Shown: positions 1 to 64,000 of the stretch, one piece after another
How positions within the stretch are numbered: the stretch's first letter is position 1
Layout: every line of letters starts with the position of its first letter
Source: Acholeplasmataceae bacterium
Lineage (GTDB): Bacteria > Bacillota_I > Bacilli_A > Acholeplasmatales > Acholeplasmataceae
Assembly (NCBI GenBank): GCA_034005105.1
Contig: JAVEVJ010000001.1
Location: forward strand, 5,954-69,953
Length of the DNA stretch: 64,000 bases
Direction of reading: 5' to 3'
Position numbers and translations under genes: made by a program
Notes under the pieces: model-generated
Databases searched by the model: none
The model's input: the letters and a program-made list of their open reading frames with translations, nothing else
Told to the model about the DNA's origin: nothing

Positions 1-549
1 ATCATTTTTTACTTTGATAGATATTATGATTCGAGTAAATACCGTATATTGGATCTTGGAACGGGTTCTGGATGTATCGGATTAACTCTTGCTAAAGAGT
101 TATCAAACGTTGATATCATCGCGAGTGATATCAGTCAAAAAGCACTCGATATAGCTAAACAAAATAAACAAAAGCTTGATGTCGATGCAACGCTTATCTT
201 GAGTGATTTATTTGAAAATATAACGGGTAAATTTTCAGTTATCGTGTCTAATCCCCCCTATATTCCGGATGAAGAACATGTCGATGAGATCGTCAAAAAA
301 GAACCTCATGTAGCACTCTATGGAGGGAAATTAGGCATCGAGTTTTATGATAGAATCCTTTTTCAAGCAAAAGATTACTTAGAAGAAAGAGCATTGATTG
401 CCTTCGAACATGGTTACCAACAAAAACAAGCAATTCATGATTTAGCTAAAACCTATTATCCTCAGGCTAGAGTAATCCAACTCAAAGATTTAGCGGGAAA
501 AGATCGTTTTACATTCATTGGATTTGGTGGAATATTATCTTTAGAATAA
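1..549 (+). CDS. prmC: Release factor glutamine methyltransferase, 5'-truncated by the window edge
   Basis: Frame is open from base 1 (IIFYFDRYYDSSKYRILDLGTGSG). Has the LDLGTGSG SAM motif and the VSNPPY motif. Lies upstream of rpiB-upp-atp as in Firmicutes. Confidence 0.93.
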   Translation: MIFYFDRYYDSSKYRILDLGTGSGCIGLTLAKELSNVDIIASDISQKALDIAKQNKQKLDVDATLILSDLFENITGKFSVIVSNPPYIPDEEHVDEIVKKEPHVALYGGKLGIEFYDRILFQAKDYLEERALIAFEHGYQQKQAIHDLAKTYYPQARVIQLKDLAGKDRFTFIGFGGILSLE

Positions 550-575
550 ATAACCAACTATATGAAAACAAACGG

Positions 576-605
576 GACAGAAAGTTAAAACTTTCCGTCT
601 TTTTT
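576..605 (+). terminator. Intrinsic terminator after prmC
   Basis: GACAGAAAGTT/AACTTTCCGTC stem with one mismatch, followed by a T run. Confidence 0.6.
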
Positions 606-663
606 CTTATGCTTTTTATCAGAAATGATATATAATAAGAAAGGTTAGAAAAGAGGAACTTCA

Positions 664-2484
664 ATGAATATCAGAAATATCGCAATTATCGCTCACGTTG
701 ATCACGGAAAAACAACATTGGTCGATCAACTACTCAAGCAGAGTGAAACATTCGATCAGCATCAAAACTTAAATGAGCGTGCGATGGATTCCAATGATCT
801 CGAAAGAGAAAGAGGCATTACCATACTTGCAAAAAATACAGCTATTATATATAAACATACACGGATCAATATCCTAGATACACCTGGACATGCAGACTTC
901 GGTGGTGAAGTTGAGCGCATCATGTATATGGTCGATGGTGTTCTTTTACTCGTTGATGCTTATGAAGGAGTTATGCCACAGACACGCTTTGTTCTGAAGA
1001 AAGCCCTTGAAGCACATCTTCGTCCCATCGTTGTCATCAATAAAATCGATCGCAAATTTGCTGATATACAGCGTACGGTCAATGAGGTCTATGATCTCTT
1101 TATTGATCTTGGAGCGGATGATCATCAACTCAATTTTCCAGTTTTATACGCATCAGGACTACACGGTATTGCAAATTATGAACCCAAACTTGAGGATTCA
1201 AATCGGATGGATCCTATTTTAGATACCATTATCAAAGAAATACCTGCACCTAAAGTCAGACACGATCTTGCATTGCAATTTCAACCTGCCTTAATCGATT
1301 ACAATGATTACGTGGGTAGAATGGGTATTGGTAAAATTTATCAAGGAACACTTCGTGTTGGAGAAACAGTATCTTGTATTCGAATTGATCAAAGCATCGT
1401 TCAGTTTCGCATTCAAAAAATACTTCAAAGCCTTGGAATGGAAAAAAACGAGGTTGAAGAAGCATATGCAGGTGATATTGTATCAATAGCAGGACTTCCT
1501 GATATTCATGTTGGTGAGACCGTGACATCACTTGGTGATGAGATTGCACTCCCACCTCTTCATATCGATGAACCGACCGTGCAGATGACTTTCCTGACGA
1601 ATACATCTCCTTTTGCAGGTAAAGAAGGACGTTATGTCACAGCATCCAAATTAGATGATAGACTTTTTAAAGAAACACAAAAGGATGTTTCACTGAGAGT
1701 TGATCGTATACAAACTAGCGAAGCATGGACGGTATCGGGAAGAGGAGAACTTCATTTAGGAATCCTCATTGAAACGATGCGTCGTGAAGGTTTTGAATTT
1801 CAAGTATCTCGTCCCCGTGTCATCGTTAAGATCAAAGATGGTGTTAAACAGGAACCATACGAAGATGTTCAAATTGATTGTCCCTCAGAGTTTATGGGAA
1901 CCGTCATCGAAATGCTAGGTGATCGCAAAGGTGATCTCATGCACATGCACCAACACGGTGACTATGCGCGTATCCATTACATTATGCCATCAAGAGGACT
2001 CATCGGTTTTGTCACTCAATTTTTAACAGCAACAAAGGGTTATGGTATACTTTCTCACGTCTTTTTAGATTATCGTCCAATGATCAATGATTCTGTCGGC
2101 AATCGCCGTTCAGGAGCACTCGTTTCCATGAATCAAGGATATACCACCGCTTATGCTATTGGTAGACTTGAAGATAGAGGAACGATGTTTGTTGAACCAC
2201 GTGTTTCCGTTTATGAAGGCATGATTGTAGGTGAATCCAATAAGGATACAGATCTAGTGGTTAATGTGACCATGGAAAAGCAATTAACCAACATGAGAAG
2301 TGCCTCCAAGGATTCAACCGTTGTCCTCAAAACACCACGACAGATGAGTTTAGAAGCATGTCTTGCTTTTATTAACGATGATGAACTGATCGAAATCACA
2401 CCATATTCCATTCGGTTAAGAAAAGCAATACTTCGTGCGAATGAAAGAAAAAAGGCATACTATAACGAGACCCAGGAAGACTAG
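664..2484 (+). CDS. typA: Translational GTPase TypA/BipA
   Basis: [50 protein letters not shown] and C-terminal TPYSIRLRK motifs; 606 aa. Confidence 0.97.
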
Positions 2485-2495
2485 GTCTCGTTTTT
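2464..2495 (+). terminator. Intrinsic terminator overlapping the typA stop codon
   Basis: AACGAGACC/GGTCTCGTT 9-bp stem plus T run. Confidence 0.75.
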
Positions 2496-2534
2496 GCGAT
2501 ATTATAGTATTTTACTATAAAGCGCATTGAATTA

Positions 2535-2543
2535 TGTTATAAT
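2535..2543 (+). promoter_or_regulatory. Extended -10 promoter element for rpiB-upp-atp
   Basis: TGtTATAAT about 30 nt before the AAAGGAGGG RBS and rpiB ATG. Confidence 0.65.
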
Positions 2544-2573
2544 ATCTAATAGGTCAATTAAAGGAGGGTTCAT

Positions 2574-3014
2574 ATGAAAGTGGCAATCGGTAGCGATCAT
2601 GCGGGTTATGTGTTAAAAGAAAAAATTAAAACATATCTCAACAACAAGCAGATAGAAGTCATCGATTTTGGCACACATTCTGATGCATCCGTTGATTATC
2701 CTGATTATGGAGAAAAAGTTGGGAAAGCGATTGTTGGCGGTGGTTATGATTTTGGTATCATTTTATGTGGAACAGGTATCGGAATCAGTATTTCTGCAAA
2801 CAAGGTAAAAGGCGTACGAGCAGCATTAGTCTATAATGATGAAACCGCACGACTTGCTAAAGAACATAATAACGCAAACATCATTGCCTTAGGTGGACGT
2901 ACGACCTCCATCGAACAAGCCATTTCAATCATCAACACCTTTATGACAGCGACCTTTGAACCAAGACATCAAAAACGTCTTGACAAAATCACACATTTAG
3001 AGGGGAATGAGTAG
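2574..3014 (+). CDS. rpiB: Ribose-5-phosphate isomerase B
   Basis: [27 protein letters not shown] and HNNANI motifs; directly upstream of upp. Confidence 0.95.
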
Positions 3015-3016
3015 AA

Positions 3017-3643
3017 ATGAGCAAAGTAGTGATTCTTAATCATCCATTGATCAACCATAAAATGGCAAAGATCAGGGACAAACGAACGGGAACAAAAGAG
3101 TTTAGAGAAAGTGTCTCCGAAGTAGGTGGTTTGATTACCTATGAGATTACACGTGATTTACCAACGCGTAAAATAACCGTAGACACACCGATTTGTCCAA
3201 CCGAAGCATATGAGCTTGAAAAGCAAGTTGTTATCGTACCCATCCTTAGAGCAGGACTCGGAATGGTTGAAGGTATCCATAACATGATTCCGACAGCAAA
3301 AATCGGACATGTTGGACTCTACCGTGATGAAGAAACACTACAACCTCAGGTTTACTATCAAAAATTTCCCAAAGATATCATCGGTGGCGTTGTGTTAGTT
3401 GTTGATCCGATGCTAGCAACAGCGGGTTCAGCTTGCAAAGCTATTGAAATACTCAAAGCTAATGGAGCAACCGATATTCGCTATGTAGGATTAGTGGGTT
3501 GTCCAGAAGGAATTACCCGCTTACAAAATGAACATCCCGATGTACCTATCTATCTTGCTGCATTGGATTCACATCTAAACGAGAACGGATATATTGTACC
3601 TGGTCTTGGAGATTGTGGGGATCGTTTATTTGGAACAAAATAA
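3017..3643 (+). CDS. upp: Uracil phosphoribosyltransferase
   Basis: [21 protein letters not shown] and [16 protein letters not shown] motifs. Confidence 0.97.
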
Positions 3644-3668
3644 GTTAAAAAAAGCAAAACGAATATTT

Positions 3669-3878
3669 ATGAATTATATGATGGTCATGCAGTTTATTGT
3701 CACTGCTATTGCTTTAGCACTGTTTGGCTATTATCTTGGCAACCGTATCAATAAGGAATCAAATCTATCAACAGTACTCACAGCAGTGGGTTTAGGTTTA
3801 GGTGTCATGATTGGATTTATTACGGTGATCTATATGATAAAAAGTGAGGAACGTTATGAAAGAAGTACACGTCATTAG
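3669..3878 (+). CDS. AtpZ/AtpI-family small membrane protein (2 TM)
   Basis: Probable start at internal ATG 3669. Two hydrophobic segments with G-x-x-L-G pattern. First gene of the atp cluster. Confidence 0.6.
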   Translation: MNYMMVMQFIVTAIALALFGYYLGNRINKESNLSTVLTAVGLGLGVMIGFITVIYMIKSEERYERSTRH

Positions 3879-4269
3879 CATCATTGGTTTAATCTATGCA
3901 GTTCTTTTAGCCTTAGTCACTTTTATCTTCTTTAGAACCTATACGCTATGGGCAGTTTTAGGATCTGCAACCGCACTTTTCAATCATAGTCTGATGATTC
4001 AAGCGACCACTAAAGGTAAGTTTTCAACACAACGCTATGTGTTTATGCTCATGCTTAGATACATCTTCTATCTGGTGATTATCGCTTATACTTATTTTGA
4101 AACTAAAGATATACCGGGTAACCATATGATCTATGCTTACGTATTTCTTCTGCTCGGTATTTTTTCACTCAAAATAGGTATCTTTATCTATCACACACCT
4201 CTGATTAAAAAGCCTGTAGAGACAAAAAAGGAGGAAGCTAAAGATGCAGATGATACTAAACTATCTTAA
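3856..4269 (+). CDS. atpI: ATP synthase accessory protein I (4 TM)
   Basis: Hydrophobic protein of about 137 aa with LRYIFY motif, immediately before atpB; start taken at ATG 3856. Confidence 0.7.
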   Translation: MKEVHVISIIGLIYAVLLALVTFIFFRTYTLWAVLGSATALFNHSLMIQATTKGKFSTQRYVFMLMLRYIFYLVIIAYTYFETKDIPGNHMIYAYVFLLLGIFSLKIGIFIYHTPLIKKPVETKKEEAKDADDTKLS

Positions 4270-4918
4270 AAATCTTCCTGTCTACTTTTTAACATCACTT
4301 GGTATTATGACCGCAATCGCAGTTTTCGCTGTGATCATGGGACATTCCATTGAAAAAATGGATGTCAAACAGCGACCTAACAGGCTTCAGACACTCGTTA
4401 TTGTAGGTATTTCCGGATTTAATAATTTTGTGAAAGCTTATGTAGGTAAACACTGGAGATACGTGACACCTTTTGCACTGACAATGGCACTCTATGTGTT
4501 TCTATCCAATATATCTGGATTAGTTGCTCTTGATGCACCTACCAAGTATACTGCAATCACGTTTTCTATGTCCATTGTTGCCTTTTACGTTGTTCAATCG
4601 ACGGGTATCGTCAGTCAAGGTTGGAGACATTTTCTAGGTATCTTTAAACCATTAGCACCGATGGCACCACTCAATATTGTGAGCGATATCGTACCGATTT
4701 TATCCATGGCACTTCGTTTATTTGGAAACATCGCAAGTGGAGCACTCCTCTTGACTTTAATCTACCGGTTAACTGGATGGGCATCCATCGTCGTAGCACC
4801 CGCTTTTCATGTCATCTTTGACATTGGATTTGGTCTGATTCAGACACTTGTTATTGTTCTACTCACCATCATCTTCGCTTCCATGAAATGTGATGAAGCG
4901 GATTTTGATACAGTATAA
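4244..4918 (+). CDS. atpB: F0 subunit a
   Basis: SMALRLFGNIASG with the conserved Arg; operon position. Confidence 0.92.
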   Translation: MQMILNYLKNLPVYFLTSLGIMTAIAVFAVIMGHSIEKMDVKQRPNRLQTLVIVGISGFNNFVKAYVGKHWRYVTPFALTMALYVFLSNISGLVALDAPTKYTAITFSMSIVAFYVVQSTGIVSQGWRHFLGIFKPLAPMAPLNIVSDIVPILSMALRLFGNIASGALLLTLIYRLTGWASIVVAPAFHVIFDIGFGLIQTLVIVLLTIIFASMKCDEADFDTV

Positions 4919-4939
4919 ATAAAAAAAGGAGAATATAAG

Positions 4940-5221
4940 ATGTTACAAACATTACTCGAGTTTATCCCCCGCATTCTAGAAGTTGTCCCCAATGAGTTTT
5001 ATCGTAGTGGACTCGCTTACATTGGAGCAGGTATTGCCGTATTCACAGGATTTGGTACCGCAATCGGTCAAGGTATTGCTGCATCCAAAGGTGTTGAAGC
5101 TGTCGGTAGACAACCTGAAGCATCTGGTAAAATTACAGTCACCATGCTCATTGGTCAAGCAGTTGCAGAAACCACAGGGATTTACGGTTTGATCATTGCA
5201 TTTATCTTAACCTCAAAATAA
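4940..5221 (+). CDS. atpE: F0 subunit c, Na+-binding signature
   Basis: GxGxGxG helix, RQPE loop, GQG and AETTGIY. Confidence 0.95.
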
Positions 5222-5230
5222 AAGAAGGAT

Positions 5231-5779
5231 TTGATCTTAGTGAACTTAACAGAAATATTTGATGAGGTAGTTGGTGCGATTGAAGACGGTTTGAATTCTG
5301 TTTTTAATCGTCCTGACATCGTCTTACTCAATATTCTTGCTTTTATCGTTTTGTTAATTGTTATCAGACGCTTTTTTTGGGGCAAAATAACTGCTTTTAT
5401 CGACAAAAGACAACAAGCTATGATGGAAGCGATGGAAGCTGCTGAAAAAGAAAGAGCACGCGCTTTAGAAATCCAAGCAAAAGCTTCAGAAGATTATGAA
5501 GCGATGAAGGATGAAACAAAGCAGCTCAAAGAACGTTTGACACAAGAAGCTTATCAACAGCAAGAACAACTCATTGATCAAGCGAAACAAGAAGCAAAAC
5601 GAAGACTTGAACAGGTTGAAAAGGATATCGCCTTTGAAATCGAGCAAGCAAATGAAGCCATAAAGGAATCGATTAAGTCGGTTGCTTTTGCAGCTGCAGA
5701 AAAAATCGTGAAACGAGAAATTGATGAATCTGTTCATCAGGATATCATTGAAGAAATTATCCGGGAGAACACCAAATAA
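5231..5779 (+). CDS. atpF: F0 subunit b
   Basis: Single TM followed by a charged coiled coil; operon position; start uncertain (TTG 5231 or GTG 5240). Confidence 0.88.
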   Translation: MILVNLTEIFDEVVGAIEDGLNSVFNRPDIVLLNILAFIVLLIVIRRFFWGKITAFIDKRQQAMMEAMEAAEKERARALEIQAKASEDYEAMKDETKQLKERLTQEAYQQQEQLIDQAKQEAKRRLEQVEKDIAFEIEQANEAIKESIKSVAFAAAEKIVKREIDESVHQDIIEEIIRENTK

Positions 5780-6291
5780 TGCGCACAAGTAACCATGCTA
5801 AAGCGCTTTTTGATCTTGCTAAAGAAAGCGAAAAAGTTGATCTGATTCACTATCAGTTTGAGTCACTCATCGAGCAACTCAAAACAAATCATGCTTGGAT
5901 TGATATGATGGATTCTCCCATGGTTTCTTTTTCAAAGAAAAAAAAGAATATCGATAGCATCTCCTATGATGCACTCTTTTTGTCATTTCTCAAAATGCTT
6001 GCCGAAAAAAATCAAATGCAGGTACTCTTTGATATTTTCTCCGAGTGGAAATTAAAGGTAAGAGCCCATTTGAAAATTGCACATGTCAATGTGATATCAG
6101 CTAAACCTATCTCTAAGGAAACACAAGAAAAAATATTGAAAGCCATTCAACCCACGTTTCCTAACCAAAGTGTCTCACTGCACATGCATGTTGATAAAAC
6201 ATTAATTGGTGGTCTTAAAGTGGTCTATCAAGGACAAGCACTCGACCGATCAGTTGCACGTGAGCTCGAAGAACTCTATATGATGATATAA
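5779..6291 (+). CDS. atpH: F1 delta subunit
   Basis: AKALF N-terminus, VDKTLIGGLKV C-terminal motif; operon position. Confidence 0.88.
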   Translation: MRTSNHAKALFDLAKESEKVDLIHYQFESLIEQLKTNHAWIDMMDSPMVSFSKKKKNIDSISYDALFLSFLKMLAEKNQMQVLFDIFSEWKLKVRAHLKIAHVNVISAKPISKETQEKILKAIQPTFPNQSVSLHMHVDKTLIGGLKVVYQGQALDRSVARELEELYMMI

Positions 6292-6303
6292 GGCGGTGAA
6301 CAC

Positions 6304-7808
6304 ATGTCAAAAATTAAAGTCAATGAAATGACTGAAATCATTAAAAAGCAAATACAGTCTTATGAACAAGACGTTAAATTAGAAAATATTGGAAAAGTCC
6401 TTTCCGTTGGAGATGGTATCGCGATTGTCTACGGTCTTCAACAAGCAATGATGGGAGAATTACTTGAGTTTCCACATCATGTTAAAGGATTAGTCTTTAA
6501 CCTTGAAGAACACAGCGTAGGTGTTATCTTACTAGGTAACAGCGAACTGATCAAGGAAGGCGATACCGTTAAGACAACAAAGCGCATTTTTGAAGTCCCT
6601 GTCGGTGAAGCACTACTCGGTCGAGTGGTCAATCCACTAGGAGAACCTTTGGATGCGAAGGGATCTATTGAAACCAATCACTATTTACCCGTTGAACGCA
6701 AAGCTCAAGGTGTTATGCAACGTGGATCGATTAACCAGTCGATGGAAACAGGTATTAAAGTAATCGATGCATTAGTACCTATTGGACGTGGTCAAAGAGA
6801 ACTCATTATTGGCGATAGACAAACCGGCAAAACAACACTTGCTGTTGATACTATTCTGAATCAAAAAGGTAAAAATACCATTTGTATCTATGTAGCTATT
6901 GGGCAAAAGGAGTCATCTGTGACCTCTTTGGTCCAATTGTTTCATCAACATCAAGCAATGGATTATACCATTGTCGTATCAGCCGGTGCTTCCAAAGAAG
7001 GAACACTACTTTATCTTGCTCCTTTCGCTGGTGTCACCATGGGTGAATATTTTATGGAACAGGGCAAGGATGTCTTGATCGTCTATGATGATCTATCGAA
7101 ACACGCTGTGGCCTATCGTGAATTATCACTCTTGCTGCGTCGTCCACCAGGAAGAGAAGCTTATCCTGGAGATGTCTTTTATCTTCACTCAAGATTACTT
7201 GAACGCTCCGCACGTCTCAATGACAAACTCGGTGGTGGTTCAATCACCGCTCTACCTATTATTGAAACCAAAGCAGGTGATATTTCAGCCTACATATCAA
7301 CCAACGTCATATCGATTACCGATGGTCAAATTTTCCTTGAAGCTGAACTCTTTTATTCAGGTATAAGACCAGCGATCAATGCGGGGTTATCCGTATCGCG
7401 TGTCGGTGGTGCTGCACAGTGGAAAGGTATGAAAAAAGCTGCAGGTACACTGCGCATCAATCTTGCGAATTATCGCGAGCTTGAATCGTTTGCTCAATTT
7501 GGTTCAGATCTCGATCCAAGTGCTAAAAAGAGACTTGAACGAGGTAGAAAAACCGTTGAACTCCTCAAACAGGATGTACATGAGCTCGTCAATATGCCCA
7601 CACAGATTGTCACCATCTATGCACTAAGTGAAGGGTTTATGGATGATATTTCAGTCGAACAGGTTAAACCGCTTGAAGATGAGATCAATCAAGGACTACG
7701 TATCAATGATTTAGGTAAAAAGATTCATAAACATTTGATGGAAACAAAGACACTTCCAGATCCTAAGGATCTTGAACAGTTTATTCATAGTCTTAAGAGG
7801 TTAATCTA

Positions 7809-7809
<1 letters not shown>
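6304..7809 (+). CDS. atpA: F1 alpha subunit
   Basis: [40 protein letters not shown]. Confidence 0.98.
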
Positions 7810-10425
<2,616 letters not shown>

Positions 10426-10436
10426 GGAGGTATTGG

Positions 10437-10646
10437 ATGGACGAACTCATCTATTTCGTATCCCTGATTGTCTTCTTTGCGATATCACTTCGTATTTTAA
10501 GGGCTATTCATATTGAAAATAAGTTTGAGAAATTCAAGATGTGGGAAATTAAAACAGCGTATTTTCTACTCGCGCTACTCTCTGCACATTTACTTGCAGA
10601 AGTGATGGTCAAACTTTCACAGCTGTTGACAGGTTATTTTAATTAG
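10437..10646 (+). CDS. Small membrane protein, YwzB/DUF1146-like
   Basis: 69 aa, 2 TM. YwzB-like genes commonly follow atpC in Firmicutes. AAGGAGG RBS. Confidence 0.6.
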   Translation: MDELIYFVSLIVFFAISLRILRAIHIENKFEKFKMWEIKTAYFLLALLSAHLLAEVMVKLSQLLTGYFN

Positions 10647-10668
10647 CATAGGAGACTATGCTTTTTTT
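10645..10668 (+). terminator. Intrinsic terminator of the atp operon
   Basis: AGCATAG-GAGA-CTATGCT hairpin plus T run. Confidence 0.75.
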
Positions 10669-10679
10669 ATTAAAAAAGA

Positions 10680-11294
10680 CTACGCATCAAGCTGCAGTAG
10701 TCTTTGATCTTTCGATTGAATAGCGATTAAGAGATGTTTGATATCATCGATATCAGGTACTTCAGGAAGTAAGGAGACTGTGTAGGTGATCAGATCAGTA
10801 AAAGATTTCTCAAGTATGGTTGCTCGATTATTGAGAAAATGATCGATCGTATCCATATGACTATAAGCAAATGTGATTTCATATACGGGAACAAGAACTT
10901 TATAATAAAACGATGCCAACTTTAACGCTTCTGAACACGCTTTAGTATAAGCTCTCACCAAACCACCAGCACCTAATTTGATACCTCCAAAATAGCGAAC
11001 AACAATGCAGATAATCTCAGTGACATCGTGATGTTTCAAGACTTCCAAAATGGGAACACCTGCTGTTCTTGAGGGTTCACCATCATCGCTTGCAGTCTGT
11101 TGTTCCATCGAATCACCAAAAAGTGAAGCGCTGCAATAGTGATTCGCTTTCGGATATCTCTTTCTCGCATCACTGAATGCAGCATCCATATCGGATGATT
11201 CGTGATAGGGATAAAGTATCGCTATAAAAGTCGATTTATTGATTTCATAGGTATATTCTACTTTGGATTTTAGATAACGCACTTTCATCACCAT
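10680..11294 (-). CDS. YigZ/IMPACT family protein
   Basis: INKSTFI, ANHYCSA, SDDGEPSRTAG, VVRYFGGIKLGAGGLVRAY. Confidence 0.92.
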   Translation of the reverse strand: MVMKVRYLKSKVEYTYEINKSTFIAILYPYHESSDMDAAFSDARKRYPKANHYCSASLFGDSMEQQTASDDGEPSRTAGVPILEVLKHHDVTEIICIVVRYFGGIKLGAGGLVRAYTKACSEALKLASFYYKVLVPVYEITFAYSHMDTIDHFLNNRATILEKSFTDLITYTVSLLPEVPDIDDIKHLLIAIQSKDQRLLQLDA

Positions 11295-11448
11295 TTGTAG
11301 TATAGCATATTTACATCGTTTCTATTTTGTGATAGCATATAAATGCTATGTACAAGGCGAACCTCATAGAGAAAACAGACTTTTTTTGATGCTTTTTAGT
11401 AAACGATAAAAAATATCTAAGAAACACACGAAATGACGGGGGGAAAAG

Positions 11449-12300
11449 ATGAAACGTTTGGTTATCGATACATCAACAGGTGGTCTAGACTATTACCCAT
11501 TTGATCATCATGTGAAAATGATTCGTATTAAAATCTTCATGAATGATAAAGTTTATCAAGATGGATTGGATCTTAAAGCTGACCAATTTTATGCACTACT
11601 TAGAGAACAACCAAGTCTTGTACCCAAGACAAGTCAACCTTCGGTGGGTGAAATCATCTCGTTCTTTGAAACGCTTTATGAAGAGGGTTATGGATCGTTT
11701 TTTGTTACAACGATAGCTTCTGTGTTATCAGGAACATATAATGCTTTAAAACTAGCGGCAGATGAACTTAAAGATCGCATGGAGATTCGAGTATTTGATA
11801 CAAAGACAGTCTGTTTTTCAGAAGGACTCTTTGCACTGGAAGCTGATAAACTTCTTCAAAAGGGTAAATCCTTTGATGAAATTGAAAAGCATCTGAGTGA
11901 TATGAGACAGAAAAACACCATCTTTTTCGCTGTTGATTCATTAACACATCTTGTCAATAACGGAAGACTCAGTGGTGCACAAGCATTTGTTGGGAAGCTA
12001 CTCAAGATAAAACCGATATTACAAGTTCAAGAATCCGGTCATATCGTCTCAATCGAAAAAATAAGAACCATTAAACATGCGCTATCTTCGATAGCAAGTA
12101 AGGTGAGTGCTTATGCAAACGGACGTCCTTTCGATGCCTATATCCTCTATACAGGCAATCCTAAATTAAGAGACTATTTTGTTGAAACACTGCGCGAGGA
12201 ACTTGGATTAGAAAATCTTTATGAAGCTCCATCGACACCGGTTGTTGGAGCGCATATTGGACCTGATGTTATCGGTGTGGGTATCTTTATAAAAGAATAA
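11449..12300 (+). CDS. DegV family fatty-acid-binding protein (FakB-like)
   Basis: IDTST, PKTSQPS, LSGTYN, FDTK, LVNNGR and VVGAHIGP motifs. Confidence 0.92.
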   Translation: MKRLVIDTSTGGLDYYPFDHHVKMIRIKIFMNDKVYQDGLDLKADQFYALLREQPSLVPKTSQPSVGEIISFFETLYEEGYGSFFVTTIASVLSGTYNALKLAADELKDRMEIRVFDTKTVCFSEGLFALEADKLLQKGKSFDEIEKHLSDMRQKNTIFFAVDSLTHLVNNGRLSGAQAFVGKLLKIKPILQVQESGHIVSIEKIRTIKHALSSIASKVSAYANGRPFDAYILYTGNPKLRDYFVETLREELGLENLYEAPSTPVVGAHIGPDVIGVGIFIKE

Positions 12301-12330
12301 AAAAATGGCCATCCAAGGCCATTTTATTTT
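12301..12330. terminator. Bidirectional terminator between convergent degV and DHFR-like genes
   Basis: AAAATGGCC/GGCCATTTT stem with A/T flanks. Confidence 0.7.
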
Positions 12331-12836
12331 GTGTATGTTGCTAGAATGAGTCCACCTTCATGTTCAACATTAGTGAGTGTAAACTTTTTATGAATACCAT
12401 TAAATAGTGGAATGCCATCACCTAAAATAACGGGGATGTATGCTAACACAATCTCATCTATTAGATCACTTTTTAACATGGACTGTACCAGTTTTCCTCC
12501 ACCAACAAGCCAAATATCTTTCCCTTGTTCATGGTTGAGCCGGTTGATTATCTCTTTTGGAGTCTCTTGCGTTAGGGTTGCATAAGAAGAGGCCATCGGT
12601 TTTGATGTCAAAACATAACTTTGATATCCCGTATAGGGCCATTCACTCATCGATAAGATCCAATCATACGTGCGTCTACCCATGATGATCGTATCAATTG
12701 AATCCATCAATGCTGCATAGGAGGATTGTACTAAACTTAGATGATCAAAACCATCTAAAAAGGAGAGATCATCACCTTTACCAGCAATATAACCATCCAT
12801 ACTCATCGCGATATATAAAATCACCTTTCTCATCAT
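12324..12836 (-). CDS. Dihydrofolate reductase-like (RibD C-terminal family) protein
   Basis: YIAMSMDGYIA, IIMGRRTY, DIWLVGGGKL, LIDEI, PVILGDGIPLF; start at ATG 12836 or 12833. Confidence 0.85.
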   Translation of the reverse strand: MMRKVILYIAMSMDGYIAGKGDDLSFLDGFDHLSLVQSSYAALMDSIDTIIMGRRTYDWILSMSEWPYTGYQSYVLTSKPMASSYATLTQETPKEIINRLNHEQGKDIWLVGGGKLVQSMLKSDLIDEIVLAYIPVILGDGIPLFNGIHKKFTLTNVEHEGGLILATYTK

Positions 12837-12909
12837 TTCACCTCGCAAGATAGACTATCACAATTTTTTATTGAACTCAATGATTACGCCCATCAAAACA
12901 CCAATTTCA

Positions 12910-12918
12910 TGATATAAT
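12910..12918 (+). promoter_or_regulatory. Extended -10 element for cca-yhaM
   Basis: TGaTATAAT; supports a cca start at 12934 rather than 12919. Confidence 0.55.
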
Positions 12919-12933
12919 ATGTACGGTGAAAAA

Positions 12934-14082
12934 ATGAGTAATATCCAAAAAGCACTCAAAGTGGTACGTATTTTACAACAAAATGGTTACGAAGCATATA
13001 TCGTAGGTGGTGCAGTGCGCGACCATCTTTTAAAATTACCTCTATCTGATATCGATATCACAACAAATGCGAAACCTTATCAGGTAGCTAAATTGTTTAA
13101 GACAAAACCCACAGGTATCAAATATGGTACAGTTACCGTTCTCTTTGGACCCGATAGTTTTGAAGTAACAACCTATCGCATCGACGGAACTTATCAAGAC
13201 GCTAGACATCCCAGTGAAGTAAGTTTTGAAGCAACCGTTGAAGAAGATGTCAAAAGGCGAGATTATACCATCAATGGTCTACTCATGAATCAGAACATGG
13301 AAATCATTGATTATGTCGGCGGACAAGAGGATTTAAATAATAAGATCATACGCGCGATTGGTGATCCTTATCAACGTTTTGAAGAAGACGCACTTCGTAT
13401 GATGCGCGCGTTCTATTTTCAAGCAAAATTAGGATTTCAAATCGACAGAGTGACGCGAGAAGCGATTGAAAGCTTAAGACATAAAATCAACGAGATAGCC
13501 AATGAACGTGTGCTTGCTGAAATCATTAAAACATTTAAAGGTTACTACCTTAAACGGGCGATTCAATCGATGGTAACAACCAAAGTCCATGAAGTTCTTC
13601 CGGGTTTAAAAGAAGGTTTACTTTATGCTCAAACGATGGAAGAAATGCCTTATGTCGATACATTTTTCACACTCGCATTTACACTCAATGGCAGTGTGCC
13701 AAGTGAATGGAAGTTTTCCAACAAACATCGCCATCGCTATGAAGTAGGCAGTTATCTTGCAACACTTCCACAACCCTATGATCCCTATACACTCTACACC
13801 TATGGACTTGATTTCTGTTTACTTGGAAACCGTATCGCTTCTGTTCTTGGTAAAGCACAAAATTTAAAACAAACCATTGAAAAGACATACCGAGAATTAC
13901 CGATACAAAGCGATTTGGATCTCAAACTGAGTGCTCCAGAGATGATTGAAATTACACAGAAGAAAGCAGGAGCGTGGGTTAAACAGATACAAACAGATAT
14001 GGTGAAAGATATTTTAAATGGGAAGTTAAAAAATGAAAAAGATGCACTAATAAACTATTTACTAGCGCATGTAAAGGAGTAA
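12934..14082 (+). CDS. cca: CCA tRNA nucleotidyltransferase (class II)
   Basis: AYIVGGAVRD, DIDITT, RRDYTING, EDALRMMRA. Confidence 0.93.
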   Translation: MSNIQKALKVVRILQQNGYEAYIVGGAVRDHLLKLPLSDIDITTNAKPYQVAKLFKTKPTGIKYGTVTVLFGPDSFEVTTYRIDGTYQDARHPSEVSFEATVEEDVKRRDYTINGLLMNQNMEIIDYVGGQEDLNNKIIRAIGDPYQRFEEDALRMMRAFYFQAKLGFQIDRVTREAIESLRHKINEIANERVLAEIIKTFKGYYLKRAIQSMVTTKVHEVLPGLKEGLLYAQTMEEMPYVDTFFTLAFTLNGSVPSEWKFSNKHRHRYEVGSYLATLPQPYDPYTLYTYGLDFCLLGNRIASVLGKAQNLKQTIEKTYRELPIQSDLDLKLSAPEMIEITQKKAGAWVKQIQTDMVKDILNGKLKNEKDALINYLLAHVKE

Positions 14083-14085
14083 AAG

Positions 14086-15009
14086 ATGGAACTGAATGAA
14101 AATCAAACCTATCATCTTGTTGCAAAGGTTGAATCCATAAACACAGGAGCACATTTTTCGAATACTACTGTAATGACGCTTTCGAGTGAACATATCAATC
14201 TCAAACTTGATTTTGAACAATTGGACGAATTATCTATGGGGAAAGTCTATGCATTTGAAGCGTTAGCTATCGTTAAACTCGAAGATGAACTTGTTTTAAA
14301 ATGCACTAAGATTACACCGATTGAACAAGTGTTAAGCGATGTGGAACTTGAAAAGGTACTCAATACCTTCTATGTCTATGCACCGATTCCTATGATGCAA
14401 ATCAAAAAAAGCATCGAATCCTTTATCAACAAGATTGATAATGAAATTATCAAGAAAATCACCAAAAAGATTTATAAGACAAATGAGAAGACGTTTTATC
14501 TCCATCCAGCAGCAACCAAGTTTCATCACGCTTATGTCGGAGGACTCTCACATCATACATATACGATGCTTAAACTGATTGATCCCTTTATTGAAGTGTA
14601 TCCCTATTTAAATCGGGATTTGCTGTATGCGGGAACCATTTTACACGATATGTCTAAAATTGACGAAATCAGTGGTGTTGATGGTGAATATACGAAAGAG
14701 GGACTGCTCATCGGTCATCTTGTTATGCAGACGATCGATATCGACCTTATCGCACATGAATTAGGCTATCAAGATACAGAAGAAGTTCTTATGTTAAAAC
14801 ACATGATTATTTCTCATCACGGACAATACAACTTTGGTTCACCTAAAAAGCCACAGATTGGTGAAGCCTTATTGTTATGGTTTATCGATACAATCGATTC
14901 CAAGTTCACCGTTTTAGGTGAAACCCTCAAAGACACAGCAGATGGAACATTTACACAGTTGATCTCTGTGATGGATAAAATGAAATTCTATAAACATAAC
15001 GTTAAATAA
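14086..15009 (+). CDS. yhaM: 3'-5' exoribonuclease YhaM (OB-fold plus HD domain)
   Basis: PAATKFHHAYVGGLSHH, ILHDMSK, IISHHG, IDTIDSK. Confidence 0.88.
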   Translation: MELNENQTYHLVAKVESINTGAHFSNTTVMTLSSEHINLKLDFEQLDELSMGKVYAFEALAIVKLEDELVLKCTKITPIEQVLSDVELEKVLNTFYVYAPIPMMQIKKSIESFINKIDNEIIKKITKKIYKTNEKTFYLHPAATKFHHAYVGGLSHHTYTMLKLIDPFIEVYPYLNRDLLYAGTILHDMSKIDEISGVDGEYTKEGLLIGHLVMQTIDIDLIAHELGYQDTEEVLMLKHMIISHHGQYNFGSPKKPQIGEALLLWFIDTIDSKFTVLGETLKDTADGTFTQLISVMDKMKFYKHNVK

Positions 15010-15012
15010 ATG

Positions 15013-15042
15013 AAAAAGTACACGACGCCGTGTACTTTTTTT
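15013..15042 (+). terminator. Terminator of cca-yhaM
   Basis: AAAAAGTACACG/CGTGTACTTTTT perfect 12-bp stem. Confidence 0.85.
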
Positions 15043-15046
15043 ACAT

Positions 15047-15075
15047 AAAAAAAGCAGCTAGTTGATAGCTGCTTT
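15047..15075 (-). terminator. Terminator of the PrsA-like lipoprotein gene
   Basis: AAAGCAGCTA/TAGCTGCTTT stem with a T7 run on the minus strand. Confidence 0.85.
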
Positions 15076-15081
15076 AATCTT

Positions 15082-18027
15082 TTATAAACCTGAGTTTAGA
15101 ATTGTGAACCATGTACCATAAAGATCTGCATAGTTGGAATCATTCACACCTTCATCGGATAACATGTATTCATCAAGTTGTCTTAAGTTGATGTTTCTGA
15201 TGGTTGTAAATCTTGCCATTCCATTAGCTGCGGTAAATGATACACCGTCTACAAGTTTGAAGATTAGTTCTCTTTGCATGTAGTTATTGTTATAACGTGT
15301 CAAAACAGGTGTTAAGTAACTGTTGACTGCAGTTTGAACATCGGTTGGTAGAACGACACCTTCTTCAGACTTCTGTTCCTTGAGATAATATTCGATTTGA
15401 GATGCCGTTAAGGTTTCTGAATCTTCATTATACACATTGAGTGTTTCATCTGCAGAAACATACTTGCCATCTTCATCATCTGATTCACTGAATATTGCGG
15501 AAGTTGTCTTACCTGTGCTATTTGCAAGAATCAAATGCCATCCAAAGTCGCTCATAACTTCATCGAGTGCTTCAACAGTGATGACATCATCGTAAAGGTC
15601 TAGAAGTGGGAACTTCGCATCATCATCTTCGATTTCTGAAAGTTCTTGATGAATAGCCATTGCACGGTTGTAGAAGACAGGATCAAGTGTTGATTGGTTC
15701 GTAATGAAGTTTGAAGTGTTGGTAATCTGTGATGAAATGTTTTCAAACTTTAAGTAGAAACCAAGACGTCTGTACTGTGCCCATAATAATTCGATTTGAT
15801 AATCATAAGGAGGTGTTGTAACGTTACCGCGTTCAATACGTCCTGAATTGTTAAACTCAGTAGCGATCGCTGTTAAGCCAGCTGAGTGACCTGTATAGTT
15901 ACCAACACGTGAATAAATCAATTCAACAAGATCGACAAGACCATCTTTAATCTGTTGAACAGAAGCTGCATCAAGACCATCTAAGTATTCCTGAGGATTA
16001 TCTGGAGAACCATCACCGTTTTCATCAAAATAGATGAGTAAGTGGCTAACAGATATTGCTTTATACTTGTTATACTGTAACGCTGCTAGATCAGAGAGTT
16101 TTTCATAGATCGTGTAGTCATCTGTGCCATAATGTGCTTCGATATCATCGATATATTGCTGTCTCAATTCTGGATAAACATAAAGTTGATTGATCGCTTC
16201 TTGGTTTGTTGTTGCACCAAATGCAAGCAACAAGAATTTTTCACGACCCATAGATGCTGGGAAACCAGCTGATGCGAAGTTGTCAGCAGAGAACTGGCTG
16301 ATAATATCTTCGAATTGGGTCTTGAATGTATCCATTTCACTATCTTCAATGACATAGTCATCTGATTGAAGAAGAAGTTTGTTGGATAGAATGTCTAGAG
16401 ATAGATTAATACCATATGATTTTTCAAGTTCATCATAGAAATCATCCACTTTGATATCTTTACCATCGATGGACGCAATCACATCACCTGAACGATCTTT
16501 GGTAGATCCTTCATAACCATAGTTTTGTTCATAGTAAGCACGAACAACTTTGTCATAAATATTGAGTTCTTTTTCTTCGTATAATTTAGAAACTTTTTCA
16601 GAAATATAAGTTGATGTCAATTTGTTTTCAACAACTTTTTCAAACGCTTCAGCTCGCTTAGCTTTGGCTTCATCTGAATCATCAAAAACCATGATATCTG
16701 CATCGTCTTCACTTTCAACCAAGATACCTTCTTCTGTATCTGATTCATCGTCTATTTTGTAGACGAGATAGCGGAAATTACCGAATGTTTGAACGCGAGA
16801 AGAGAATGGTTTTTCAGTGGATAAATCATTGATATCTTCCATCTGCTGTTCAGCAGTCAATGTTGTATATACATGGCTTCTTAAACTTGCATTGAGTTTC
16901 GTTAAGTCATCGTATGTTTGTGTTGATGTGTAAGCTGAACCAGCTTGTGCGACAATCGTACCATCAACTGCAATTTCAACCTTGTTTGCTGGGTTTAAGA
17001 TATTATAAATATTGACAAATTCAACTTTTACCTGTTCTGCCGTCAAGGCTTCATCAGGTTTACCCGTTTCACGTGTTGTGCTAATCACGTAACGTTTGTA
17101 GTAGTTTTCATAGTCAGCAACCGAAATCTTTGAACGATCTTCACGATCTTCACCTAATTTCGATAGAATACCAAGATCACTTAAAATGTCAACAATGTGC
17201 TTATTACCTGTAGGTGTTTCATTGTTTAAATCAACATATCCTGGGTTACCGGTTGTTATACGAATATCAGGAATCTTGTACCAAAGACCTTTTGAGTCCG
17301 ATTTGATACTTGCTTGATAAAGTGCAGCATTTGCTTCGTTTAAGTTAATAAAACGAATGACAAGTGCATCAACATCATATCGACCTTGCATCGTTGTTGT
17401 ATAGTAATTAACTAGATTTGCTTCTGTAATATAATTGGGATCGTCTTCATTTAAGACTTCTTCCTCAAGTAATCCTTTTGCATACTGTCTTTGAGTTGAT
17501 CTCAAGATGTAGCGGTCGAGGAGAAGAGGAACATTTGCATAACCTTCGTATGTGCCAGTTAATCCTTGAATGCTTGCTTTCACTGCTGCGATATCTATGC
17601 TGTTATCCATCAAGTATAGTGAGTCAACGAATTGTTCAATGTTGCGAACAAAACGATCTGGATTTTCAGTGTATAGTTTTTCGAGAGCTTCTAAATCAGA
17701 TGTACCGTGGATGGCACTATTAATCGTTTCATCTAAGTACTTGTTTAAATCTTCATCTCCATCGAGAATAAGATCTCTAACAGTTGTTACTTGATCTGCG
17801 AATATGGTTTCATCTACCATGGTTGCCAAAACTGAAGCACCCTGCATACGCAATTGATCGTATAATTCCTTTTCCGTTACGGTGATATCGCCAATCGTCA
17901 AATATGCGTCCTCAGAGATGCTACCGTAAGGAGTTTTTTCACCACTTTTACATGCGGCCAACGTAAGTAAACCTGCAAAAATTAGCACAAAAATCGCAAG
18001 TTTTCTCAGTGTTTTTGTTTGATTCAT
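15082..18027 (-). CDS. Large acidic lipoprotein with two PrsA/SurA-parvulin-like modules
   Basis: GAAGGAG RBS before ATG 18027; lipobox LAA-C26. Two PrsA-like N-terminal segments (TIGDITVTEKELYDQL; ASIDGKDIKVDDFYDEL). Parvulin-like VSHLLI and SDFGWHLI. Neighbour of yhaM. Confidence 0.65.
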   Translation of the reverse strand: MNQTKTLRKLAIFVLIFAGLLTLAACKSGEKTPYGSISEDAYLTIGDITVTEKELYDQLRMQGASVLATMVDETIFADQVTTVRDLILDGDEDLNKYLDETINSAIHGTSDLEALEKLYTENPDRFVRNIEQFVDSLYLMDNSIDIAAVKASIQGLTGTYEGYANVPLLLDRYILRSTQRQYAKGLLEEEVLNEDDPNYITEANLVNYYTTTMQGRYDVDALVIRFINLNEANAALYQASIKSDSKGLWYKIPDIRITTGNPGYVDLNNETPTGNKHIVDILSDLGILSKLGEDREDRSKISVADYENYYKRYVISTTRETGKPDEALTAEQVKVEFVNIYNILNPANKVEIAVDGTIVAQAGSAYTSTQTYDDLTKLNASLRSHVYTTLTAEQQMEDINDLSTEKPFSSRVQTFGNFRYLVYKIDDESDTEEGILVESEDDADIMVFDDSDEAKAKRAEAFEKVVENKLTSTYISEKVSKLYEEKELNIYDKVVRAYYEQNYGYEGSTKDRSGDVIASIDGKDIKVDDFYDELEKSYGINLSLDILSNKLLLQSDDYVIEDSEMDTFKTQFEDIISQFSADNFASAGFPASMGREKFLLLAFGATTNQEAINQLYVYPELRQQYIDDIEAHYGTDDYTIYEKLSDLAALQYNKYKAISVSHLLIYFDENGDGSPDNPQEYLDGLDAASVQQIKDGLVDLVELIYSRVGNYTGHSAGLTAIATEFNNSGRIERGNVTTPPYDYQIELLWAQYRRLGFYLKFENISSQITNTSNFITNQSTLDPVFYNRAMAIHQELSEIEDDDAKFPLLDLYDDVITVEALDEVMSDFGWHLILANSTGKTTSAIFSESDDEDGKYVSADETLNVYNEDSETLTASQIEYYLKEQKSEEGVVLPTDVQTAVNSYLTPVLTRYNNNYMQRELIFKLVDGVSFTAANGMARFTTIRNINLRQLDEYMLSDEGVNDSNYADLYGTWFTILNSGL

Positions 18028-18159
18028 TGTGTTCACTCCTTCAATGTATTTCATACAAGCAAGTATAATATAGCATTTTTTAGAGCCTTATGCAACCACT
18101 TTCATTTTATTCGTAAATCTCACACATTTTTATGTTATGATAAAAGAAGGTGAAGTAAA

Positions 18160-18927
18160 ATGGAAATATTTGTGCTTGCCAGCGGCTCAAAAGGGAACAT
18201 AACCTACTTAAAAGTAGGAGATGTCAAACTCTTCATCGACGCTGGCATTTCTTATCAAAAAATAAAATCTAAAATGACGGATTATAAAGAGAACCTATTT
18301 GATGTTAAAACACTCCTTATAACCCATGAACATCACGATCATATCATGGGCTTAAAAATGCTCTTAAAATATGGTTCTATTGAACATGTTTATTTGACAA
18401 AAGGTACACTAAATAGCCTTCCGGTTGATGTAGCAAACATGTTTTTAAATACACACATTATTGAAGCTGACAATCCCTTTTTTATTGATCACGTCAAAGT
18501 GACCCCTTTTATGCTCTCGCATGATGCAGAGGAACCCGTTGGATTTGTCGTTGAAGATGATGAGCATAAACTCGTTTTATTGACGGACACCGGTTATGTT
18601 GATGAAAGTTATTACCCACTTTTAAGTGATGCGCATCTCTATATTCTAGAAGCAAACCATAATCCCTTTACGCTCTTTCAGTCACCAAGACCCTTTTTGC
18701 TAAAAAAACGTATTGTAGGAGAAAAAGGACATCTTTCAAATGACGATGCAGCAAGATTGATGAATCAACTTATTCACGAAAAGAGTATATGGGTTGTCGC
18801 ACATATTTCAGAGGATTGTAATTGCATTGATGATATCGATGAAGCCATTGTTAAAGCGTTTGATGACCCCACCAAAGTTGAGGTCTATTATGCATCTCAA
18901 GAAGGACTTGAGGTAATCAAATTGTGA
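18160..18927 (+). CDS. Metallo-beta-lactamase fold hydrolase, YycJ/WalJ-like
   Basis: LASGSKGN, THEHHDH, SHDAEEP, TDTG, EANH, GHLSN; upstream of rlmH. Confidence 0.85.
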   Translation: MEIFVLASGSKGNITYLKVGDVKLFIDAGISYQKIKSKMTDYKENLFDVKTLLITHEHHDHIMGLKMLLKYGSIEHVYLTKGTLNSLPVDVANMFLNTHIIEADNPFFIDHVKVTPFMLSHDAEEPVGFVVEDDEHKLVLLTDTGYVDESYYPLLSDAHLYILEANHNPFTLFQSPRPFLLKKRIVGEKGHLSNDDAARLMNQLIHEKSIWVVAHISEDCNCIDDIDEAIVKAFDDPTKVEVYYASQEGLEVIKL

Positions 18928-19367
18928 TCAAGATTATAGCAGTAGGAAAAATGAGTCATAAAGCGTTGGACGAAATGATTACATACTATCTCAAGCAGTG
19001 TCCAATAAAGATGGATATTGTGGAAATTGATGATGTATCTACTGATCAAGGTATTCAGATTGAAGGAGAAAAAATATTAGCGAAGATTAAACCAGCAGAT
19101 GATGTGATTGCTCTTGCAATCAAAGGTACTCAATATTCATCTGAAAGCTTTGCTCAATTGCTCGATCACAAGATGACCTATCAATCCAAAGATATCGTCT
19201 TTGTCATCGGAGGATCAAATGGACTGAGCAACCAGGTCATTGAACGTGCCAATCAACAGGTTTCTTTTTCAAAGATGACCTTTCCTCATCAACTGATGCG
19301 TCTGATTTTAGTTGAACAGATCTATCGTGCATTGATGATTCTAAAAAACCATCCTTATCACAAGTGA
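18924..19367 (+). CDS. rlmH: 23S rRNA pseudouridine1915 N3-methyltransferase
   Basis: FVIGGSNGL, SFSKMTFPHQLMRLILVEQIYRA, HPYHK. Confidence 0.95.
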   Translation: MIKIIAVGKMSHKALDEMITYYLKQCPIKMDIVEIDDVSTDQGIQIEGEKILAKIKPADDVIALAIKGTQYSSESFAQLLDHKMTYQSKDIVFVIGGSNGLSNQVIERANQQVSFSKMTFPHQLMRLILVEQIYRALMILKNHPYHK

Positions 19368-19377
19368 GACAATACCA

Positions 19378-19998
19378 ATGAAATATATTTTTTGGGATTT
19401 TAATGGCACGATCTTAGATGATGCCAAACTCTGTTATGACATTTTAATCCATATGCTACAAGAAGAGAAAAGACCTACGGTCACTTTTGATGAATACCGT
19501 ATGATTTTCACTTTTCCAATCAAAGATTATTATGCACAGGTTTACGATTTGACAAAATCAGATTTTAAGGATTTAGCCCATCGCTTTATTGCACATTATC
19601 AACCGAGAAGTCTCAAACTTGAATTACATGAAGGTTTCCTAGAAACGTATCATCACCTCAAAACTTTGGGCTACAAACAGGTACTTTTATCTGCATCTCA
19701 GATTAAAAATCTCCACGAACAACTCAAACATTATCAAATCGATCATCTATTCGATGATATATTAGGCACAGATGACATTTATGCAGCAACCAAATTTGAT
19801 GTTGCTAAAGCCTATATAAAGATGCACCAAATCGATTCAAAAGATGTCACCATGGTTGGTGATACACTGCATGATGCTGAGATCGCAGACGCACTTGGTA
19901 GTCGCATCATTCTCTTTACAGGTGGACATCAACATCCTTCCCGATTTGGAAAATATGAAAAGATTGACCAAATCCAAGCATTGCTTGGTAAAATATAA
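19378..19998 (+). CDS. HAD-superfamily hydrolase
   Basis: WDFNGTILDD motif I, LSAS motif II, MVGDTLHD motif IV. Confidence 0.85.
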   Translation: MKYIFWDFNGTILDDAKLCYDILIHMLQEEKRPTVTFDEYRMIFTFPIKDYYAQVYDLTKSDFKDLAHRFIAHYQPRSLKLELHEGFLETYHHLKTLGYKQVLLSASQIKNLHEQLKHYQIDHLFDDILGTDDIYAATKFDVAKAYIKMHQIDSKDVTMVGDTLHDAEIADALGSRIILFTGGHQHPSRFGKYEKIDQIQALLGKI

Positions 19999-20026
19999 TT
20001 AAGGAAAATACATAAAGGAGAACCGT

Positions 20027-20875
20027 ATGAGTAAAGTAGCTATTCTCGTGTGTAGTAATGCAGGCCTAGATTATCTAGATTATCCCAAAGACATTCGTAT
20101 TTTACGTTCGGTCATTCACTTTGGAACGGATGAAGCGTATGATGATTTTGTCCAACTCGATGCAAAAACGTTCTATGAACGTATTCAAAAAAATCCTAAT
20201 GACATCCCAAGAACTTCCTATGTTTCACCAGGAACGATGATTGCTTATTTTGAGGAACTTGAAAAAGAGGGGTATGATGAAGCACTCGTTATCACGATTT
20301 CTTCAAAACTATCTGGTCTTTATGAAGCGGTCAAACGAATCGCATCTGAAGTTAAAATTAAAGTTACAGCCTTTGATTCACTCACTCTAGCGTATGCTGA
20401 AGCCTATATGGCTTTGGAAGCACATCGACTTGCTGCAGAAGGTAAATCAACAGAGGAGATCATTCCCTATCTTGAAAGAATCAGAGATAACGATAAGATC
20501 ATTTTTGCGGTGGATACCTTGCTTTACCTCGTAAAAAATGGTCGTTTATCAAAACTTCAAGGTACACTTGGAACCATGTTACAACTCAAACCACTTCTGC
20601 AGATTGCAGACGATGGTAAAGTTGAATCTATTGAAAAGATTCGAACAATTCACAAAGCACATCAACGTGTTTTAGAAAAATATATTGAGGAAACCAAAGA
20701 TCTCGACGTTTTAACCTACATTTCTCATGCACACGCTGATGAGTATGTCGATTGGTTCAAGCGTGAAATCAACAAAGCATTCCCAGAACGAGAAGTGGTT
20801 GTTGCTTACTTAACACCCGTTGTTGGAGCGCACACAGGACCTAAAGGAATCGGTATTGGTTATATCAAATTATAA
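20027..20875 (+). CDS. Second DegV family protein
   Basis: PRTS, ISSKLSG, FDS, LVKNGRL, TPVVGAHTGP. Confidence 0.92.
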   Translation: MSKVAILVCSNAGLDYLDYPKDIRILRSVIHFGTDEAYDDFVQLDAKTFYERIQKNPNDIPRTSYVSPGTMIAYFEELEKEGYDEALVITISSKLSGLYEAVKRIASEVKIKVTAFDSLTLAYAEAYMALEAHRLAAEGKSTEEIIPYLERIRDNDKIIFAVDTLLYLVKNGRLSKLQGTLGTMLQLKPLLQIADDGKVESIEKIRTIHKAHQRVLEKYIEETKDLDVLTYISHAHADEYVDWFKREINKAFPEREVVVAYLTPVVGAHTGPKGIGIGYIKL

Positions 20876-20878
20876 AAT

Positions 20879-20898
20879 AACACCTTCGGGTGTTTTTT
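20879..20898 (+). terminator. Intrinsic terminator with a cUUCGg loop
   Basis: AACACC-TTCG-GGTGTT plus T run. Confidence 0.8.
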
Positions 20899-20941
20899 AT
20901 TTCAAATAATCGATTAATGAAACACTTTTGTTATATTGCAG

Positions 20942-20950
20942 TGCTATAAT
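20942..20950 (+). promoter_or_regulatory. Extended -10 element for mscL
   Basis: TGcTATAAT upstream of the GGAGG RBS. Confidence 0.6.
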
Positions 20951-20972
20951 ACGACTATAGGAGGTCTATTCA

Positions 20973-21458
20973 ATGAAAAAATTCTTTCAGGATTTCAAGA
21001 AGTTCATCGCGAAAGGTAATGTGCTTGATCTAGCGGTTGCTGTCATCATTGGTGGCGCATTTGGTAAGATTATTTCTAGTTTGGTCAATCATATATTGAT
21101 GCCTGTGATCAGCTTGATTGCGGGCAAAAAGAGTTTTGAAGATATAAAGACGGTTTTAACACCAGCAGATGAAGTAGCGGGTATCACAGAAAATGCTATT
21201 TATTGGGGTCTATTTATTCAAAATGTGATTGACTTCTTAATCATTGCACTTGTCATCTTTATCATTATCAGAGCATTTTCTAAAATGAGTGCACTTGCAG
21301 AAAAAGCAAAGCAAAAAGCTCAAGCAGAAGAAATCAAAGCAAAAGAAGAAAGTGATCGTATCGCAGCTGAAGAAGCAGCTAAACAACCCAAGCAACCCAC
21401 GGTTGAAGGATTATTACAGGATATTAAAGTGTTGCTAGAAAAACAAGCAAAAAGTTAA
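20973..21458 (+). CDS. mscL: Large-conductance mechanosensitive channel
   Basis: FKKFIAKGNVLDLAVAVIIGGAFGKI, FLIIA, LLQDIK. Confidence 0.95.
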   Translation: MKKFFQDFKKFIAKGNVLDLAVAVIIGGAFGKIISSLVNHILMPVISLIAGKKSFEDIKTVLTPADEVAGITENAIYWGLFIQNVIDFLIIALVIFIIIRAFSKMSALAEKAKQKAQAEEIKAKEESDRIAAEEAAKQPKQPTVEGLLQDIKVLLEKQAKS

Positions 21459-21462
21459 AAGG

Positions 21463-21490
21463 AAAAGGGCAAGTAAACGCTTGCCCTTTT
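21463..21490. terminator. Bidirectional terminator between mscL and pdxT
   Basis: AAAAGGGCAAG/CTTGCCCTTTT 11-bp stem. Confidence 0.8.
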
Positions 21491-21533
21491 ATATAGAGAA
21501 TTGAACAATGGGGGGAATTGTACAATTCTCATA

Positions 21534-22103
21534 CTAACTTGAAGATGTAATCATCTTCAAGAAGTACTTGTGAACACTATGATCAGATGTGAGTTCTGGA
21601 TGAAATGATGTTGCTAACATATGATTTTGTCTTACGGCAACAATACGTTCGTTAACGGAGGATAAAACGATCACATCATGCCCTTTTTCTACAATGTAAG
21701 GTGCACGAATAAATGTCATTGGAATCATATGATGATTGAAGAGACTTTGTGTATGGAAAGAAGATAGTTGCCTACCATAACCATTTCTTGCAACAACCAT
21801 ATCCATCAAACCCAAATGGACTGTTGGATCTTGATAAAGTGATTTAGCGAGTAAAATCATACCAGCACATGTGCCTAAGGTTGGCAAACCTTGGGCTATT
21901 TTTTCTTTAAGCGTATCCAACATATCTAAATCTCTTAGAAGTTTTCCCATAGCAGTCGATTCACCACCAGGTAAAATAATCCCATCCATCGGTTGATCCA
22001 AATCTTCTTTTTTTCTGATTTCAAAAGATGAAACATGAAGTTGATTGAGTATATGCTCGTGTTCGATAAACGCTCCTTGAACAGCTAAGATGCCAATTGT
22101 CAT
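21534..22103 (-). CDS. pdxT: PLP synthase glutaminase subunit
   Basis: GILAVQGAF, PGGEST, GTCAGMI, FIRAP, FHPEL. Confidence 0.96.
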   Translation of the reverse strand: MTIGILAVQGAFIEHEHILNQLHVSSFEIRKKEDLDQPMDGIILPGGESTAMGKLLRDLDMLDTLKEKIAQGLPTLGTCAGMILLAKSLYQDPTVHLGLMDMVVARNGYGRQLSSFHTQSLFNHHMIPMTFIRAPYIVEKGHDVIVLSSVNERIVAVRQNHMLATSFHPELTSDHSVHKYFLKMITSSS

Positions 22104-22104
22104 A

Positions 22105-22983
22105 CTACTTTCCTCGTTCAGCCATCAAGAGTTCTATTTCTTGTTCATTGATACCGATCATCGCTTCACCCAAATCTTCAGATATGGACGCTAACAGTTT
22201 TGGGTCGTTATAATTGGTTACAGCTTTAACAATTGCTTCAGCACGTTTCTTAGGATTTCCTGACTTAAAAATACCCGATCCAACAAAAACACCTTCAGCA
22301 CCAAGTTGCATCATCAGTGCAGCATCCGCTGGTGTTGCCACACCTCCTGCAGCAAAATTAACAACAGGTAATTTAGCATGATCATGAACATATTTAATCA
22401 AGTCCATCGAGACACCTAAATCTTTTTGCAAAACATAGAGTTCCTCTTCACGCATGGAGTGAACGCGTCGAATCTCTTTTTGAATTTCACGCATGTGACG
22501 TACAGCTTGTATGATATCACCTGTACCGGGTTCACCTTTGGTGCGTATCATGGCAGCACCTTCTGAAATACGTCTTAGCGCTTCACCTAAATTTTTAGCA
22601 CCACAAACAAAGGGGACTTTGAATGATGTTTTATCGATATGGTGGATGTCATCCGCTGGTGATAAGACTTCACTCTCATCGATATAATCTATTTCGATCG
22701 CTTCAAGAATTTGAGCTTCAACAAAGTGTCCTATACGAACCTTAGCCATCACAGGTATCGATACAGCCTGTTGAATGTTTTTAATCATTAAAGGATCACT
22801 CATACGTGATACACCACCTGCTGCACGAATATCTGCAGGTATACGCTCAAGTGCCATGACTGCAACCGCACCAGCAGCTTCTGCAATCTTTGCTTGTTCG
22901 GGTGTGGAAACGTCCATAATGACGCCACCTTTAAGCATTTGAGCCAGTTCCTTGTTCAATTGATATCGTTCTTTGTCAATCAT
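22105..22983 (-). CDS. pdxS: PLP synthase subunit
   Basis: [42 protein letters not shown]; start at ATG 22983 after an AAGGA RBS. Confidence 0.97.
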
Positions 22984-23027
22984 ATTTACACATCCTTGTC
23001 TATTTTCTAATTTCATTGTATACTTGT

Positions 23028-23074
23028 AACTGGTATAAGAGAATAATCAGATTATGAAAAAATGAGCATACCAG
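23028..23074. promoter_or_regulatory. Candidate PdxR operator
   Basis: CTGGTAT (23030-36) is inverted to ATACCAG (23068-74), with an ATAATCAG variant between them, in the pdxS/pdxR divergent region. Confidence 0.5.
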
Positions 23075-23084
23075 ATGAGGTTTT

Positions 23085-24446
23085 ATGAAAAAACCCAAAT
23101 ATTTGGATATCTATGAACAATTTAAGAAAATGATTTTTCAAGGTTTGTATCAAGAAAACCAAAAATTACCTTCAAAAAGAAAACTTGCAGATAATTTAAA
23201 AGTGAGTCCTTTAACCGTCGAAGCAGCCTATATGCAATTGATTGCAGAAGGATATATTTATGCCATTGAAAAGCGTGGTTATTTTGTTGCTAAACGTGTT
23301 GAATTGATGATGGAACATGATGCGACTGAACACAGCTTTTCAAAACCCAAAGATAAAGAACAATATGCCTTTAATTTTGAAACCAATGTGGTTGATACCA
23401 CACTTTTTCCCAATGCTACATGGGCTAAACTTTCAAGAGAAGTGATTTCTGAAAATCATCATGAGATGCTCAATCAAACACCACCTCAAGGATTGCTAGA
23501 GCTGCGATTAGAGATAGCAAAATACTTAGAACTTTATCGCCAAATCAATATTCATCCTGAACAGATAATTATCGGTTCTGGATCGACTTCACTCATCAGT
23601 ATGCTCGTAGAGCTTTTGGGTAGACATCTTAACTATGCGGTTGAACAACCCGGTTATAAAAAAATCGAACAATTGCTCAAAGCACAGGATGTCAATCTCG
23701 ATTATGCAGCAATTGATAGGATGGGTTTATCGGTTGATCATCTAGTGAATAAAAAAATAGATGTCATCCATGTGACACCTTCACATCAGTTTCCAACAGG
23801 TATCGTCATGCCCATTTCAAGAAGAGCGGAATTACTTAACTGGGCCTTGGAACATCACGCTTATATCATCGAAGATGATTATGACAGCGAGTTTCGTTTT
23901 CAGGGAAAACCCATACCTGCACTGCAAGGTCTTGATCAAAACGATCGCGTCATCTACATGAATACATTTTCGAAGAGTCTTGCACCTAGTTTTCGAATCA
24001 GTTACATGGTGATACCCAGACACTTGTTATCACGCTATCATGAAATGTCTTCATATCATAGTTGTACGGTACCAACTTTTGAACAATACGTGCTCTACAA
24101 GTTTATGAATGGCGGCTATTTTGAAAGACATATCAATCGGATGCGCAATCACTATCGTGAAAAACTTGAAATGATTAGAGATCTCATGAGCTCTGAACCT
24201 TGGATCAAACTTCATGGTGATGAAGCAGGACTTCACTTTTTAATGGAACTTGAATATGGTTTAAATGAAGAAGAGATTGAAAAAAGACTTCATGAACATC
24301 ATCTTCACGCGGTTGTTCTAAATAAAAAATATAGACAATTACTCTACGAACATCCATGTCTAGTCATCGGTTACTCAGGTCTTCAAAAAGACGAAATCAA
24401 AAAAGCATTTAATTCACTTCTTCAATCTATTAAGCCATTAATTTGA
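23085..24446 (+). CDS. pdxR: MocR/GabR-family PLP-binding regulator (PdxR)
   Basis: GntR wHTH (KLPSKRKLA...VEAAYMQL), IIEDDYDSEF, TFSKSLAP with the PLP Lys; divergent from pdxST. Confidence 0.85.
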   Translation: MKKPKYLDIYEQFKKMIFQGLYQENQKLPSKRKLADNLKVSPLTVEAAYMQLIAEGYIYAIEKRGYFVAKRVELMMEHDATEHSFSKPKDKEQYAFNFETNVVDTTLFPNATWAKLSREVISENHHEMLNQTPPQGLLELRLEIAKYLELYRQINIHPEQIIIGSGSTSLISMLVELLGRHLNYAVEQPGYKKIEQLLKAQDVNLDYAAIDRMGLSVDHLVNKKIDVIHVTPSHQFPTGIVMPISRRAELLNWALEHHAYIIEDDYDSEFRFQGKPIPALQGLDQNDRVIYMNTFSKSLAPSFRISYMVIPRHLLSRYHEMSSYHSCTVPTFEQYVLYKFMNGGYFERHINRMRNHYREKLEMIRDLMSSEPWIKLHGDEAGLHFLMELEYGLNEEEIEKRLHEHHLHAVVLNKKYRQLLYEHPCLVIGYSGLQKDEIKKAFNSLLQSIKPLI

Positions 24447-24513
24447 ACTTTATCTCAACAAATGAGTCATATTCATATATAATAATAGTAAATGTATAAC
24501 ATTGGGAGATTAT

Positions 24514-26700
24514 ATGAAAAAATCAATTTGGATAACACTTTTCATTCTACTCGCTTTTTTGGGATCCATAGGTATCCAGTTTGCGATTAACATGCAGATC
24601 AAACCACTTCCTTCAAGACCCGAGGGAGACTATAATTCAGGAGGTGCTGATCGTCTGCTTTATTACATGTATCAAGAACAGTTAGGAACACCCGTTGAAG
24701 GAATTACCTTAACCGATTCATTTATCGATAGTGAACTTGAAGGAACATTTGATTATATCAATGGACGTTTTGATGTTGCTGATTTTAGAGTGAATGCACT
24801 GATTAGACTTTATCTTTCCTATCAAGATCAACTGAGTGAATCAACACAAAACGATATAAAAGATACACTTTTAAATTTTAAGTATTGGATGGATCAGGGT
24901 GGTGAAGACTCCATGTGTTTTTGGTCTGAAAATCATCAAATACTTTTCGCATCTGAAGAATATCTTGTCGGACAAACATTTCCAGATCACACGTTCACGG
25001 TTGATGGTAAAACGGGAAGCGAGCATATGGCAATGGCAAAAAAACGCATTGAGTCATGGCTCTATCAAAGATATACCTATGGTTTTACCGAATGGTATTC
25101 GAATAATTACTATCCTGAAGATATTGGACCTTTATCCAATCTGATCCAGTTTGCAGAAGATGAGGATCTTGTAAAAAAAGCAACGATCGTCATGGATCTC
25201 CTATGGTATGATATGGCATCGCAAAGTTTTAAATATGAAGGTATCGATTCATTAGGTGCACCAAGAACGTACTATATTTTTAATTCATCATCTGGAAGAA
25301 GTTATTCTGATAATCGCGCAAGCGATGATACAGGAAACCGTATGCGTCACTATATTGATTTTGTGATGCAACCTTTAGAAACTAAGAATCTAGAAAATGG
25401 ATGGGGAAGTTCATCGAATGGTTTCTTCAATGCATTTCGTCAAATGATGGAAGCTGAAGATACACTGGGTCAACCCTACTATGTGGTTCCAGAAGTCATC
25501 AAAGCTATCTTCGATGATTCGAGTGAAGAAAAGATCATTAAATCATCGCAATCACTTAATGTTGAAGAACTCGCTGAAGAGGGATTGCTCGGTCAAGAAG
25601 ATCATCAAATCATGATGCAGTGGGCGATGGAGGCATTTAGTAATCCTGAAGTCGTTACTAACACGATTAATTACATCAGCAAACACAAGATGTTTTCAAA
25701 TGAATTTTTAAATGATTTCAAACTCGTCAATCTATGGCCACTCAGAGCATTGAATCTTCTAGGTATGGTGAGCAGTACATTAAAGCCATCAACAAACGGT
25801 GTTGCGATTGAGCGTGCGAATGTCTATACCTACAAGACACATGATTTTATGATGTCAACCGCACAAGCTTATCAGATCGGTGAGTATGCTGATCAACATG
25901 CGATACATCAGTTTAATCTATCCAATGAAGTATCAGTATTTTCAACACAACCAGCTAAAATAGCAAGAAGAAGTGGTACACCTACTTACTGGGTAGGAAA
26001 CGGACGTCAGCCGATGAGTGTTCAAGAAAAAAATATCAACATAACGATCTATCAACCACCAACAAAAGCAGGTTTTATGGAACCGATGGTTGTCAAAGAA
26101 ACGACACATCTCTTTTTTCCAAAACAACTCTTTGATGAAGTTGATGAAACCTATTTAGATCAGGGTATGATCTTCGGTCGTGTAGGCCAAGCGATGATAG
26201 GGATACGTGCACGCTATGCCTTATCTTTCGTACCTTTTGATGTATCAAATGATTCAGACAATCAAGATGATATGCTCAAACGTGGTTCGGTTGGTCAGGT
26301 TTTATCAGAAGAATACGACTTAATACAAGAAGGTAAAGGGGATCACTTTTTTGTAACCGAAATGTCTTCAACAACTAAGGAATCCTTTGAAACATTTGTC
26401 AACCGTGTGCTATCCAATGGACTCAATTATTCAGAATCACTACACAGTGTGACCTATCAAACGATACCGTATTTAGAGACTGAAACAAAGAAAATCAGTG
26501 CTTTCATGGATGGCACATGGACGATAGATGAAGTTATTCAAGATACCGAATATGAACGTTTTGAATCACCTTATGTACAAAATCCTACGTTTTCTACGAT
26601 TTATCCAGTCATTTTTAGAAAACCAGATAACATTTACTTCGCTTTTGGTGGTCATTACTTATCCCTTCACTTTGAGCAGAAAGAAAGGGTGGTAGGATGA
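24514..26700 (+). CDS. Membrane-anchored uncharacterised carbohydrate-active-like protein (paralog of 28854..30695)
   Basis: N-terminal TM. Shares FKYWMD, FWSENHQI, EWxSNxYY, GVAIERAN and YWVGNG with the downstream paralog. Located in a GH105/GPH locus. Confidence 0.55.
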   Translation: MKKSIWITLFILLAFLGSIGIQFAINMQIKPLPSRPEGDYNSGGADRLLYYMYQEQLGTPVEGITLTDSFIDSELEGTFDYINGRFDVADFRVNALIRLYLSYQDQLSESTQNDIKDTLLNFKYWMDQGGEDSMCFWSENHQILFASEEYLVGQTFPDHTFTVDGKTGSEHMAMAKKRIESWLYQRYTYGFTEWYSNNYYPEDIGPLSNLIQFAEDEDLVKKATIVMDLLWYDMASQSFKYEGIDSLGAPRTYYIFNSSSGRSYSDNRASDDTGNRMRHYIDFVMQPLETKNLENGWGSSSNGFFNAFRQMMEAEDTLGQPYYVVPEVIKAIFDDSSEEKIIKSSQSLNVEELAEEGLLGQEDHQIMMQWAMEAFSNPEVVTNTINYISKHKMFSNEFLNDFKLVNLWPLRALNLLGMVSSTLKPSTNGVAIERANVYTYKTHDFMMSTAQAYQIGEYADQHAIHQFNLSNEVSVFSTQPAKIARRSGTPTYWVGNGRQPMSVQEKNINITIYQPPTKAGFMEPMVVKETTHLFFPKQLFDEVDETYLDQGMIFGRVGQAMIGIRARYALSFVPFDVSNDSDNQDDMLKRGSVGQVLSEEYDLIQEGKGDHFFVTEMSSTTKESFETFVNRVLSNGLNYSESLHSVTYQTIPYLETETKKISAFMDGTWTIDEVIQDTEYERFESPYVQNPTFSTIYPVIFRKPDNIYFAFGGHYLSLHFEQKERVVG

Positions 26701-27416
26701 GAACCTTTGGACTTCAGACCTATACTGTTAGAAAACTGATCAAAGAAGATCTTGATTTTACATTGCATGAACTAAAATCAATGAAACTGACCACGCTTGA
26801 ATGTGCACGCATGCCAATTGATCAAATGAGCATCAACAGTTTAAAAAAATATCGTATGAAGGTGATATCCCTTCAGTTGACTTTGAACAAAATCCAAAGA
26901 AAATACAATGAAATTCTCCACTTCTGCAAGGAAACAGGTAACAACAATGTGGTTATCTCGGTTCTTCCCATATGGGCACGAATTCCTTTGATTGGACCAC
27001 GTCTTTTCACATCAAAAGTCAATAAATTATCAAGTAAATATCAAAAAGAAGGTATACGCATCTGTTTTCACCATCATGCTTATGAAATGAAAAAAACACA
27101 GAAGAATTTCTATTTGGATCGTTATTTGAAAAACCTACATCCCCATGTGGGTCTGATCATCGATACCTATTGGATTACTTTAAGGGGACAAGATCCTCTT
27201 GACATCTACAAGCGTTATATTGACCGTGTACAAGGTATTCACTTAAGAGATTATCAAAAAAGTGGTCAAGACATTGAAATCGGTCAAGGAACAATCGATT
27301 TCAAAACATTCATACAAAAGCTCAATACAAACGTCTATACCGTTATAGAGCAAAATGCGAAAGATCCGTTGATCAGCATTCAACAAAGCCTTAACTATTT
27401 GGAGGAAAACATATGA
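26697..27416 (+). CDS. Sugar phosphate isomerase/epimerase (xylose-isomerase-like TIM barrel)
   Basis: GLQTYTVR, FHHHAYE, DTYW, IHLRD, GQGTIDF, IEQ. Confidence 0.8.
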   Translation: MRTFGLQTYTVRKLIKEDLDFTLHELKSMKLTTLECARMPIDQMSINSLKKYRMKVISLQLTLNKIQRKYNEILHFCKETGNNNVVISVLPIWARIPLIGPRLFTSKVNKLSSKYQKEGIRICFHHHAYEMKKTQKNFYLDRYLKNLHPHVGLIIDTYWITLRGQDPLDIYKRYIDRVQGIHLRDYQKSGQDIEIGQGTIDFKTFIQKLNTNVYTVIEQNAKDPLISIQQSLNYLEENI

Positions 27417-28843
27417 CAGAAAAACCTTTTAGCCAAAAAGAAAAATTAATTTTTGCTTGGGGAGATGTTTTTGGTGGTGGCTCACAAGCCATGATTGGTG
27501 TACTCTATCTTATTTTCTTAACAGATATCATCGGCATCAATCCCGCACTTGCAGCTACAGCTATCCTCATTTCTAAAGTATGGGATGCCATCAGTGATCC
27601 GCTCATGGGGGTCATTAGCGATAACACGAGAACACGCTTTGGTCGAAGACGTCCCTACATTTTCTTTGGTGGCATCTTTGTGATGGTCAGTTACTTACTC
27701 ATGTGGTTTCCAATGGGAAGTGGCATTGGCGAATTAACGAAAGCTATTTTTGCTGTATCGACTTACCTCTTTTATAGCACCATTGCTACGGTGGTGATGG
27801 TACCTTATAGTTCCCTTTCTGCTGAAATTACGACAGATACGAAACAAAGAAATAGTACCAATCTGATTCGATTGATCATCTCAACAGCAAGTTCTGCAAT
27901 CTGTACACTCGTTCCTACACTGATTTTAGAACAATTTAAAGCAGGAGCATTTGGAATCGATGTCTTCTATATTGTCGTAGGTATCGGCTTTGGTGTCTTC
28001 TTTGCCCTACCACTCCTTTTGATTGGATTGTTTACGAGAGAAAGAGGTATTCTACCTACTGAAAAATCAACATTTACGTTTAAGACATTTGCAAAACCAC
28101 TCAAAGTCAAAGCTTTTCGAGGATTGGTTTATATGTACCTTTGTCAAAGCATATCGATGGATATTCTATCGGCAGGGATCATCTTTTTTACAACCTACGT
28201 TTTGATCACAGGATCATCAACTGTCTTTTTAGGTATCTTTATCGGCATTCAACTTCTCTTATTTCCTTTAATCAATTATCTAGTCAACAAGATCGACAAA
28301 AAGAAGATCTATTACTATGGATTACCACTCGCAATCCTTTCCTTTTTAGCTGTCGGCCTTTATCCAAGTAACTGGCCAATTTTTGGAGCTTACGTCCTAA
28401 CAGCACTGACAGCCTTAGGATTTGCAGGAGCGCAACTGATGAGTTGGATCATCTTCCCAGATGCAGTTGATGCAGGAGAATTGATCTTAGGTGAAAGACC
28501 TACGGGATCTTTTAGTGGTGTGATGACATTCATACGTAAAACATCCTCTGCGATTGCTATTTGGATATTTGGTATCATGCTAGCTCTATCTGGTTATGTC
28601 AAACCCACCGATTTAAATCCCACGCCCATTCAACCCACATCAGCTGTTTGGGGAATCCGTCTTTCAATGACACTCAGTTTTGCTATTCTGATGACGATCG
28701 GTTATATCGTCAGTCGTCGGTTTGTGTTAACTAAAAAACTATCTGATGACATCAGTATCTTGCTTGAAAAACAAGAAAAACAAGAAACGCTCAATGATCA
28801 GGAAAGTTTAAGAAAAAAAGAGATCGAATCACTCATTCGATAA
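27413..28843 (+). CDS. GPH-family (MelB-like) glycoside/uronide:cation symporter
   Basis: WDAISDPLMG, DNTRTRFGRRRP, PYSSL; about 12 TM. Confidence 0.88.
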   Translation: MTEKPFSQKEKLIFAWGDVFGGGSQAMIGVLYLIFLTDIIGINPALAATAILISKVWDAISDPLMGVISDNTRTRFGRRRPYIFFGGIFVMVSYLLMWFPMGSGIGELTKAIFAVSTYLFYSTIATVVMVPYSSLSAEITTDTKQRNSTNLIRLIISTASSAICTLVPTLILEQFKAGAFGIDVFYIVVGIGFGVFFALPLLLIGLFTRERGILPTEKSTFTFKTFAKPLKVKAFRGLVYMYLCQSISMDILSAGIIFFTTYVLITGSSTVFLGIFIGIQLLLFPLINYLVNKIDKKKIYYYGLPLAILSFLAVGLYPSNWPIFGAYVLTALTALGFAGAQLMSWIIFPDAVDAGELILGERPTGSFSGVMTFIRKTSSAIAIWIFGIMLALSGYVKPTDLNPTPIQPTSAVWGIRLSMTLSFAILMTIGYIVSRRFVLTKKLSDDISILLEKQEKQETLNDQESLRKKEIESLIR

Positions 28844-28853
28844 GGAGGGACTT

Positions 28854-30695
28854 ATGGCTGTTTTAGAAGATGTCGGAATGAAGATCAAGATGAATGTTAA
28901 ATGTTTCAAAGAAATAGTCGAACTTGATCAAGGAAAGACCATTGATGAAACAGATTTACTCGAACTTGTTGACTTTGTAAATAAGCGCTATGACTGTGCT
29001 GATTTTAGAATGCTTGTTTTGATTAAGACATATCATGATTATCGTCATCTACTCAGTCAATCAACCGTAGAAGCTATCAGACAGGCCATCTTGAATTTTA
29101 AATATTGGATGGATGAACCGGGTGAAGATGGGATGTGTTTTTGGTCTGAAAATCACCAGATCATTTTTCATACCTGCGAATACCTAGCAGGTCAGATGTT
29201 TGAACAAGAAACGTTTACAAATGATCAACATTTAGGTATCTATCATATGGATAAAGCAGTCGTAAAAATCAAGCATTGGCTGAAAGACCGGTTTGAATAC
29301 GGTTTTATTGAATGGCACTCGAACACCTATTATGAAGAAGACATCGCTCCATTAATCCTATTGGTAGAACAGGCTAAAGATAAATCCATCGTTGTTCACG
29401 CCAAGATGATTTTAGATTTGCTCTTCCTCGATATGGCAGAGCATACCTTTGAAGGATATTTTACCGTAACATCTGGTCGGTGTTATGAAGCTCAAAAAAA
29501 ATCGGGAAGAGATGCAGATGTCAACGATCTGCTTAAACATGCGTTTGGTATACTGGATCACCCCTATAACTATGAGCGATTATCAACCCTTTTTCTCTTA
29601 ACAAAAGACTATCAAGTACCCGATGTTATTAAAACCATCGCGAGACTAGATGAAAAAGGATTAATCAAAGAATCAATGGGCTTAGATTTAAAAGAAGTTA
29701 AACATGAAATACAAGAAAAAACAAATGATCGACAGGGGATGTATTTTTGGGGAATGGAAGCCTTCACAAATCCGGAATCGATTCAAATGACGATGAAGAT
29801 GTATACCGATTGGAATCTAAAAGATAACAATTTTTTAAGGGATCTCAAGATGATCAGTCATCCTCTCTTAAGAAAATTACACCTCTTACCCCTACTCGTT
29901 CGTCTATTGAATCCAGCAACACGTGGAGTTGCTATTGAGAGAGCTAACAGTTATACGCTACACAAAAAAGATTACATGTTATCTTGTGCACAAACCTATC
30001 ATCCCAAAGCATTTGGGGATCAACAACATCTTTGGCATGCATCATTACCCAACGATGTTCAGATCTTTTCTACACACCCAGGCTCACCGATGTTTGATGA
30101 TCCAGCTCGCAACTTTTCACCATCCTACTGGGTAGGTAACGGGATCAATCCTCTTGCGTGTCAATATGAAAATCGTGTGTTTTTGATGTATAGATTAAAT
30201 CCAAGAAAAGGATTCCTAGAAAGAAAACGACAACGACTCGTTCACTTTTATATTCCCTTTTCAAAAATAGATGAAGTTATCTTAAATGAAAAGTCCATCC
30301 TACTTCGTGTTAAGGATACCTACGCCTCACTTGAGTTTTCAAAAACATATGAGAAAAAAGAAGATGAAATCATCATCCGAGGAAAGCACATACAAGCCAT
30401 CGTGACAATGGGATCAAAGAAAGATGATGAATCATTTGAACACTTTCAAGGAAAAATCATGCAAGAAGAACGAGTCTTATCACGTTTTGGTATCTATCTA
30501 GAAGATCAAAGACATACCTATCGTTTAAACTTTATTGATCGACTCATCGTCGATAAAAAGATCATTCCACTACAATATCATCGGTTCAATACACCTTATG
30601 TCCAAGCAGAAAGAAAGCCAAATGAAATCGAAGTTGTTTACAAGAAACAGGGACTAAAACATACATTTGATCTCTGTGAGAGGGAGGTTTGGTAA
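28854..30695 (+). CDS. Cytoplasmic uncharacterised carbohydrate-active-like protein (paralog of 24514..26700)
   Basis: No signal peptide or TM; same conserved motif blocks; AAGGAGG RBS. Confidence 0.55.
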   Translation: MAVLEDVGMKIKMNVKCFKEIVELDQGKTIDETDLLELVDFVNKRYDCADFRMLVLIKTYHDYRHLLSQSTVEAIRQAILNFKYWMDEPGEDGMCFWSENHQIIFHTCEYLAGQMFEQETFTNDQHLGIYHMDKAVVKIKHWLKDRFEYGFIEWHSNTYYEEDIAPLILLVEQAKDKSIVVHAKMILDLLFLDMAEHTFEGYFTVTSGRCYEAQKKSGRDADVNDLLKHAFGILDHPYNYERLSTLFLLTKDYQVPDVIKTIARLDEKGLIKESMGLDLKEVKHEIQEKTNDRQGMYFWGMEAFTNPESIQMTMKMYTDWNLKDNNFLRDLKMISHPLLRKLHLLPLLVRLLNPATRGVAIERANSYTLHKKDYMLSCAQTYHPKAFGDQQHLWHASLPNDVQIFSTHPGSPMFDDPARNFSPSYWVGNGINPLACQYENRVFLMYRLNPRKGFLERKRQRLVHFYIPFSKIDEVILNEKSILLRVKDTYASLEFSKTYEKKEDEIIIRGKHIQAIVTMGSKKDDESFEHFQGKIMQEERVLSRFGIYLEDQRHTYRLNFIDRLIVDKKIIPLQYHRFNTPYVQAERKPNEIEVVYKKQGLKHTFDLCEREVW

Positions 30696-30696
30696 G

Positions 30697-31752
30697 ATGG
30701 AAGTTATCAAAAAAATCATTGAAGTTGCTGATGACATCACACAAACATGGAATCCAAGAATGAAGTGGATGTGGGGGGAAGCGCTACTTGGATATGCGCT
30801 TTCACTTCTCGATGAGCACTTAAAAAGTGATCGCTATACCGATTTTCTTAAAGCATATTGTGATTACTATGTGGATCATCCACCTAGAGTAGATCAAAGC
30901 GACACATCAGCACCAGGTTTAATCACATACGCGATGTGGAAAAAAACGAACAATGAATCGTATAAAAAACTTACAGATCGCGTGATTCACTACATCATGA
31001 ACGAACCAAGATTGATTGAGGATTCGGTTAATCATTTGGGTAACTCACTTGAAGGTAAATTTTATCCCAAATCGATATGGGTGGATAGTTTGATGATGTT
31101 TTCTGTTTTTCCTGCACGCTATGCAAAAGAACAGCAGGACAAACATATGATGGATGTAGCAGCAAGACAACCACGAATCATGGCGAAATATATGCAAGAC
31201 CCCGAAGAAAAACTTTGGTATCACAGTTATTGGACAACGTGGAAAAAACACTACCCCAAAAACTTATTCTGGGGACGTGGTAACGGATGGGTTATTGCTT
31301 CTCTACCGATGATTTTAGAATCGGTTGAAAATCACGAAGAAAAAGAGACGATCACTAAGATCTTTCAAGAGACAGCTTTTGCACTACTTCCTTATCAAAG
31401 AGAGGATGGTGCTTTTGAAACCATCATCAATCGTCCAGGTAAGACCTATAGAGAATTATCTTTTACAGCATTGGTTGCTGCAGGATTTATTCACGGATAT
31501 CGTTTAAACATCTTGGATAAGACATATCTTGAAGCTGGCAAAAAAGCTTTAGATGCTGTATTAAATGCACTGATTGAAGAAGATGGACATATCTACATGC
31601 CAGAGATAAGTGGTCCGACGATACCACTACCAATTTTTCCATACCTAGGTTATAAATTAACGCCTAAAGGTAAAAATTGGTCCTATGGATTAGCAGCACT
31701 TATCTTTGCAGGAATTCAATATGATCTCTATGAAAAAGAAGCACAAAAATAA
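30697..31752 (+). CDS. Unsaturated uronyl hydrolase, GH105 (GH88-like fold)
   Basis: WMWGEA, IWVDSLMM, WYH, FWGRGNGW motifs; GGGAGG RBS before ATG 30697. Confidence 0.85.
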   Translation: MEVIKKIIEVADDITQTWNPRMKWMWGEALLGYALSLLDEHLKSDRYTDFLKAYCDYYVDHPPRVDQSDTSAPGLITYAMWKKTNNESYKKLTDRVIHYIMNEPRLIEDSVNHLGNSLEGKFYPKSIWVDSLMMFSVFPARYAKEQQDKHMMDVAARQPRIMAKYMQDPEEKLWYHSYWTTWKKHYPKNLFWGRGNGWVIASLPMILESVENHEEKETITKIFQETAFALLPYQREDGAFETIINRPGKTYRELSFTALVAAGFIHGYRLNILDKTYLEAGKKALDAVLNALIEEDGHIYMPEISGPTIPLPIFPYLGYKLTPKGKNWSYGLAALIFAGIQYDLYEKEAQK

Positions 31753-31772
31753 ATGCATTCTAAGAGGATGTT

Positions 31773-32690
31773 ATGAATGAGTTTCTTCAACAACCCAATT
31801 TAATCTTTCTTGTTGAGCATTTGGCTCTTCATTATGATTTGAAGACAATCGATCAAATTCTTTTAGGTATGACGTCTAAGCGAGTTGTTTCACTAAGAAT
31901 CAACACCTTAAAGACGACCAAAGAACATATTTTAAGCGTTCTTGATAGCAAACAAATCACCTATGAAAACATTTCTTGGTTTCATGATGGATTGATTGTT
32001 CACGCTAAAGAGATCGAGCTTGAATCCCTAGATATTTATCAGCAGGGTATGATTTACTTACAGAGTCTATCATCAATGATTCCACCGCTTATCATGGAAT
32101 TAAAGCCTTCGATTGATATTCTAGATATGGCTGCTGCTCCAGGTGGTAAAACGAGCGAAATAGCTCAACTGACAAACAACGAGAGTTTTATCACAGCGTG
32201 TGAAGCTAACCCAATTCGTGCAGAGAAGCTTAAATTTACGCTAGATCGTCAAGGGGTTAAAAAAACAACTGTTCTGATTAAAGATTCCACCCAATTAGAT
32301 GATTTTTTTCAGTTTGATCAGATATTACTGGATGCACCGTGTAGTGGGAGTGGAACGATTTTGTTGCACGATGTAAAAACGTATCAGTTTTTCACAAAAA
32401 AACTTATTGATAAATCAGTAGAAAAACAAAAAGCAATGCTAACAAAAGCAATTAAGTTACTCAAAAGAGGTGGAGAAATCGTCTATTCAACCTGTTCGAT
32501 ATTACCTGATGAAAATGAAGAGATCATTCGGTTTATTCTATCAAAAAAACAAGTAGAACTCATACCTATAGATAACAAACGATTTGAAGGACTTCCTTTA
32601 TTACCTTCAAATCTTAAGGGAACACTTTTGATCATGCCTTCAGCATCTTATGAGGGATTCTTTGTAGCCAAACTAAAGAAAATCAAATAA
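31773..32690 (+). CDS. NOL1/NOP2/Sun-family RNA m5C methyltransferase (RsmF-like)
   Basis: YLQSLSSMIP, LDMAAAPGGKT, LLDAPCSGSG, VYSTCS. Confidence 0.88.
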   Translation: MNEFLQQPNLIFLVEHLALHYDLKTIDQILLGMTSKRVVSLRINTLKTTKEHILSVLDSKQITYENISWFHDGLIVHAKEIELESLDIYQQGMIYLQSLSSMIPPLIMELKPSIDILDMAAAPGGKTSEIAQLTNNESFITACEANPIRAEKLKFTLDRQGVKKTTVLIKDSTQLDDFFQFDQILLDAPCSGSGTILLHDVKTYQFFTKKLIDKSVEKQKAMLTKAIKLLKRGGEIVYSTCSILPDENEEIIRFILSKKQVELIPIDNKRFEGLPLLPSNLKGTLLIMPSASYEGFFVAKLKKIK

Positions 32691-32719
32691 AAAAAGTGAT
32701 TCAACCGAATCACTTTTTT
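32690..32719. terminator. Bidirectional terminator
   Basis: AAAAAAGTGATT/AATCACTTTTTT 12-bp stem between convergent genes. Confidence 0.85.
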
Positions 32720-33812
32720 ACGCATTTTCAATGATGGCTGTAATGGGTACAAGCAAGAACGCTAACCACGAAATGTGGAAGAGTTGAAAGAAGTAACCAA
32801 TCGTAAAGAAGATAATCACAGCGATAAAGGGCATCAGTGCGGTCATTCTAAACCTATCAAAGAGGATGATGGCAGCAACAGGAATGAGCAAGAACACTTG
32901 CCAAGCCCAAGCCCAACCGTTTAAGGTAAAACCTAATACCAGAAAAATACCAGCGGCTAATACGACGAGTGATAACATCGTAATCGCTTTGGTTCGTTCG
33001 ACACCGGTTGGATAGCTCCATAAAAAACGAACATCACCAAGGATTAAACCCATCGCAAGTGGTAGAGCAAATCCGATAGCACCATATATCCATGATCCAT
33101 AGACATATCCCATGTAGAGATAAAAGGCAATCGCAACGATAAAGGATAATTCATAGACAATGACTTTTAAAACGCTTTTCTCATTGAGTATACCAAGCAT
33201 GGGGATGATTAAGAAAACTAACCAACCTGGATTCCATAACTGGTATTTAAATCCAAGAATAAGGAAAGCAAACAATGCAACAAATGGAGAAATAGCAACG
33301 GGTAATTCTTTTATTCGTGTATGCATGATAATAGCAACCACAGGAATCGATAGAAAGATTAGCCAACCCGGATGCCATAAATCAAAACCCCATCCTAATA
33401 TAAGAAAGATGATCACACTCAAAAAGGGCATTAAAGCAACAATTCCATCCTTAAGACGTGTCTGAAGTAGGATAGCAGACATTGGGATTGCAAGGAAAAC
33501 CAACCAACCCGGATGCCATAAATCTTGATAAAATCCTAATACAAAGAAAATGATTAAGCTAATAAACGGCATGACAGCGATGATTTTTGTCTTTATATTC
33601 TTTTCTTTTTTCTGCTGCAAGGTATCTCTTAACTCATGAGCAACCTCTTTAGGTGCTCCTAACATTTCACAAACCTCTTCGTCTGTTTTACCTGAAGCGA
33701 TTGCATCGTCATAGAGTTGAGCATAATCACTCAAAATCTCTTCGACATCTTTTTTACTTGCACCCATTTCCATGAGTACCTGTTTTAAACCATTTAAATA
33801 TTTAGCTTTCAT
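32718..33812 (-). CDS. DUF1700/HAAS-domain membrane protein with repeated 2-TM units
   Basis: N-terminal YLxxL...EEILSDY...GKTDEEVCEMLGAPKEVA; W[HN]PGWLxFLxIP repeats. Confidence 0.75.
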   Translation of the reverse strand: MKAKYLNGLKQVLMEMGASKKDVEEILSDYAQLYDDAIASGKTDEEVCEMLGAPKEVAHELRDTLQQKKEKNIKTKIIAVMPFISLIIFFVLGFYQDLWHPGWLVFLAIPMSAILLQTRLKDGIVALMPFLSVIIFLILGWGFDLWHPGWLIFLSIPVVAIIMHTRIKELPVAISPFVALFAFLILGFKYQLWNPGWLVFLIIPMLGILNEKSVLKVIVYELSFIVAIAFYLYMGYVYGSWIYGAIGFALPLAMGLILGDVRFLWSYPTGVERTKAITMLSLVVLAAGIFLVLGFTLNGWAWAWQVFLLIPVAAIILFDRFRMTALMPFIAVIIFFTIGYFFQLFHISWLAFLLVPITAIIENA

Positions 33813-34125
33813 TACTTGTCCCTCCTAAAAGCTTGAAGACGCCTTCTAAAAACGAGCGCCACTCGGTCTGATACTCACTGAGTTTATTTTGACCAAGTCC
33901 TGTTAAACGATAATACTTTCTGGGAGCACCGATATTTGTTTGTTCGACATATGTTTCAAATAATCCTTGTCCAGTCAGCCTTCTTAATATGGGGTATACA
34001 GTATTCTCATTGACATCGATTTCTTTAGCGAGTGAATCAATGACTTCAAAGCCATACATATCACGCTTAGAAATGATGGAAAGGATACACATTTCAAGGA
34101 TACCCTTTTTAAATTGAGTATTCAT
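33802..34125 (-). CDS. PadR-family transcriptional regulator
   Basis: QFKKGILEMCIL, MYGFEV, TVYPILRRL, PRKYYRLT. Confidence 0.92.
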   Translation of the reverse strand: MNTQFKKGILEMCILSIISKRDMYGFEVIDSLAKEIDVNENTVYPILRRLTGQGLFETYVEQTNIGAPRKYYRLTGLGQNKLSEYQTEWRSFLEGVFKLLGGTSNES

Positions 34126-34139
34126 AGAACCCTCCTTAC

Positions 34140-34185
34140 TGTGCTTTACACACTACTAGGATACACCAGTCCTGTGCAAAACACA
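34140..34185. promoter_or_regulatory. Two TGTG-N5-CACA inverted repeats, candidate PadR operator
   Basis: TGTGctttaCACA (34140-52) and TGTGcaaaaCACA (34173-85), 33 bp apart, just upstream of padR. Confidence 0.5.
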
Positions 34186-34244
34186 ATACCTAAAATAAAA
34201 AAAGTGAAAAAAGTGACATATGCTTGTTTTTTAACCTGTGAATG

Positions 34245-34253
34245 TGTTACTCT
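34245..34253 (+). promoter_or_regulatory. Extended -10 element of the aro leader/operon
   Basis: TGtTACTCT, with TTGTTT 18 bp upstream of the hexamer. Confidence 0.45.
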
Positions 34254-34280
34254 ATATGCAAACAAAGAAAGGTGATTTCA

Positions 34281-34328
34281 ATGTTTAATTTCTATCAGGC
34301 TGGTTATTATTATTACGCTTTTGTCTAA
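34281..34328 (+). CDS. Aromatic leader peptide MFNFYQAGYYYYAFV
   Basis: AAAGGTGA RBS, ATG...TAA, 5 Tyr (4 consecutive) and 3 Phe in 15 codons, directly upstream of aroF; not in the ORF track. Confidence 0.85.
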   Translation: MFNFYQAGYYYYAFV

Positions 34329-34392
34329 GGATTGCACCAGGCATTCCTTTTTCGAGTGAAATGAAGGAACAGCCAATTCATGACAAACGTTC

Positions 34393-34425
34393 ATCCTTGG
34401 GGTTCCTCAGGGATTTTTATTTTTT
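34393..34425 (+). terminator. Attenuator (terminator) hairpin in the aro leader
   Basis: ATCCTTGGG-GTTC-CTCAGGGAT 9-bp stem followed by TTTTATTTTTT, upstream of the aroF RBS. Confidence 0.8.
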
Positions 34426-34444
34426 ATCATAAGGAGAAATAAAT

Positions 34445-35464
34445 ATGATTGTTCAGATGAAAAAAGGCTCTACCAAAAAAGAATACGAAAAACTGATTGA
34501 ATTTCTAAGAGCTAAACAACTCGATATTAAAGATGTATCTTCAGATGAGGTACGCGTGTTTGGTATTATTGGGGACACTTCATCGCTTGATCCGAGTGAT
34601 CTTTATGCATTTGAAGGTGTCAAAGAAGTTACACGTGTTTCAACACCCTTTAAAAAAGCAAGCAGAAGTTTTAAGAAAACAGATACCATCATTCGTTTAT
34701 CCGAAGAGGTGATGATAGGTGGTGATCAGTTTGTTGTGATTGCTGGACCTTGCTCTGTTGAATCGGAAGAACAACTCAGAGTGATTGCTAAAGGCGTCAA
34801 AAAAGCTGGAGCACATATGCTCAGAGGTGGCGCATTTAAACCGAGAACATCTCCCTATGCTTTTCAAGGACTAGAAGTCGAAGGACTTAAGATATTACAT
34901 AAGATTGGACAAGAGATGGGATTAAAGATTGTAACTGAGATACCATCAGCTGATCTATTACCTCTTTTTGAAACCTATGTTGATGTGATTCAAGTCGGAG
35001 CAAGAAACATGCAAAATTTTCATCTTTTGAAAGCTTTAGGCAAATCAACGAAACCTATTTTGCTCAAGCGTGGTTTATCAGCAACCATTGAGGAGTGGTT
35101 GATGTCAGCCGAATATATCATGGCAGGTGGTAATGAGCAGGTCATCTTATGTGAACGTGGTATTCGTACCTATGAAAAATATACAAGAAATACACTCGAT
35201 ATTTCCTCTGTTTTAGCAGTTAAAGAGTTATCACATTTGCCCGTCATCGTCGATCCTTCACACGCTGCTGGTCGATGGAATATGATTGAAAAACTATCTT
35301 TAGCATCGTTAGCTGTTGGAGCACACGGTTTAATTGTTGAAGTCCACAATGATCCTGAACATGCTCTATCTGATGGAGCACAGAGTTTGAAAATATCCAA
35401 ATTTGTTGGCATGATGGAACAGCTTAAAAAAGTTGCTGATGTATTGGAGAAAAAGATCACATGA
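34445..35464 (+). CDS. aroF: DAHP synthase type I-beta with N-terminal regulatory domain
   Basis: IAGPCSVES, RGGAFKPRTSPY, QVGARNMQN, LLKRG, CERGIRT, DPSH, EVH. Confidence 0.95.
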   Translation: MIVQMKKGSTKKEYEKLIEFLRAKQLDIKDVSSDEVRVFGIIGDTSSLDPSDLYAFEGVKEVTRVSTPFKKASRSFKKTDTIIRLSEEVMIGGDQFVVIAGPCSVESEEQLRVIAKGVKKAGAHMLRGGAFKPRTSPYAFQGLEVEGLKILHKIGQEMGLKIVTEIPSADLLPLFETYVDVIQVGARNMQNFHLLKALGKSTKPILLKRGLSATIEEWLMSAEYIMAGGNEQVILCERGIRTYEKYTRNTLDISSVLAVKELSHLPVIVDPSHAAGRWNMIEKLSLASLAVGAHGLIVEVHNDPEHALSDGAQSLKISKFVGMMEQLKKVADVLEKKIT

Positions 35465-36291
35465 ACATTTTTATCGTAGGACTTGGTCTCATTGGAGCAT
35501 CCTATGCTTCAGGGCTTTCTAAAAAAGAACATAGGGTATATGGATATGATCAAAGTGAAAAGGTGATGCAACAAGCCATCGAGCAAGAGATCATCGAGCC
35601 ATCATCAAGCTTAGAAAAGATGAAAGAAGCAGATCTTATCATTTTAGCTCTGTATCCTAAGGAAAACGTTCAGTTTATCAAAAAGCATCATCATCTGTTG
35701 GTTTTTGGACAGGTTTTAACCGATGTCAGTGGAACCAAATCCAACATGATGAAAGGTATCCATAACCATTTACCCAAAGGTGTATCTTACACATCCCATC
35801 ATCCCATGGCAGGAAAAGAAAGTTCAGGATTTTCTAATCACAGTTCAACCCTTTTTGATGGAGCAAATTTAATCATCGTTAAAGGAGAAAGATCCTTACC
35901 AAAAGATGAATCTCTGATTCATCATATCGCAAAAGACTTGAACTTTGGTAAAATAATAGTAACAGATGCTTTAACACATGACAGACTGGTGGCATTTACC
36001 AGCCAGCTGACGCACATATTGGCCGTTTGCTTGATGCACGCTGATCACGATAAGGAAACTCAAAGTGCAACAGGAGATTCATTTAGAGATCTCACACGGA
36101 TTGCAAAAATCAATGAAATCATGTGGTCAGAACTCTTTATGGAAAACAAGGACTTGTTATTGATAATCATGGATAACTTTGAGCAAGAGTTTAAAAAAGT
36201 CAAAGAAATGATCGCATTAGGTGAGCATCATGCCTTAAGTACATATCTACGTCAAGCAAGAGAAAAGAGGGATTCTTTTGACATTCATTAA
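35461..36291 (+). CDS. tyrA: Prephenate dehydrogenase
   Basis: GLGLIG, DVSGTK, HPMAGKE, HDRLVAFTSQLTH, SFRDLTRIA. Confidence 0.92.
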   Translation: MNIFIVGLGLIGASYASGLSKKEHRVYGYDQSEKVMQQAIEQEIIEPSSSLEKMKEADLIILALYPKENVQFIKKHHHLLVFGQVLTDVSGTKSNMMKGIHNHLPKGVSYTSHHPMAGKESSGFSNHSSTLFDGANLIIVKGERSLPKDESLIHHIAKDLNFGKIIVTDALTHDRLVAFTSQLTHILAVCLMHADHDKETQSATGDSFRDLTRIAKINEIMWSELFMENKDLLLIIMDNFEQEFKKVKEMIALGEHHALSTYLRQAREKRDSFDIH

Positions 36292-37288
36292 AATGGCAGA
36301 TTATGATATCTTTATTGAACCTGGTGGACTCAGTCAATTACCTAAACTGATTCAAAAAGTACATAAAGGTAAAAATCTTTTCATTGTTACGGATCAAAAT
36401 CTCTATGATTTATACGCTCAAAATCTAAGCGATTGTTTGAGTGAATTTTTCGTTCGTTTTGTCTGTGTTAAACCAGGAGAAAAGAGTAAATCATTAACAA
36501 CCTATCAAAGTGTTATCAATACGTTCATTGAAATGGGTATTAAGCGAAGTGATATGATTGTGGCTTTTGGTGGTGGGGTCGTAGGTGATTTAGCAGGTTT
36601 TGTAGCAGCCACACTTTATCGTGGAATCCCCTTTATTCAAGTGCCAACTTCACTGCTTTCCATGGTTGATTCATCCATCGGTGGAAAGGTGGGTATTGAT
36701 CTTGAACAAGGCAAGAATCTGATTGGTACTTTTTACAATCCTAAATTTGTTTTCATTGACCCACACTTTTTAACCACACTACCCAAAAGAGATTATCATA
36801 ATGGATTGGCAGAAATGATTAAAGCGGGACTGATTAGGGATAAAAAACTATATCAGTTTCTGCTTGAATATGATACCGTAGGCGAAATTGAAATCGCACA
36901 AGCTATCCAGGTGAAAAGAGAACTAGTACTAAACGATCCAAAAGATCAAAACGAGCGCATGCTACTAAACTTTGGACATACCTTTGGTCATGCTATTGAA
37001 AAGAAACATCACTATGAAACCTATCTGCATGGTGAAGCGATCAGTTATGGAATGCTCATTGCACTTGAGGTTGGCGTGACACTGGGTGAAACCAAGGTTG
37101 AACTCTATGAAGAAGTTAAAAATTTATTGTTAAGAAGACAGCTTGTCAAACTACCTCTTTTAAAACAAGAAGACTACAGAGATCAAATTATTCATGATAA
37201 AAAATTTTTAGATGATGGTTTGCATTTTGTTATTGTGACGAAACCAGGAGATGCGAAAATTGTTGTCTTAAGACCTGAGGATCTCTAA
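36278..37288 (+). CDS. aroB: 3-dehydroquinate synthase
   Basis: GEKSKS, GGGVVGDLAGF, PTSLLSMVDSSIGGK, LNFGHTFGHAIE; start TTG 36278 or ATG 36293. Confidence 0.95.
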   Translation: MTFIKMADYDIFIEPGGLSQLPKLIQKVHKGKNLFIVTDQNLYDLYAQNLSDCLSEFFVRFVCVKPGEKSKSLTTYQSVINTFIEMGIKRSDMIVAFGGGVVGDLAGFVAATLYRGIPFIQVPTSLLSMVDSSIGGKVGIDLEQGKNLIGTFYNPKFVFIDPHFLTTLPKRDYHNGLAEMIKAGLIRDKKLYQFLLEYDTVGEIEIAQAIQVKRELVLNDPKDQNERMLLNFGHTFGHAIEKKHHYETYLHGEAISYGMLIALEVGVTLGETKVELYEEVKNLLLRRQLVKLPLLKQEDYRDQIIHDKKFLDDGLHFVIVTKPGDAKIVVLRPEDL

Positions 37289-38550
37289 TGAATGTGACGA
37301 TACAACCCACTCTGCTTAAAGGATCCATCGATAGCATCTCATCTAAATCACTTTCACATCGCTATGTCGTTGCAGCAGGACTTGCTAGAGGAACAAGCAT
37401 CATTCAAGAGGTTTTGGATTGTGATGATCTTATAGCAACCAAAGAAGCTCTCAAACACTTTGGCGTGTCATTTGATCGAGATCACATAACGGGTTCATCA
37501 TGGGAATATGATGGTCAACCTATCGATTGCAATGAATCTGGATCAACCCTACGCTTTCTAATACCTCTTGCCATGCTTCAAGATCAAGAGGTCCTATTTA
37601 AAGGTAGAGGGAACTTAGCAAATAGACCTTTAGATGTTTATCATGAACTTTTTACACCCATGGGAATATCCATGATAAGTCATGGTCAAGGTTCGCTTCC
37701 ATTATCAATTAAAGGGAAACTAAAAGGTGGGCATTTTCACATACAATCCAATATTTCATCTCAATTTATCACGGGATTACTCTTTTCACTCCCTTTACTT
37801 GAAAAAGATTCCATCATCCATTTTAATGAAATCCCTGTATCTAAAGGTTACATTGATCTAACCATGGATGTTTTAATGAAGTTTGGTATAGAAATTAAGC
37901 GCATAGACCAAGGTTATTTTATCCCTGGAAATCAAGTGTATAAACCTTTAAATGCTGTAGTTGAAGGTGATTATTCTCAAGCAGCCTTTTGGATGGTTGC
38001 AGGATTGATTGCCGGTGATATAAGAATCAATAAGTTGAATCCTCAAAGCAAACAAGGCGACCAACAGATCGTTGATATAATCAAAAGCATGCAGGGTTCT
38101 ATCACTTTTGATGAAAACCATCAAGGATATCAAATCAAACGATCAGAAACGAAAGCAACAACGATTGATTTAAAAGATATACCCGATTTAGGTCCCATTT
38201 TAATGGTGTTAGCTAGCCTATCTATAGGAACGACTCATATGATCAATGTTGATCGATTAATCATCAAGGAATCGAATAGACTAGAAGCTATGATACACGC
38301 TCTAACAAAACTTGGTATTAACATAAAGAGCGGACACAATGAGATATGGATAAACGGACAACAATCATTTATTGGTGATGTCACCTTATCTGGAGCATCT
38401 GATCATCGTATCGTGATGGCACTCTCCATTGCAGCACTTCGTGCAAGAGGACCCATCACCATCACAGATTGTGAAGCGATTAATAAATCCTATCCAACTT
38501 TTTTTGGAGATTTTCGACATTTAGGAGGTATCGTCCATGAATCTAAATGA
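37288..38550 (+). CDS. aroA: EPSP synthase
   Basis: SKSLSHR, CNESGSTLRF, SSQFITG, KESNR, DHRIVM, KSYP. Confidence 0.95.
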   Translation: MNVTIQPTLLKGSIDSISSKSLSHRYVVAAGLARGTSIIQEVLDCDDLIATKEALKHFGVSFDRDHITGSSWEYDGQPIDCNESGSTLRFLIPLAMLQDQEVLFKGRGNLANRPLDVYHELFTPMGISMISHGQGSLPLSIKGKLKGGHFHIQSNISSQFITGLLFSLPLLEKDSIIHFNEIPVSKGYIDLTMDVLMKFGIEIKRIDQGYFIPGNQVYKPLNAVVEGDYSQAAFWMVAGLIAGDIRINKLNPQSKQGDQQIVDIIKSMQGSITFDENHQGYQIKRSETKATTIDLKDIPDLGPILMVLASLSIGTTHMINVDRLIIKESNRLEAMIHALTKLGINIKSGHNEIWINGQQSFIGDVTLSGASDHRIVMALSIAALRARGPITITDCEAINKSYPTFFGDFRHLGGIVHESK

Positions 38551-38797
38551 ATTAAGAAAAGAAATTGATGACATCGATGATGCTATGATGGATCTCTTTA
38601 TCAAAAGAATGTCTATAACGAAGCAAATCGGTAAAATCAAACGTTCACTGAATTTACCGATTTATGATCCCGTTAGAGAAGAAGCGATACTTGAAAGAAG
38701 AGAAAAACAATTCAATGATCACATGCTTTGGCCATCCTATCGTGCATTTTTATTGAAGTTATTTGAGCTATCAAAGGATATTCAAAAAAATGAGTGA
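38537..38797 (+). CDS. Chorismate mutase (AroQ type II)
   Basis: LRKEIDDID...R...IGKIK, DPVRE; inside the aro operon. Confidence 0.9.
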   Translation: MNLNELRKEIDDIDDAMMDLFIKRMSITKQIGKIKRSLNLPIYDPVREEAILERREKQFNDHMLWPSYRAFLLKLFELSKDIQKNE

Positions 38798-39575
38798 TCG
38801 TTACGGGTTATTAGGTAAAAATATTACCTATAGCAAATCACCCAAAATTCACACATTAATGGCTAAACGACTCGGTATGGATATCACATATGATCTTTTA
38901 GATGTCTCAGAGGATGATCTACCTAAGTTCATCAAACAACTTCGTCAAGGAATCTTTAAAGGTTTTAATGTAACCATTCCCTATAAGCAGAAAATACTCC
39001 CCTTTTTAGATGAACTAACACCGAAAGCTAAACGTATTCGAGCGGTCAATACCATCTACTTGAAAAATGACAAAGTGATCGGTGATAATACGGATTACGA
39101 TGGGTTTTTGGGCTTGATTACGAAGCATCAAATTGATGTTAAAGATAAACAGGTTTGTATACTAGGATCTGGTGGTGCAGCCAAAGCAGTCTATACCGTC
39201 TTGTCTGATTTGGGTGCTCATATTGTCGTTGTCTCTAGACAGATAGAAGATCATGATCCTCTCTTTAAGAAGGTAATCACCTATGATGCGCTCAAACATC
39301 ATGCATGTGATATCTTTGTCCATACGACACCGATTGGTACAGCACCTAAAGTAGATGCATCTGTTTTATCCGCATCCGAAGTCAATCATGCACTGGTGAT
39401 CGATTTGATCTATCAACCTCCTGTGACCCAATTGATGCGCTTTGCAAAAGAAAGTTATAATGGTTTATACATGCTCATGATACAGGCATTAAAGAGTGAA
39501 GAAATTTGGTTTGATCGTAAAATTGATTTAAACGATCAACTGATGGAAATTCTAAAGGAAGTGATTTATCGATGA
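38790..39575 (+). CDS. aroE: Shikimate dehydrogenase
   Basis: SKSPKIH, GFNVTIPYK, AVNT, NTDYDG, GSGGAA, DLIY; start at ATG 38790. Confidence 0.93.
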   Translation: MSDRYGLLGKNITYSKSPKIHTLMAKRLGMDITYDLLDVSEDDLPKFIKQLRQGIFKGFNVTIPYKQKILPFLDELTPKAKRIRAVNTIYLKNDKVIGDNTDYDGFLGLITKHQIDVKDKQVCILGSGGAAKAVYTVLSDLGAHIVVVSRQIEDHDPLFKKVITYDALKHHACDIFVHTTPIGTAPKVDASVLSASEVNHALVIDLIYQPPVTQLMRFAKESYNGLYMLMIQALKSEEIWFDRKIDLNDQLMEILKEVIYR

Positions 39576-40558
39576 ATTCATTTGGAACACTTTTTCGTAT
39601 AACAGTATATGGTGAATCACATGGGAAGGCTATCGGTGTGATTATCGATGGTATGCCAGCAGGCATAAAAATCGACAGTGAAAGTATCATATTGGATATG
39701 CAAAAACGGAAACCTACACAGATGGGTTCTACACCGCGCAAAGAAGATGATGAAGTCAACATCATGAGTGGTGTATTTAATGGATATTCAACAGGAGCTC
39801 CGATCCATCTCATGATAGAAAACCACAATGTCAAATCTTCGGATTACGATGAACTCAAAGCCCATCCAAGACCTGGACACGCTGATTTTGTCGCAGAAAA
39901 AAAATATAGAGGCTTCCAAGATCATCGTGGAGGGGGTCATTTTTCAGGACGTCTCACGGCAGCTATAGTTGCTGCTGGTTCGATTGCTAAACAGATCATT
40001 CCCTTCAAACTATCACATCAAATCGTTCAAATAGGAGAAGAAAAAGATCCTAACAAATTTGCATCTTTAATACAAAGTGTTGCTGATGAAAAAGATTCTA
40101 TCGGAGGTATCATTGAAGTTAAAGTAACCAACATGCAAGTAGGTCTTGGTGAACCCATCTTTGATAAATTGGACGCTAAGATTGCTCAGATGATGTTTGC
40201 TATCCCTGCTGTCAAAGCACTCAATATCGGAACCGGTTTTAATGGTATACATTTAAGAGGAAGTTCTTTCAATGATAAAATCATTGATAATGAAGGAAAA
40301 ACAGAGACCAATCACAGTGGAGGTATCAGCGGAGGAATCTCCAATGGCAATGATCTCGTATTGACGGTCATGATAAAGCCAGCAGCTTCCATTGGAAAAG
40401 CTCAGATGACCTATCACCTAAAAAAGGATGACATGGAGTCACTTGAAGTAGTAGGTAGACACGATGCAGCTATTACACTTCGAGCGGGTATAGTTTTAGA
40501 AAATGCACTCGCTATAGTTCTCGCCGATCATTATCTCATATCCAAGGCTTATCAGTAG
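39572..40558 (+). CDS. aroC: Chorismate synthase
   Basis: GESHG, RPGHAD, GGGHFSGR, GGISGG, GRHD. Confidence 0.95.
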   Translation: MNSFGTLFRITVYGESHGKAIGVIIDGMPAGIKIDSESIILDMQKRKPTQMGSTPRKEDDEVNIMSGVFNGYSTGAPIHLMIENHNVKSSDYDELKAHPRPGHADFVAEKKYRGFQDHRGGGHFSGRLTAAIVAAGSIAKQIIPFKLSHQIVQIGEEKDPNKFASLIQSVADEKDSIGGIIEVKVTNMQVGLGEPIFDKLDAKIAQMMFAIPAVKALNIGTGFNGIHLRGSSFNDKIIDNEGKTETNHSGGISGGISNGNDLVLTVMIKPAASIGKAQMTYHLKKDDMESLEVVGRHDAAITLRAGIVLENALAIVLADHYLISKAYQ

Positions 40559-40572
40559 ATAAGTCTTTTTTT
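40544..40572 (+). terminator. Terminator of the aro operon
   Basis: AAGGCTTATC-AGTA-GATAAGTCTT stem plus T run. Confidence 0.8.
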
Positions 40573-40573
40573 C

Positions 40574-40633
40574 TTTACAAAATAAAAAATATAGAGTATG
40601 ATATATATGAACATATGAGCAAACGTTCATATA
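40574..40633 (+). promoter_or_regulatory. Sigma70 promoter and ArsR/SmtB operator of cadCA
   Basis: TTTACA-N17-TATGAT, followed by the TATATGAAC/GTTCATATA inverted repeat and overlapping ATATGA-N8-TCATAT. Confidence 0.75.
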
Positions 40634-40643
40634 AGGAGGCAAC

Positions 40644-41000
40644 ATGAACATTGATCGCTGTGAATCAACTGTGATTCATCCAGAAAAAATAGAAGAAGTC
40701 AAGAGCAATCTTTTAGAGGATAAGAGTTTAATGAGATTATCCAATCTATTCAAAGTGATCGCAGATCCTACACGTATTAAAATATTGTACGCACTTGAAC
40801 AACAAGAACTCTGTGTCTGCGATATATCAGTTATTTTAGATATGACACAAAGTGCTATCTCGCATCAATTGAAAACACTCAGATTGAGCAACTTAGTCTA
40901 TAGTCGAAAAGAAGGTAAAACTGTCTTCTACCGCTTAGCTGATGAACACGTTCAAAAGATTTTTAGACAAGCACTTGATCATGTTTTGGAGGATAACTAA
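40644..41000 (+). CDS. ArsR/SmtB-family metal-responsive repressor (CadC/ZiaR-like)
   Basis: DPTRIKIL, ELCVCDI, QSAISHQL, DEHV...DHV. Confidence 0.9.
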   Translation: MNIDRCESTVIHPEKIEEVKSNLLEDKSLMRLSNLFKVIADPTRIKILYALEQQELCVCDISVILDMTQSAISHQLKTLRLSNLVYSRKEGKTVFYRLADEHVQKIFRQALDHVLEDN

Positions 41001-41001
41001 C

Positions 41002-43110
41002 ATGAAAAAAACGTATCGTATCAAGTATATTGATTGTGCACAATGTGCAACAACAATCGAAGAAACACTTAAGAAAACAGCAGGTATTGAAGCGGTTAAT
41101 CTTGATTTTGCTAGCGAAAAACTGAGTCTATCGGGTAAGAATAAAGCATTAGATAAACCCTTTATATCGAAAGTTATTCATGAGGTAGAACCTGAAGTTG
41201 AACTCTTCGAACTCGATGAAGTGATTGTTAAAGAAGAGGTCAAACTTAAACCAAAAGAATGGATTCTATACGGAATCGGTCTTGGACTCGCACTTTTAGG
41301 TTACTTGCTTTATGATGTATTAAGCGTACCTGTTCTAGATATTATAGCCATTCCAATATTCGCTGCAAGTTACCTCATCTTCGGATACAGTGTACTCCTT
41401 AGAGCATTTAGAAATATACTCAAAGGACAATGGTTTGATGAGCATCTTCTCATGACGATTGCGACACTCGGAGCATTTGCTATTGGAGAATTTATTGAAG
41501 CCATTGCTGTGATGCTCTTTTACCGGATTGGTGAGTATCTACAGGATTTATCCGTTTCAAGATCGCGTGAAAGCATACAATCATTAATCGATATTAAACC
41601 AACGATTGCGCACCTCTTAGTTGAAGAAGGAGTCGAAGATGTTGCTCCTGAATCACTTAAGGTTGGAGAACTTATCGTCATTCGTCCAGGTGAAAAAATA
41701 CCTGTTGATGGTATCATTACCGAAGGAAGTTCATGGCTAGATACAAGTTCAGTAACAGGTGAATCCATGCCAAGAGATGCTTTTGAAGGAACAGAAGTCA
41801 TTTCAGGTTCAATTAACATTTCAGGTTTGATTACGGTTCAAGTGATGAAGCAATATGTTGATTCTACCGTCAAAAAAATCATGGACTTTGTCGAAAACAA
41901 TCAGATGAAAAAAGCGAAAACAGAAAAATTCATGACAAAATTTGCGAAGATCTACACACCAGTAGTTGTTGGCTTAGCATTTATCCTTGCTTTTCTTGTT
42001 CCTGTTTTTGCTTCATTGATCCAAGGTGTAAGCTATTTGTCTATCCTCCTTTTATATATTGAACGTGCACTCATCTTCTTAGTCATCAGTTGCCCGTGTG
42101 CACTCGTGTTATCGATTCCATTATCCTTTTTTGCAGGTATCGGGTCGGCATCTAGAAAAGGTATACTCGTTAAAAGCGGAAGTGATTTAGAGACACTTGC
42201 ATCAATTGAACACTTCGTATTCGATAAAACGGGAACGCTCAGTCAAGGTAAATTCAAACTCGATCAAATCGTTTCTGGAGAACCCGATCTCATCTTAGAA
42301 TATGCAGCACACGCTGAATACCACTCCAATCATCCGATTGCTCATTCCATTTTAGATGCATACGGTAAAACACCCAATGATAAACTCGTCTTATCCGTAA
42401 GAGAAATAGCTGGTAAAGGTATCAAAGCAAATTATCAAGGCATCCATCTTTTAGTCGGTAATGAACGTCTTTTGGATGATCATAAGATTCAGTATTTGAA
42501 AACACATCAGATGGGAACTATCGTCTATGTAGCAGCAAACAATGAGTTTATGGGATATCTTGTCATTAAAGATCAACTTAAGAAACGTGCTAAACGAACC
42601 ATACAAGGCTTACTCAAGCAACATAAAGGCGTCACGATGGTAACAGGTGACTACGATTCAGAAGCGAAGGATGCCAGTTTTCAATTAGGCATTGAAGATT
42701 ACTATGCTAATTGTCTACCAGAAGATAAGGTAAGAATTATTGAAGCTCTCAAAGCTGCAAGAAAAGTTGCTTTTATCGGAGATGGTATGAATGATGCACC
42801 GGTCTTGACCAAAGCTGATTTAGGCATTGCGATGGGTGGTATCGGTAGTGATATTGCGATTGAAGCATCCGATATTGTCATAATGAACGATGATCCATAT
42901 CGCGTATTGGTGGGTTATCATATTGCTAAAAAAACGATGCGGATCGTGATGCAAAATATCATGATGGCATTGAGCATTAAGCTCGTTGTACTGATATTAG
43001 GATCACTAGGTTATGCAAGTCTTTGGTTAGCCATATTCGCTGATGTCGGTGTTTCAATACTAGCGGTTGCTAACGCTATGCGAATCTTTCGAATCAAAAA
43101 ACAAAAATAA
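41002..43110 (+). CDS. cadA: P1B-type Zn/Cd/Pb-transporting ATPase
   Basis: CAQC HMA motif, TGES, SCPCAL, FDKTGT, HP, GDGMNDAP; start at ATG 41002. Confidence 0.9.
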   Translation: MKKTYRIKYIDCAQCATTIEETLKKTAGIEAVNLDFASEKLSLSGKNKALDKPFISKVIHEVEPEVELFELDEVIVKEEVKLKPKEWILYGIGLGLALLGYLLYDVLSVPVLDIIAIPIFAASYLIFGYSVLLRAFRNILKGQWFDEHLLMTIATLGAFAIGEFIEAIAVMLFYRIGEYLQDLSVSRSRESIQSLIDIKPTIAHLLVEEGVEDVAPESLKVGELIVIRPGEKIPVDGIITEGSSWLDTSSVTGESMPRDAFEGTEVISGSINISGLITVQVMKQYVDSTVKKIMDFVENNQMKKAKTEKFMTKFAKIYTPVVVGLAFILAFLVPVFASLIQGVSYLSILLLYIERALIFLVISCPCALVLSIPLSFFAGIGSASRKGILVKSGSDLETLASIEHFVFDKTGTLSQGKFKLDQIVSGEPDLILEYAAHAEYHSNHPIAHSILDAYGKTPNDKLVLSVREIAGKGIKANYQGIHLLVGNERLLDDHKIQYLKTHQMGTIVYVAANNEFMGYLVIKDQLKKRAKRTIQGLLKQHKGVTMVTGDYDSEAKDASFQLGIEDYYANCLPEDKVRIIEALKAARKVAFIGDGMNDAPVLTKADLGIAMGGIGSDIAIEASDIVIMNDDPYRVLVGYHIAKKTMRIVMQNIMMALSIKLVVLILGSLGYASLWLAIFADVGVSILAVANAMRIFRIKKQK

Positions 43111-43130
43111 GGGGTTTCAATCCCTTTTTT
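43109..43130 (+). terminator. Probable terminator after cadA
   Basis: AAGGGGT/ATCCCTT stem (one GU pair) plus T run. Confidence 0.55.
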
Positions 43131-43175
43131 CTTCTAAAGAAACCATATCTTGTATAATAAGGGTAGGTGATTTGG

Positions 43176-45140
43176 ATGGAAGTTAAACTTGATCAAATCA
43201 AAGGTATAGGACCACAGACATTAAGACTTTTAAGAAATCAAGGCATATGGAACGCATATGACCTTGTTTTACATGTACCCAAAGGCTATGAAGATTATTC
43301 CATCACCAAACTAACCGATGCCAATCATAAAGATGTCATTACAGTTATCGGTAAGATTACCACGGAACCCAAACTTATCCGTGGGGGTAAAGTTGAACGT
43401 GTTGTCTTTAAGGCTTTAGTGCTCAATGAAGTGATTGATATCGTTGCTTTTGGTCGAAGTTATCTTATCAAACAACTAAAAAAAGATGATGAAGTTCAGA
43501 TTAAAGGTACCTATCATCTCTACTTTCAACAGATCAATGCGTCATCTATTGTCAAAGCTGAAAAAAGAGTGTCTATCAAAGCAGCTTATGGAATCGAAGG
43601 ACTCCATGATAAAACCATTATGAATTTAATTGAAACAATCAGACAAGAAAATTATGTAACCATCTATGAGAACATACCCAAAGAATTCATAAACAAGTAT
43701 CACCTCATGTCAAGACAAGATGCATTCTACCAACTTCATTTACCCAAAAGTTTCCAAATGATTGAGCAAGCAAAGCGACGTATGAAATATGAGGAAGCTT
43801 TCTTTATGCAACTCAAACGAATGGCAACTCAAAAAAAGAGAGAATCTAGATTACCCAAAAATTATGATATCTATGCAGTCAAGGAATTGATTGCTTCACT
43901 TCCCTACGAACTCACTCAAGATCAAAAAGATGCCGTCAATGATATCTATCGTGATTTTAAACAGGAGCACGTATCATATCGCTTAATTCAAGGTGACGTG
44001 GGATCAGGAAAGACCATCGTTGCATTGCTTGCTGCCTATGCGATTGTAACAGCAAAAGAACAGGTCTCCATCATGGCACCTACAGAACTCCTAGCTTCGC
44101 AACACTATCAGTTTTTCACCACACACTTAAAAGATGTGAAAATCGCGTTATTAACATCAAAAACTAAAGATAAAAATGTACTTAAAGACCAGATTAAAAA
44201 TCATGAAATTGATATTGTCATTGGCACACATGCATTGATTGAATCCGATGTTATGTTTCATCATTTAGGTTTAGTTATTATCGATGAACAGCACAAGTTT
44301 GGCGTCAAAACAAGAGATGAACTGATCGATAAAGCACACGCAAAAGATGTGATCTATTTAACAGCGACACCGATTCCTAGAACGCTTGCACTCCTTGCAT
44401 TTGGTGAAGCACATGTATCCTACATCAAAGAAAAACCGAAACATCGATTACCAATTGAAACCAAGTATATTACCAAAGATCTGATCGCAGAAGTCTATGA
44501 CCATATGCATTCTGCACTGATTAGAAAAGAACACTGTATGGTTGTTGTTCCAGCGATTGATTCAGATAAGATCAGTGATAATATCGAAAACGTTTATCAA
44601 GAGCTTCAAAAAGAATTCTCTGTTCCCATTTATGTACTACACTCTAAAAAATCACCTCTAGAACAAGAAGAAGCGATGTCATCTTTTATCATGCAACCGG
44701 GATCTATACTACTTGCAACAACGATGATAGAAGTGGGTATTGATATACCGAGTGCAACCATGATGGTTATCTATCAAGCTGATCGGTTTGGTCTTGCACA
44801 ACTCCACCAGTTGCGAGGACGAGTGGGCAGAGGAAATCTTGCAAGCTATTGTTATTTAATCTCTGAAAAAGAAGATATCGAAAGACTCCAAGTATTGTCA
44901 AAAACAGATGATGGATTTAAGCTCGCTTCATTTGATTTAAGTCAAAGAGGTCCTGGTGATTTCTTAGGAGTCGAACAGAGCGGATACTTTAAATTTAACT
45001 ATTTAAATCTTATTGAGGACTACAAGATTATTCATGAAGCACAACTCAATGTCAAAGACTTGCTTAATCGCAAGGATTTTTACACCAACCCAATCTATAA
45101 ATATTTAGTCAAGTCCATTACACCTACGCCTGGCGTATGA
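43176..45140 (+). CDS. recG: ATP-dependent DNA helicase RecG
   Basis: RLIQGDVGSGKT, DEQHKFG, TATPIPRTL, QLHQLRGRVGRG, RGPG. Confidence 0.96.
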   Translation: MEVKLDQIKGIGPQTLRLLRNQGIWNAYDLVLHVPKGYEDYSITKLTDANHKDVITVIGKITTEPKLIRGGKVERVVFKALVLNEVIDIVAFGRSYLIKQLKKDDEVQIKGTYHLYFQQINASSIVKAEKRVSIKAAYGIEGLHDKTIMNLIETIRQENYVTIYENIPKEFINKYHLMSRQDAFYQLHLPKSFQMIEQAKRRMKYEEAFFMQLKRMATQKKRESRLPKNYDIYAVKELIASLPYELTQDQKDAVNDIYRDFKQEHVSYRLIQGDVGSGKTIVALLAAYAIVTAKEQVSIMAPTELLASQHYQFFTTHLKDVKIALLTSKTKDKNVLKDQIKNHEIDIVIGTHALIESDVMFHHLGLVIIDEQHKFGVKTRDELIDKAHAKDVIYLTATPIPRTLALLAFGEAHVSYIKEKPKHRLPIETKYITKDLIAEVYDHMHSALIRKEHCMVVVPAIDSDKISDNIENVYQELQKEFSVPIYVLHSKKSPLEQEEAMSSFIMQPGSILLATTMIEVGIDIPSATMMVIYQADRFGLAQLHQLRGRVGRGNLASYCYLISEKEDIERLQVLSKTDDGFKLASFDLSQRGPGDFLGVEQSGYFKFNYLNLIEDYKIIHEAQLNVKDLLNRKDFYTNPIYKYLVKSITPTPGV

Positions 45141-45146
45141 TATAAT
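45138..45146 (+). promoter_or_regulatory. Extended -10 element for plsX-rnc-dnaD-nth
   Basis: TGaTATAAT overlapping the recG stop codon. Confidence 0.55.
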
Positions 45147-45172
45147 GGTATATACGGAAAGTAGGTATATAT

Positions 45173-46180
45173 ATGATTCGTTTAGCAGTCGATGGTATGG
45201 GTGGAGATTTTGCTCCAGAACCCATTGTTAAAGGTACCTTAATGGCCTTAGAAAAATTTGATAATATCGAAATAACCATCTTTGGTGACGAAACAAAGAT
45301 GGCTCCATTCTTGAAACAACATGAACGTTTGCACGTTGTTCACACACCACACTATATGCCCATGGGAGAAAAAGATCCCATCCACCAGTATCGTACAAAT
45401 AAAGAGCACTCCATGTTTATGGCTATGCAGCATGTCAAAGATGGTCACTCTGAAGCTGTCATTTCAGCAGGTCCCACACAAGCTTTAGTCGTAGGAGGTC
45501 ATTTCATTATCCGAAAGATGCCTCAGATGAAACGAGTTGCTATTGCCCCAATCATTCCATCAATAGATGGAAAAGGACGTATTTTGTTAGACAGTGGAGC
45601 CAACGTTGATTTTAAACCCGAGCATTTACTGGATTTTGCGATTTATGCAAGCATTATGGCAGAAAAAGTCATGAAACACGAAGAGCCCAAAGTGGCACTT
45701 ATCAATATTGGTACTGAAGATAGTAAGGGCAGAGATTTTGATAAAGAAACATTTGCCTTGCTAAAAGCAAGTCCAGACATCCATTTTTACGGAAATCTTG
45801 AACCTAAAGAGATTTTGACAACCGATGCTGATGTTCTTTTGTCGGATGGATTTACTGCCAATATCGTGATGAAAACGATGGAAGGTACCGCAAAGGGTAT
45901 GGGTGCTCTCCTCAAACGAGAAATCAAATCATCCTTTTTTGCATCCATCGGAGCACTCTTTATGCGAAAAGCACTCAAACGCTTTAAGCAATCACTCGAT
46001 GCTTCTGAAATTGGTGGAGCACTGCTTATGGGATTCCAAAACGTCGTCATAAAAGCTCAAGGAGCTTCTAAAACAAACGGCTTCTTCAACGGTATTAGAC
46101 AAGCTAAAGAAATGGTAGAAGCACGTGTGATTGATCGTGTAAAAGAAACATTAGAGAAGAAAGAAGAGAAAGCTGAATGA
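45173..46180 (+). CDS. plsX: Phosphate acyltransferase PlsX
   Basis: AVDGMGGDFAP, LDSGAN, NIGTEDSKG, GGALLMG. Confidence 0.95.
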   Translation: MIRLAVDGMGGDFAPEPIVKGTLMALEKFDNIEITIFGDETKMAPFLKQHERLHVVHTPHYMPMGEKDPIHQYRTNKEHSMFMAMQHVKDGHSEAVISAGPTQALVVGGHFIIRKMPQMKRVAIAPIIPSIDGKGRILLDSGANVDFKPEHLLDFAIYASIMAEKVMKHEEPKVALINIGTEDSKGRDFDKETFALLKASPDIHFYGNLEPKEILTTDADVLLSDGFTANIVMKTMEGTAKGMGALLKREIKSSFFASIGALFMRKALKRFKQSLDASEIGGALLMGFQNVVIKAQGASKTNGFFNGIRQAKEMVEARVIDRVKETLEKKEEKAE

Positions 46181-46851
46181 AATCATTCTTAGAGAAGCTT
46201 AATCTTCCCTATAAGGATGAATCTCTCTATGAGATTGCATTGACACATGCATCTTATGCCAACGAAAATCAGACTGAAAAGAATGAAAAATTAGAATTTT
46301 TAGGAGATTCTGTCATTGGTATACTCATGAGTGATTATCTTTATCGTGAAGATTTAGCAGATGAAGGAACGATGACCAAGCGTAGAGCACAGGCTGTATG
46401 TGAAGAAGCTTTGGTCAAATATGCATCACAAATAGGACTTAAAGACTACTTGCGACTCGGGCGAGGCGAACTTGTCAAAGGAGCAAACGATGCGATGATC
46501 GCAGATGCATTTGAAGCACTTTTTGGTGCGGTTTATCTCGATCTAGGTTTTAAGAAAGTTCAAACATTATTTCATCAAATCATCGTACCAAATCTCAATA
46601 TGGTTTGGAATATCAAAGATTATAAATCGACACTACAAGAATATATTCAAGCCGGGGACAAAAGATCGATTAGCTATCAAATCATTCGGGAGACAGGTCC
46701 TTCACACGACAAAGAGTTTGAAGCTGCTGTTAAACTTGATAATACGATCATCCTTGGTGTAGGTATCGGTAAAACTAAAAAAGAAGCTGAGCAAAATGCA
46801 GCGAAAGATGCATTGAAGAAGGGTAACTATGATCATCAAGAGACTTTATGA
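46177..46851 (+). CDS. rnc: Ribonuclease III
   Basis: ALTHAS, EKLEFLGDS, ADAFEALFGA, dsRBD DYKSTLQE...GPSH. Confidence 0.96.
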   Translation: MKSFLEKLNLPYKDESLYEIALTHASYANENQTEKNEKLEFLGDSVIGILMSDYLYREDLADEGTMTKRRAQAVCEEALVKYASQIGLKDYLRLGRGELVKGANDAMIADAFEALFGAVYLDLGFKKVQTLFHQIIVPNLNMVWNIKDYKSTLQEYIQAGDKRSISYQIIRETGPSHDKEFEAAVKLDNTIILGVGIGKTKKEAEQNAAKDALKKGNYDHQETL

Positions 46852-47443
46852 AGAATTTGATCTCTCCATTGAAAGAATTTTACTCAAAGAGTATCGAAGA
46901 CTCAATCTTACAATGGCTGAAATGTCTGTGTTAATCGCACTTTTTTCAATATACAAAAAAAGAAAGAGTTTTACGATTGCTTCCATCTCTAGACGTGTCG
47001 ATATCGGCAGTGAAGATATTGGTAACGCAGTTGAATCACTCATAGATAAAGGTTTTGTAGGCATCCATTTAGAGAAGAAAGAAGGTAAAGAAAGAGAAAT
47101 CTTTTGTCTCGATCAAGCACTTCTAAAAATGGAAGAACTCTTTCGTGAAGATGAAATGACTGAGCTCAAAGAAACGCTGGAAAATGAAATCGTCGATACA
47201 ATTAAACTATTAGAACAAGGTCTCGGTCGTGGGCTCTTACCCTATGAGTTAGAAAACATCAGAAGATGGTATGAAGAAAAGGCATTTACAACCGAGGATA
47301 TTCATCGCTGTATTCTTGAAGCTGGGGAGCAAGTCAGTGTTAAACTTGTTGAGCGGATGCTCAATCAAAGTTCACTAAAACCTGTTGAAATTGATGCTGA
47401 ACTCGAAGAAGCTCTTGATCAGATCTACAAGAACATTAAATGA
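46829..47443 (+). CDS. dnaD: DnaD-family replication protein
   Basis: Winged-helix N-terminal half and LGRGLLPYELENIRRW DnaB_2-like segment; upstream of nth as in Firmicutes. Confidence 0.65.
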   Translation: MIIKRLYEEFDLSIERILLKEYRRLNLTMAEMSVLIALFSIYKKRKSFTIASISRRVDIGSEDIGNAVESLIDKGFVGIHLEKKEGKEREIFCLDQALLKMEELFREDEMTELKETLENEIVDTIKLLEQGLGRGLLPYELENIRRWYEEKAFTTEDIHRCILEAGEQVSVKLVERMLNQSSLKPVEIDAELEEALDQIYKNIK

Positions 47444-48075
47444 ACAGAATAGACATCATCTCTAAAACACTCAATGAAATGTTTCCCCATGCACGCGCTG
47501 AACTCCAATTTAACAATACATTTGAATTATTGATTGCTGTTGTTCTATCAGCACAGACAACAGATATTAGCGTCAATCGTGTGACACCACAGTTATTTTC
47601 GAAATATCCAACACCACGCGATTTAAAAAATGCTGATATCAAAGACATTGAATCCATTATTCGATCCATTGGACTCTATCGCAATAAAGCAAAAAATATC
47701 ATTGCTTTATCAGCAATAATTGATGATACCTATCAAGGTATAATACCAAGAGATCGTGATGAACTTGAAAAACTTCCAGGTGTTGGTCGAAAGACTGCAA
47801 ACGTCGTTGTCAGCAATGCATTTGGTATACCAGCTTTTGCTGTAGATACCCATGTTAAGCGAATTTCCATTCGTTTGGGTTTAGCAGAAAAGGGAGATTC
47901 TGTTTTAGAAATCGAAAAGAAATTGATGAAACAATTTCCTAAATCTGAATGGTTACGACTCCACCATCAAATGATTTTCTTTGGAAGATATCACTGTTTA
48001 GCTAAACAGCCGAAATGTTATCAATGTCCACTATATGACCTTTGTGAAAGCGAAGATAAGCAATTATTAACCTAA
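47440..48075 (+). CDS. nth: Endonuclease III
   Basis: LLIAVVLSAQTTD, LPGVGRKTA, AVDTHV, C-x6-C-x2-C-x5-C Fe-S motif. Confidence 0.96.
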   Translation: MNRIDIISKTLNEMFPHARAELQFNNTFELLIAVVLSAQTTDISVNRVTPQLFSKYPTPRDLKNADIKDIESIIRSIGLYRNKAKNIIALSAIIDDTYQGIIPRDRDELEKLPGVGRKTANVVVSNAFGIPAFAVDTHVKRISIRLGLAEKGDSVLEIEKKLMKQFPKSEWLRLHHQMIFFGRYHCLAKQPKCYQCPLYDLCESEDKQLLT

Positions 48076-48093
48076 GGCCAGATGGCCTTTTTT
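48074..48093 (+). terminator. Terminator after nth
   Basis: AAGGCC-AGAT-GGCCTT plus T run. Confidence 0.75.
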
Positions 48094-48167
48094 CTTTACT
48101 CATTCTTGATTGTTTCATCTTTGATTTTTACTCTTATGTCACCAAATCGACATCAAAGGAGTAAATC

Positions 48168-49415
48168 ATGAATTTAAAACACGTGTATCGACAGTTGAAG
48201 AAGAGAAAGGAGCTCAAGCATTTTGAGGTAAGACCCATTGGTTCAGCATTAAGAATCAAACGAAAAGAAATGAAAATGACACTTGAAGAAGGAGCGGAGG
48301 GGATTTGCAGTGTCTCCTATTTGTCAAAATTAGAAACCAACCAAATTGTTCCCAATCTTGATTTTGTAGACAGGCTTGTTGAACGTTTTGGTCTCAAAGA
48401 AAAAATAGCCTACGATTCAGAACAATTTGAAAGTGATTTTAATGACTTAAAGCATTTCATGTTTCAACTCGAACAACCCAGTTTTAGCTACATGGAAAAT
48501 TATATTGAAAGAGAAGACCATCAAGCGCTTATCATTCGACTAATTGAATTTGCAATCACCAAGAATAGCGATCAAGCACTTCATTATTTTCAAGAACTCG
48601 TTCCCTTTCTTCCACATCTAAAAGATGAGGAATTAACGATGGTGTTACTATCCGCCGCTGAAGCATTTGTTTTAGAAGAAAACTATCAGGATGCCTATCG
48701 TATGGCAGCAGAAATCCCTAAAACCAGTGAATCGAATGAACACCTTCACCTTTTAACCTTACGATTGAAATTGATTATCAGTTTTCTTGAACATAAGCCT
48801 TCGGATCTAATGACCAAGTACCATACGTATATTCAAGAAGTTGAATCGCTTGGTTATTATCATTTAGCCAAAGAGATGAAACGATACCTATTGGTCTATT
48901 TAGCACAGTATCACTTACCAGATGAAATCTTAAAATTATCCATTTGTCTTGATCGTGAGGGGAAACTATCAAATCTTCCATACGCTATCGCTTGTTTCAT
49001 GCACCAAGACTACGAGAAAGTCGTCCTGTTAGCAAGAGATCAAAAACCATTAAACGACTGGTTGATGATCTATTTACTAGCCATGGAAAGAACAAGCCGT
49101 TTTGAGGAAATCAAACACACAATAAATCATCGAATACCCGATACACTTAATAAAACAGAAAAATTAATACTCACACATTTTATCGCAAAATATGAAAAAG
49201 ATGAGAAGGGACAACTTCACTACTTAAGAAGAGATTTGCTTGGAAATCGCATTTCATCTGACAATCCAATCTGTTTAGAATATATCATGATGGATGCATC
49301 GAGATGGTTTGCAAAATATCAGTTTTATAAAGAAGCCTATCTGGTTATTCAACAGTATCAGCCAAGAATTAAAAAATTAAGACTAGCCATGAAAAGTCGC
49401 ATAGATGAAGTGTAA
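48168..49415 (+). CDS. XRE-HTH regulator with a long helical C-terminal domain (RRNPP/Rgg-like)
   Basis: IGSALRIKRKEMKMTLEEGAEGICSVSYLSKLE N-terminal HTH; about 340-aa helical remainder. Confidence 0.7.
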   Translation: MNLKHVYRQLKKRKELKHFEVRPIGSALRIKRKEMKMTLEEGAEGICSVSYLSKLETNQIVPNLDFVDRLVERFGLKEKIAYDSEQFESDFNDLKHFMFQLEQPSFSYMENYIEREDHQALIIRLIEFAITKNSDQALHYFQELVPFLPHLKDEELTMVLLSAAEAFVLEENYQDAYRMAAEIPKTSESNEHLHLLTLRLKLIISFLEHKPSDLMTKYHTYIQEVESLGYYHLAKEMKRYLLVYLAQYHLPDEILKLSICLDREGKLSNLPYAIACFMHQDYEKVVLLARDQKPLNDWLMIYLLAMERTSRFEEIKHTINHRIPDTLNKTEKLILTHFIAKYEKDEKGQLHYLRRDLLGNRISSDNPICLEYIMMDASRWFAKYQFYKEAYLVIQQYQPRIKKLRLAMKSRIDEV

Positions 49416-49430
49416 AAGCTTCATTTTTTT
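49405..49430 (+). terminator. Probable terminator after the regulator gene
   Basis: ATGAAG/CTTCAT stem plus T run. Confidence 0.5.
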
Positions 49431-49469
49431 GTTATTCAACCCTAAAAATAAGCATATCAACATGAAAAA

Positions 49470-49498
49470 TTGACTAATTATAGTTTTTACTATAAAAT
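49470..49498 (+). promoter_or_regulatory. Sigma70 promoter of the ABC exporter genes
   Basis: TTGACT-N17-TAAAAT, with a TTATAGT-N4-ACTATAA palindrome across the spacer and -10. Confidence 0.65.
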
Positions 49499-49525
49499 GA
49501 TTTTGGCTGAGAGGAGGGAACAACG

Positions 49526-51373
49526 ATGCGAATGATAAAATTATTCAGCTTAGCCAAGGGCTTTTTTGTACTCTTCATTGTCGCTGCATTCTTAACAGCC
49601 TTTCACCAATGGACTTACTCAAATGTTCCCTTATTTACGCAGTACCTGATGAAGACACTGCTTGCCATTCCGGACATTGCTCCAGGCAACGTGTCAGTTG
49701 GAGAGGTAAATCTACCTCGCTTTTTAATCGCCTTTTTTGAACAGGGCGATGAAATTATGGGCATCATTATCAGAATCGCGGCATCGCTGATGGTGCTTCA
49801 AGTTTTCCGTTTTTCACTTCGTTTCTTTGAAATGTGGCTCAGAGGTTCACTTCAAGAACGACTTTCTGAAAAAATGCGTGTCAGACTTTATGGACATATT
49901 CAAGATCTTAATTATGAATTCCATAACAAGAGTGACTCGGGTGATTTAATCCAACGCTGTACAACGGATATTGAAACAACCACAGGCTTTCTGACAGGTC
50001 GTATGCTCGACGTTGTTCATTTGGTATCCACATTGTTTTTTGGAGCCTATCAACTCATCTTCATCAATTCAACCATGGTGTGGGTGTCTTTAGCAATTGT
50101 ACCTTTTGTAGCGGTCTCATCAACCATCTACTTCATCAAGATCGAAAAGATTTTCGAGAGTATCGAAGAAACAGAATCGAAAATGATGACAGTTGTTCAA
50201 GAAAACCTATCGGGTGCGCGTGTTGTGCGTGCGTTTGCCAATGAGGTTTATGAAATTGAAAAAATGGAAACCAAAAATAGTGAATACAGAGATGCGCTTA
50301 TAAAAGCGAATAAAATTGTTGCTGCTTATTGGGGGATTATGGATTTTATCGGTATTACCCAATACTTGGTCATCATCGCCATTGGTGTCTACGGTATTCA
50401 ACGTGGTACGATGGATGCATCTGGTGTTGTAGCCTCTTTGGCTCTCGTTGGAATGCTCATTTGGCCAGTGCGTGGTCTGGGTCGTATTATCAATGATTTT
50501 ACGAAAGCACTCGTTGCATCAGATCGCATCAATCATATCCTTGATCAACCAAGTGAATATGATCATGACGGCACATTAACACCTGAAGTTCAAGGTGAAA
50601 TTGAATTTAAAGATGTATCGTTTAAGTTTTCCGATACGGAAGAACATTTACTCAAACAGGTAAGCTTTCATATCAAAAAGGGACAAACGGTTGCGATCAT
50701 CGGTCGTACAGGCAGTGGAAAATCTACGATTATCAACTTGCTCTTAAGAATGTACGATTATCAAGGTGGAAACATATTGATTGATGGTATTCCACTGAAT
50801 GACATTAAGAAAAAGCATATTAGAAACCAAATTGGAGTTGTACTACAAGATCCATTTCTTTACTCCAAAACAGTCTATGAAAACATCGCTATCGCTCACA
50901 AAAACGCGAATAAAGAGCTCGTTTTTCATGCTGCACAAACAGCAGCTTTAGAAAAGGACATCAACACCTTCAAACAGGGATATGACACATTGGTTGGTGA
51001 ACGTGGTACAACATTATCTGGAGGACAAAAACAACGCGTAGCAATTGCACGTGTCTTAGTGGCTGACAAGCCCATCCTCATTTTTGATGATGCCCTATCT
51101 GCGGTTGATACCAAAACGGATATGATGATTCGTGAAGCTTTACTCAATAAGACATATAGACACACGACCATCATTATCACACATCGTATTACCACTGCTA
51201 AAGAAGCAGACCAGATCATTGTGATTGACCAAGGACGTATTGCTCAGATTGGTACACATAAAGATCTTGCGAAGCAAGAAGGGCTCTATAAGAAACTTTG
51301 GGATATCCAAGGTAAGCTTGAATCTGAATTTCAAGCGATTTTAAAGGTAGGTGAGACCCATGCATCAAGATGA
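49526..51373 (+). CDS. ABC exporter subunit (TMD+NBD), degenerate Walker B
   Basis: GRTGSGKST, LSGGQKQR, LIFDD. Confidence 0.92.
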   Translation: MRMIKLFSLAKGFFVLFIVAAFLTAFHQWTYSNVPLFTQYLMKTLLAIPDIAPGNVSVGEVNLPRFLIAFFEQGDEIMGIIIRIAASLMVLQVFRFSLRFFEMWLRGSLQERLSEKMRVRLYGHIQDLNYEFHNKSDSGDLIQRCTTDIETTTGFLTGRMLDVVHLVSTLFFGAYQLIFINSTMVWVSLAIVPFVAVSSTIYFIKIEKIFESIEETESKMMTVVQENLSGARVVRAFANEVYEIEKMETKNSEYRDALIKANKIVAAYWGIMDFIGITQYLVIIAIGVYGIQRGTMDASGVVASLALVGMLIWPVRGLGRIINDFTKALVASDRINHILDQPSEYDHDGTLTPEVQGEIEFKDVSFKFSDTEEHLLKQVSFHIKKGQTVAIIGRTGSGKSTIINLLLRMYDYQGGNILIDGIPLNDIKKKHIRNQIGVVLQDPFLYSKTVYENIAIAHKNANKELVFHAAQTAALEKDINTFKQGYDTLVGERGTTLSGGQKQRVAIARVLVADKPILIFDDALSAVDTKTDMMIREALLNKTYRHTTIIITHRITTAKEADQIIVIDQGRIAQIGTHKDLAKQEGLYKKLWDIQGKLESEFQAILKVGETHASR

Positions 51374-53186
51374 TCAAGATGTACAGTATAAGGTCCAACT
51401 TTCCACATGGAAGAAGATTATTAAGATCATTTTTAAATCAAAGAAGCACTTGATTATGCTCATTGTATATTCAGGTTTACTCGCAAGTCTTGACGTTATG
51501 ATACCTCTTTTTAATCGCTACGCGATTGACACATTCTTTGTGGGTGGAGATTATTCAACATGGCCCTATTATGTTATTGCTAACATTGGGTTAGCCATCT
51601 CATTTGGTCTTGTTGTCTGGGGATTCATTTATGAAGCAGGTATTATTGAAGCAGATGTCAGTTATGAATTAAGAAGACAGGCATTTGAAAATCTACAACG
51701 TCTATCCTATAGCTACTTTGATAAAACCCCTCAGGGATGGGTGATGGCACGTATGACTTCGGATACACGTAAGTTATCGCTGATTATCTCATGGGGACTT
51801 GTCGACTTTGTTTGGGCTGGATTGCAGATGGTTATGATACTCATTGTTCTTTATTTAACATTTATTCCATTGGCACTCATCATGACCATAGCATTACCCG
51901 TGATGCTTTTGATTTCTTATTTCTTTACTAAAATCATTTTAAAGCAACACCGTGTAGCAAGAAAGTTCAACTCACAGCTCACTGCTCAATACAGTGAAGG
52001 TTTCTTAGGAGCGAAAACGACGAAGAGCCTTTCGATAGAAGATTCAAACTATGATGAATTTTCACACACAGCCAACAACCTCAAGCGTTCTGCAGTCAAA
52101 GCTGTTATTTCATCAGCACTTTACTCTTCTGTCTTACTTGTACTCGCTTATTTAGCTGTGACTGCAACCATGGTTCAAGGATCTATTTATGTTCTTGGTA
52201 CAGTTATTACACTCGGTACTTTACAGATGTTTCTCTTCTATACGACAAACTTCTTTGAACCCGTTATGGCGATATCTAGAACACTTTCTGATCTGCAGAA
52301 CGCTCAAGCATCTGCAGAACGTATTGTTGGACTGATTGAAACGGATCCAGAACTCTTTGATAAAGAAGAAGTTATCGCTAAATATGGTGATCTCTTCAAT
52401 GATCAAAAAGAAAATTGGGAACCACTTCAAGGGGATGTTGAGTTTAAAGATGTGACATTCTACTACAAGGACAACGAAACAATACTTGAAAAGTTTAACC
52501 TCAAGGTTAAAGCAGGTATGAGTGTTGCCTTAGTAGGCCATACGGGTTCTGGTAAAACAACACTCGTTAACTTACTATCCCGTTTTTATGAACCAAAAGC
52601 CGGTGAAATATTGATCGATGGTATTGATTACCGTGAACGATCGATTCATTGGTTACATTCCCGTTTGGGTTATGTACTCCAAGCACCACACCTCTTTTCA
52701 ACAACCGTGATGGAAAATATCAGGTACGGACGCCTAAACGCAACCGATGAAGAAGTCATTTATGCAGCTCAAATGGTTGGCGTGGATGATTTTGTCAAGC
52801 ACCTAGATTTAGGCTATCAAACCTATGTAGGTGAAGGTGGAAACCTTCTATCCGTTGGACAAAAACAACTTGTTTCATTTGCACGTGCTGTCTTAGCAGA
52901 TCCAAGAATACTCATTTTGGATGAAGCAACATCCTCCATTGATTCTGAATCCGAAGCTGTCATTCAAGAAGCAACTGAAAAGATGCTTTCAGATCGTACA
53001 AGCTTTATCGTAGCACATCGATTATCAACCATTGTTAACAGTGATTTGATCGTGATGCTCGATATGGGTAAGATTATTGAGATGGGTACACACGAAGAAC
53101 TGTTACAGAAACGTGGAGCTTACTTTGAGCTTTATCGAAACCAATTCTTCAAGGAAAAAGGTAAAGAACTGGAAGCTGTATTATAA
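51360..53186 (+). CDS. ABC exporter subunit (TMD+NBD), consensus Walker B
   Basis: GHTGSGKTT, LSVGQKQL, LILDEATS, AHRLST; start at ATG 51360. Confidence 0.92.
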   Translation: MHQDDQDVQYKVQLSTWKKIIKIIFKSKKHLIMLIVYSGLLASLDVMIPLFNRYAIDTFFVGGDYSTWPYYVIANIGLAISFGLVVWGFIYEAGIIEADVSYELRRQAFENLQRLSYSYFDKTPQGWVMARMTSDTRKLSLIISWGLVDFVWAGLQMVMILIVLYLTFIPLALIMTIALPVMLLISYFFTKIILKQHRVARKFNSQLTAQYSEGFLGAKTTKSLSIEDSNYDEFSHTANNLKRSAVKAVISSALYSSVLLVLAYLAVTATMVQGSIYVLGTVITLGTLQMFLFYTTNFFEPVMAISRTLSDLQNAQASAERIVGLIETDPELFDKEEVIAKYGDLFNDQKENWEPLQGDVEFKDVTFYYKDNETILEKFNLKVKAGMSVALVGHTGSGKTTLVNLLSRFYEPKAGEILIDGIDYRERSIHWLHSRLGYVLQAPHLFSTTVMENIRYGRLNATDEEVIYAAQMVGVDDFVKHLDLGYQTYVGEGGNLLSVGQKQLVSFARAVLADPRILILDEATSSIDSESEAVIQEATEKMLSDRTSFIVAHRLSTIVNSDLIVMLDMGKIIEMGTHEELLQKRGAYFELYRNQFFKEKGKELEAVL

Positions 53187-53233
53187 CAAGTAAAAGGGCA
53201 GGTTAATATCTATCATAAGGTAGAGGTGAAACC

Positions 53234-55303
53234 ATGTCCTTTTTTCTATTTCTTCTTGAAAGTGTAACGATTTTATTGGCTCGTATTGAGTGGATAAATG
53301 ATCATCTAACCATTCCTGTCTTTGAACAGGTTGAAACCTATCGTTATTTACCAGAAGCTAAACTCTATATCGATGATTATTGGATCATGGATGCAGAGGT
53401 TGTCTATGAAAGAAATGGTGTCGAATGGACGTTTATTTCAACCGTCAATACCTCAAAGGTTAAAAGTTATAGTATAAAGTATCGAGCCACATTTGAAACC
53501 TACAATATCTCATCCACACATACCATTATTTTTGATGTCGTTGATCTTGAACCACCAACCATTATCCACATTCCTGAACACGAGATGGTTATTGGCAAAA
53601 GCCTACCTAAATTTCTAGAAGGTGTTGTTTTAGCGGATAACTATTATCAGGTAGAAGATCTTAGCATCCATTTTGATCTATCAAAGGTGATGGAACATCA
53701 GATAGGAGACTACTACATCACTTACCAGGTGAGTGATCCATCGGGTAATGTGAGAAAAAGGGATGTCTTATTTAAAATTATCGACCCGATTCCTCCAAAT
53801 ATTACACAACACACCCCTGTGATCTTAAACATTCTTGAATCACTTGTTTGGAGTAACTATTTGACGATTAAAGATAATGTTGATCAAGTGCTTGATGTCT
53901 TACTTGATGATGATCAAATTAATTATCAAAAACCTGGAGTATATCCTTTAATTATCTATGCAACCGATAGGAGTAACAACCAAGCATCTGAGATCATCCA
54001 AGTGACGATTGCAGATTTAAGTGAACCAACGATTGTCTTAAGATCGAGTCCTCCTACGATCACCGTTTATCAACCGATAACGCGTGAACTTTTAGAAAGT
54101 TATGTCATTGATCTTTTTGATAATTATTCAACGTTAAGTATCCATGATGTATCTATCACTCACGACATAGAAACAAGTTTTCTAGGACAATATGCGATAC
54201 ACTACGAAGTAAGTGATCACGCAGGAAACAAAACGACAAAAACGTTGATCGTACATGTTATCGATAATATCAAACCCAGTATAACGCTTCTTAAACCACT
54301 GATTTTCGATGTCTTTTCCACCAAACCGTTTCTGATGGATTATTTTGAATATTCAGATAATTATCAGCCTATGGATGAACTTTCATATAAGCTGACAGAA
54401 TCTGTTAAGATGAGTGTTTTAGGGATGTATCCAATCACTTTGGAGGTTACAGATAAATCGCAAAATAAAGCCATTTATCAGGGGTATGTAACAGTCGTTG
54501 ATCGTGAACCTCCAACGATAAGACAACTCAATGAAATTGTCATAACAGACTTTGAACCCAAAAACTATACGCATTACTTTGAAGTATCTGATCAGTATGA
54601 TGATGCATCACATATCGAACTATCTTTTGATGATCACGAAGTTAACTATGAGCGTGTTGGTATCTATCCATGTTATGCTTATGCGAAGGATGTATCATTG
54701 AATCTTCAGACACTCATTTTTGAAATCGTGGTTATCGATATGATTGAACCAGAGTTGATGTTAACCAAAACAGCATATGTTCATCAAATCGGTGATGAAC
54801 CCGTTGATCTCTATTCATTTATAGCATCAGCAAGTGATAATTATGATCTGTTGAATCAAAAAGATATCAAAGTGCTTGGTGAAGTAAGTTGGCATGAGCT
54901 CGGGCAATATCTGATCACGTATACCCTAGAAGATCAATCAAAAAATCATGTAGAAAAAGAGCTCGTTATCACCGTTGATGATGATATTCCGCCTACCTTA
55001 ACATTTGATGATGTGATACTCTATCAAGGTGATCCGTTTAATCCATATGATGGTGTATTCTACGATGATAATCTTGGAACACCACATATTACTATTGTGC
55101 AGGATGAATTTGATACACATGAAGTTGGCTCATATATCATCACCTATATCGTTTATGACAAACGAGGTAATTACATCACAAAAGACCGTCAAATAGTCAT
55201 TAATCCAAGGGAAAATAGACCATCGATTGAGCACTTTATACCCGTGATAATGGTTACGATCATTGGTTGTGGAATTCTTTATATACTCTATAAAAAGGGA
55301 TAG
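53234..55303 (+). CDS. Surface protein with about 8 tandem Ig-like (DUF5011-like) domains and a C-terminal TM
   Basis: Seven D-x-x-x-P-x-[IL] linkers about 80 aa apart, G-x-Y-x-I-x-Y...D-x-S-x-N motifs, C-terminal IMVTIIGCGILYILYKKG. Confidence 0.75.
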   Translation: MSFFLFLLESVTILLARIEWINDHLTIPVFEQVETYRYLPEAKLYIDDYWIMDAEVVYERNGVEWTFISTVNTSKVKSYSIKYRATFETYNISSTHTIIFDVVDLEPPTIIHIPEHEMVIGKSLPKFLEGVVLADNYYQVEDLSIHFDLSKVMEHQIGDYYITYQVSDPSGNVRKRDVLFKIIDPIPPNITQHTPVILNILESLVWSNYLTIKDNVDQVLDVLLDDDQINYQKPGVYPLIIYATDRSNNQASEIIQVTIADLSEPTIVLRSSPPTITVYQPITRELLESYVIDLFDNYSTLSIHDVSITHDIETSFLGQYAIHYEVSDHAGNKTTKTLIVHVIDNIKPSITLLKPLIFDVFSTKPFLMDYFEYSDNYQPMDELSYKLTESVKMSVLGMYPITLEVTDKSQNKAIYQGYVTVVDREPPTIRQLNEIVITDFEPKNYTHYFEVSDQYDDASHIELSFDDHEVNYERVGIYPCYAYAKDVSLNLQTLIFEIVVIDMIEPELMLTKTAYVHQIGDEPVDLYSFIASASDNYDLLNQKDIKVLGEVSWHELGQYLITYTLEDQSKNHVEKELVITVDDDIPPTLTFDDVILYQGDPFNPYDGVFYDDNLGTPHITIVQDEFDTHEVGSYIITYIVYDKRGNYITKDRQIVINPRENRPSIEHFIPVIMVTIIGCGILYILYKKG

Positions 55304-55312
55304 TCACTTTCT

Positions 55313-55341
55313 TTGACAAAACCACATAAATAAACTATAAT
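55313..55341 (+). promoter_or_regulatory. Perfect consensus sigma70 promoter of the flavodoxin gene
   Basis: TTGACA-N17-TATAAT. Confidence 0.85.
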
Positions 55342-55381
55342 GTTGGCGTAGATTTTCAATCAAAAGGAAAAGGAGAATATT

Positions 55382-55810
55382 ATGGCAAACGTCTTAGTGG
55401 TTTATTGGAGCGGAACAGGAAACACAGAGATCATGGCTGAAAAGATAAAAGAAGGTTTAATAAATGCTGGTGAAACCGTTGATTATAAAACTGTTGATCA
55501 AGTCGAACCCAGTGATGTTGCTGCGTATGATAAAATAGCATTTGGTTGTCCTTCAATGGGTGTTGAAACCTTAGAAGAAGATGAATTTGAACCTTTCTTT
55601 GAACAGGTAGAATCTCAGTTATCAGGTAAGAAAGTAGCACTCTTTGGCTCCTATGGTTGGGGAGAAGGCGAATGGATGGATGCTTGGGTTGAACGTACAG
55701 AGGCTTGTGGAGCTATACTCTACGATAACGGATTAAGAATTAACTCAACACCATCAACCGAAGAAGAAGAAACGTGTGTTGAATACGGTGAAGGATTTGC
55801 TAAGTTCTAG
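55382..55810 (+). CDS. Short-chain flavodoxin
   Basis: VYWSGTGNTE, GCPSMG, ALFGSYGWG. Confidence 0.95.
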   Translation: MANVLVVYWSGTGNTEIMAEKIKEGLINAGETVDYKTVDQVEPSDVAAYDKIAFGCPSMGVETLEEDEFEPFFEQVESQLSGKKVALFGSYGWGEGEWMDAWVERTEACGAILYDNGLRINSTPSTEEEETCVEYGEGFAKF

Positions 55811-55818
55811 TATCATTG

Positions 55819-55840
55819 AAATGCCTCCGGGCATTTTTTT
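55819..55840 (+). terminator. Terminator after flavodoxin
   Basis: AAATGCC-TCCG-GGCATTT plus T run. Confidence 0.8.
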
Positions 55841-55888
55841 ATAGAGAAAAGTTCAACGTTTTGACGTATAATAAAGATAGGTGAAACT

Positions 55889-58876
55889 ATGTTTGGTATC
55901 CTCCACTTACAAAGTGCATATAGCATGCTTAAAAATGCCATTCCGCTATCTCAGTTGGCTGAAAGAGCTAAGCAATCAGGTTATGATGTATTAGCACTAA
56001 GCGATGTCAATCTTCACGGGATGATGGAACTCTTCAGGTTGGCTAAAAAGCATCAGTTAAAACCTGTCTTAGGTTTAGAGATCAAGGTGTCTCATGGATT
56101 ATCGGATACCGTTTTTTTTACTTATGTCAAAGATGAACTAGGTTACCAAAACTTACTCAAGTTATCCCTAAGACAATCCGAAGGATTTATTGATGATGAT
56201 TATTTGTTAACACATCAAGAAGGACTCATTTTTGTTTCAGGTGGATATAAGTCACTGATCGATCAATCTATTGATAACAGTGATCTTAACCAAGCAAAAC
56301 AGGTAGCAACCTTTTATCAAAAAAATCTAGAAGATTTTTATATCGGTTTATCACTGGATACCTTTCATCAAGAGATTGCTATCGCACCCAAGCTTTTTGA
56401 GCTTTCCGAACATCTTCGAATAAAAATGCTACCCATACATCAAACATCCTATCTAGATAAAGAACACAAAGAAGTCTATGAAGCACTCTTGAAGATTGAT
56501 GATGAATCAAGTGTGGTTCCTGAAGACGCCAATTATGCATTCTTAAACAAACAAGAACTCATAAACTTATTCGCTGAGTATCCCTATATCTTTGATACCC
56601 TTGATCAAGTTTTTCAATCCATTTCCTATACCTATAAAAAGCCTCGATTTGAAATGCCTATTTTTGGGGTTGAAAAGGGAACATCCAAAGAATACCTACG
56701 CTCATTGGCGATGGTTGGGCTCAAAAAGCGATTATCTAAAATACTTAATCCAACTGTTGATATCTATCAAAAACGATTGCTTTTTGAACTCGATGTCATT
56801 GAAAAAATGGGATATGCAGATTATTTTTTAATTGTCTATGATTTTGTTAAATATGCGAAAACACATGATATTTTAGTTGGTCCAGGACGTGGTTCTGCAG
56901 CGGGATCACTCGTTGCTTATTGTTTGGGTATCACGGATGTTGACCCCATAACTTATGATCTTCTATTTGAAAGATTTTTAAATCCTGAACGTATCACCAT
57001 GCCCGATATCGATCTTGACTTTCCAGACAACAAAAGAGATGAAGTCTTACAGTATGTTAAGGATAAGTATGGCGATCATCACATGATATCAATCGTCACT
57101 TTTGGTACGTTTGCTATGAGATCATCCATTCGAGACATCGCACGTGTGATGAAAATTGATTCGACACGAACCAATGGAATTATTCATCGTGTTTTACACG
57201 ATGATATCGATGAAACAGATGAAGAAATGGTGCGTTTACTCAAAGTAGCAAAAGCGATAGAAGGATTACCTAGACATACGGGAACACACGCAGCGGGTAT
57301 GATTTTATCCAAACAGGATTTAATGGATTATATCCCATTGCAGATAGGAATCAATCAGTTTTATCAAAGTCAGTTAGAAGCTAGTGAACTCGAAGCTTTA
57401 GGTCTTTTAAAGATTGATTTTTTAGGTATTCGCAATCTAGCGGTTATCGATGAGGCGATTAAGCTCATTAAAGAACAAGGCGTGTCCATTCATCTTGCAG
57501 ATCTTCCCTTAGATGATCAGAAAACCTATGATATGCTATCACGAGCTGAAACATCGGGAATTTTTCAACTCGAATCATCCGGTATGCGAGCGGTCTTAAG
57601 GAAACTAAAGCCAACATCATTTGAAGATATTGTCGCTTTATTAGCGCTTTACAGACCAGGTCCGATGGATCATATCGATGAGTATATTGAAAGAAGAAAC
57701 GGAAAACCTTTTGCATACATACATCCCAAACTTGAAAGCATTCTAAAAAGTACCTACGGTATTATTGTCTATCAGGAACAAATCATGAAGATTGCTAGTG
57801 AATATGCAGGATACACACTGGCACAAGCAGACTTACTTCGAAGAGGTATCTCAAAAAAAGATAAAGATATTTTAGAAAGTGAAAGAACGAGGTTTATTCA
57901 TCAATCAGCTGAACAGGGATATAACCAAGATGATGCTGCATCCATCTACGATTTAATCGTTAAATTTGCTGATTATGGATTCAATCGCAGTCACAGTGTT
58001 GCCTATGCGCTTGTTGCTTATCAGATGGCTTATCTCAAAGCGAATCACTTTGCTATCTTTATGACCATTTTGCTATCCTCAGTCACAGGTAATGAATCAC
58101 TATCGGTTGACTATATCAATGAACTAAGAAAAAATCATATCGAAGTCGTATCACCGGATATTAACTTATCGACAGATAAATATATCTATCATCAAGGTCG
58201 AGTGGTTCTACCACTACTTGCTGTCAAAAGTATTGGACGTTCTGCGTTATCAAAAATTATAGAAAACCGTGAAGAACAAGGTGTATTTAAAGATTATCAA
58301 GATTTCAAGAGACGCTTAAAAAAAGAACTCAATGACAAGAATGTTGAAATGCTCATTCATTCAGGTGCACTTGACGCGTTTGGACTCACGCATCATGCGA
58401 TGAATCAATCCAAGCAAATAGATCAGGCTGGATATGAACTCTATATCACTGATTTTGCGATGCCTAATGTCAAAGAATATTCATTTGCTGAACTTGCAGA
58501 ATTCGAAAAAGAAGCTCTCGGATTCAATCTTTCCTATCATCTACACGAAAGATACAAAGATGAGATGAAAAGACTCAATTTATATCATCTTGGAAATATA
58601 TTAAAAGGTGCTCAAGGTTTTGTTTTATCAGCTGTAAAGAAACAAAAGGTGATTAAGACCAAACAAGGAAAACCGATGGCATTTATTGAACTTGATGATG
58701 GGATCAATCAACTTGAAGTTACATTATTCACTGAAGTGTATGAAAGTTTTCAAAAACTAGGTGAACAAGATGTCTATGTCCTCAAGATTATGGTTCAAAA
58801 CTATCGTGGAGAAAAACGTTATTTGGTTGATCAAGTAACAACTCTTCCATTATTTGAAAAGAGGAAAAAAGGATGA
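55889..58876 (+). CDS. dnaE: DNA polymerase III alpha subunit (DnaE)
   Basis: GPGRGSAAGSL, FERFLNPER, MPDIDLDF, HAAG, KIDFLG, LYRPGP, YGFNRSHS. Confidence 0.96.
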   Translation: MFGILHLQSAYSMLKNAIPLSQLAERAKQSGYDVLALSDVNLHGMMELFRLAKKHQLKPVLGLEIKVSHGLSDTVFFTYVKDELGYQNLLKLSLRQSEGFIDDDYLLTHQEGLIFVSGGYKSLIDQSIDNSDLNQAKQVATFYQKNLEDFYIGLSLDTFHQEIAIAPKLFELSEHLRIKMLPIHQTSYLDKEHKEVYEALLKIDDESSVVPEDANYAFLNKQELINLFAEYPYIFDTLDQVFQSISYTYKKPRFEMPIFGVEKGTSKEYLRSLAMVGLKKRLSKILNPTVDIYQKRLLFELDVIEKMGYADYFLIVYDFVKYAKTHDILVGPGRGSAAGSLVAYCLGITDVDPITYDLLFERFLNPERITMPDIDLDFPDNKRDEVLQYVKDKYGDHHMISIVTFGTFAMRSSIRDIARVMKIDSTRTNGIIHRVLHDDIDETDEEMVRLLKVAKAIEGLPRHTGTHAAGMILSKQDLMDYIPLQIGINQFYQSQLEASELEALGLLKIDFLGIRNLAVIDEAIKLIKEQGVSIHLADLPLDDQKTYDMLSRAETSGIFQLESSGMRAVLRKLKPTSFEDIVALLALYRPGPMDHIDEYIERRNGKPFAYIHPKLESILKSTYGIIVYQEQIMKIASEYAGYTLAQADLLRRGISKKDKDILESERTRFIHQSAEQGYNQDDAASIYDLIVKFADYGFNRSHSVAYALVAYQMAYLKANHFAIFMTILLSSVTGNESLSVDYINELRKNHIEVVSPDINLSTDKYIYHQGRVVLPLLAVKSIGRSALSKIIENREEQGVFKDYQDFKRRLKKELNDKNVEMLIHSGALDAFGLTHHAMNQSKQIDQAGYELYITDFAMPNVKEYSFAELAEFEKEALGFNLSYHLHERYKDEMKRLNLYHLGNILKGAQGFVLSAVKKQKVIKTKQGKPMAFIELDDGINQLEVTLFTEVYESFQKLGEQDVYVLKIMVQNYRGEKRYLVDQVTTLPLFEKRKKG

Positions 58877-59763
58877 CCAACACATCTAGAAAAAGTATTT
58901 TATGGGCTTTACGTATTGGACTTATCATCAATTTGGTACTAACACTTATTAAACTCATCTTTGGTTATTGGGGTCATGCACAAGCGCTTATCAGTGATGG
59001 ATATAACTCAGCATCAGACTTGCTCATCAGTGTTATGCTTCTATTTGTCCTCAAGATAGCAACCAAAAAACCGGATAGTGATCATCCCTATGGACATGAA
59101 AAGTTCGAAGGTTTAGCTTATTTTGTTTTAGGACTTGTCTTTCTCGGAACATCCATCTATATCGGGATAGAAGCCATCATCCACATTATCCATCATATCC
59201 AGATACCAGAAGATGCAATTAAACCTCACCTGGTCACCGTGGCGATATCCATTATCGCACTCGTGATTAAACTCGTTTTATTTTTATACTACAAGAGCAT
59301 CGGAAAGAAATATAATAGTCCAACGATTAAAGCGGATGCAAAAAACCATCAAATTGATGTCTACGCAACCAGTTTTTCAGTGATTGGTTTAGGTATTGCT
59401 CAGCTGGGTCTCGTGGTTTTCGATGATATTGCAGCATTTATTATTGGACTTTTTATTCTTAGACTAGCCATCACGATTTTAAGAGAAGCCATCTCATTTT
59501 TAACCGATCAAGCACCTTCTTTTGATGAAATCAATCACATTAAATCATTTATCCATTCGATTAATGGAGTCTTGAAGGTTGATGATCTTAAAGTGAGAAA
59601 ACATATGACACAACGATACGTCGATGTTGAAATTGGAGTTTTGGCGAATATGTCACTCGAAGAGGCACATCGGATTGCTGAAGATGTTCACCATCAAGTT
59701 GAAAAAGCTTTTCCAGATGTCATCCACTGTATGGTTCATGTAAATCCAAAACAAAAAACATAA
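58873..59763 (+). CDS. Cation diffusion facilitator (FieF-like)
   Basis: SDGYNSASD, DHPYGHEKFE, ADAKNHQID, C-terminal HCMVHVNP. Confidence 0.92.
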   Translation: MTNTSRKSILWALRIGLIINLVLTLIKLIFGYWGHAQALISDGYNSASDLLISVMLLFVLKIATKKPDSDHPYGHEKFEGLAYFVLGLVFLGTSIYIGIEAIIHIIHHIQIPEDAIKPHLVTVAISIIALVIKLVLFLYYKSIGKKYNSPTIKADAKNHQIDVYATSFSVIGLGIAQLGLVVFDDIAAFIIGLFILRLAITILREAISFLTDQAPSFDEINHIKSFIHSINGVLKVDDLKVRKHMTQRYVDVEIGVLANMSLEEAHRIAEDVHHQVEKAFPDVIHCMVHVNPKQKT

Positions 59764-59772
59764 ATCTTTACT

Positions 59773-59832
59773 AAAGGCATATACAACAATGTGTAAACGT
59801 AGTTTAATTCATTGTGTTATATCGCCTTTTTT
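59773..59832 (+). terminator. Long imperfect hairpin with a T tract after the CDF gene
   Basis: AAAGGC/GCCTTT, ATATA/TATAT, ACAATG/CATTGT and TAAAC/GTTTA nested pairings, then T6. Confidence 0.5.
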
Positions 59833-59876
59833 GATAAAATAATGATAATCAATTGAATGAGAAAGGCGGGATTTAT

Positions 59877-62800
59877 ATGCCACAACTACCATCTTTACTA
59901 ATCCTTCAATGGGGTCTGATCGGCTTTTATGTTGTCATCTACTTCATTCTTGGCTTTTTGAGAGGAGGTTCAAAATCCACGTACTTCACACTTGTCGCCT
60001 TTATTACGACATTTTTAAGTTTGTTTGCCATCTCATTCATCTCACTCAATCTCATTTTATCCGATAGTTTTACACTGGTCAGTCTACTTGAAATGATTGA
60101 CAGTCGTTTTGGAAATATCATACCCGCAGAAGTTTATACCTATCTTAGTGATCCTGAACTTGCGGGTTTTGCTGTTGCACTTGTCGATTTAATCCTTCGC
60201 ATCGTTGGATTTATTATCCTCTATCCCTTCATTAAGTTTCTTTTAACATTAATCATCTTTCGTCCCATTTGGAGTTTTGGGATTAAAAAAGCACTCCTTA
60301 AGAAACAAAATGAAAAACTAGAAGTTGTTGCTATGGAACAAAACAAAAAGAAATTTGTTCCAACCAAAAAACTAAAAAAGACGCTCTTAGGACGATTTGT
60401 TGGTGGCTTCATGGGATCCCTTCAAGGAGTTTTGGTTGCTTTTATCGTCTTAATGCCCATCTTAATCATTTCAGGTTTTCTTACCGTAGCACCTAGTGGT
60501 GAGCCAGTAGATAACCAAGAAGAAGGTATACCGCTAGCAGTAGGTATGCCCGATTTAGGTCCGATGGCAGACATGCTTGATGATTATTTACTTCAAATCG
60601 ATGAAATGAATCAGCAGGGACTAGGTGCCATGGTTAAGCAGATCACCGTATCTGGTAAACCCATTGATCGTTATATCTTTGACCGTATCTTTACAACACA
60701 GGTTAAAAAAGGTGAAGATTCAACCGATATCAATTGGATCAATGAACTAGAAGGTATCTTAAATATTACACGAACCATCTATGATGGTGGTTACTTAGAA
60801 TCAGGATTTACATTAGATGAAATCAATGAAGAAAAACTAGACGATGTCGAAGTCGTCTTCAACTATTTAGGAAGCTCAGATCTTATCGCTTATATGATTC
60901 CTGCAGCAGCAGCCTTTGGTCTTGAGAACTTTAGAGATCAACTACCAGCTCAAGTATCTGATGAACTCGCAGAAGCAGCTGTAGGACAAATTCAAGAAAT
61001 CGATTGGAAAGCAGAGTTTGGTAACATTAAAGGCATCGTCGATGCCGTCCTATCGTTTGGATCCGTTCAAGAGATTCAAGCATACATGAGTGATCCTAAC
61101 GCTTTACTCGATCTATCACCTGAAGAAGGTGAAAAACTTGCGGATATCATTCGTGCAATTGGCGAAATGCAAATTTTAGAACTTGTATCTGTCGGTGCAG
61201 AATATGCAACAACACTTGCTGAAGTTCAAAACCAACTGACATGGATTGCGGAAGAAGAGCGTCAAGCATATCTCGAGGAGAAATTAAGTTTCTTAATCGA
61301 TGATGCTGCTTTTTTCTCAGGTGAAGAAGGTGAGTTTGAACGCTTTGCATTACTCGTTGAAGCTATCTATACCGACGAATATGGTGATGTAAATTTAAGA
61401 CAACTCATCAGTACAGCTGACGCTGAAGCATTCATGGCAGCTCAAAATACTGAGTGGATCGATGGCTTACTCGAACACATTGTTGAACTCGAGTTATTGC
61501 TCAATGCGATACCTGTTGGTGTTGATTATGCACTCTATAGCCAAATGGGTGACTTAGTCGATGCTGAACTTGCAGCTGAAATTGAAACTGCACTTGCCGA
61601 TATTTCATGGGAAGATGAAATCCTAAATGTTGGTGATATCTATAAAGAAGCTGTCTCTATCGGAGCAGCATCTCTTTTGGGTGAAAACCCCAACATGTTA
61701 TTATTTGTTGACAATGCGATGGAAAATCATATGGATAGCATCCGTGTGATTGTCGAAAAGATCTTTGAAGAAAGTGCACTCGTGAATGCAGCACTCGATT
61801 TAGCAGCTCCGATCATGGTCGAACGGTTTGTGACCAACCAGGAACTAGCAGCAATTGTCCAAGAAGCATTGATCTCAGATCCCGAATCCGGTGTGGTTGA
61901 TTTCAATGTTGGTCAAGAAATCAATACCGTCCTAGACATTGTTGAAACGGTTTATGAATTTACAACACTTTCTGAAGTTGCCAACTTCAGTGGTATGACA
62001 ACAGAATCTAAGTTTGAACTCTTTGCAGGGTATGGTTCGTTGACAGAAGCTCAATTTGAATCCTTTAAAACAGCGTTTGAATCACTTCAAATACTACAGC
62101 GTGTTAGCGGTTCAGGTTTAACCTATGTTAAGAACTCGATGGGCGTTGAACAAATCTATATTCCTGATGAGGTCAATTTAGGCGAAGATATCGGATCCAT
62201 TTTGGGTCTTGGATATTATGTTGCTAAATATACTTATGACAACAAACCGCTCTATCCTACCTATGAAGAAATCGATTTTGCTCCACTTTTTGCAGATGAT
62301 ACATTTAGAAGTTATCTACTGCCTTCAGAGTTAAATAATCATTCTGAACTGATTCTATCAACGATTGCACATAACGCGATGGTTTATGCTGATAATGAAT
62401 CATTTAGTCAATATCTCGTTGTTCCCGAGTCCCTAAAACTTGCATCTCCAGAGTCTTCGATCTGGCATGACGAAATTAATGCACTTCTTGGTGCTATCTT
62501 TGATGTGGCTGCATCGTTTGAAGATTCAACCGTCTTAACGTTCTCTTATCGAGATATCATGACATTCAAAAATGCCCCAACAGCAGCATCCATTGAATTG
62601 ATTACTCAGTTTGCTGATCCTGTGAAAGCTGACGATACCTTTGGTAGTTTAGATAGTTCAGTTATCCTACGTTCTTCCATCAAGCAGATTATCGATAATT
62701 TTGGTGGTCGTACAGTGGATGCACTGGGTGGTTATGAGATCAAAGTTCCAGCGATTGCTTTGGATGGTGATATGCTCAAAGAAGATATCATCGTTGAACT

Positions 62801-64000
62801 GATCAACGGCTTAGCAGTGATGATTGATGACATGAATCAAACATGGGAATATGAAACGATATCGCAGCTGACGAGCAACTTAAGCGTCAATGCGATTTTA
62901 CCTGCTTATAACAATGTCACAGACGATGCACTGATTACATTTGGTGAAGTAACGCTCATTAAAGGTGTTATCAGTGAAATGATCTTAAGTGATGCGATCA
63001 AGAACTTTGGTGTCGAAAAACTCAATGGTGCTCAAACATTCTTTGTCGCACCCGATGACTTCTTAGACCTTGATCCACTCCTGTTAGATAGTGAAGGACT
63101 TAAAGGCGAAGAAATCGGTAAACTATTAATTTCTATCAAGAGTCTTCAACTGAATTCAACAGGTGATTTATCGAGTTTTGGTCCACAGATGCTCAACCAA
63201 ATGATTGATAGAAATATCGATTTAGTTGATGGTCAAGACGATCTCGATCGATTCTTTGATTCAGGAATACTCTACACATTAATTGATAAAGCCATCCAAC
63301 TCGATGGACTCAATGATTTTGTTAATGATACATTGTCCGGTGCATTTGATGATGCTGAAATAACGATTGATCTCACGCCTCATCCTGACATCTTAGGAAA
63401 TGCAATCGATCATGAACCGATTGAAGTCGGACGTATAACAAAACAAGAGTTTAGAAATATCGTTGTTTCAACATCTCTGATTGGACCCTTTGGTGAAGTA
63501 GGTATCGAAACGTTTGCTGGCATGGCAGATCCTTACGCTGAAGAAGACGATTTTACAACCTTCTTAGAAAGTGATTATATCTATACTATCTTAGGACGCA
63601 TGTTCGAAAACGAAGGATTCGGTGACTTTATTGGCGGATTCTTAGGCAATGCCTTTGGTGAAGGTATCGACCTAGATATGACGACTCCTTCAGATGCGAA
63701 GGGAACAGTGGGTGTTGAAGAAGATATCATGACGAAGAACGAACTTAGACGTCTTATGATATCATTTAAGCTTATCGGTCTAGATCAAGGTACGGATATC
63801 AATGAAAGCAATATTCTGGCACTCTCTGGAGCAAACGATATCGAAGGTACCGATGACTTTGATCGCTTTATTCAATCAAAATATCTTGCAGATAAATTAT
63901 CGATTATCCTAACATCTGATACGATTATTGAGATGTTGGCCATGGGTCGGTTCTTACCTGCTGACTTTATATTACCTACATCAAGTTATACAACAATTGA
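59877..64000 (+). CDS. Giant membrane-anchored acidic repeat protein with CvpA-like N-terminus, 3'-truncated by the window edge (>1374 aa)
   Basis: Translated by hand: no stop from ATG 59877 to 64000. TGaTAAAAT and AGAAAGGCGG upstream. Several N-terminal TMs (GFLRGG; RFVGGFMGSLQG). Missing from the ORF track. Confidence 0.85.
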   Translation, partial: MPQLPSLLILQWGLIGFYVVIYFILGFLRGGSKSTYFTLVAFITTFLSLFAISFISLNLILSDSFTLVSLLEMIDSRFGNIIPAEVYTYLSDPELAGFAVALVDLILRIVGFIILYPFIKFLLTLIIFRPIWSFGIKKALLKKQNEKLEVVAMEQNKKKFVPTKKLKKTLLGRFVGGFMGSLQGVLVAFIVLMPILIISGFLTVAPSGEPVDNQEEGIPLAVGMPDLGPMADMLDDYLLQIDEMNQQGLGAMVKQITVSGKPIDRYIFDRIFTTQVKKGEDSTDINWINELEGILNITRTIYDGGYLESGFTLDEINEEKLDDVEVVFNYLGSSDLIAYMIPAAAAFGLENFRDQLPAQVSDELAEAAVGQIQEIDWKAEFGNIKGIVDAVLSFGSVQEIQAYMSDPNALLDLSPEEGEKLADIIRAIGEMQILELVSVGAEYATTLAEVQNQLTWIAEEERQAYLEEKLSFLIDDAAFFSGEEGEFERFALLVEAIYTDEYGDVNLRQLISTADAEAFMAAQNTEWIDGLLEHIVELELLLNAIPVGVDYALYSQMGDLVDAELAAEIETALADISWEDEILNVGDIYKEAVSIGAASLLGENPNMLLFVDNAMENHMDSIRVIVEKIFEESALVNAALDLAAPIMVERFVTNQELAAIVQEALISDPESGVVDFNVGQEINTVLDIVETVYEFTTLSEVANFSGMTTESKFELFAGYGSLTEAQFESFKTAFESLQILQRVSGSGLTYVKNSMGVEQIYIPDEVNLGEDIGSILGLGYYVAKYTYDNKPLYPTYEEIDFAPLFADDTFRSYLLPSELNNHSELILSTIAHNAMVYADNESFSQYLVVPESLKLASPESSIWHDEINALLGAIFDVAASFEDSTVLTFSYRDIMTFKNAPTAASIELITQFADPVKADDTFGSLDSSVILRSSIKQIIDNFGGRTVDALGGYEIKVPAIALDGDMLKEDIIVELINGLAVMIDDMNQTWEYETISQLTSNLSVNAILPAYNNVTDDALITFGEVTLIKGVISEMILSDAIKNFGVEKLNGAQTFFVAPDDFLDLDPLLLDSEGLKGEEIGKLLISIKSLQLNSTGDLSSFGPQMLNQMIDRNIDLVDGQDDLDRFFDSGILYTLIDKAIQLDGLNDFVNDTLSGAFDDAEITIDLTPHPDILGNAIDHEPIEVGRITKQEFRNIVVSTSLIGPFGEVGIETFAGMADPYAEEDDFTTFLESDYIYTILGRMFENEGFGDFIGGFLGNAFGEGIDLDMTTPSDAKGTVGVEEDIMTKNELRRLMISFKLIGLDQGTDINESNILALSGANDIEGTDDFDRFIQSKYLADKLSIILTSDTIIEMLAMGRFLPADFILPTSSYTTI

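Follow-up and report, generated by a model that had tools for sequence, protein, structure and literature searches.

Within the window, the whole 64,000-nucleotide stretch of Acholeplasmataceae DNA that was analysed, two related open reading frames, ORF A (24514..26700, + strand, 728 aa) and ORF B (28854..30695, + strand, 613 aa), are located in one operon with genes for sugar uptake and uronate metabolism. A promoter-like TCAACA-17-TATAAT element (24455..24483, + strand; a consensus match only) lies 5' of ORF A and displayed the top sigma-70-like score in the interval 22900-32900, with 10/12 positions. The start of ORF A is the ATG at 24514, served by the RBS GGGAGA at 24505-24510; the TTG at 24502 is merely the start given by the ORF lister. 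The ORF A stop is overlapped by 4 nt by the start of a gene for a xylose-isomerase-like TIM-barrel protein (26697..27416, +, 239 aa; PF01261, E 1.7e-12, 48 bits), whose own stop is overlapped, also by 4 nt, by the gene of a GPH-family (MFS_2) sugar:cation symporter (27413..28843, +, 476 aa; PF13347 E 6e-65, TIGR00792 gph E 6.8e-64), which also resembles glucuronide and melibiose transporters. ORF B carries the RBS AAGGAGGG directly 5' of its start, and 2 nt past its stop is the ATG of a GH105 unsaturated uronyl hydrolase gene (30697..31752, +, 351 aa), whose RBS GGGAGG (30681-30686) is contained within the end of B. Judged from sequence, this product is a GH105 enzyme, given both the PF07470 match (E 4e-57, 194 bits) and the putative catalytic Asp130 (31084-31086), which aligns with D143 of YteR in the W-x-D-x-L-x-M block; its PDB matches were 4wu0 and YteR (1nc5). 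An RsmB-like methyltransferase gene (31773-32690) comes next, followed 3' by a terminator-like hairpin with a 13 bp stem (32690..32719, strand unassigned), at which the transcription unit likely ends; this pattern received its score on the minus strand and, since the stem is palindromic, it would also act as a + strand operon terminator.

The TIM-barrel protein has as its nearest PDB chains 8tcs, 8tcd (2e-13) and 8bvk (3.8e-12), a likeness at the fold/family level only; 8bvk appears in the paper on the Agrobacterium O-glycoside beta-eliminase, OGE (PMC10628242). The operon protein may be OGE-like, with a merely putative eliminase activity on 3-keto-glycosides. It is not a paralog of the TIM barrel of the host kdu cluster (BLASTP E 0.23). 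On the other flank, a GntR/aminotransferase gene (23085-24446) was considered as regulator of the locus, which it probably is not; it is more likely a PdxR-type regulator, because it stands divergently beside pdxS (22105-23016) and pdxT (21534-22103), an arrangement kept in Peloplasma.

ORF A and ORF B share 33% identity and 48% positives over 663 columns (BLASTP, 320 bits, E 2e-104), and all eight sequence blocks that a preliminary description of this DNA had aligned by eye were recovered verbatim in both proteins by regular-expression search, confirming them as a paralog pair. These are RFDVADFR (A 85-92) or RYDCADFR (B 45-52), NFKYWMD..GED.MCFWSENHQI.F...EYL.GQ (A 121-154, B 81-114), GF.EW.SN.YY.EDI.PL (A 190-207, B 150-167), SGR.Y, W.MEAF.NPE, GVAIERAN.YT, [VI]FST.P and P.YWVGNG..P; in ORF A, the E-N-H codons occupy 24928-24936 and the N-N-Y-Y codons 25102-25113. 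The same description had one copy membrane-anchored and the other not, which also held: ORF A, the exported or membrane-anchored paralog of a family without a name, begins with MKKSIWITLFILLAFLGSIGIQFAINM, its anchor comprising residues 1-27 (24514-24594), and reaches a Kyte-Doolittle 15-mer maximum of 2.55, against 0.65 for the non-hydrophobic N-terminus of ORF B, the cytoplasmic paralog, which has no anchor. The outside/inside split is general across homologs, as a hydrophobic N-terminal segment was found in 110/115 A-type and in 0/118 B-type sequences, and the anchored proteins formed a single clade in the tree, with support 100.

Both A, anchored at the cell surface, and B, cytoplasmic, belong to a large two-domain enzyme family. 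Clustered at 50% identity, it forms at least 1,473 clusters, and its relatives occur in at least 578 species genomes of Mollicutes, Clostridia, Spirochaetes, Chloroflexota and Actinomycetota. All 958 homologs of ORF A are labelled 'hypothetical', and none bears a Pfam domain. Searches of A and B against Pfam (E up to 0.1) and NCBIfam gave no match, nor did PDB searches up to E 10 with single sequences (phmmer) or with a profile built from 37 sequences, in agreement with the earlier statement that no known family could be assigned from sequence; by PDB sequence, profile and Foldseek searches, the family falls within no PL family having a solved structure. We found no description of it in the literature on new PL families, GH105, hexenuronic acid, ThuA, PL43/PL44 and Peloplasma. 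Cell-surface members bear SLH, PA14, tachylectin or esterase-like modules, which would suit enzymes acting on polysaccharides; the esterase-like module of one member is an alpha/beta-hydrolase domain.

Residue conservation was assessed, using ORF B numbering, in 133 representatives of the family that share no more than 50% identity. Near-invariant positions were E99, N100 and H101 (29148-29156; 99, 92 and 96%), E153, Y159 (29328-29330; 95%), D188, R209 and Y211 (29478-29486; 95 and 90%), Q390 and H464 (30243-30245; 93%), with carboxylates (D47, D50, E99, E153, D188) prominent among the conserved residues. The Asn-His pair proposed as invariant is near-invariant family-wide, whereas the proposed W-S-E-N-H block stands in its E-N-H part only, the preceding W being kept in 70% and S in 65% (with T in 32%), and of the Tyr-Tyr pair the first residue is retained and the second, Y160, is conserved in just 71%, with F, L or I elsewhere. 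N100, H101, Y159 and H464 would have catalytic roles. The spacing between H101 and Y159 is 58 residues, which resembles, by analogy, the His-to-Tyr spacing of approximately 54-56 residues in PL5, PL15, PL17, PL21 and DS-epi1.

The AlphaFold whole-chain model (AF2; pLDDT 91.4, pTM 0.93) places helices in residues 1-360 and strands in residues 364-613, bearing out the helical N-terminal and beta-rich C-terminal halves that had been anticipated; in the model, the N-domain is helical and carries the E-N-H, Y and R-x-Y set, and the C-domain is a beta-sandwich with the conserved His. When the whole chain was compared with the PDB using Foldseek, the 13 best matches were all heparinase-II/III-type uronate lyases or dermatan-sulfate epimerase, with weak scores (E 7e-5 to 1.6e-2, TM 0.19-0.37); the single top match was DS-epimerase 1 (6hzn; E 7e-5, probability 1.0), and the PL-family neighbours included PL15 Atu3025 (3a0o) and exoHep (6ljl), PL12 heparinase III (4fnv, 5jmd), the PL35 GAGases (8khw, 8khv) and PL17 Alg17c (4ojz). 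Glycosidases appeared from rank 25 only, with E > 0.05. The N-domain modelled alone (residues 1-362; pLDDT 86) is helical, with 7 long helices, and had no significant match in the PDB, the best being GH146 at E 1.1; PL35 chains scored E 4-6 and TM 0.25-0.31, and the best, non-significant neighbours (GH146, GH9, GH76, GH94 and cellobiose 2-epimerase) are (alpha/alpha)6 glycosidases and related enzymes. Because of this, a heparinase-type toroid is not demonstrated, and the whole-chain matches probably reflect the modelled C-domain and the overall architecture. Profile comparison by hhalign of the 37- and 133-sequence family alignments with 11 Hepar_II_III_C-bearing proteins from related genomes gave no signal (probability at most 0.15%), and the full model had only weak, unnamed matches among BFVD viral structures. 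The heparinase-like lyase class earlier suggested supplies the best whole-chain fold matches, which are weak, and finds no support in the N-terminal domain or in the sequence profile.

Genomic context is the strongest evidence for the function of the family. Mapping its taxonomy and neighbourhoods, as had been suggested, we surveyed 80 related loci in addition to the species count given above, 44 of these loci with full flanks (at least 3 kb on both sides); the GPH symporter was found at 42/44 (adjoining the family gene in 40/44) and GH105 at 38/44 (directly adjacent in 33), while the TIM barrel was present at 18/44. Fusions to GH88/105 occur in both orders and arose independently, the hydrolase being C-terminal in P0122, P0128 and P0210 and N-terminal in P0194 and P0205, and some loci contain nothing beyond a GPH gene and a GH105 fusion. 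Among the 80 loci, KduI recurred at 9, KduD at 11, KdgK at 8, Eda at 6 and IclR at 9, the only recurring metabolic neighbours being the unsaturated-uronate genes KduI, KduD, KdgK and Eda; GH4 follows GH105 in close relatives. A Spirochaete operon is headed by GFO/IDH/MocA and HbpS-like genes, and a subclade of five loci (L061, L073-L075, L079) with all key residues intact is placed between GFO/IDH/MocA and ThuA genes, near GH116 and DUF2961, without GH105 and with no uronate genes seen; this ThuA link is limited to 5/80 loci that are close kin.

The host, a wall-less bacterium with a 1.4-Mb, 96%-complete genome, is pectinolytic as judged from its gene content, encoding a PL1 lipoprotein, CE8, two GH28, a second GH105, GH4 and UxaC, and, on contig C67, an Eda-like end, KdgK, IclR, a TIM barrel, KduI and KduD. 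Homogalacturonan-specific genes are present outside the A/B operon. RhaA was not found in this genome, which weakens rhamnogalacturonan-I as the substrate of A and B. Neither protein has to be the sole source of unsaturated uronate in the host, since the PL1 pectate lyase lipoprotein is present and GH105 could receive its substrates from an enzyme other than A or B. The A/B operon has no GFO or ThuA gene, and a tblastn search of the host genome, with two GFO queries and one ThuA query taken from related loci, found none.

Since the family is nearly always beside or fused to GH105, it probably cuts sugar-acid chains by elimination, and we propose, with about an even chance of being correct, that it is a new family of uronate beta-eliminases that cleave uronic-acid glycans and feed GH105, a lyase activity suggested from genomic context only and with a putative substrate. 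In the host, A would be the extracellular enzyme, cutting a glycan that contains uronate and is probably pectic, and the GPH symporter would import the oligosaccharides. B would then act exolytically in the cytoplasm, abstracting H5 next to the carboxylate and expelling the O4 substituent, leaving a 4,5-unsaturated non-reducing uronate that the GH105 translationally coupled to B would hydrate and release; the resulting 4-deoxy-5-hexosulose-uronate would enter the route of KduI, KduD, KdgK and Eda, whose genes the host carries elsewhere.

The family is similar to heparinase-II/III-type lyases and DS-epimerase 1 in the modelled order of a helical N-domain and a beta-sandwich, in a conserved Asn-His, a Tyr some 58 residues on and a His in the C-domain, and in a catabolic setting with an unsaturated-uronate hydrolase; it is distinct from the lyases in lacking a match to the Pfam models Hepar_II_III and DUF4962 and any signal in PDB sequence, profile or hhalign comparison, and in the low TM values already given, an N-domain without significant neighbours of its own, and extra invariant carboxylates. 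In the Dickeya rhiT-rhiN and togT and the B. subtilis YesR/YteR loci, unsaturated pectic oligosaccharides are imported by GPH or ABC transporters and then processed by GH105, the lyases belonging to PL1, PL4 or PL11. Our locus shares with these systems a GPH gene beside a cytoplasmic GH105, the downstream KduI, KduD, KdgK and KdgA, and a pectinolytic host, and differs in that two copies of the A/B family would take the lyase positions, outside and inside. A further comparison is P29_PDnc, which we take to be a PL37 enzyme. This oligosaccharide dehydratase acts before GH105 in the Formosa agariphila ulvan locus, and residues D248, E254, E255, D269, D290, R300, K303 and Y306 have been mutated in it (PMC8511951). 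Compared by description, it would share with A/B the making of an unsaturated non-reducing uronate for a neighbouring GH105, and it differs in its marine Bacteroidetes ulvan setting with sulfatases and in its mutated residues.

Several observations run against the eliminase reading, namely TM values of at most 0.37, the unmatched N-domain, the lack of profile similarity to heparinase-like proteins, the host's own PL1 pectate lyase, the ThuA/GFO subclade without GH105, a Paenibacillus member that adjoins GH38 and a sulfatase, and the carboxylates D47, D50, E99, E153 and D188, which could also serve in a glycoside hydrolase or in metal binding. These near-invariant carboxylates, together with the (alpha/alpha)6 glycosidases among the non-significant N-domain neighbours, fit a glycoside hydrolase whose N-domain resembles an (alpha/alpha) barrel and whose catalysis relies on Glu/Asp. 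Such an enzyme would remove the sugar exposed once GH105 has taken the unsaturated uronate; other lyases, here the host PL1, which can make unsaturated ends, would supply that uronate, A trimming pectic side chains or backbone outside and B finishing the oligosaccharides inside. The neutral-sugar settings of some members, with GH116, GH172-like or GH38 genes, also agree with such an enzyme, which we nevertheless consider unlikely, as the 13 best whole-chain matches are all lyases or epimerase, the minimal loci of a GPH gene and a GH105 fusion have no other source of unsaturated ends, and the recurring metabolic neighbours are confined to KduI, KduD, KdgK and Eda. Alternatively, the cytoplasmic members might be oligosaccharide 4,5-dehydratases or small-leaving-group eliminases, converting saturated non-reducing GlcA, GalA or 4-O-methyl-GlcA into the unsaturated GH105 substrate with loss of water or methanol. 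Such a concept, including the coupling to GH105, is published for P29_PDnc (PMC8511951), it would permit minimal transporter and GH105-fusion loci to use hydrolase-made saturated uronosyl oligosaccharides, and the alpha/beta-hydrolase module of one member is in line with it; yet exported, SLH-anchored and lectin-bearing members point to polymers, and the residues mutated in P29_PDnc have no obvious counterpart in the A/B motifs, making this version quite improbable.

As one subclade is linked to ThuA/GFO instead of GH105, other chemistries may apply. An E1cB eliminase or hydratase of broad scope, acting on activated sugars without being confined to uronates and serving both the unsaturated-uronate route (with GH105, KduI and KduD) and the 3-keto-glycoside route (with GFO/IDH/MocA, ThuA and OGE-like TIM barrels), would account for that subclade keeping every key residue, for the OGE-like TIM-barrel partner (the A/B operon included), for the Spirochaete operon and for the redox-elimination glycosidase GH4 after GH105 in close relatives; against it are GH105 as by far the dominant partner, the missing GFO and ThuA genes in operon and host, and the few, closely related ThuA loci, and we regard it as similarly improbable. 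Its bolder form, a new scaffold for E1cB elimination (or reverse hydration) of activated sugars that partners interchangeably with GH105 on the first route and with GFO/ThuA-type 3-dehydrogenases and OGE-like TIM barrels on the second, is doubtful, although if true it would join up two ways of degrading glycans without hydrolysis that have until now been regarded as separate. The top fold match to DS-epimerase 1 could further indicate uronate C5-epimerases using lyase-like machinery to interconvert the uronate epimers of a glycan, which we hold to be very improbable, given that an epimerase makes no GH105 substrate and that the family is found in a catabolic operon, fused to GH105 and linked to KduI and KduD.

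If the uronate beta-eliminase reading is correct, the family would found a new CAZy polysaccharide-lyase family, all of whose members are now 'hypothetical' and invisible to Pfam-based and structure-based annotation; it would also supply the lyase that many GPH-GH105-KduID loci from anaerobic digesters, sediments and guts lack, and so alter which organisms are predicted to break down pectin-like or other acidic glycans. Direct tests are feasible, since a genome of 1.4 Mb encodes both the outside and the inside paralog and the same operon is present in a cultured relative, Peloplasma aerotolerans M4Ah.

ORF A (24514-26700, 728 aa) and ORF B (28854-30695, 613 aa) lie on the + strand within a series of five genes, all arranged head to tail, which follows a candidate promoter-like site located upstream of ORF A at 24455-24483. 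The other members encode a xylose-isomerase-like TIM-barrel protein (26697-27416) and a GPH/MFS_2 symporter (27413-28843), both placed between the two ORFs, and a GH105 unsaturated uronyl hydrolase (30697-31752). Successive junctions consist of two 4-nt overlaps, a 10-nt gap and a 1-nt gap, and the ribosome-binding site of the GH105 gene falls within the 3' end of ORF B; downstream of GH105, an RsmB-like methyltransferase gene is followed by a terminator-like hairpin at 32690-32719. The top NCBIfam match of the GH105 product was NF051900 'beta-galactosidase BglB', with 141.7 bits against a cut-off of 420.

The preliminary description presented ORF A and ORF B as paralogs that share eight motif blocks, with a membrane anchor in one copy only, and proposed them as a new family; all of these points were borne out. 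The two proteins displayed 33% identity in BLASTP comparisons (E 2e-104), every block was found in both, and the N-terminus of ORF A is basic and then hydrophobic, a feature lacking in ORF B. No match was obtained in Pfam, NCBIfam or PDB sequences, either singly or as a 37-sequence profile, no description of the family was found in the literature searched, and the source-given names of its members are all 'hypothetical protein'. Nevertheless widespread, the family comprised 1,473 clusters at E ≤1e-3 and 1,038 at E ≤1e-10 in an exhaustive HMMER search of 1.84 billion cluster representatives, and relatives were present in at least 578 genomes when each species was represented by a single genome, a lower bound from a search with two strict peptide patterns. 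An N-terminal hydrophobic segment was detected in 110 of 115 A-type homologs vs 0 of 118 B-type, and the anchored proteins formed a single clade in the family tree (support 100); therefore, the exported and cytoplasmic lineages arose from one old duplication. Both lineages co-occur in Acholeplasmataceae, Izemoplasmatales, Peloplasma and some Spirochaetes; the syntenic operon of Peloplasma aerotolerans M4Ah lies on contig JASCXW010000008.1 (GCA_030012175.1). In the host genome, which amounts to 1.4 Mb in 103 contigs, ORF A and ORF B are the only family copies.

Genomic context constitutes the strongest evidence on the function of this family. From 80 related loci inspected, neighbours were counted in the 44 whose flanks extended for 3 kb or more in each direction: a GPH symporter was found in 42 (adjoining the family gene in 40), GH105 in 38 (adjoining in 33), the TIM barrel in 18 and a second paralog in 15. 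Furthermore, long family members are fusions to a GH88/105 domain, at either end, and certain loci comprise only a GPH symporter and such a fusion. The next commonest neighbours across the 80 loci were KduD (11), KduI (9), IclR (9), KdgK (8) and Eda (6); exported members carry SLH, PA14, tachylectin or esterase-like modules, and the Asp of the operon GH105 that aligns with YteR D143 is conserved. Taken together, these associations tie the family to the step preceding GH105, that is, the formation of the 4,5-unsaturated uronate. Regarding domain composition, unusual fusions were observed in six family proteins (P0208, P0127, P0256, P0236, P0259 and P0237), involving PI-PLC-C1 phospholipase-C-like, alpha/beta-hydrolase, tachylectin, PA14 and SLH domains. 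In the closest Acholeplasma-like relatives (loci L025, L027, L028 and L029), a GH4 glycosidase gene, of the NAD/Mn redox-elimination family, lies directly 3' of GH105 (e.g., L025 4256-5641).

The predicted structure agrees in part with the preliminary description. The AlphaFold model obtained with the 37-sequence alignment (pLDDT 91.4, pTM 0.93) contains the anticipated helical N-terminal half (residues 1-360, where seven long helices are accompanied by shorter ones) and a beta-sandwich at residues 364-613. In whole-chain Foldseek searches, the best 13 PDB chains belonged to a single structural class, with weak scores (E 7e-5 to 1.6e-2, TM 0.19-0.37), and included dermatan-sulfate epimerase 1, PL15 Atu3025 and exoHep, two entries of PL12 heparinase III, PL35 GAGases, a chondroitinase and PL17 Alg17c. 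Because these scores were modest, the N-domain was modelled separately (pLDDT 86); it gave no significant PDB match, the best being GH146 at E 1.1, with PL35 chains at E 4-6, and profile-profile comparison against eleven Hepar_II_III_C-bearing proteins of related genomes gave no signal either. Thus, of the heparinase-like fold previously proposed, the overall lyase-like architecture appears real in the model, whereas a heparinase-type toroid could not be demonstrated for the predicted catalytic N-domain, and the whole-chain matches are probably driven by the C-domain and the general arrangement of the chain. The earlier interpretation finds partial support, in that the proteins form a new family of predicted lyase-like architecture, whose toroid and active site are putative.

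Conservation was counted over 133 family representatives at ≤50% identity. The polar positions conserved in 90% or more of them (ORF B numbering) were D47, D50, E99, N100, H101, E153, S156, Y159, D188, R209, Y211, Q390, H464 and D473, and W142 was invariant. The proposed invariant Asn-His therefore held, as did the first residue of the Tyr-Tyr pair, but the second (Y160) was conserved in only 71%; C95 reached 68%. H101 and Y159 are separated by 58 residues, and a conserved His is also found in the beta domain, features that may recall the His/Tyr/His arrangement of PL15, PL17, PL21 and DS-epi1.

Uronate beta-elimination feeding GH105 is considered the most likely function, at about even odds, and it was weighed against four others. 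Judged from conservation, the abundance of invariant carboxylates would be just as compatible with a metal site or a hydrolase, the latter being one rival; an epimerase and a non-reducing-end dehydratase of P29_PDnc type (PMC8511951) are two more. A general eliminase or hydratase is the rival addressed by loci that do not fit the uronate reading. Five of them (L061, L073-L075 and L079) harbor neither GH105 nor uronate genes, and are ordered as GFO/IDH/MocA, GPH, family gene, ThuA and GFO (e.g., L074 4545-14520), with GH116 and DUF2961 nearby; their members retain all key residues (E-N-H, Y159, R209, Y211 and H464), in favor of this rival. In Paenibacillus sp. HB172176 (L063 7330-15193), GH105 and GPH are likewise missing, and the family member is accompanied by an ABC transporter, an AraC regulator, a GH38 alpha-mannosidase, an alpha/beta-hydrolase and a sulfatase, a setting suggestive of another substrate, which may be sulfated. 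Moreover, a Spirochaete version of the operon opens with HbpS-like and GFO genes, and the nearest PDB chains of the operon TIM barrel include 8bvk, which is cited in a paper on an O-glycoside beta-eliminase from Agrobacterium. Therefore, the elimination chemistry of the family may be more general than that of a uronate lyase alone.

As to the substrate, a full set of pectin genes is scattered over several contigs of the host genome. These genes encode a PL1 pectate-lyase lipoprotein (C45:5866-7311; PDB 5gt5, E 1e-67), a CE8 pectinesterase (C51:6018-6857), a cytoplasmic GH28 beside Eda (C100:805-2346), a surface GH28-like lipoprotein with an F5/8 type C domain (C56:720-3563), a second, more canonical GH88/105 (C26:36334-37464), a GH4 split over two contig ends (C26:1-1193 and C8:3-416), UxaC (C36:179-1573), and, on C67, an Eda-like gene end together with a cluster of KdgK, IclR, a TIM barrel, KduI and KduD (L023 9065-13234); no RhaA was found in this 96%-complete genome. 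This gene content makes the host a pectin degrader with a small genome, and glycans containing galacturonate are the likeliest class of substrate for the family there. ORF A and ORF B as a necessary source of GH105 substrate were discarded, as PL1 could supply unsaturated ends. The xylose-isomerase-like TIM barrel of the C67 cluster (L023 10682-11515) is unrelated to that of the operon at the BLASTP level (E 0.23), and no PDB sequence match was found for it. Beside the GH28-like gene, a 951-aa lipoprotein-like ORF (C56:3638-6493) includes a run of masked bases (X in translation).

Upstream of the operon, pdxT (21534-22103) and pdxS (22105-23016) are divergent to a gene for a MocR-type regulator with GntR-HTH and aminotransferase-fold domains (23085-24446), and the whole region (21534-24446) resembles a PdxR-pdxST module. 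This gene was considered as a member of the operon locus and rejected, a PdxR-type role being more likely because of its divergent position beside pdxS and pdxT, an arrangement that is kept in Peloplasma aerotolerans (L019).

Follow-up and report, generated by a model that had tools for sequence, protein, structure and literature searches.

The window, by which we mean the whole 64,000-nucleotide stretch of DNA analysed here from an Acholeplasmataceae bacterium of the genus Mariniplasma (GCA_034005105.1, contig JAVEVJ010000001.1), contains on its forward strand an aromatic amino acid operon, aroF-tyrA-aroB-aroA-CM-aroE-aroC, that extends to 40558. The first gene, aroF (34445-35464; RBS AAGGAG at 34431-36), encodes a DAHP synthase (match to PF00793 and PF18152) whose N-terminus carries a ferredoxin-like regulatory domain, and the following genes encode prephenate dehydrogenase, DHQ synthase, EPSP synthase, chorismate mutase, shikimate dehydrogenase and chorismate synthase. 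In Mariniplasma the operon has a divergently oriented neighbour for a PadR-family regulator, which is not conserved outside the genus.

Upstream of aroF and on the same strand lies a leader ORF of 15 codons plus TAA (34281-34328), running from the ATG at 34281 to the stop at 34326-28 and preceded, 5 nt before the ATG, by the Shine-Dalgarno sequence AGGTGA (34270-75). Reading of this sequence gives the peptide MFNFYQAGYYYYAFV, in which 8 of 15 residues are aromatic, 5 of them Tyr and 3 Phe. Four of the Tyr codons form the run TAT TAT TAT TAC (34305-34316), the putative regulatory codons, and the fifth lies outside it at 34293-95; Phe is encoded by UUU at codons 2 and 14 and by UUC at codon 4. 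A possible second ORF, starting from the ATG at 34380, was discarded, since relatives do not keep its frame.

A probable promoter for this leader was read by eye on the forward strand at 34224-34253, with a -35 box TTGTTT (34224-29), an 18-nt spacer and a TG-extended -10 box TGtTACTCT (34245-53), from which the transcript would be predicted to start near 34259-61. A consensus promoter scan did not call the promoter at 34224-34253, and a TTGTCT...TG(A/T)TAC(T/C)(A/C)T block is conserved at equal distance in relatives. Brewer et al. (PMC8632094) also remarked on possible -35/-10 boxes inside the uORFC-13-1 motif that we discuss below.

Between the leader ORF and aroF, an intrinsic terminator (34393-34426, forward strand) is composed of AUCCUUGGG (34393-401), a GUUC loop and CUCAGGGAU (34406-14), followed by UUUUUAUUUUUU (34415-26). 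Its 9-bp hairpin (34393-34414; -10.6 to -10.9 kcal/mol), which precedes the U-tract TTTTTATTTTTT, appears in MFE folds and was the sole forward-strand terminator called by the scan within 33700-35000. Every homologous leader has the terminator, with compensatory changes between its arms (z = -12.4 in the partner-swap test described below), and the whole element ends at 34426, upstream of the aroF start at 34445. A leader ORF, a terminator, an 8-bp alternative pairing and an internal hairpin had already been proposed here by a sequence-only reading of the DNA, and all four are present, position for position.

Alternative pairings in the leader RNA

Inspection of folds and duplexes of the leader RNA revealed a set of overlapping pairings centred on one segment. 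Region 1 (Y0, 34298-34320), located inside the leader ORF and contributing GGCUG (34298-302), UUAUU (34310-14) and CGCUU (34316-20), pairs with 34354-34374 in the MFE of the free leader (duplex -15.2 kcal/mol). These latter bases belong to region 2 (R2), the switch strand GAGUGAAAUGAAGGAACAGCCAA (34354-34376), which was delimited with folds, duplexes and the swap test and which has three mutually exclusive partners: region 1 (34298-320), the 3' arm of hairpin A (34340-50) and the terminator (34397-409). Hairpin A (34327-34352), the candidate relay or lock recognized from folds and conservation, pairs AAGGA.UGC (34327-35) with GCA.UCCUU (34341-49) around an ACCAG loop (-8.7 kcal/mol) and is followed by a U-run at 34350-52; its 5' arm begins 1 nt past the first base of the leader stop codon.

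Hairpin B (34340-34374), which would act as an anti-antiterminator, pairs GGC (34340-42) with GCC (34372-74) and UUCCUUU (34344-50) with GAAGGAA (34363-69), with energies of -12.0 kcal/mol as a duplex and -10.3 kcal/mol as a hairpin, and is incompatible both with hairpin A and with the antiterminator AT2. The latter (34362-34409; duplex -13.3 kcal/mol) is conserved and pairs UG (34362-63) with CA (34408-09), AGGAAC (34365-70) with GUUCCU (34402-07) and CCAA (34373-76) with UUGG (34397-400), enclosing a small hairpin of AUGA (34380-83) with UCAU (34391-94). AT2 thus uses up the 3' half of the terminator 5' arm, the loop and the first 4 nt of the 3' arm.

Since R2 and the terminator fail column-wise alignment between clades, we evaluated co-variation with a partner-swap (derangement) test, in which the best local duplex energies within windows that we defined ourselves, rather than alignment columns, were compared with those of 5000 derangements, taking one representative for each of 12 clades. 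The test supported region 1:region 2 (z = -7.4, 0/5000), region 2:terminator (34362-76 with 34397-409; z = -4.8, 0/5000) and hairpin B (z = -2.7, 21/5000). Four of the five control pairings gave |z| <= 0.7, and the fifth, R1:TL (z = -2.8), is an expected by-product because R1 resembles R2. The antiterminator also shows a compensatory indel, with GGAC:GUCC in one leader (L058) and GGACA:UGUCC in another (L065). Co-variation was absent for hairpin A (z = -0.8, 12 clades) because its sequence is invariant, so that its role is deduced solely from position and conservation.

The sequence-only reading had assigned antitermination to a different pairing, AT1, in which CUAAGGAU (34325-34332) would pair with AUCCUUGG (34393-400), closed over the UUCCUU/AAGGAA hairpin and masked by a ribosome at the stop. 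This duplex exists (8 bp with one G-U, -9.9 kcal/mol), is the MFE fold that the window's pre-terminator transcript adopts if a ribosome sits on Tyr 1-3, and reaches a probability of about 0.5 in one relative (L080) and forms partly in two others (L004/L035). Against it, AT1 shows no co-variation (z = 0.0, with 2363/5000 derangements equally good), its energy across relatives is -1.7 to -5.9 kcal/mol, falling to between -1.7 and -3.3 kcal/mol in L019, L081, L097, L099 and L100, where the terminator arm has changed and its partner has not, and 14/37 same-genus leaders carry C for U at the equivalent of 34332 with no compensating change. Its predicted probability is about 0 in most relatives, and in masked folds of the pre-terminator transcripts of 56 leaders it dominates for the window and L080 alone; several of the MFEs from these folds contained long-range pairings with the SD region of the uORF, which were discounted as unreliable. 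AT1 is therefore specific to the window sequence and unlikely to be the antiterminator of this element, where it may make a species-specific contribution. The internal hairpin on which that proposal was built, UUCCUU (34344-49) with AAGGAA (34364-69), is real, reaching -10.3 kcal/mol with its flanking GGC:GCC, and co-varies; the part that fell was its use as an antiterminator scaffold, as hairpin B sequesters the antiterminator strand and favours termination.

We also calculated the energies of explicit structures of the window leader, in which AT2 (-12.9 kcal/mol) is more stable than the terminator (-10.9 kcal/mol), and those of the competing conformers, which were -21.6 for A+AT2, -21.2 for B+T, -19.6 for A+T and -16.0 kcal/mol for B+AT1, the least stable of them. 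Hairpins A and B are nearly iso-energetic, hairpin B being the MFE in 19/56 leaders, so a lock by hairpin A is not guaranteed from energy alone. When region 1 and Y1 are excluded from pairing, region 2 is the terminator's partner in the non-terminator fold of 51/51 distinct leaders, and in 31/51 this fold is more stable than the terminator fold or trails it by no more than 2 kcal/mol. Folding with and without ribosome-masked segments, a check suggested by the sequence-only reading, did not discriminate the states at equilibrium: in the full-length window leader the terminator kept P = 0.78-0.95 in every simulated ribosome position, that is, no thermodynamic switch was obtained. The model described below therefore depends on folding order: with competing conformers so close in energy, the choice between them must be made kinetically, in a co-transcriptional manner.

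Conservation of the element and the uORFC-13-1 motif

Conserved counterparts of the element precede aroF-tyrA in Mariniplasma, Acholeplasma (including A. oculi), Liberiplasma and Izemoplasmatales. All of the roughly 30 same-genus genomes that have aroF carry the leader, more than 50 distinct homologous leaders repeat the ORF, the hairpins and the terminator, and tyrA follows aroF in 41/41 leader-bearing loci. A conserved, Tyr-rich uORF and co-varying stems, both of which had been expected in relatives if the attenuator were genuine, were thus found, the stems being region 1:2, region 2:terminator, hairpin B and the terminator itself, and not AT1 or the invariant hairpin A.

Within these leaders, the AGGTGA/GGTG before the ATG is conserved in nearly all those of Mariniplasma type, and the peptide varies in its N-terminal half and keeps the Tyr run, whose codons switch synonymously between TAT and TAC. 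Hairpin A is conserved in sequence in all clades (RGGAYUGC...GCAYUCCUUUUU) and also in its geometry: relative to the stop, the 5' end of its helix falls between -5 and +8 nt (median +1 nt, 51 distinct leaders) and its GG core at +2 to +9 nt, within the footprint of a terminating ribosome, and the helix begins 13-26 nt beyond the first of the Tyr codons in the run.

At E = 5e-7 to 1.6e-4, an nhmmer profile built on leaders of the Mariniplasma type matched the aroF leaders of Acholeplasma sp.; its matches to the A. oculi-type leaders L085/L086 of uncultured Acholeplasma sp. had E = 3e-4 to 1e-3, and with the leader of named A. oculi (L087) it did not reach E <= 0.01. In the window's own genome the profile gave a single match. 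A scan of this whole genome (1.41 Mb) for short SD-preceded ORFs with a triple-residue run and a subsequent terminator returned 18 matches, among which the aroF leader was the sole one with a Tyr run; by peptide sequence, none of the 17 others is a convincing amino-acid leader. Gene context was checked for the FFF (C13) and MMM (C101) matches, both rejected for lying inside or antisense to coding sequence, the other 15 carrying mostly Ser or Lys runs.

The sequence-only reading had left to the literature whether such an element was already reported for Acholeplasma, and it is, as the uORFC-13-1 motif, found from the genome of Acholeplasma laidlawii PG-8A (Brewer et al. 2021, RNA Biol 18:2417; PMC8632094). 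All occurrences of this motif, in Acholeplasma and in environmental sequences, precede aroF; it consists of a short uORF with its RBS and start codon, set directly before an intrinsic terminator, and of an extra base-paired substructure (PMC8632094). It was presented as a candidate with 24 representatives and no experiment, for which attenuation by ribosome speed was proposed, with Phe as the sensed residue (from a U-run), no mention of a Tyr run and no antiterminator model (PMC8632094). The element in the window shares with it the aroF gene directly downstream, the RBS, ATG and short uORF, the intrinsic terminator and the Acholeplasmataceae host, and differs in belonging to Mariniplasma. On sequence comparison we consider it homologous to the Acholeplasma aroF leaders that defined uORFC-13-1, a homology judged by the profile matches to Acholeplasma leaders. 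The motif is not in Rfam 15. The known distribution of uORFC-13-1 is thereby extended far beyond the published representatives, and the 15-codon ORF and the attenuator merit marking upstream of aroF in the annotation of all these genomes.

A ribosome-mediated attenuation model

Taken together, these data make it likely that the element is a Tyr-sensing, ribosome-mediated transcription attenuator of aroF-tyrA-aroB-aroA-CM-aroE-aroC that belongs to the RNA family uORFC-13-1, which upholds the earlier suggestion of a ribosome-coupled leader-peptide attenuator of an aro operon in a Mollicute. In the model that we propose, when no ribosome is present, or once it has gone, region 1 would pair with region 2 with hairpin A nested between them, the terminator would form and transcription would stop. 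When Tyr-tRNA is scarce, a ribosome stalled on the Tyr run would cover region 1, and hairpin A, 13-22 nt downstream of the Tyr codons, would remain closed; region 2 would be free because the 3' arm of the closed hairpin A is unavailable, and would form the antiterminator with the emerging terminator sequence, letting the polymerase read into aroF. When Tyr-tRNA is plentiful, the ribosome would arrive at the stop adjoining hairpin A and open it, and the freed 3' arm would capture region 2 as hairpin B, with formation of the terminator.

According to this model, hairpin A probably acts as a relay between the terminating ribosome and region 2, and the data support the earlier view that the stop-overlapping segment 34325-35 is the one whose masking by the terminating ribosome would decide the outcome. 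Hairpin A with its U5 could in addition cause a polymerase pause that keeps ribosome and polymerase in step. Ribosome-polymerase coupling is reported to be loose in some Bacillota, which would make such an attenuation mechanism harder; the relay, if true, would imply tight coupling in these wall-less Bacillota. More tentatively, and with slightly less than even confidence, we propose that the Tyr-specific attenuator is older than the split between Acholeplasmatales and Izemoplasmatales and that a hairpin arm opened by the ribosome captures an antiterminator strand 30-45 nt away.

Hairpin A with its U5 also resembles a weak terminator, which would mean the opposite logic. If it were a first terminator, suppressed by a close ribosome, the leader would sense completion of translation and not stalling, a reading suggested by the energy of hairpin A (-8.7 to -13.9 kcal/mol), the U4-5 that follow it, the A-run that flanks it in many relatives and the position of its 5' arm against the stop codon. 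We regard this as very unlikely, for by itself it would predict lower expression under Tyr starvation, the wrong direction for a biosynthetic operon, it leaves the co-varying region 1:2 and region 2:terminator pairings unexplained, and the scan did not call hairpin A as a terminator.

Another idea is that a riboswitch or a protein-binding site, in particular the invariant hairpin A, controls the terminator directly and that the short ORF is no sensor. The conservation of hairpin A beyond the needs of pairing, to which the z value above testifies, and the divergent PadR-family gene of Mariniplasma would favour it; the invariance is explained by pairing with multiple partners, the PadR neighbour is confined to the genus as a conserved feature, and no known riboswitch or T-box matched. 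Furthermore, the ORF, with its SD, frame, Tyr run and a stop placed against hairpin A, has persisted across orders despite drift in its other codons, and region 1 of the co-varying switch sits in the Tyr codons, all of which renders this explanation highly improbable.

The ribosome-mediated model shares with the trpL, pheL and hisL attenuators of E. coli a short leader in which codons for the end product stand in tandem, a region 1 within the ORF that pairs with region 2, a 2:3 antiterminator and a 3:4 terminator and, possibly, a pause hairpin. Unlike them, it would sense Tyr, shows no sequence or Rfam relationship to them, and has an antiterminator that extends into the terminator loop. In addition, region 2 is about 30-45 nt past the stop, a distance at which a terminating ribosome could not mask it, and the intervening hairpin that abuts the stop, hairpin A, appears to relay the ribosome's arrival. 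No new class of mechanism is opened by this model; the relay, if true, would extend the trp paradigm, and the base-pair-level description that we supply for uORFC-13-1 is open to mutational testing.

Other leader controls and the amino acid probably sensed

The usual control of aromatic genes in Bacillota is exerted by T-box leaders (RF00230), which likewise respond to tRNA charging and thereby control a terminator ahead of amino-acid genes, by binding the tRNA directly, unlike the window leader, where sensing would take place via the ribosome. An Rfam search of 33000-36000 (E <= 10) found no T-box and no Trp_leader, Phe_leader, His_leader or other relevant family; the T-box covariance model does detect a T-box in the relative L046, and within the order a T-box precedes aroF-pheA in the relative G054. 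Leader-peptide attenuation has also been predicted for His leaders in the B. cereus group, Peptostreptococcaceae and Erysipelotrichales (PMC9413887), Bacillota without T-box or repressor control, and these comparative predictions concern another amino acid and another operon. To such cases the aroF leader adds a well-supported one in Bacillota/Mollicutes, where T-boxes and riboswitches dominate.

As regards the sensed amino acid, the earlier designation of the leader as a joint Tyr/Phe sensor survives for Tyr and not for Phe. At least 3 Tyr are found in 53/55 distinct leader peptides and a run of at least 3 Tyr in 47/55, Tyr accounts for 30.9% of the residues of these 55 peptides vs 5.9% for Phe, an FF pair occurs in 0/55, and 23/55 have no Phe at all. 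From these sequences we conclude that only Tyr is conserved and that Phe is not enriched. The gene content points in the same direction, as prephenate dehydratase and TrpA were not found in the window's genome (96% complete), so that, with tyrA present, Tyr is the only aromatic amino acid with a branch enzyme found; in two relatives with pheA, this gene is unlinked and no leader peptide was found in its upstream region.

The 3 Phe in the window's peptide, the conserved UUUUCC ahead of the Tyr run in A. laidlawii-type leaders, a block that is not conserved in the window, and the precedent of Corynebacterium glutamicum, whose aroR leader peptide precedes aroF (Neshat et al. 2014, as cited in PMC11802643) and is described there as containing Phe-Tyr-Phe and responding to Phe, not Tyr, are outweighed by the nearly universal Tyr and by an operon that has tyrA and lacks pheA, making Phe sensing the most improbable of the explanations considered. 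The aroR system shares with the window leader, so far as the account in PMC11802643 goes, a leader-peptide attenuator before a DAHP-synthase operon in a Gram-positive host, in an unrelated lineage. Our analysis thus assigns tyrosine, not phenylalanine, as the amino acid sensed by the published uORFC-13-1, and the more tentative reading of an old, Tyr-specific attenuator with a ribosome relay, if true, would correct the Phe assignment made for it. Many genomes of these wall-less Bacillota appear to use the whole shikimate pathway for tyrosine only.

The leader, its published family and its range

Upstream of aroF, the + strand carries a 15-codon ORF (MFNFYQAGYYYYAFV; ATG 34281, TAA 34326-28, read in the sequence), preceded by a Shine-Dalgarno sequence (AGGTGA, 34270-75) and containing four Tyr codons in a row (34305-16) and a fifth at 34293-95. 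The terminator scan called a 9-bp hairpin with loop GUUC, followed by TTTTTATTTTTT, at 34393-34414, the sole + strand terminator-like site between 33700 and 35000, before the aroF RBS (34431-36, +; aroF start 34445). Both features confirm what the sequence-only reading had described. With the cutoff relaxed to E <= 10, the leader region still matched no Rfam family and is thus without a T-box or known leader family.

uORFC-13-1 (Brewer et al. 2021, RNA Biol 18:2417, PMC8632094), a motif published as a prediction, came out of the genome of A. laidlawii PG-8A. Its 24 representatives, from Acholeplasma and environmental sequences, lie exclusively upstream of aroF, adjoining an intrinsic terminator, and combine an RBS and start codon with one further supported stem; it was proposed to sense phenylalanine via "a run of U nucleotides", and the paper presents no Tyr run, antiterminator model or experiment (PMC8632094). 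A full-text literature search found no further papers on it. A profile of Mariniplasma-type leaders matched Acholeplasma aroF leaders (E = 5e-7 to 1.6e-4), Izemoplasmatales leaders (E = 1e-13 to 6e-3) and a single site in the window's own genome. Judged by its similarity to the Acholeplasma leaders, the window element is a member of the uORFC-13-1 family, itself so far a predicted motif; we correct its ligand to Tyr, widen its taxonomic range, tie it to a tyrosine-only pathway and model it at base-pair level in a form that can be tested. Functional analogues include the C. glutamicum aroR leader, which also precedes aroF but, per the summary in PMC11802643, contains Phe-Tyr-Phe and is Phe-responsive, and the His-leader attenuators of some Bacillota, likewise predicted (PMC9413887).

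We compared aroF-upstream DNA from 60 relatives and 80 public loci, and conserved Tyr-rich uORFs and co-varying stems were both found from Mariniplasma to Izemoplasmatales. All same-genus genomes whose locus is intact carry the arrangement, the exception being one divergent aroF copy. It is present too in Acholeplasma proper (MQKTQIRFSYYYYYI; A. oculi, MIHLNSYYYFYHM; a single-contig 1.88 Mb genome, MLFTLVGFSYFYYYFK), in Liberiplasma polymorphum (MRLLLNNSYYYGNLK) and in several Izemoplasmatales MAGs (peptides ..HYYYVYC, ..VVYYYAYR and ..MYYYPHH); it was not found at the compared aroF loci of Anaeroplasmataceae and Clostridia. The divergent copy (L038, on G017:C14) is 64% identical and, lacking the Tyr leader, carries another short one, ATG AAG AAC CCC TCT TAA, plus a hairpin and U-run (AAAAAGTCTTTAAGGAGTTCAAAGACTTTTTTTT).

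Tyrosine as the conserved signal

A joint Tyr/Phe sensor had been proposed, of which only the tyrosine half stands. Three or more Tyr residues occur in 53 of the 55 distinct leader peptides and stand in an unbroken run in 47; after the initiator, Tyr makes up 30.9% of residues and Phe 5.9%, Trp occurs once, Phe is never doubled and 23 peptides contain none. TAT and TAC interchange at the Tyr codons, and the peptide's N-terminal half is free to drift; such a codon-level pattern marks a leader peptide. In six leaders (L058, L059, L065, L067, L012 and L014) an Arg codon (CGA or CGT) breaks the run (Y-R-Y-Y, Y-R-Y-H, G-Y-R-Y-Y-Y-Y), leaving 2-3 Tyr with intact RNA hairpins in L065 and L067; such leaders may be decaying, or may sense a second codon.

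The operon points the same way. By Pfam, its seven genes encode DAHP synthase, prephenate dehydrogenase, 3-dehydroquinate synthase, EPSP synthase, chorismate mutase, shikimate dehydrogenase and chorismate synthase, and tyrA lies immediately 3' of aroF in 41/41 leader-bearing public loci. Neither prephenate dehydratase (PF00800) nor the tryptophan synthase alpha chain (PF00290) was found in the window's genome (1.41 Mb, 96% complete), with searches positive in 14/14 control genomes, and the dehydratase was not found in 23/36 same-genus genomes; where present in the genus its gene is unlinked, with no leader found upstream in the two cases read. Tyr counts, codon pattern, tyrA linkage and the missing enzymes together identify Tyr as the conserved signal. 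On gene content, the aro operon of this organism is in effect a tyrosine operon, and in genomes without the dehydratase the shikimate pathway seems to serve tyrosine only, perhaps also chorismate-derived cofactors. In the same-order relative G054, a T-box (leader L046 on G054:C9; RF00230, 105.7 bits) takes the place of the Tyr leader before aroF-pheA; its specifier loop, read by eye as GAA-UUC-A, presents the Phe codon UUC, indicating that regulator type and sensed amino acid track the operon's branch enzyme. The DAHP synthase also bears a ferredoxin-like N-terminal domain (PF18152, 34445-34645), which mediates allosteric feedback in other DAHP synthases; by analogy, tyrosine may act on both enzyme and transcript.

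Competing pairings and the antiterminator

Besides the terminator parts T5, loop and T3, the + strand leader contains Y0 (34298-320, inside the ORF), R1 (AAGGAUUGC, 34327-35, overlapping the stop codon), Y1 (GGCAUUCCUUUUU, 34340-52), the switch strand R2 (34354-76) and TL (34397-409: the T5 3' half, the loop and the first T3 nucleotides). In the window, Y0:R2 is worth -15.2 kcal/mol, R2:TL -13.3, Y1:R2 -12.0 and R1:T5 -9.9. As the clades are too divergent for forced column alignment, we used a partner-swap test, scoring cognate against between-clade swapped partners (12 clades, one representative each, 5000 derangements). Strong co-variation was obtained for the terminator arms (z = -12.4), Y0:R2 (z = -7.4) and R2:TL (z = -4.8), each with 0/5000 derangements as good, and a lesser signal for Y1:R2 (z = -2.7, 21/5000). 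The controls R2:T5, Y0:TL, Y0:Y1 and R1:R2 stayed within ±0.7; only R1:TL left zero (z = -2.8, 21/5000), an expected by-product since R1 and R2 both pair Y1, and TL resembles Y1.

With the Tyr-run ORF conserved and these pairings co-varying, the earlier interpretation as a leader-peptide attenuator is right in kind; it is wrong or incomplete in three details, the ligand, the antiterminator and the inner hairpin. The antiterminator it proposed, R1:T5 (34325-32 with 34393-400), is not conserved (z = 0.0, 2363/5000), and R2:TL is conserved instead. In five leaders with altered terminators (L019, L081, L097, L099, L100) R2:TL keeps -7.7 to -18.6 kcal/mol versus -1.7 to -3.3 for R1:T5, and within the genus GGAAC:GUUCC (window) becomes GGAC:GUCC (L058) or GGACA:UGUCC (L065) by compensatory indels. 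This compensated pairing accounts for the conserved terminator loop. The inner UUCCUU/AAGGAA hairpin, thought to bring the R1:T5 arms together, does exist, within hairpin B (Y1:R2, 34340-34374), where its role would be that of an anti-antiterminator.

A proposed kinetic switch

From these parts and their co-variation we infer the following steps. With no ribosome, R2 would be held by Y0 and the terminator would form. Stalling on the Tyr codons, a ribosome would cover Y0 while hairpin A (34327-34349, abutting the stop) locks Y1, so that R2 would pair the emerging terminator sequence (AT2, 34362-76 with 34397-409) and transcription would proceed into aroF. A ribosome at the stop would open hairpin A, letting Y1 capture R2 as hairpin B, and the terminator would form. 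In E. coli trpL the 1:2 hairpin is a pause signal synchronising polymerase and ribosome, and by analogy hairpin A with its U5 may play this second role.

Geometry is consistent with these steps: over 51 distinct leaders, hairpin A starts between -5 and +8 nt (median +1) from the first stop-codon base, the GG core of this hairpin at +2 to +9 falls inside the stretch of about 12 nt that a terminating ribosome reaches downstream, and its helix begins 13-26 nt (median 22) past the run's first Tyr codon, beyond reach of a ribosome stalled there. In the window, the ribosome-free ground state (Y0:R2, hairpin A and terminator) reaches -34.3 kcal/mol; with Y0 unavailable, hairpin A plus AT2 has -21.6, next to hairpin B plus terminator (-21.2), hairpin A plus terminator (-19.6) and hairpin B plus R1:T5, the conformer proposed earlier (-16.0). 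Hairpins A and B differ little in energy. When Y0 and Y1 were withheld, TL paired R2 in the non-terminator fold of 51/51 leaders, and in 31/51 this fold was more stable than the terminator fold or at most 2 kcal/mol less stable.

Folding the window's pre-terminator transcript does yield R1:T5 as the MFE with the ribosome placed on Tyr 1-3, and hairpin A plus AT2 with it placed on Tyr 4; the R1:T5 probability is near 0 in most relatives. Equilibrium folds of the full-length leader showed no switch, the terminator keeping P = 0.78-0.95 at any ribosome position, and on these models the outcome therefore has to be set kinetically, just as it is in classical attenuators.

The SD/start region (AAGGUGAUUUCAAUGUUU, 34269-34286) is also complementary to AAACGUUCAUCCUU (34383-34400), just before and into the terminator 5' arm, and the pairing belongs to the MFE both of the free transcript and of the stop-state one, likewise in L027 and L075; it might couple uORF initiation to the switch or be a by-product of SD-like/anti-SD-like repeats. 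Upstream of the operon lie a divergent PadR-family gene (33802-34125, -; Pfam) and, after it, a HAAS-domain membrane protein (32718-33812, -). Between the PadR-family gene and the aro promoter, two imperfect palindromes, TGTGCTTTACACA (34140-52) and TGTGCAAAACACA (34173-85), both kept in same-genus L031, L049 and L050, look like putative PadR operators.
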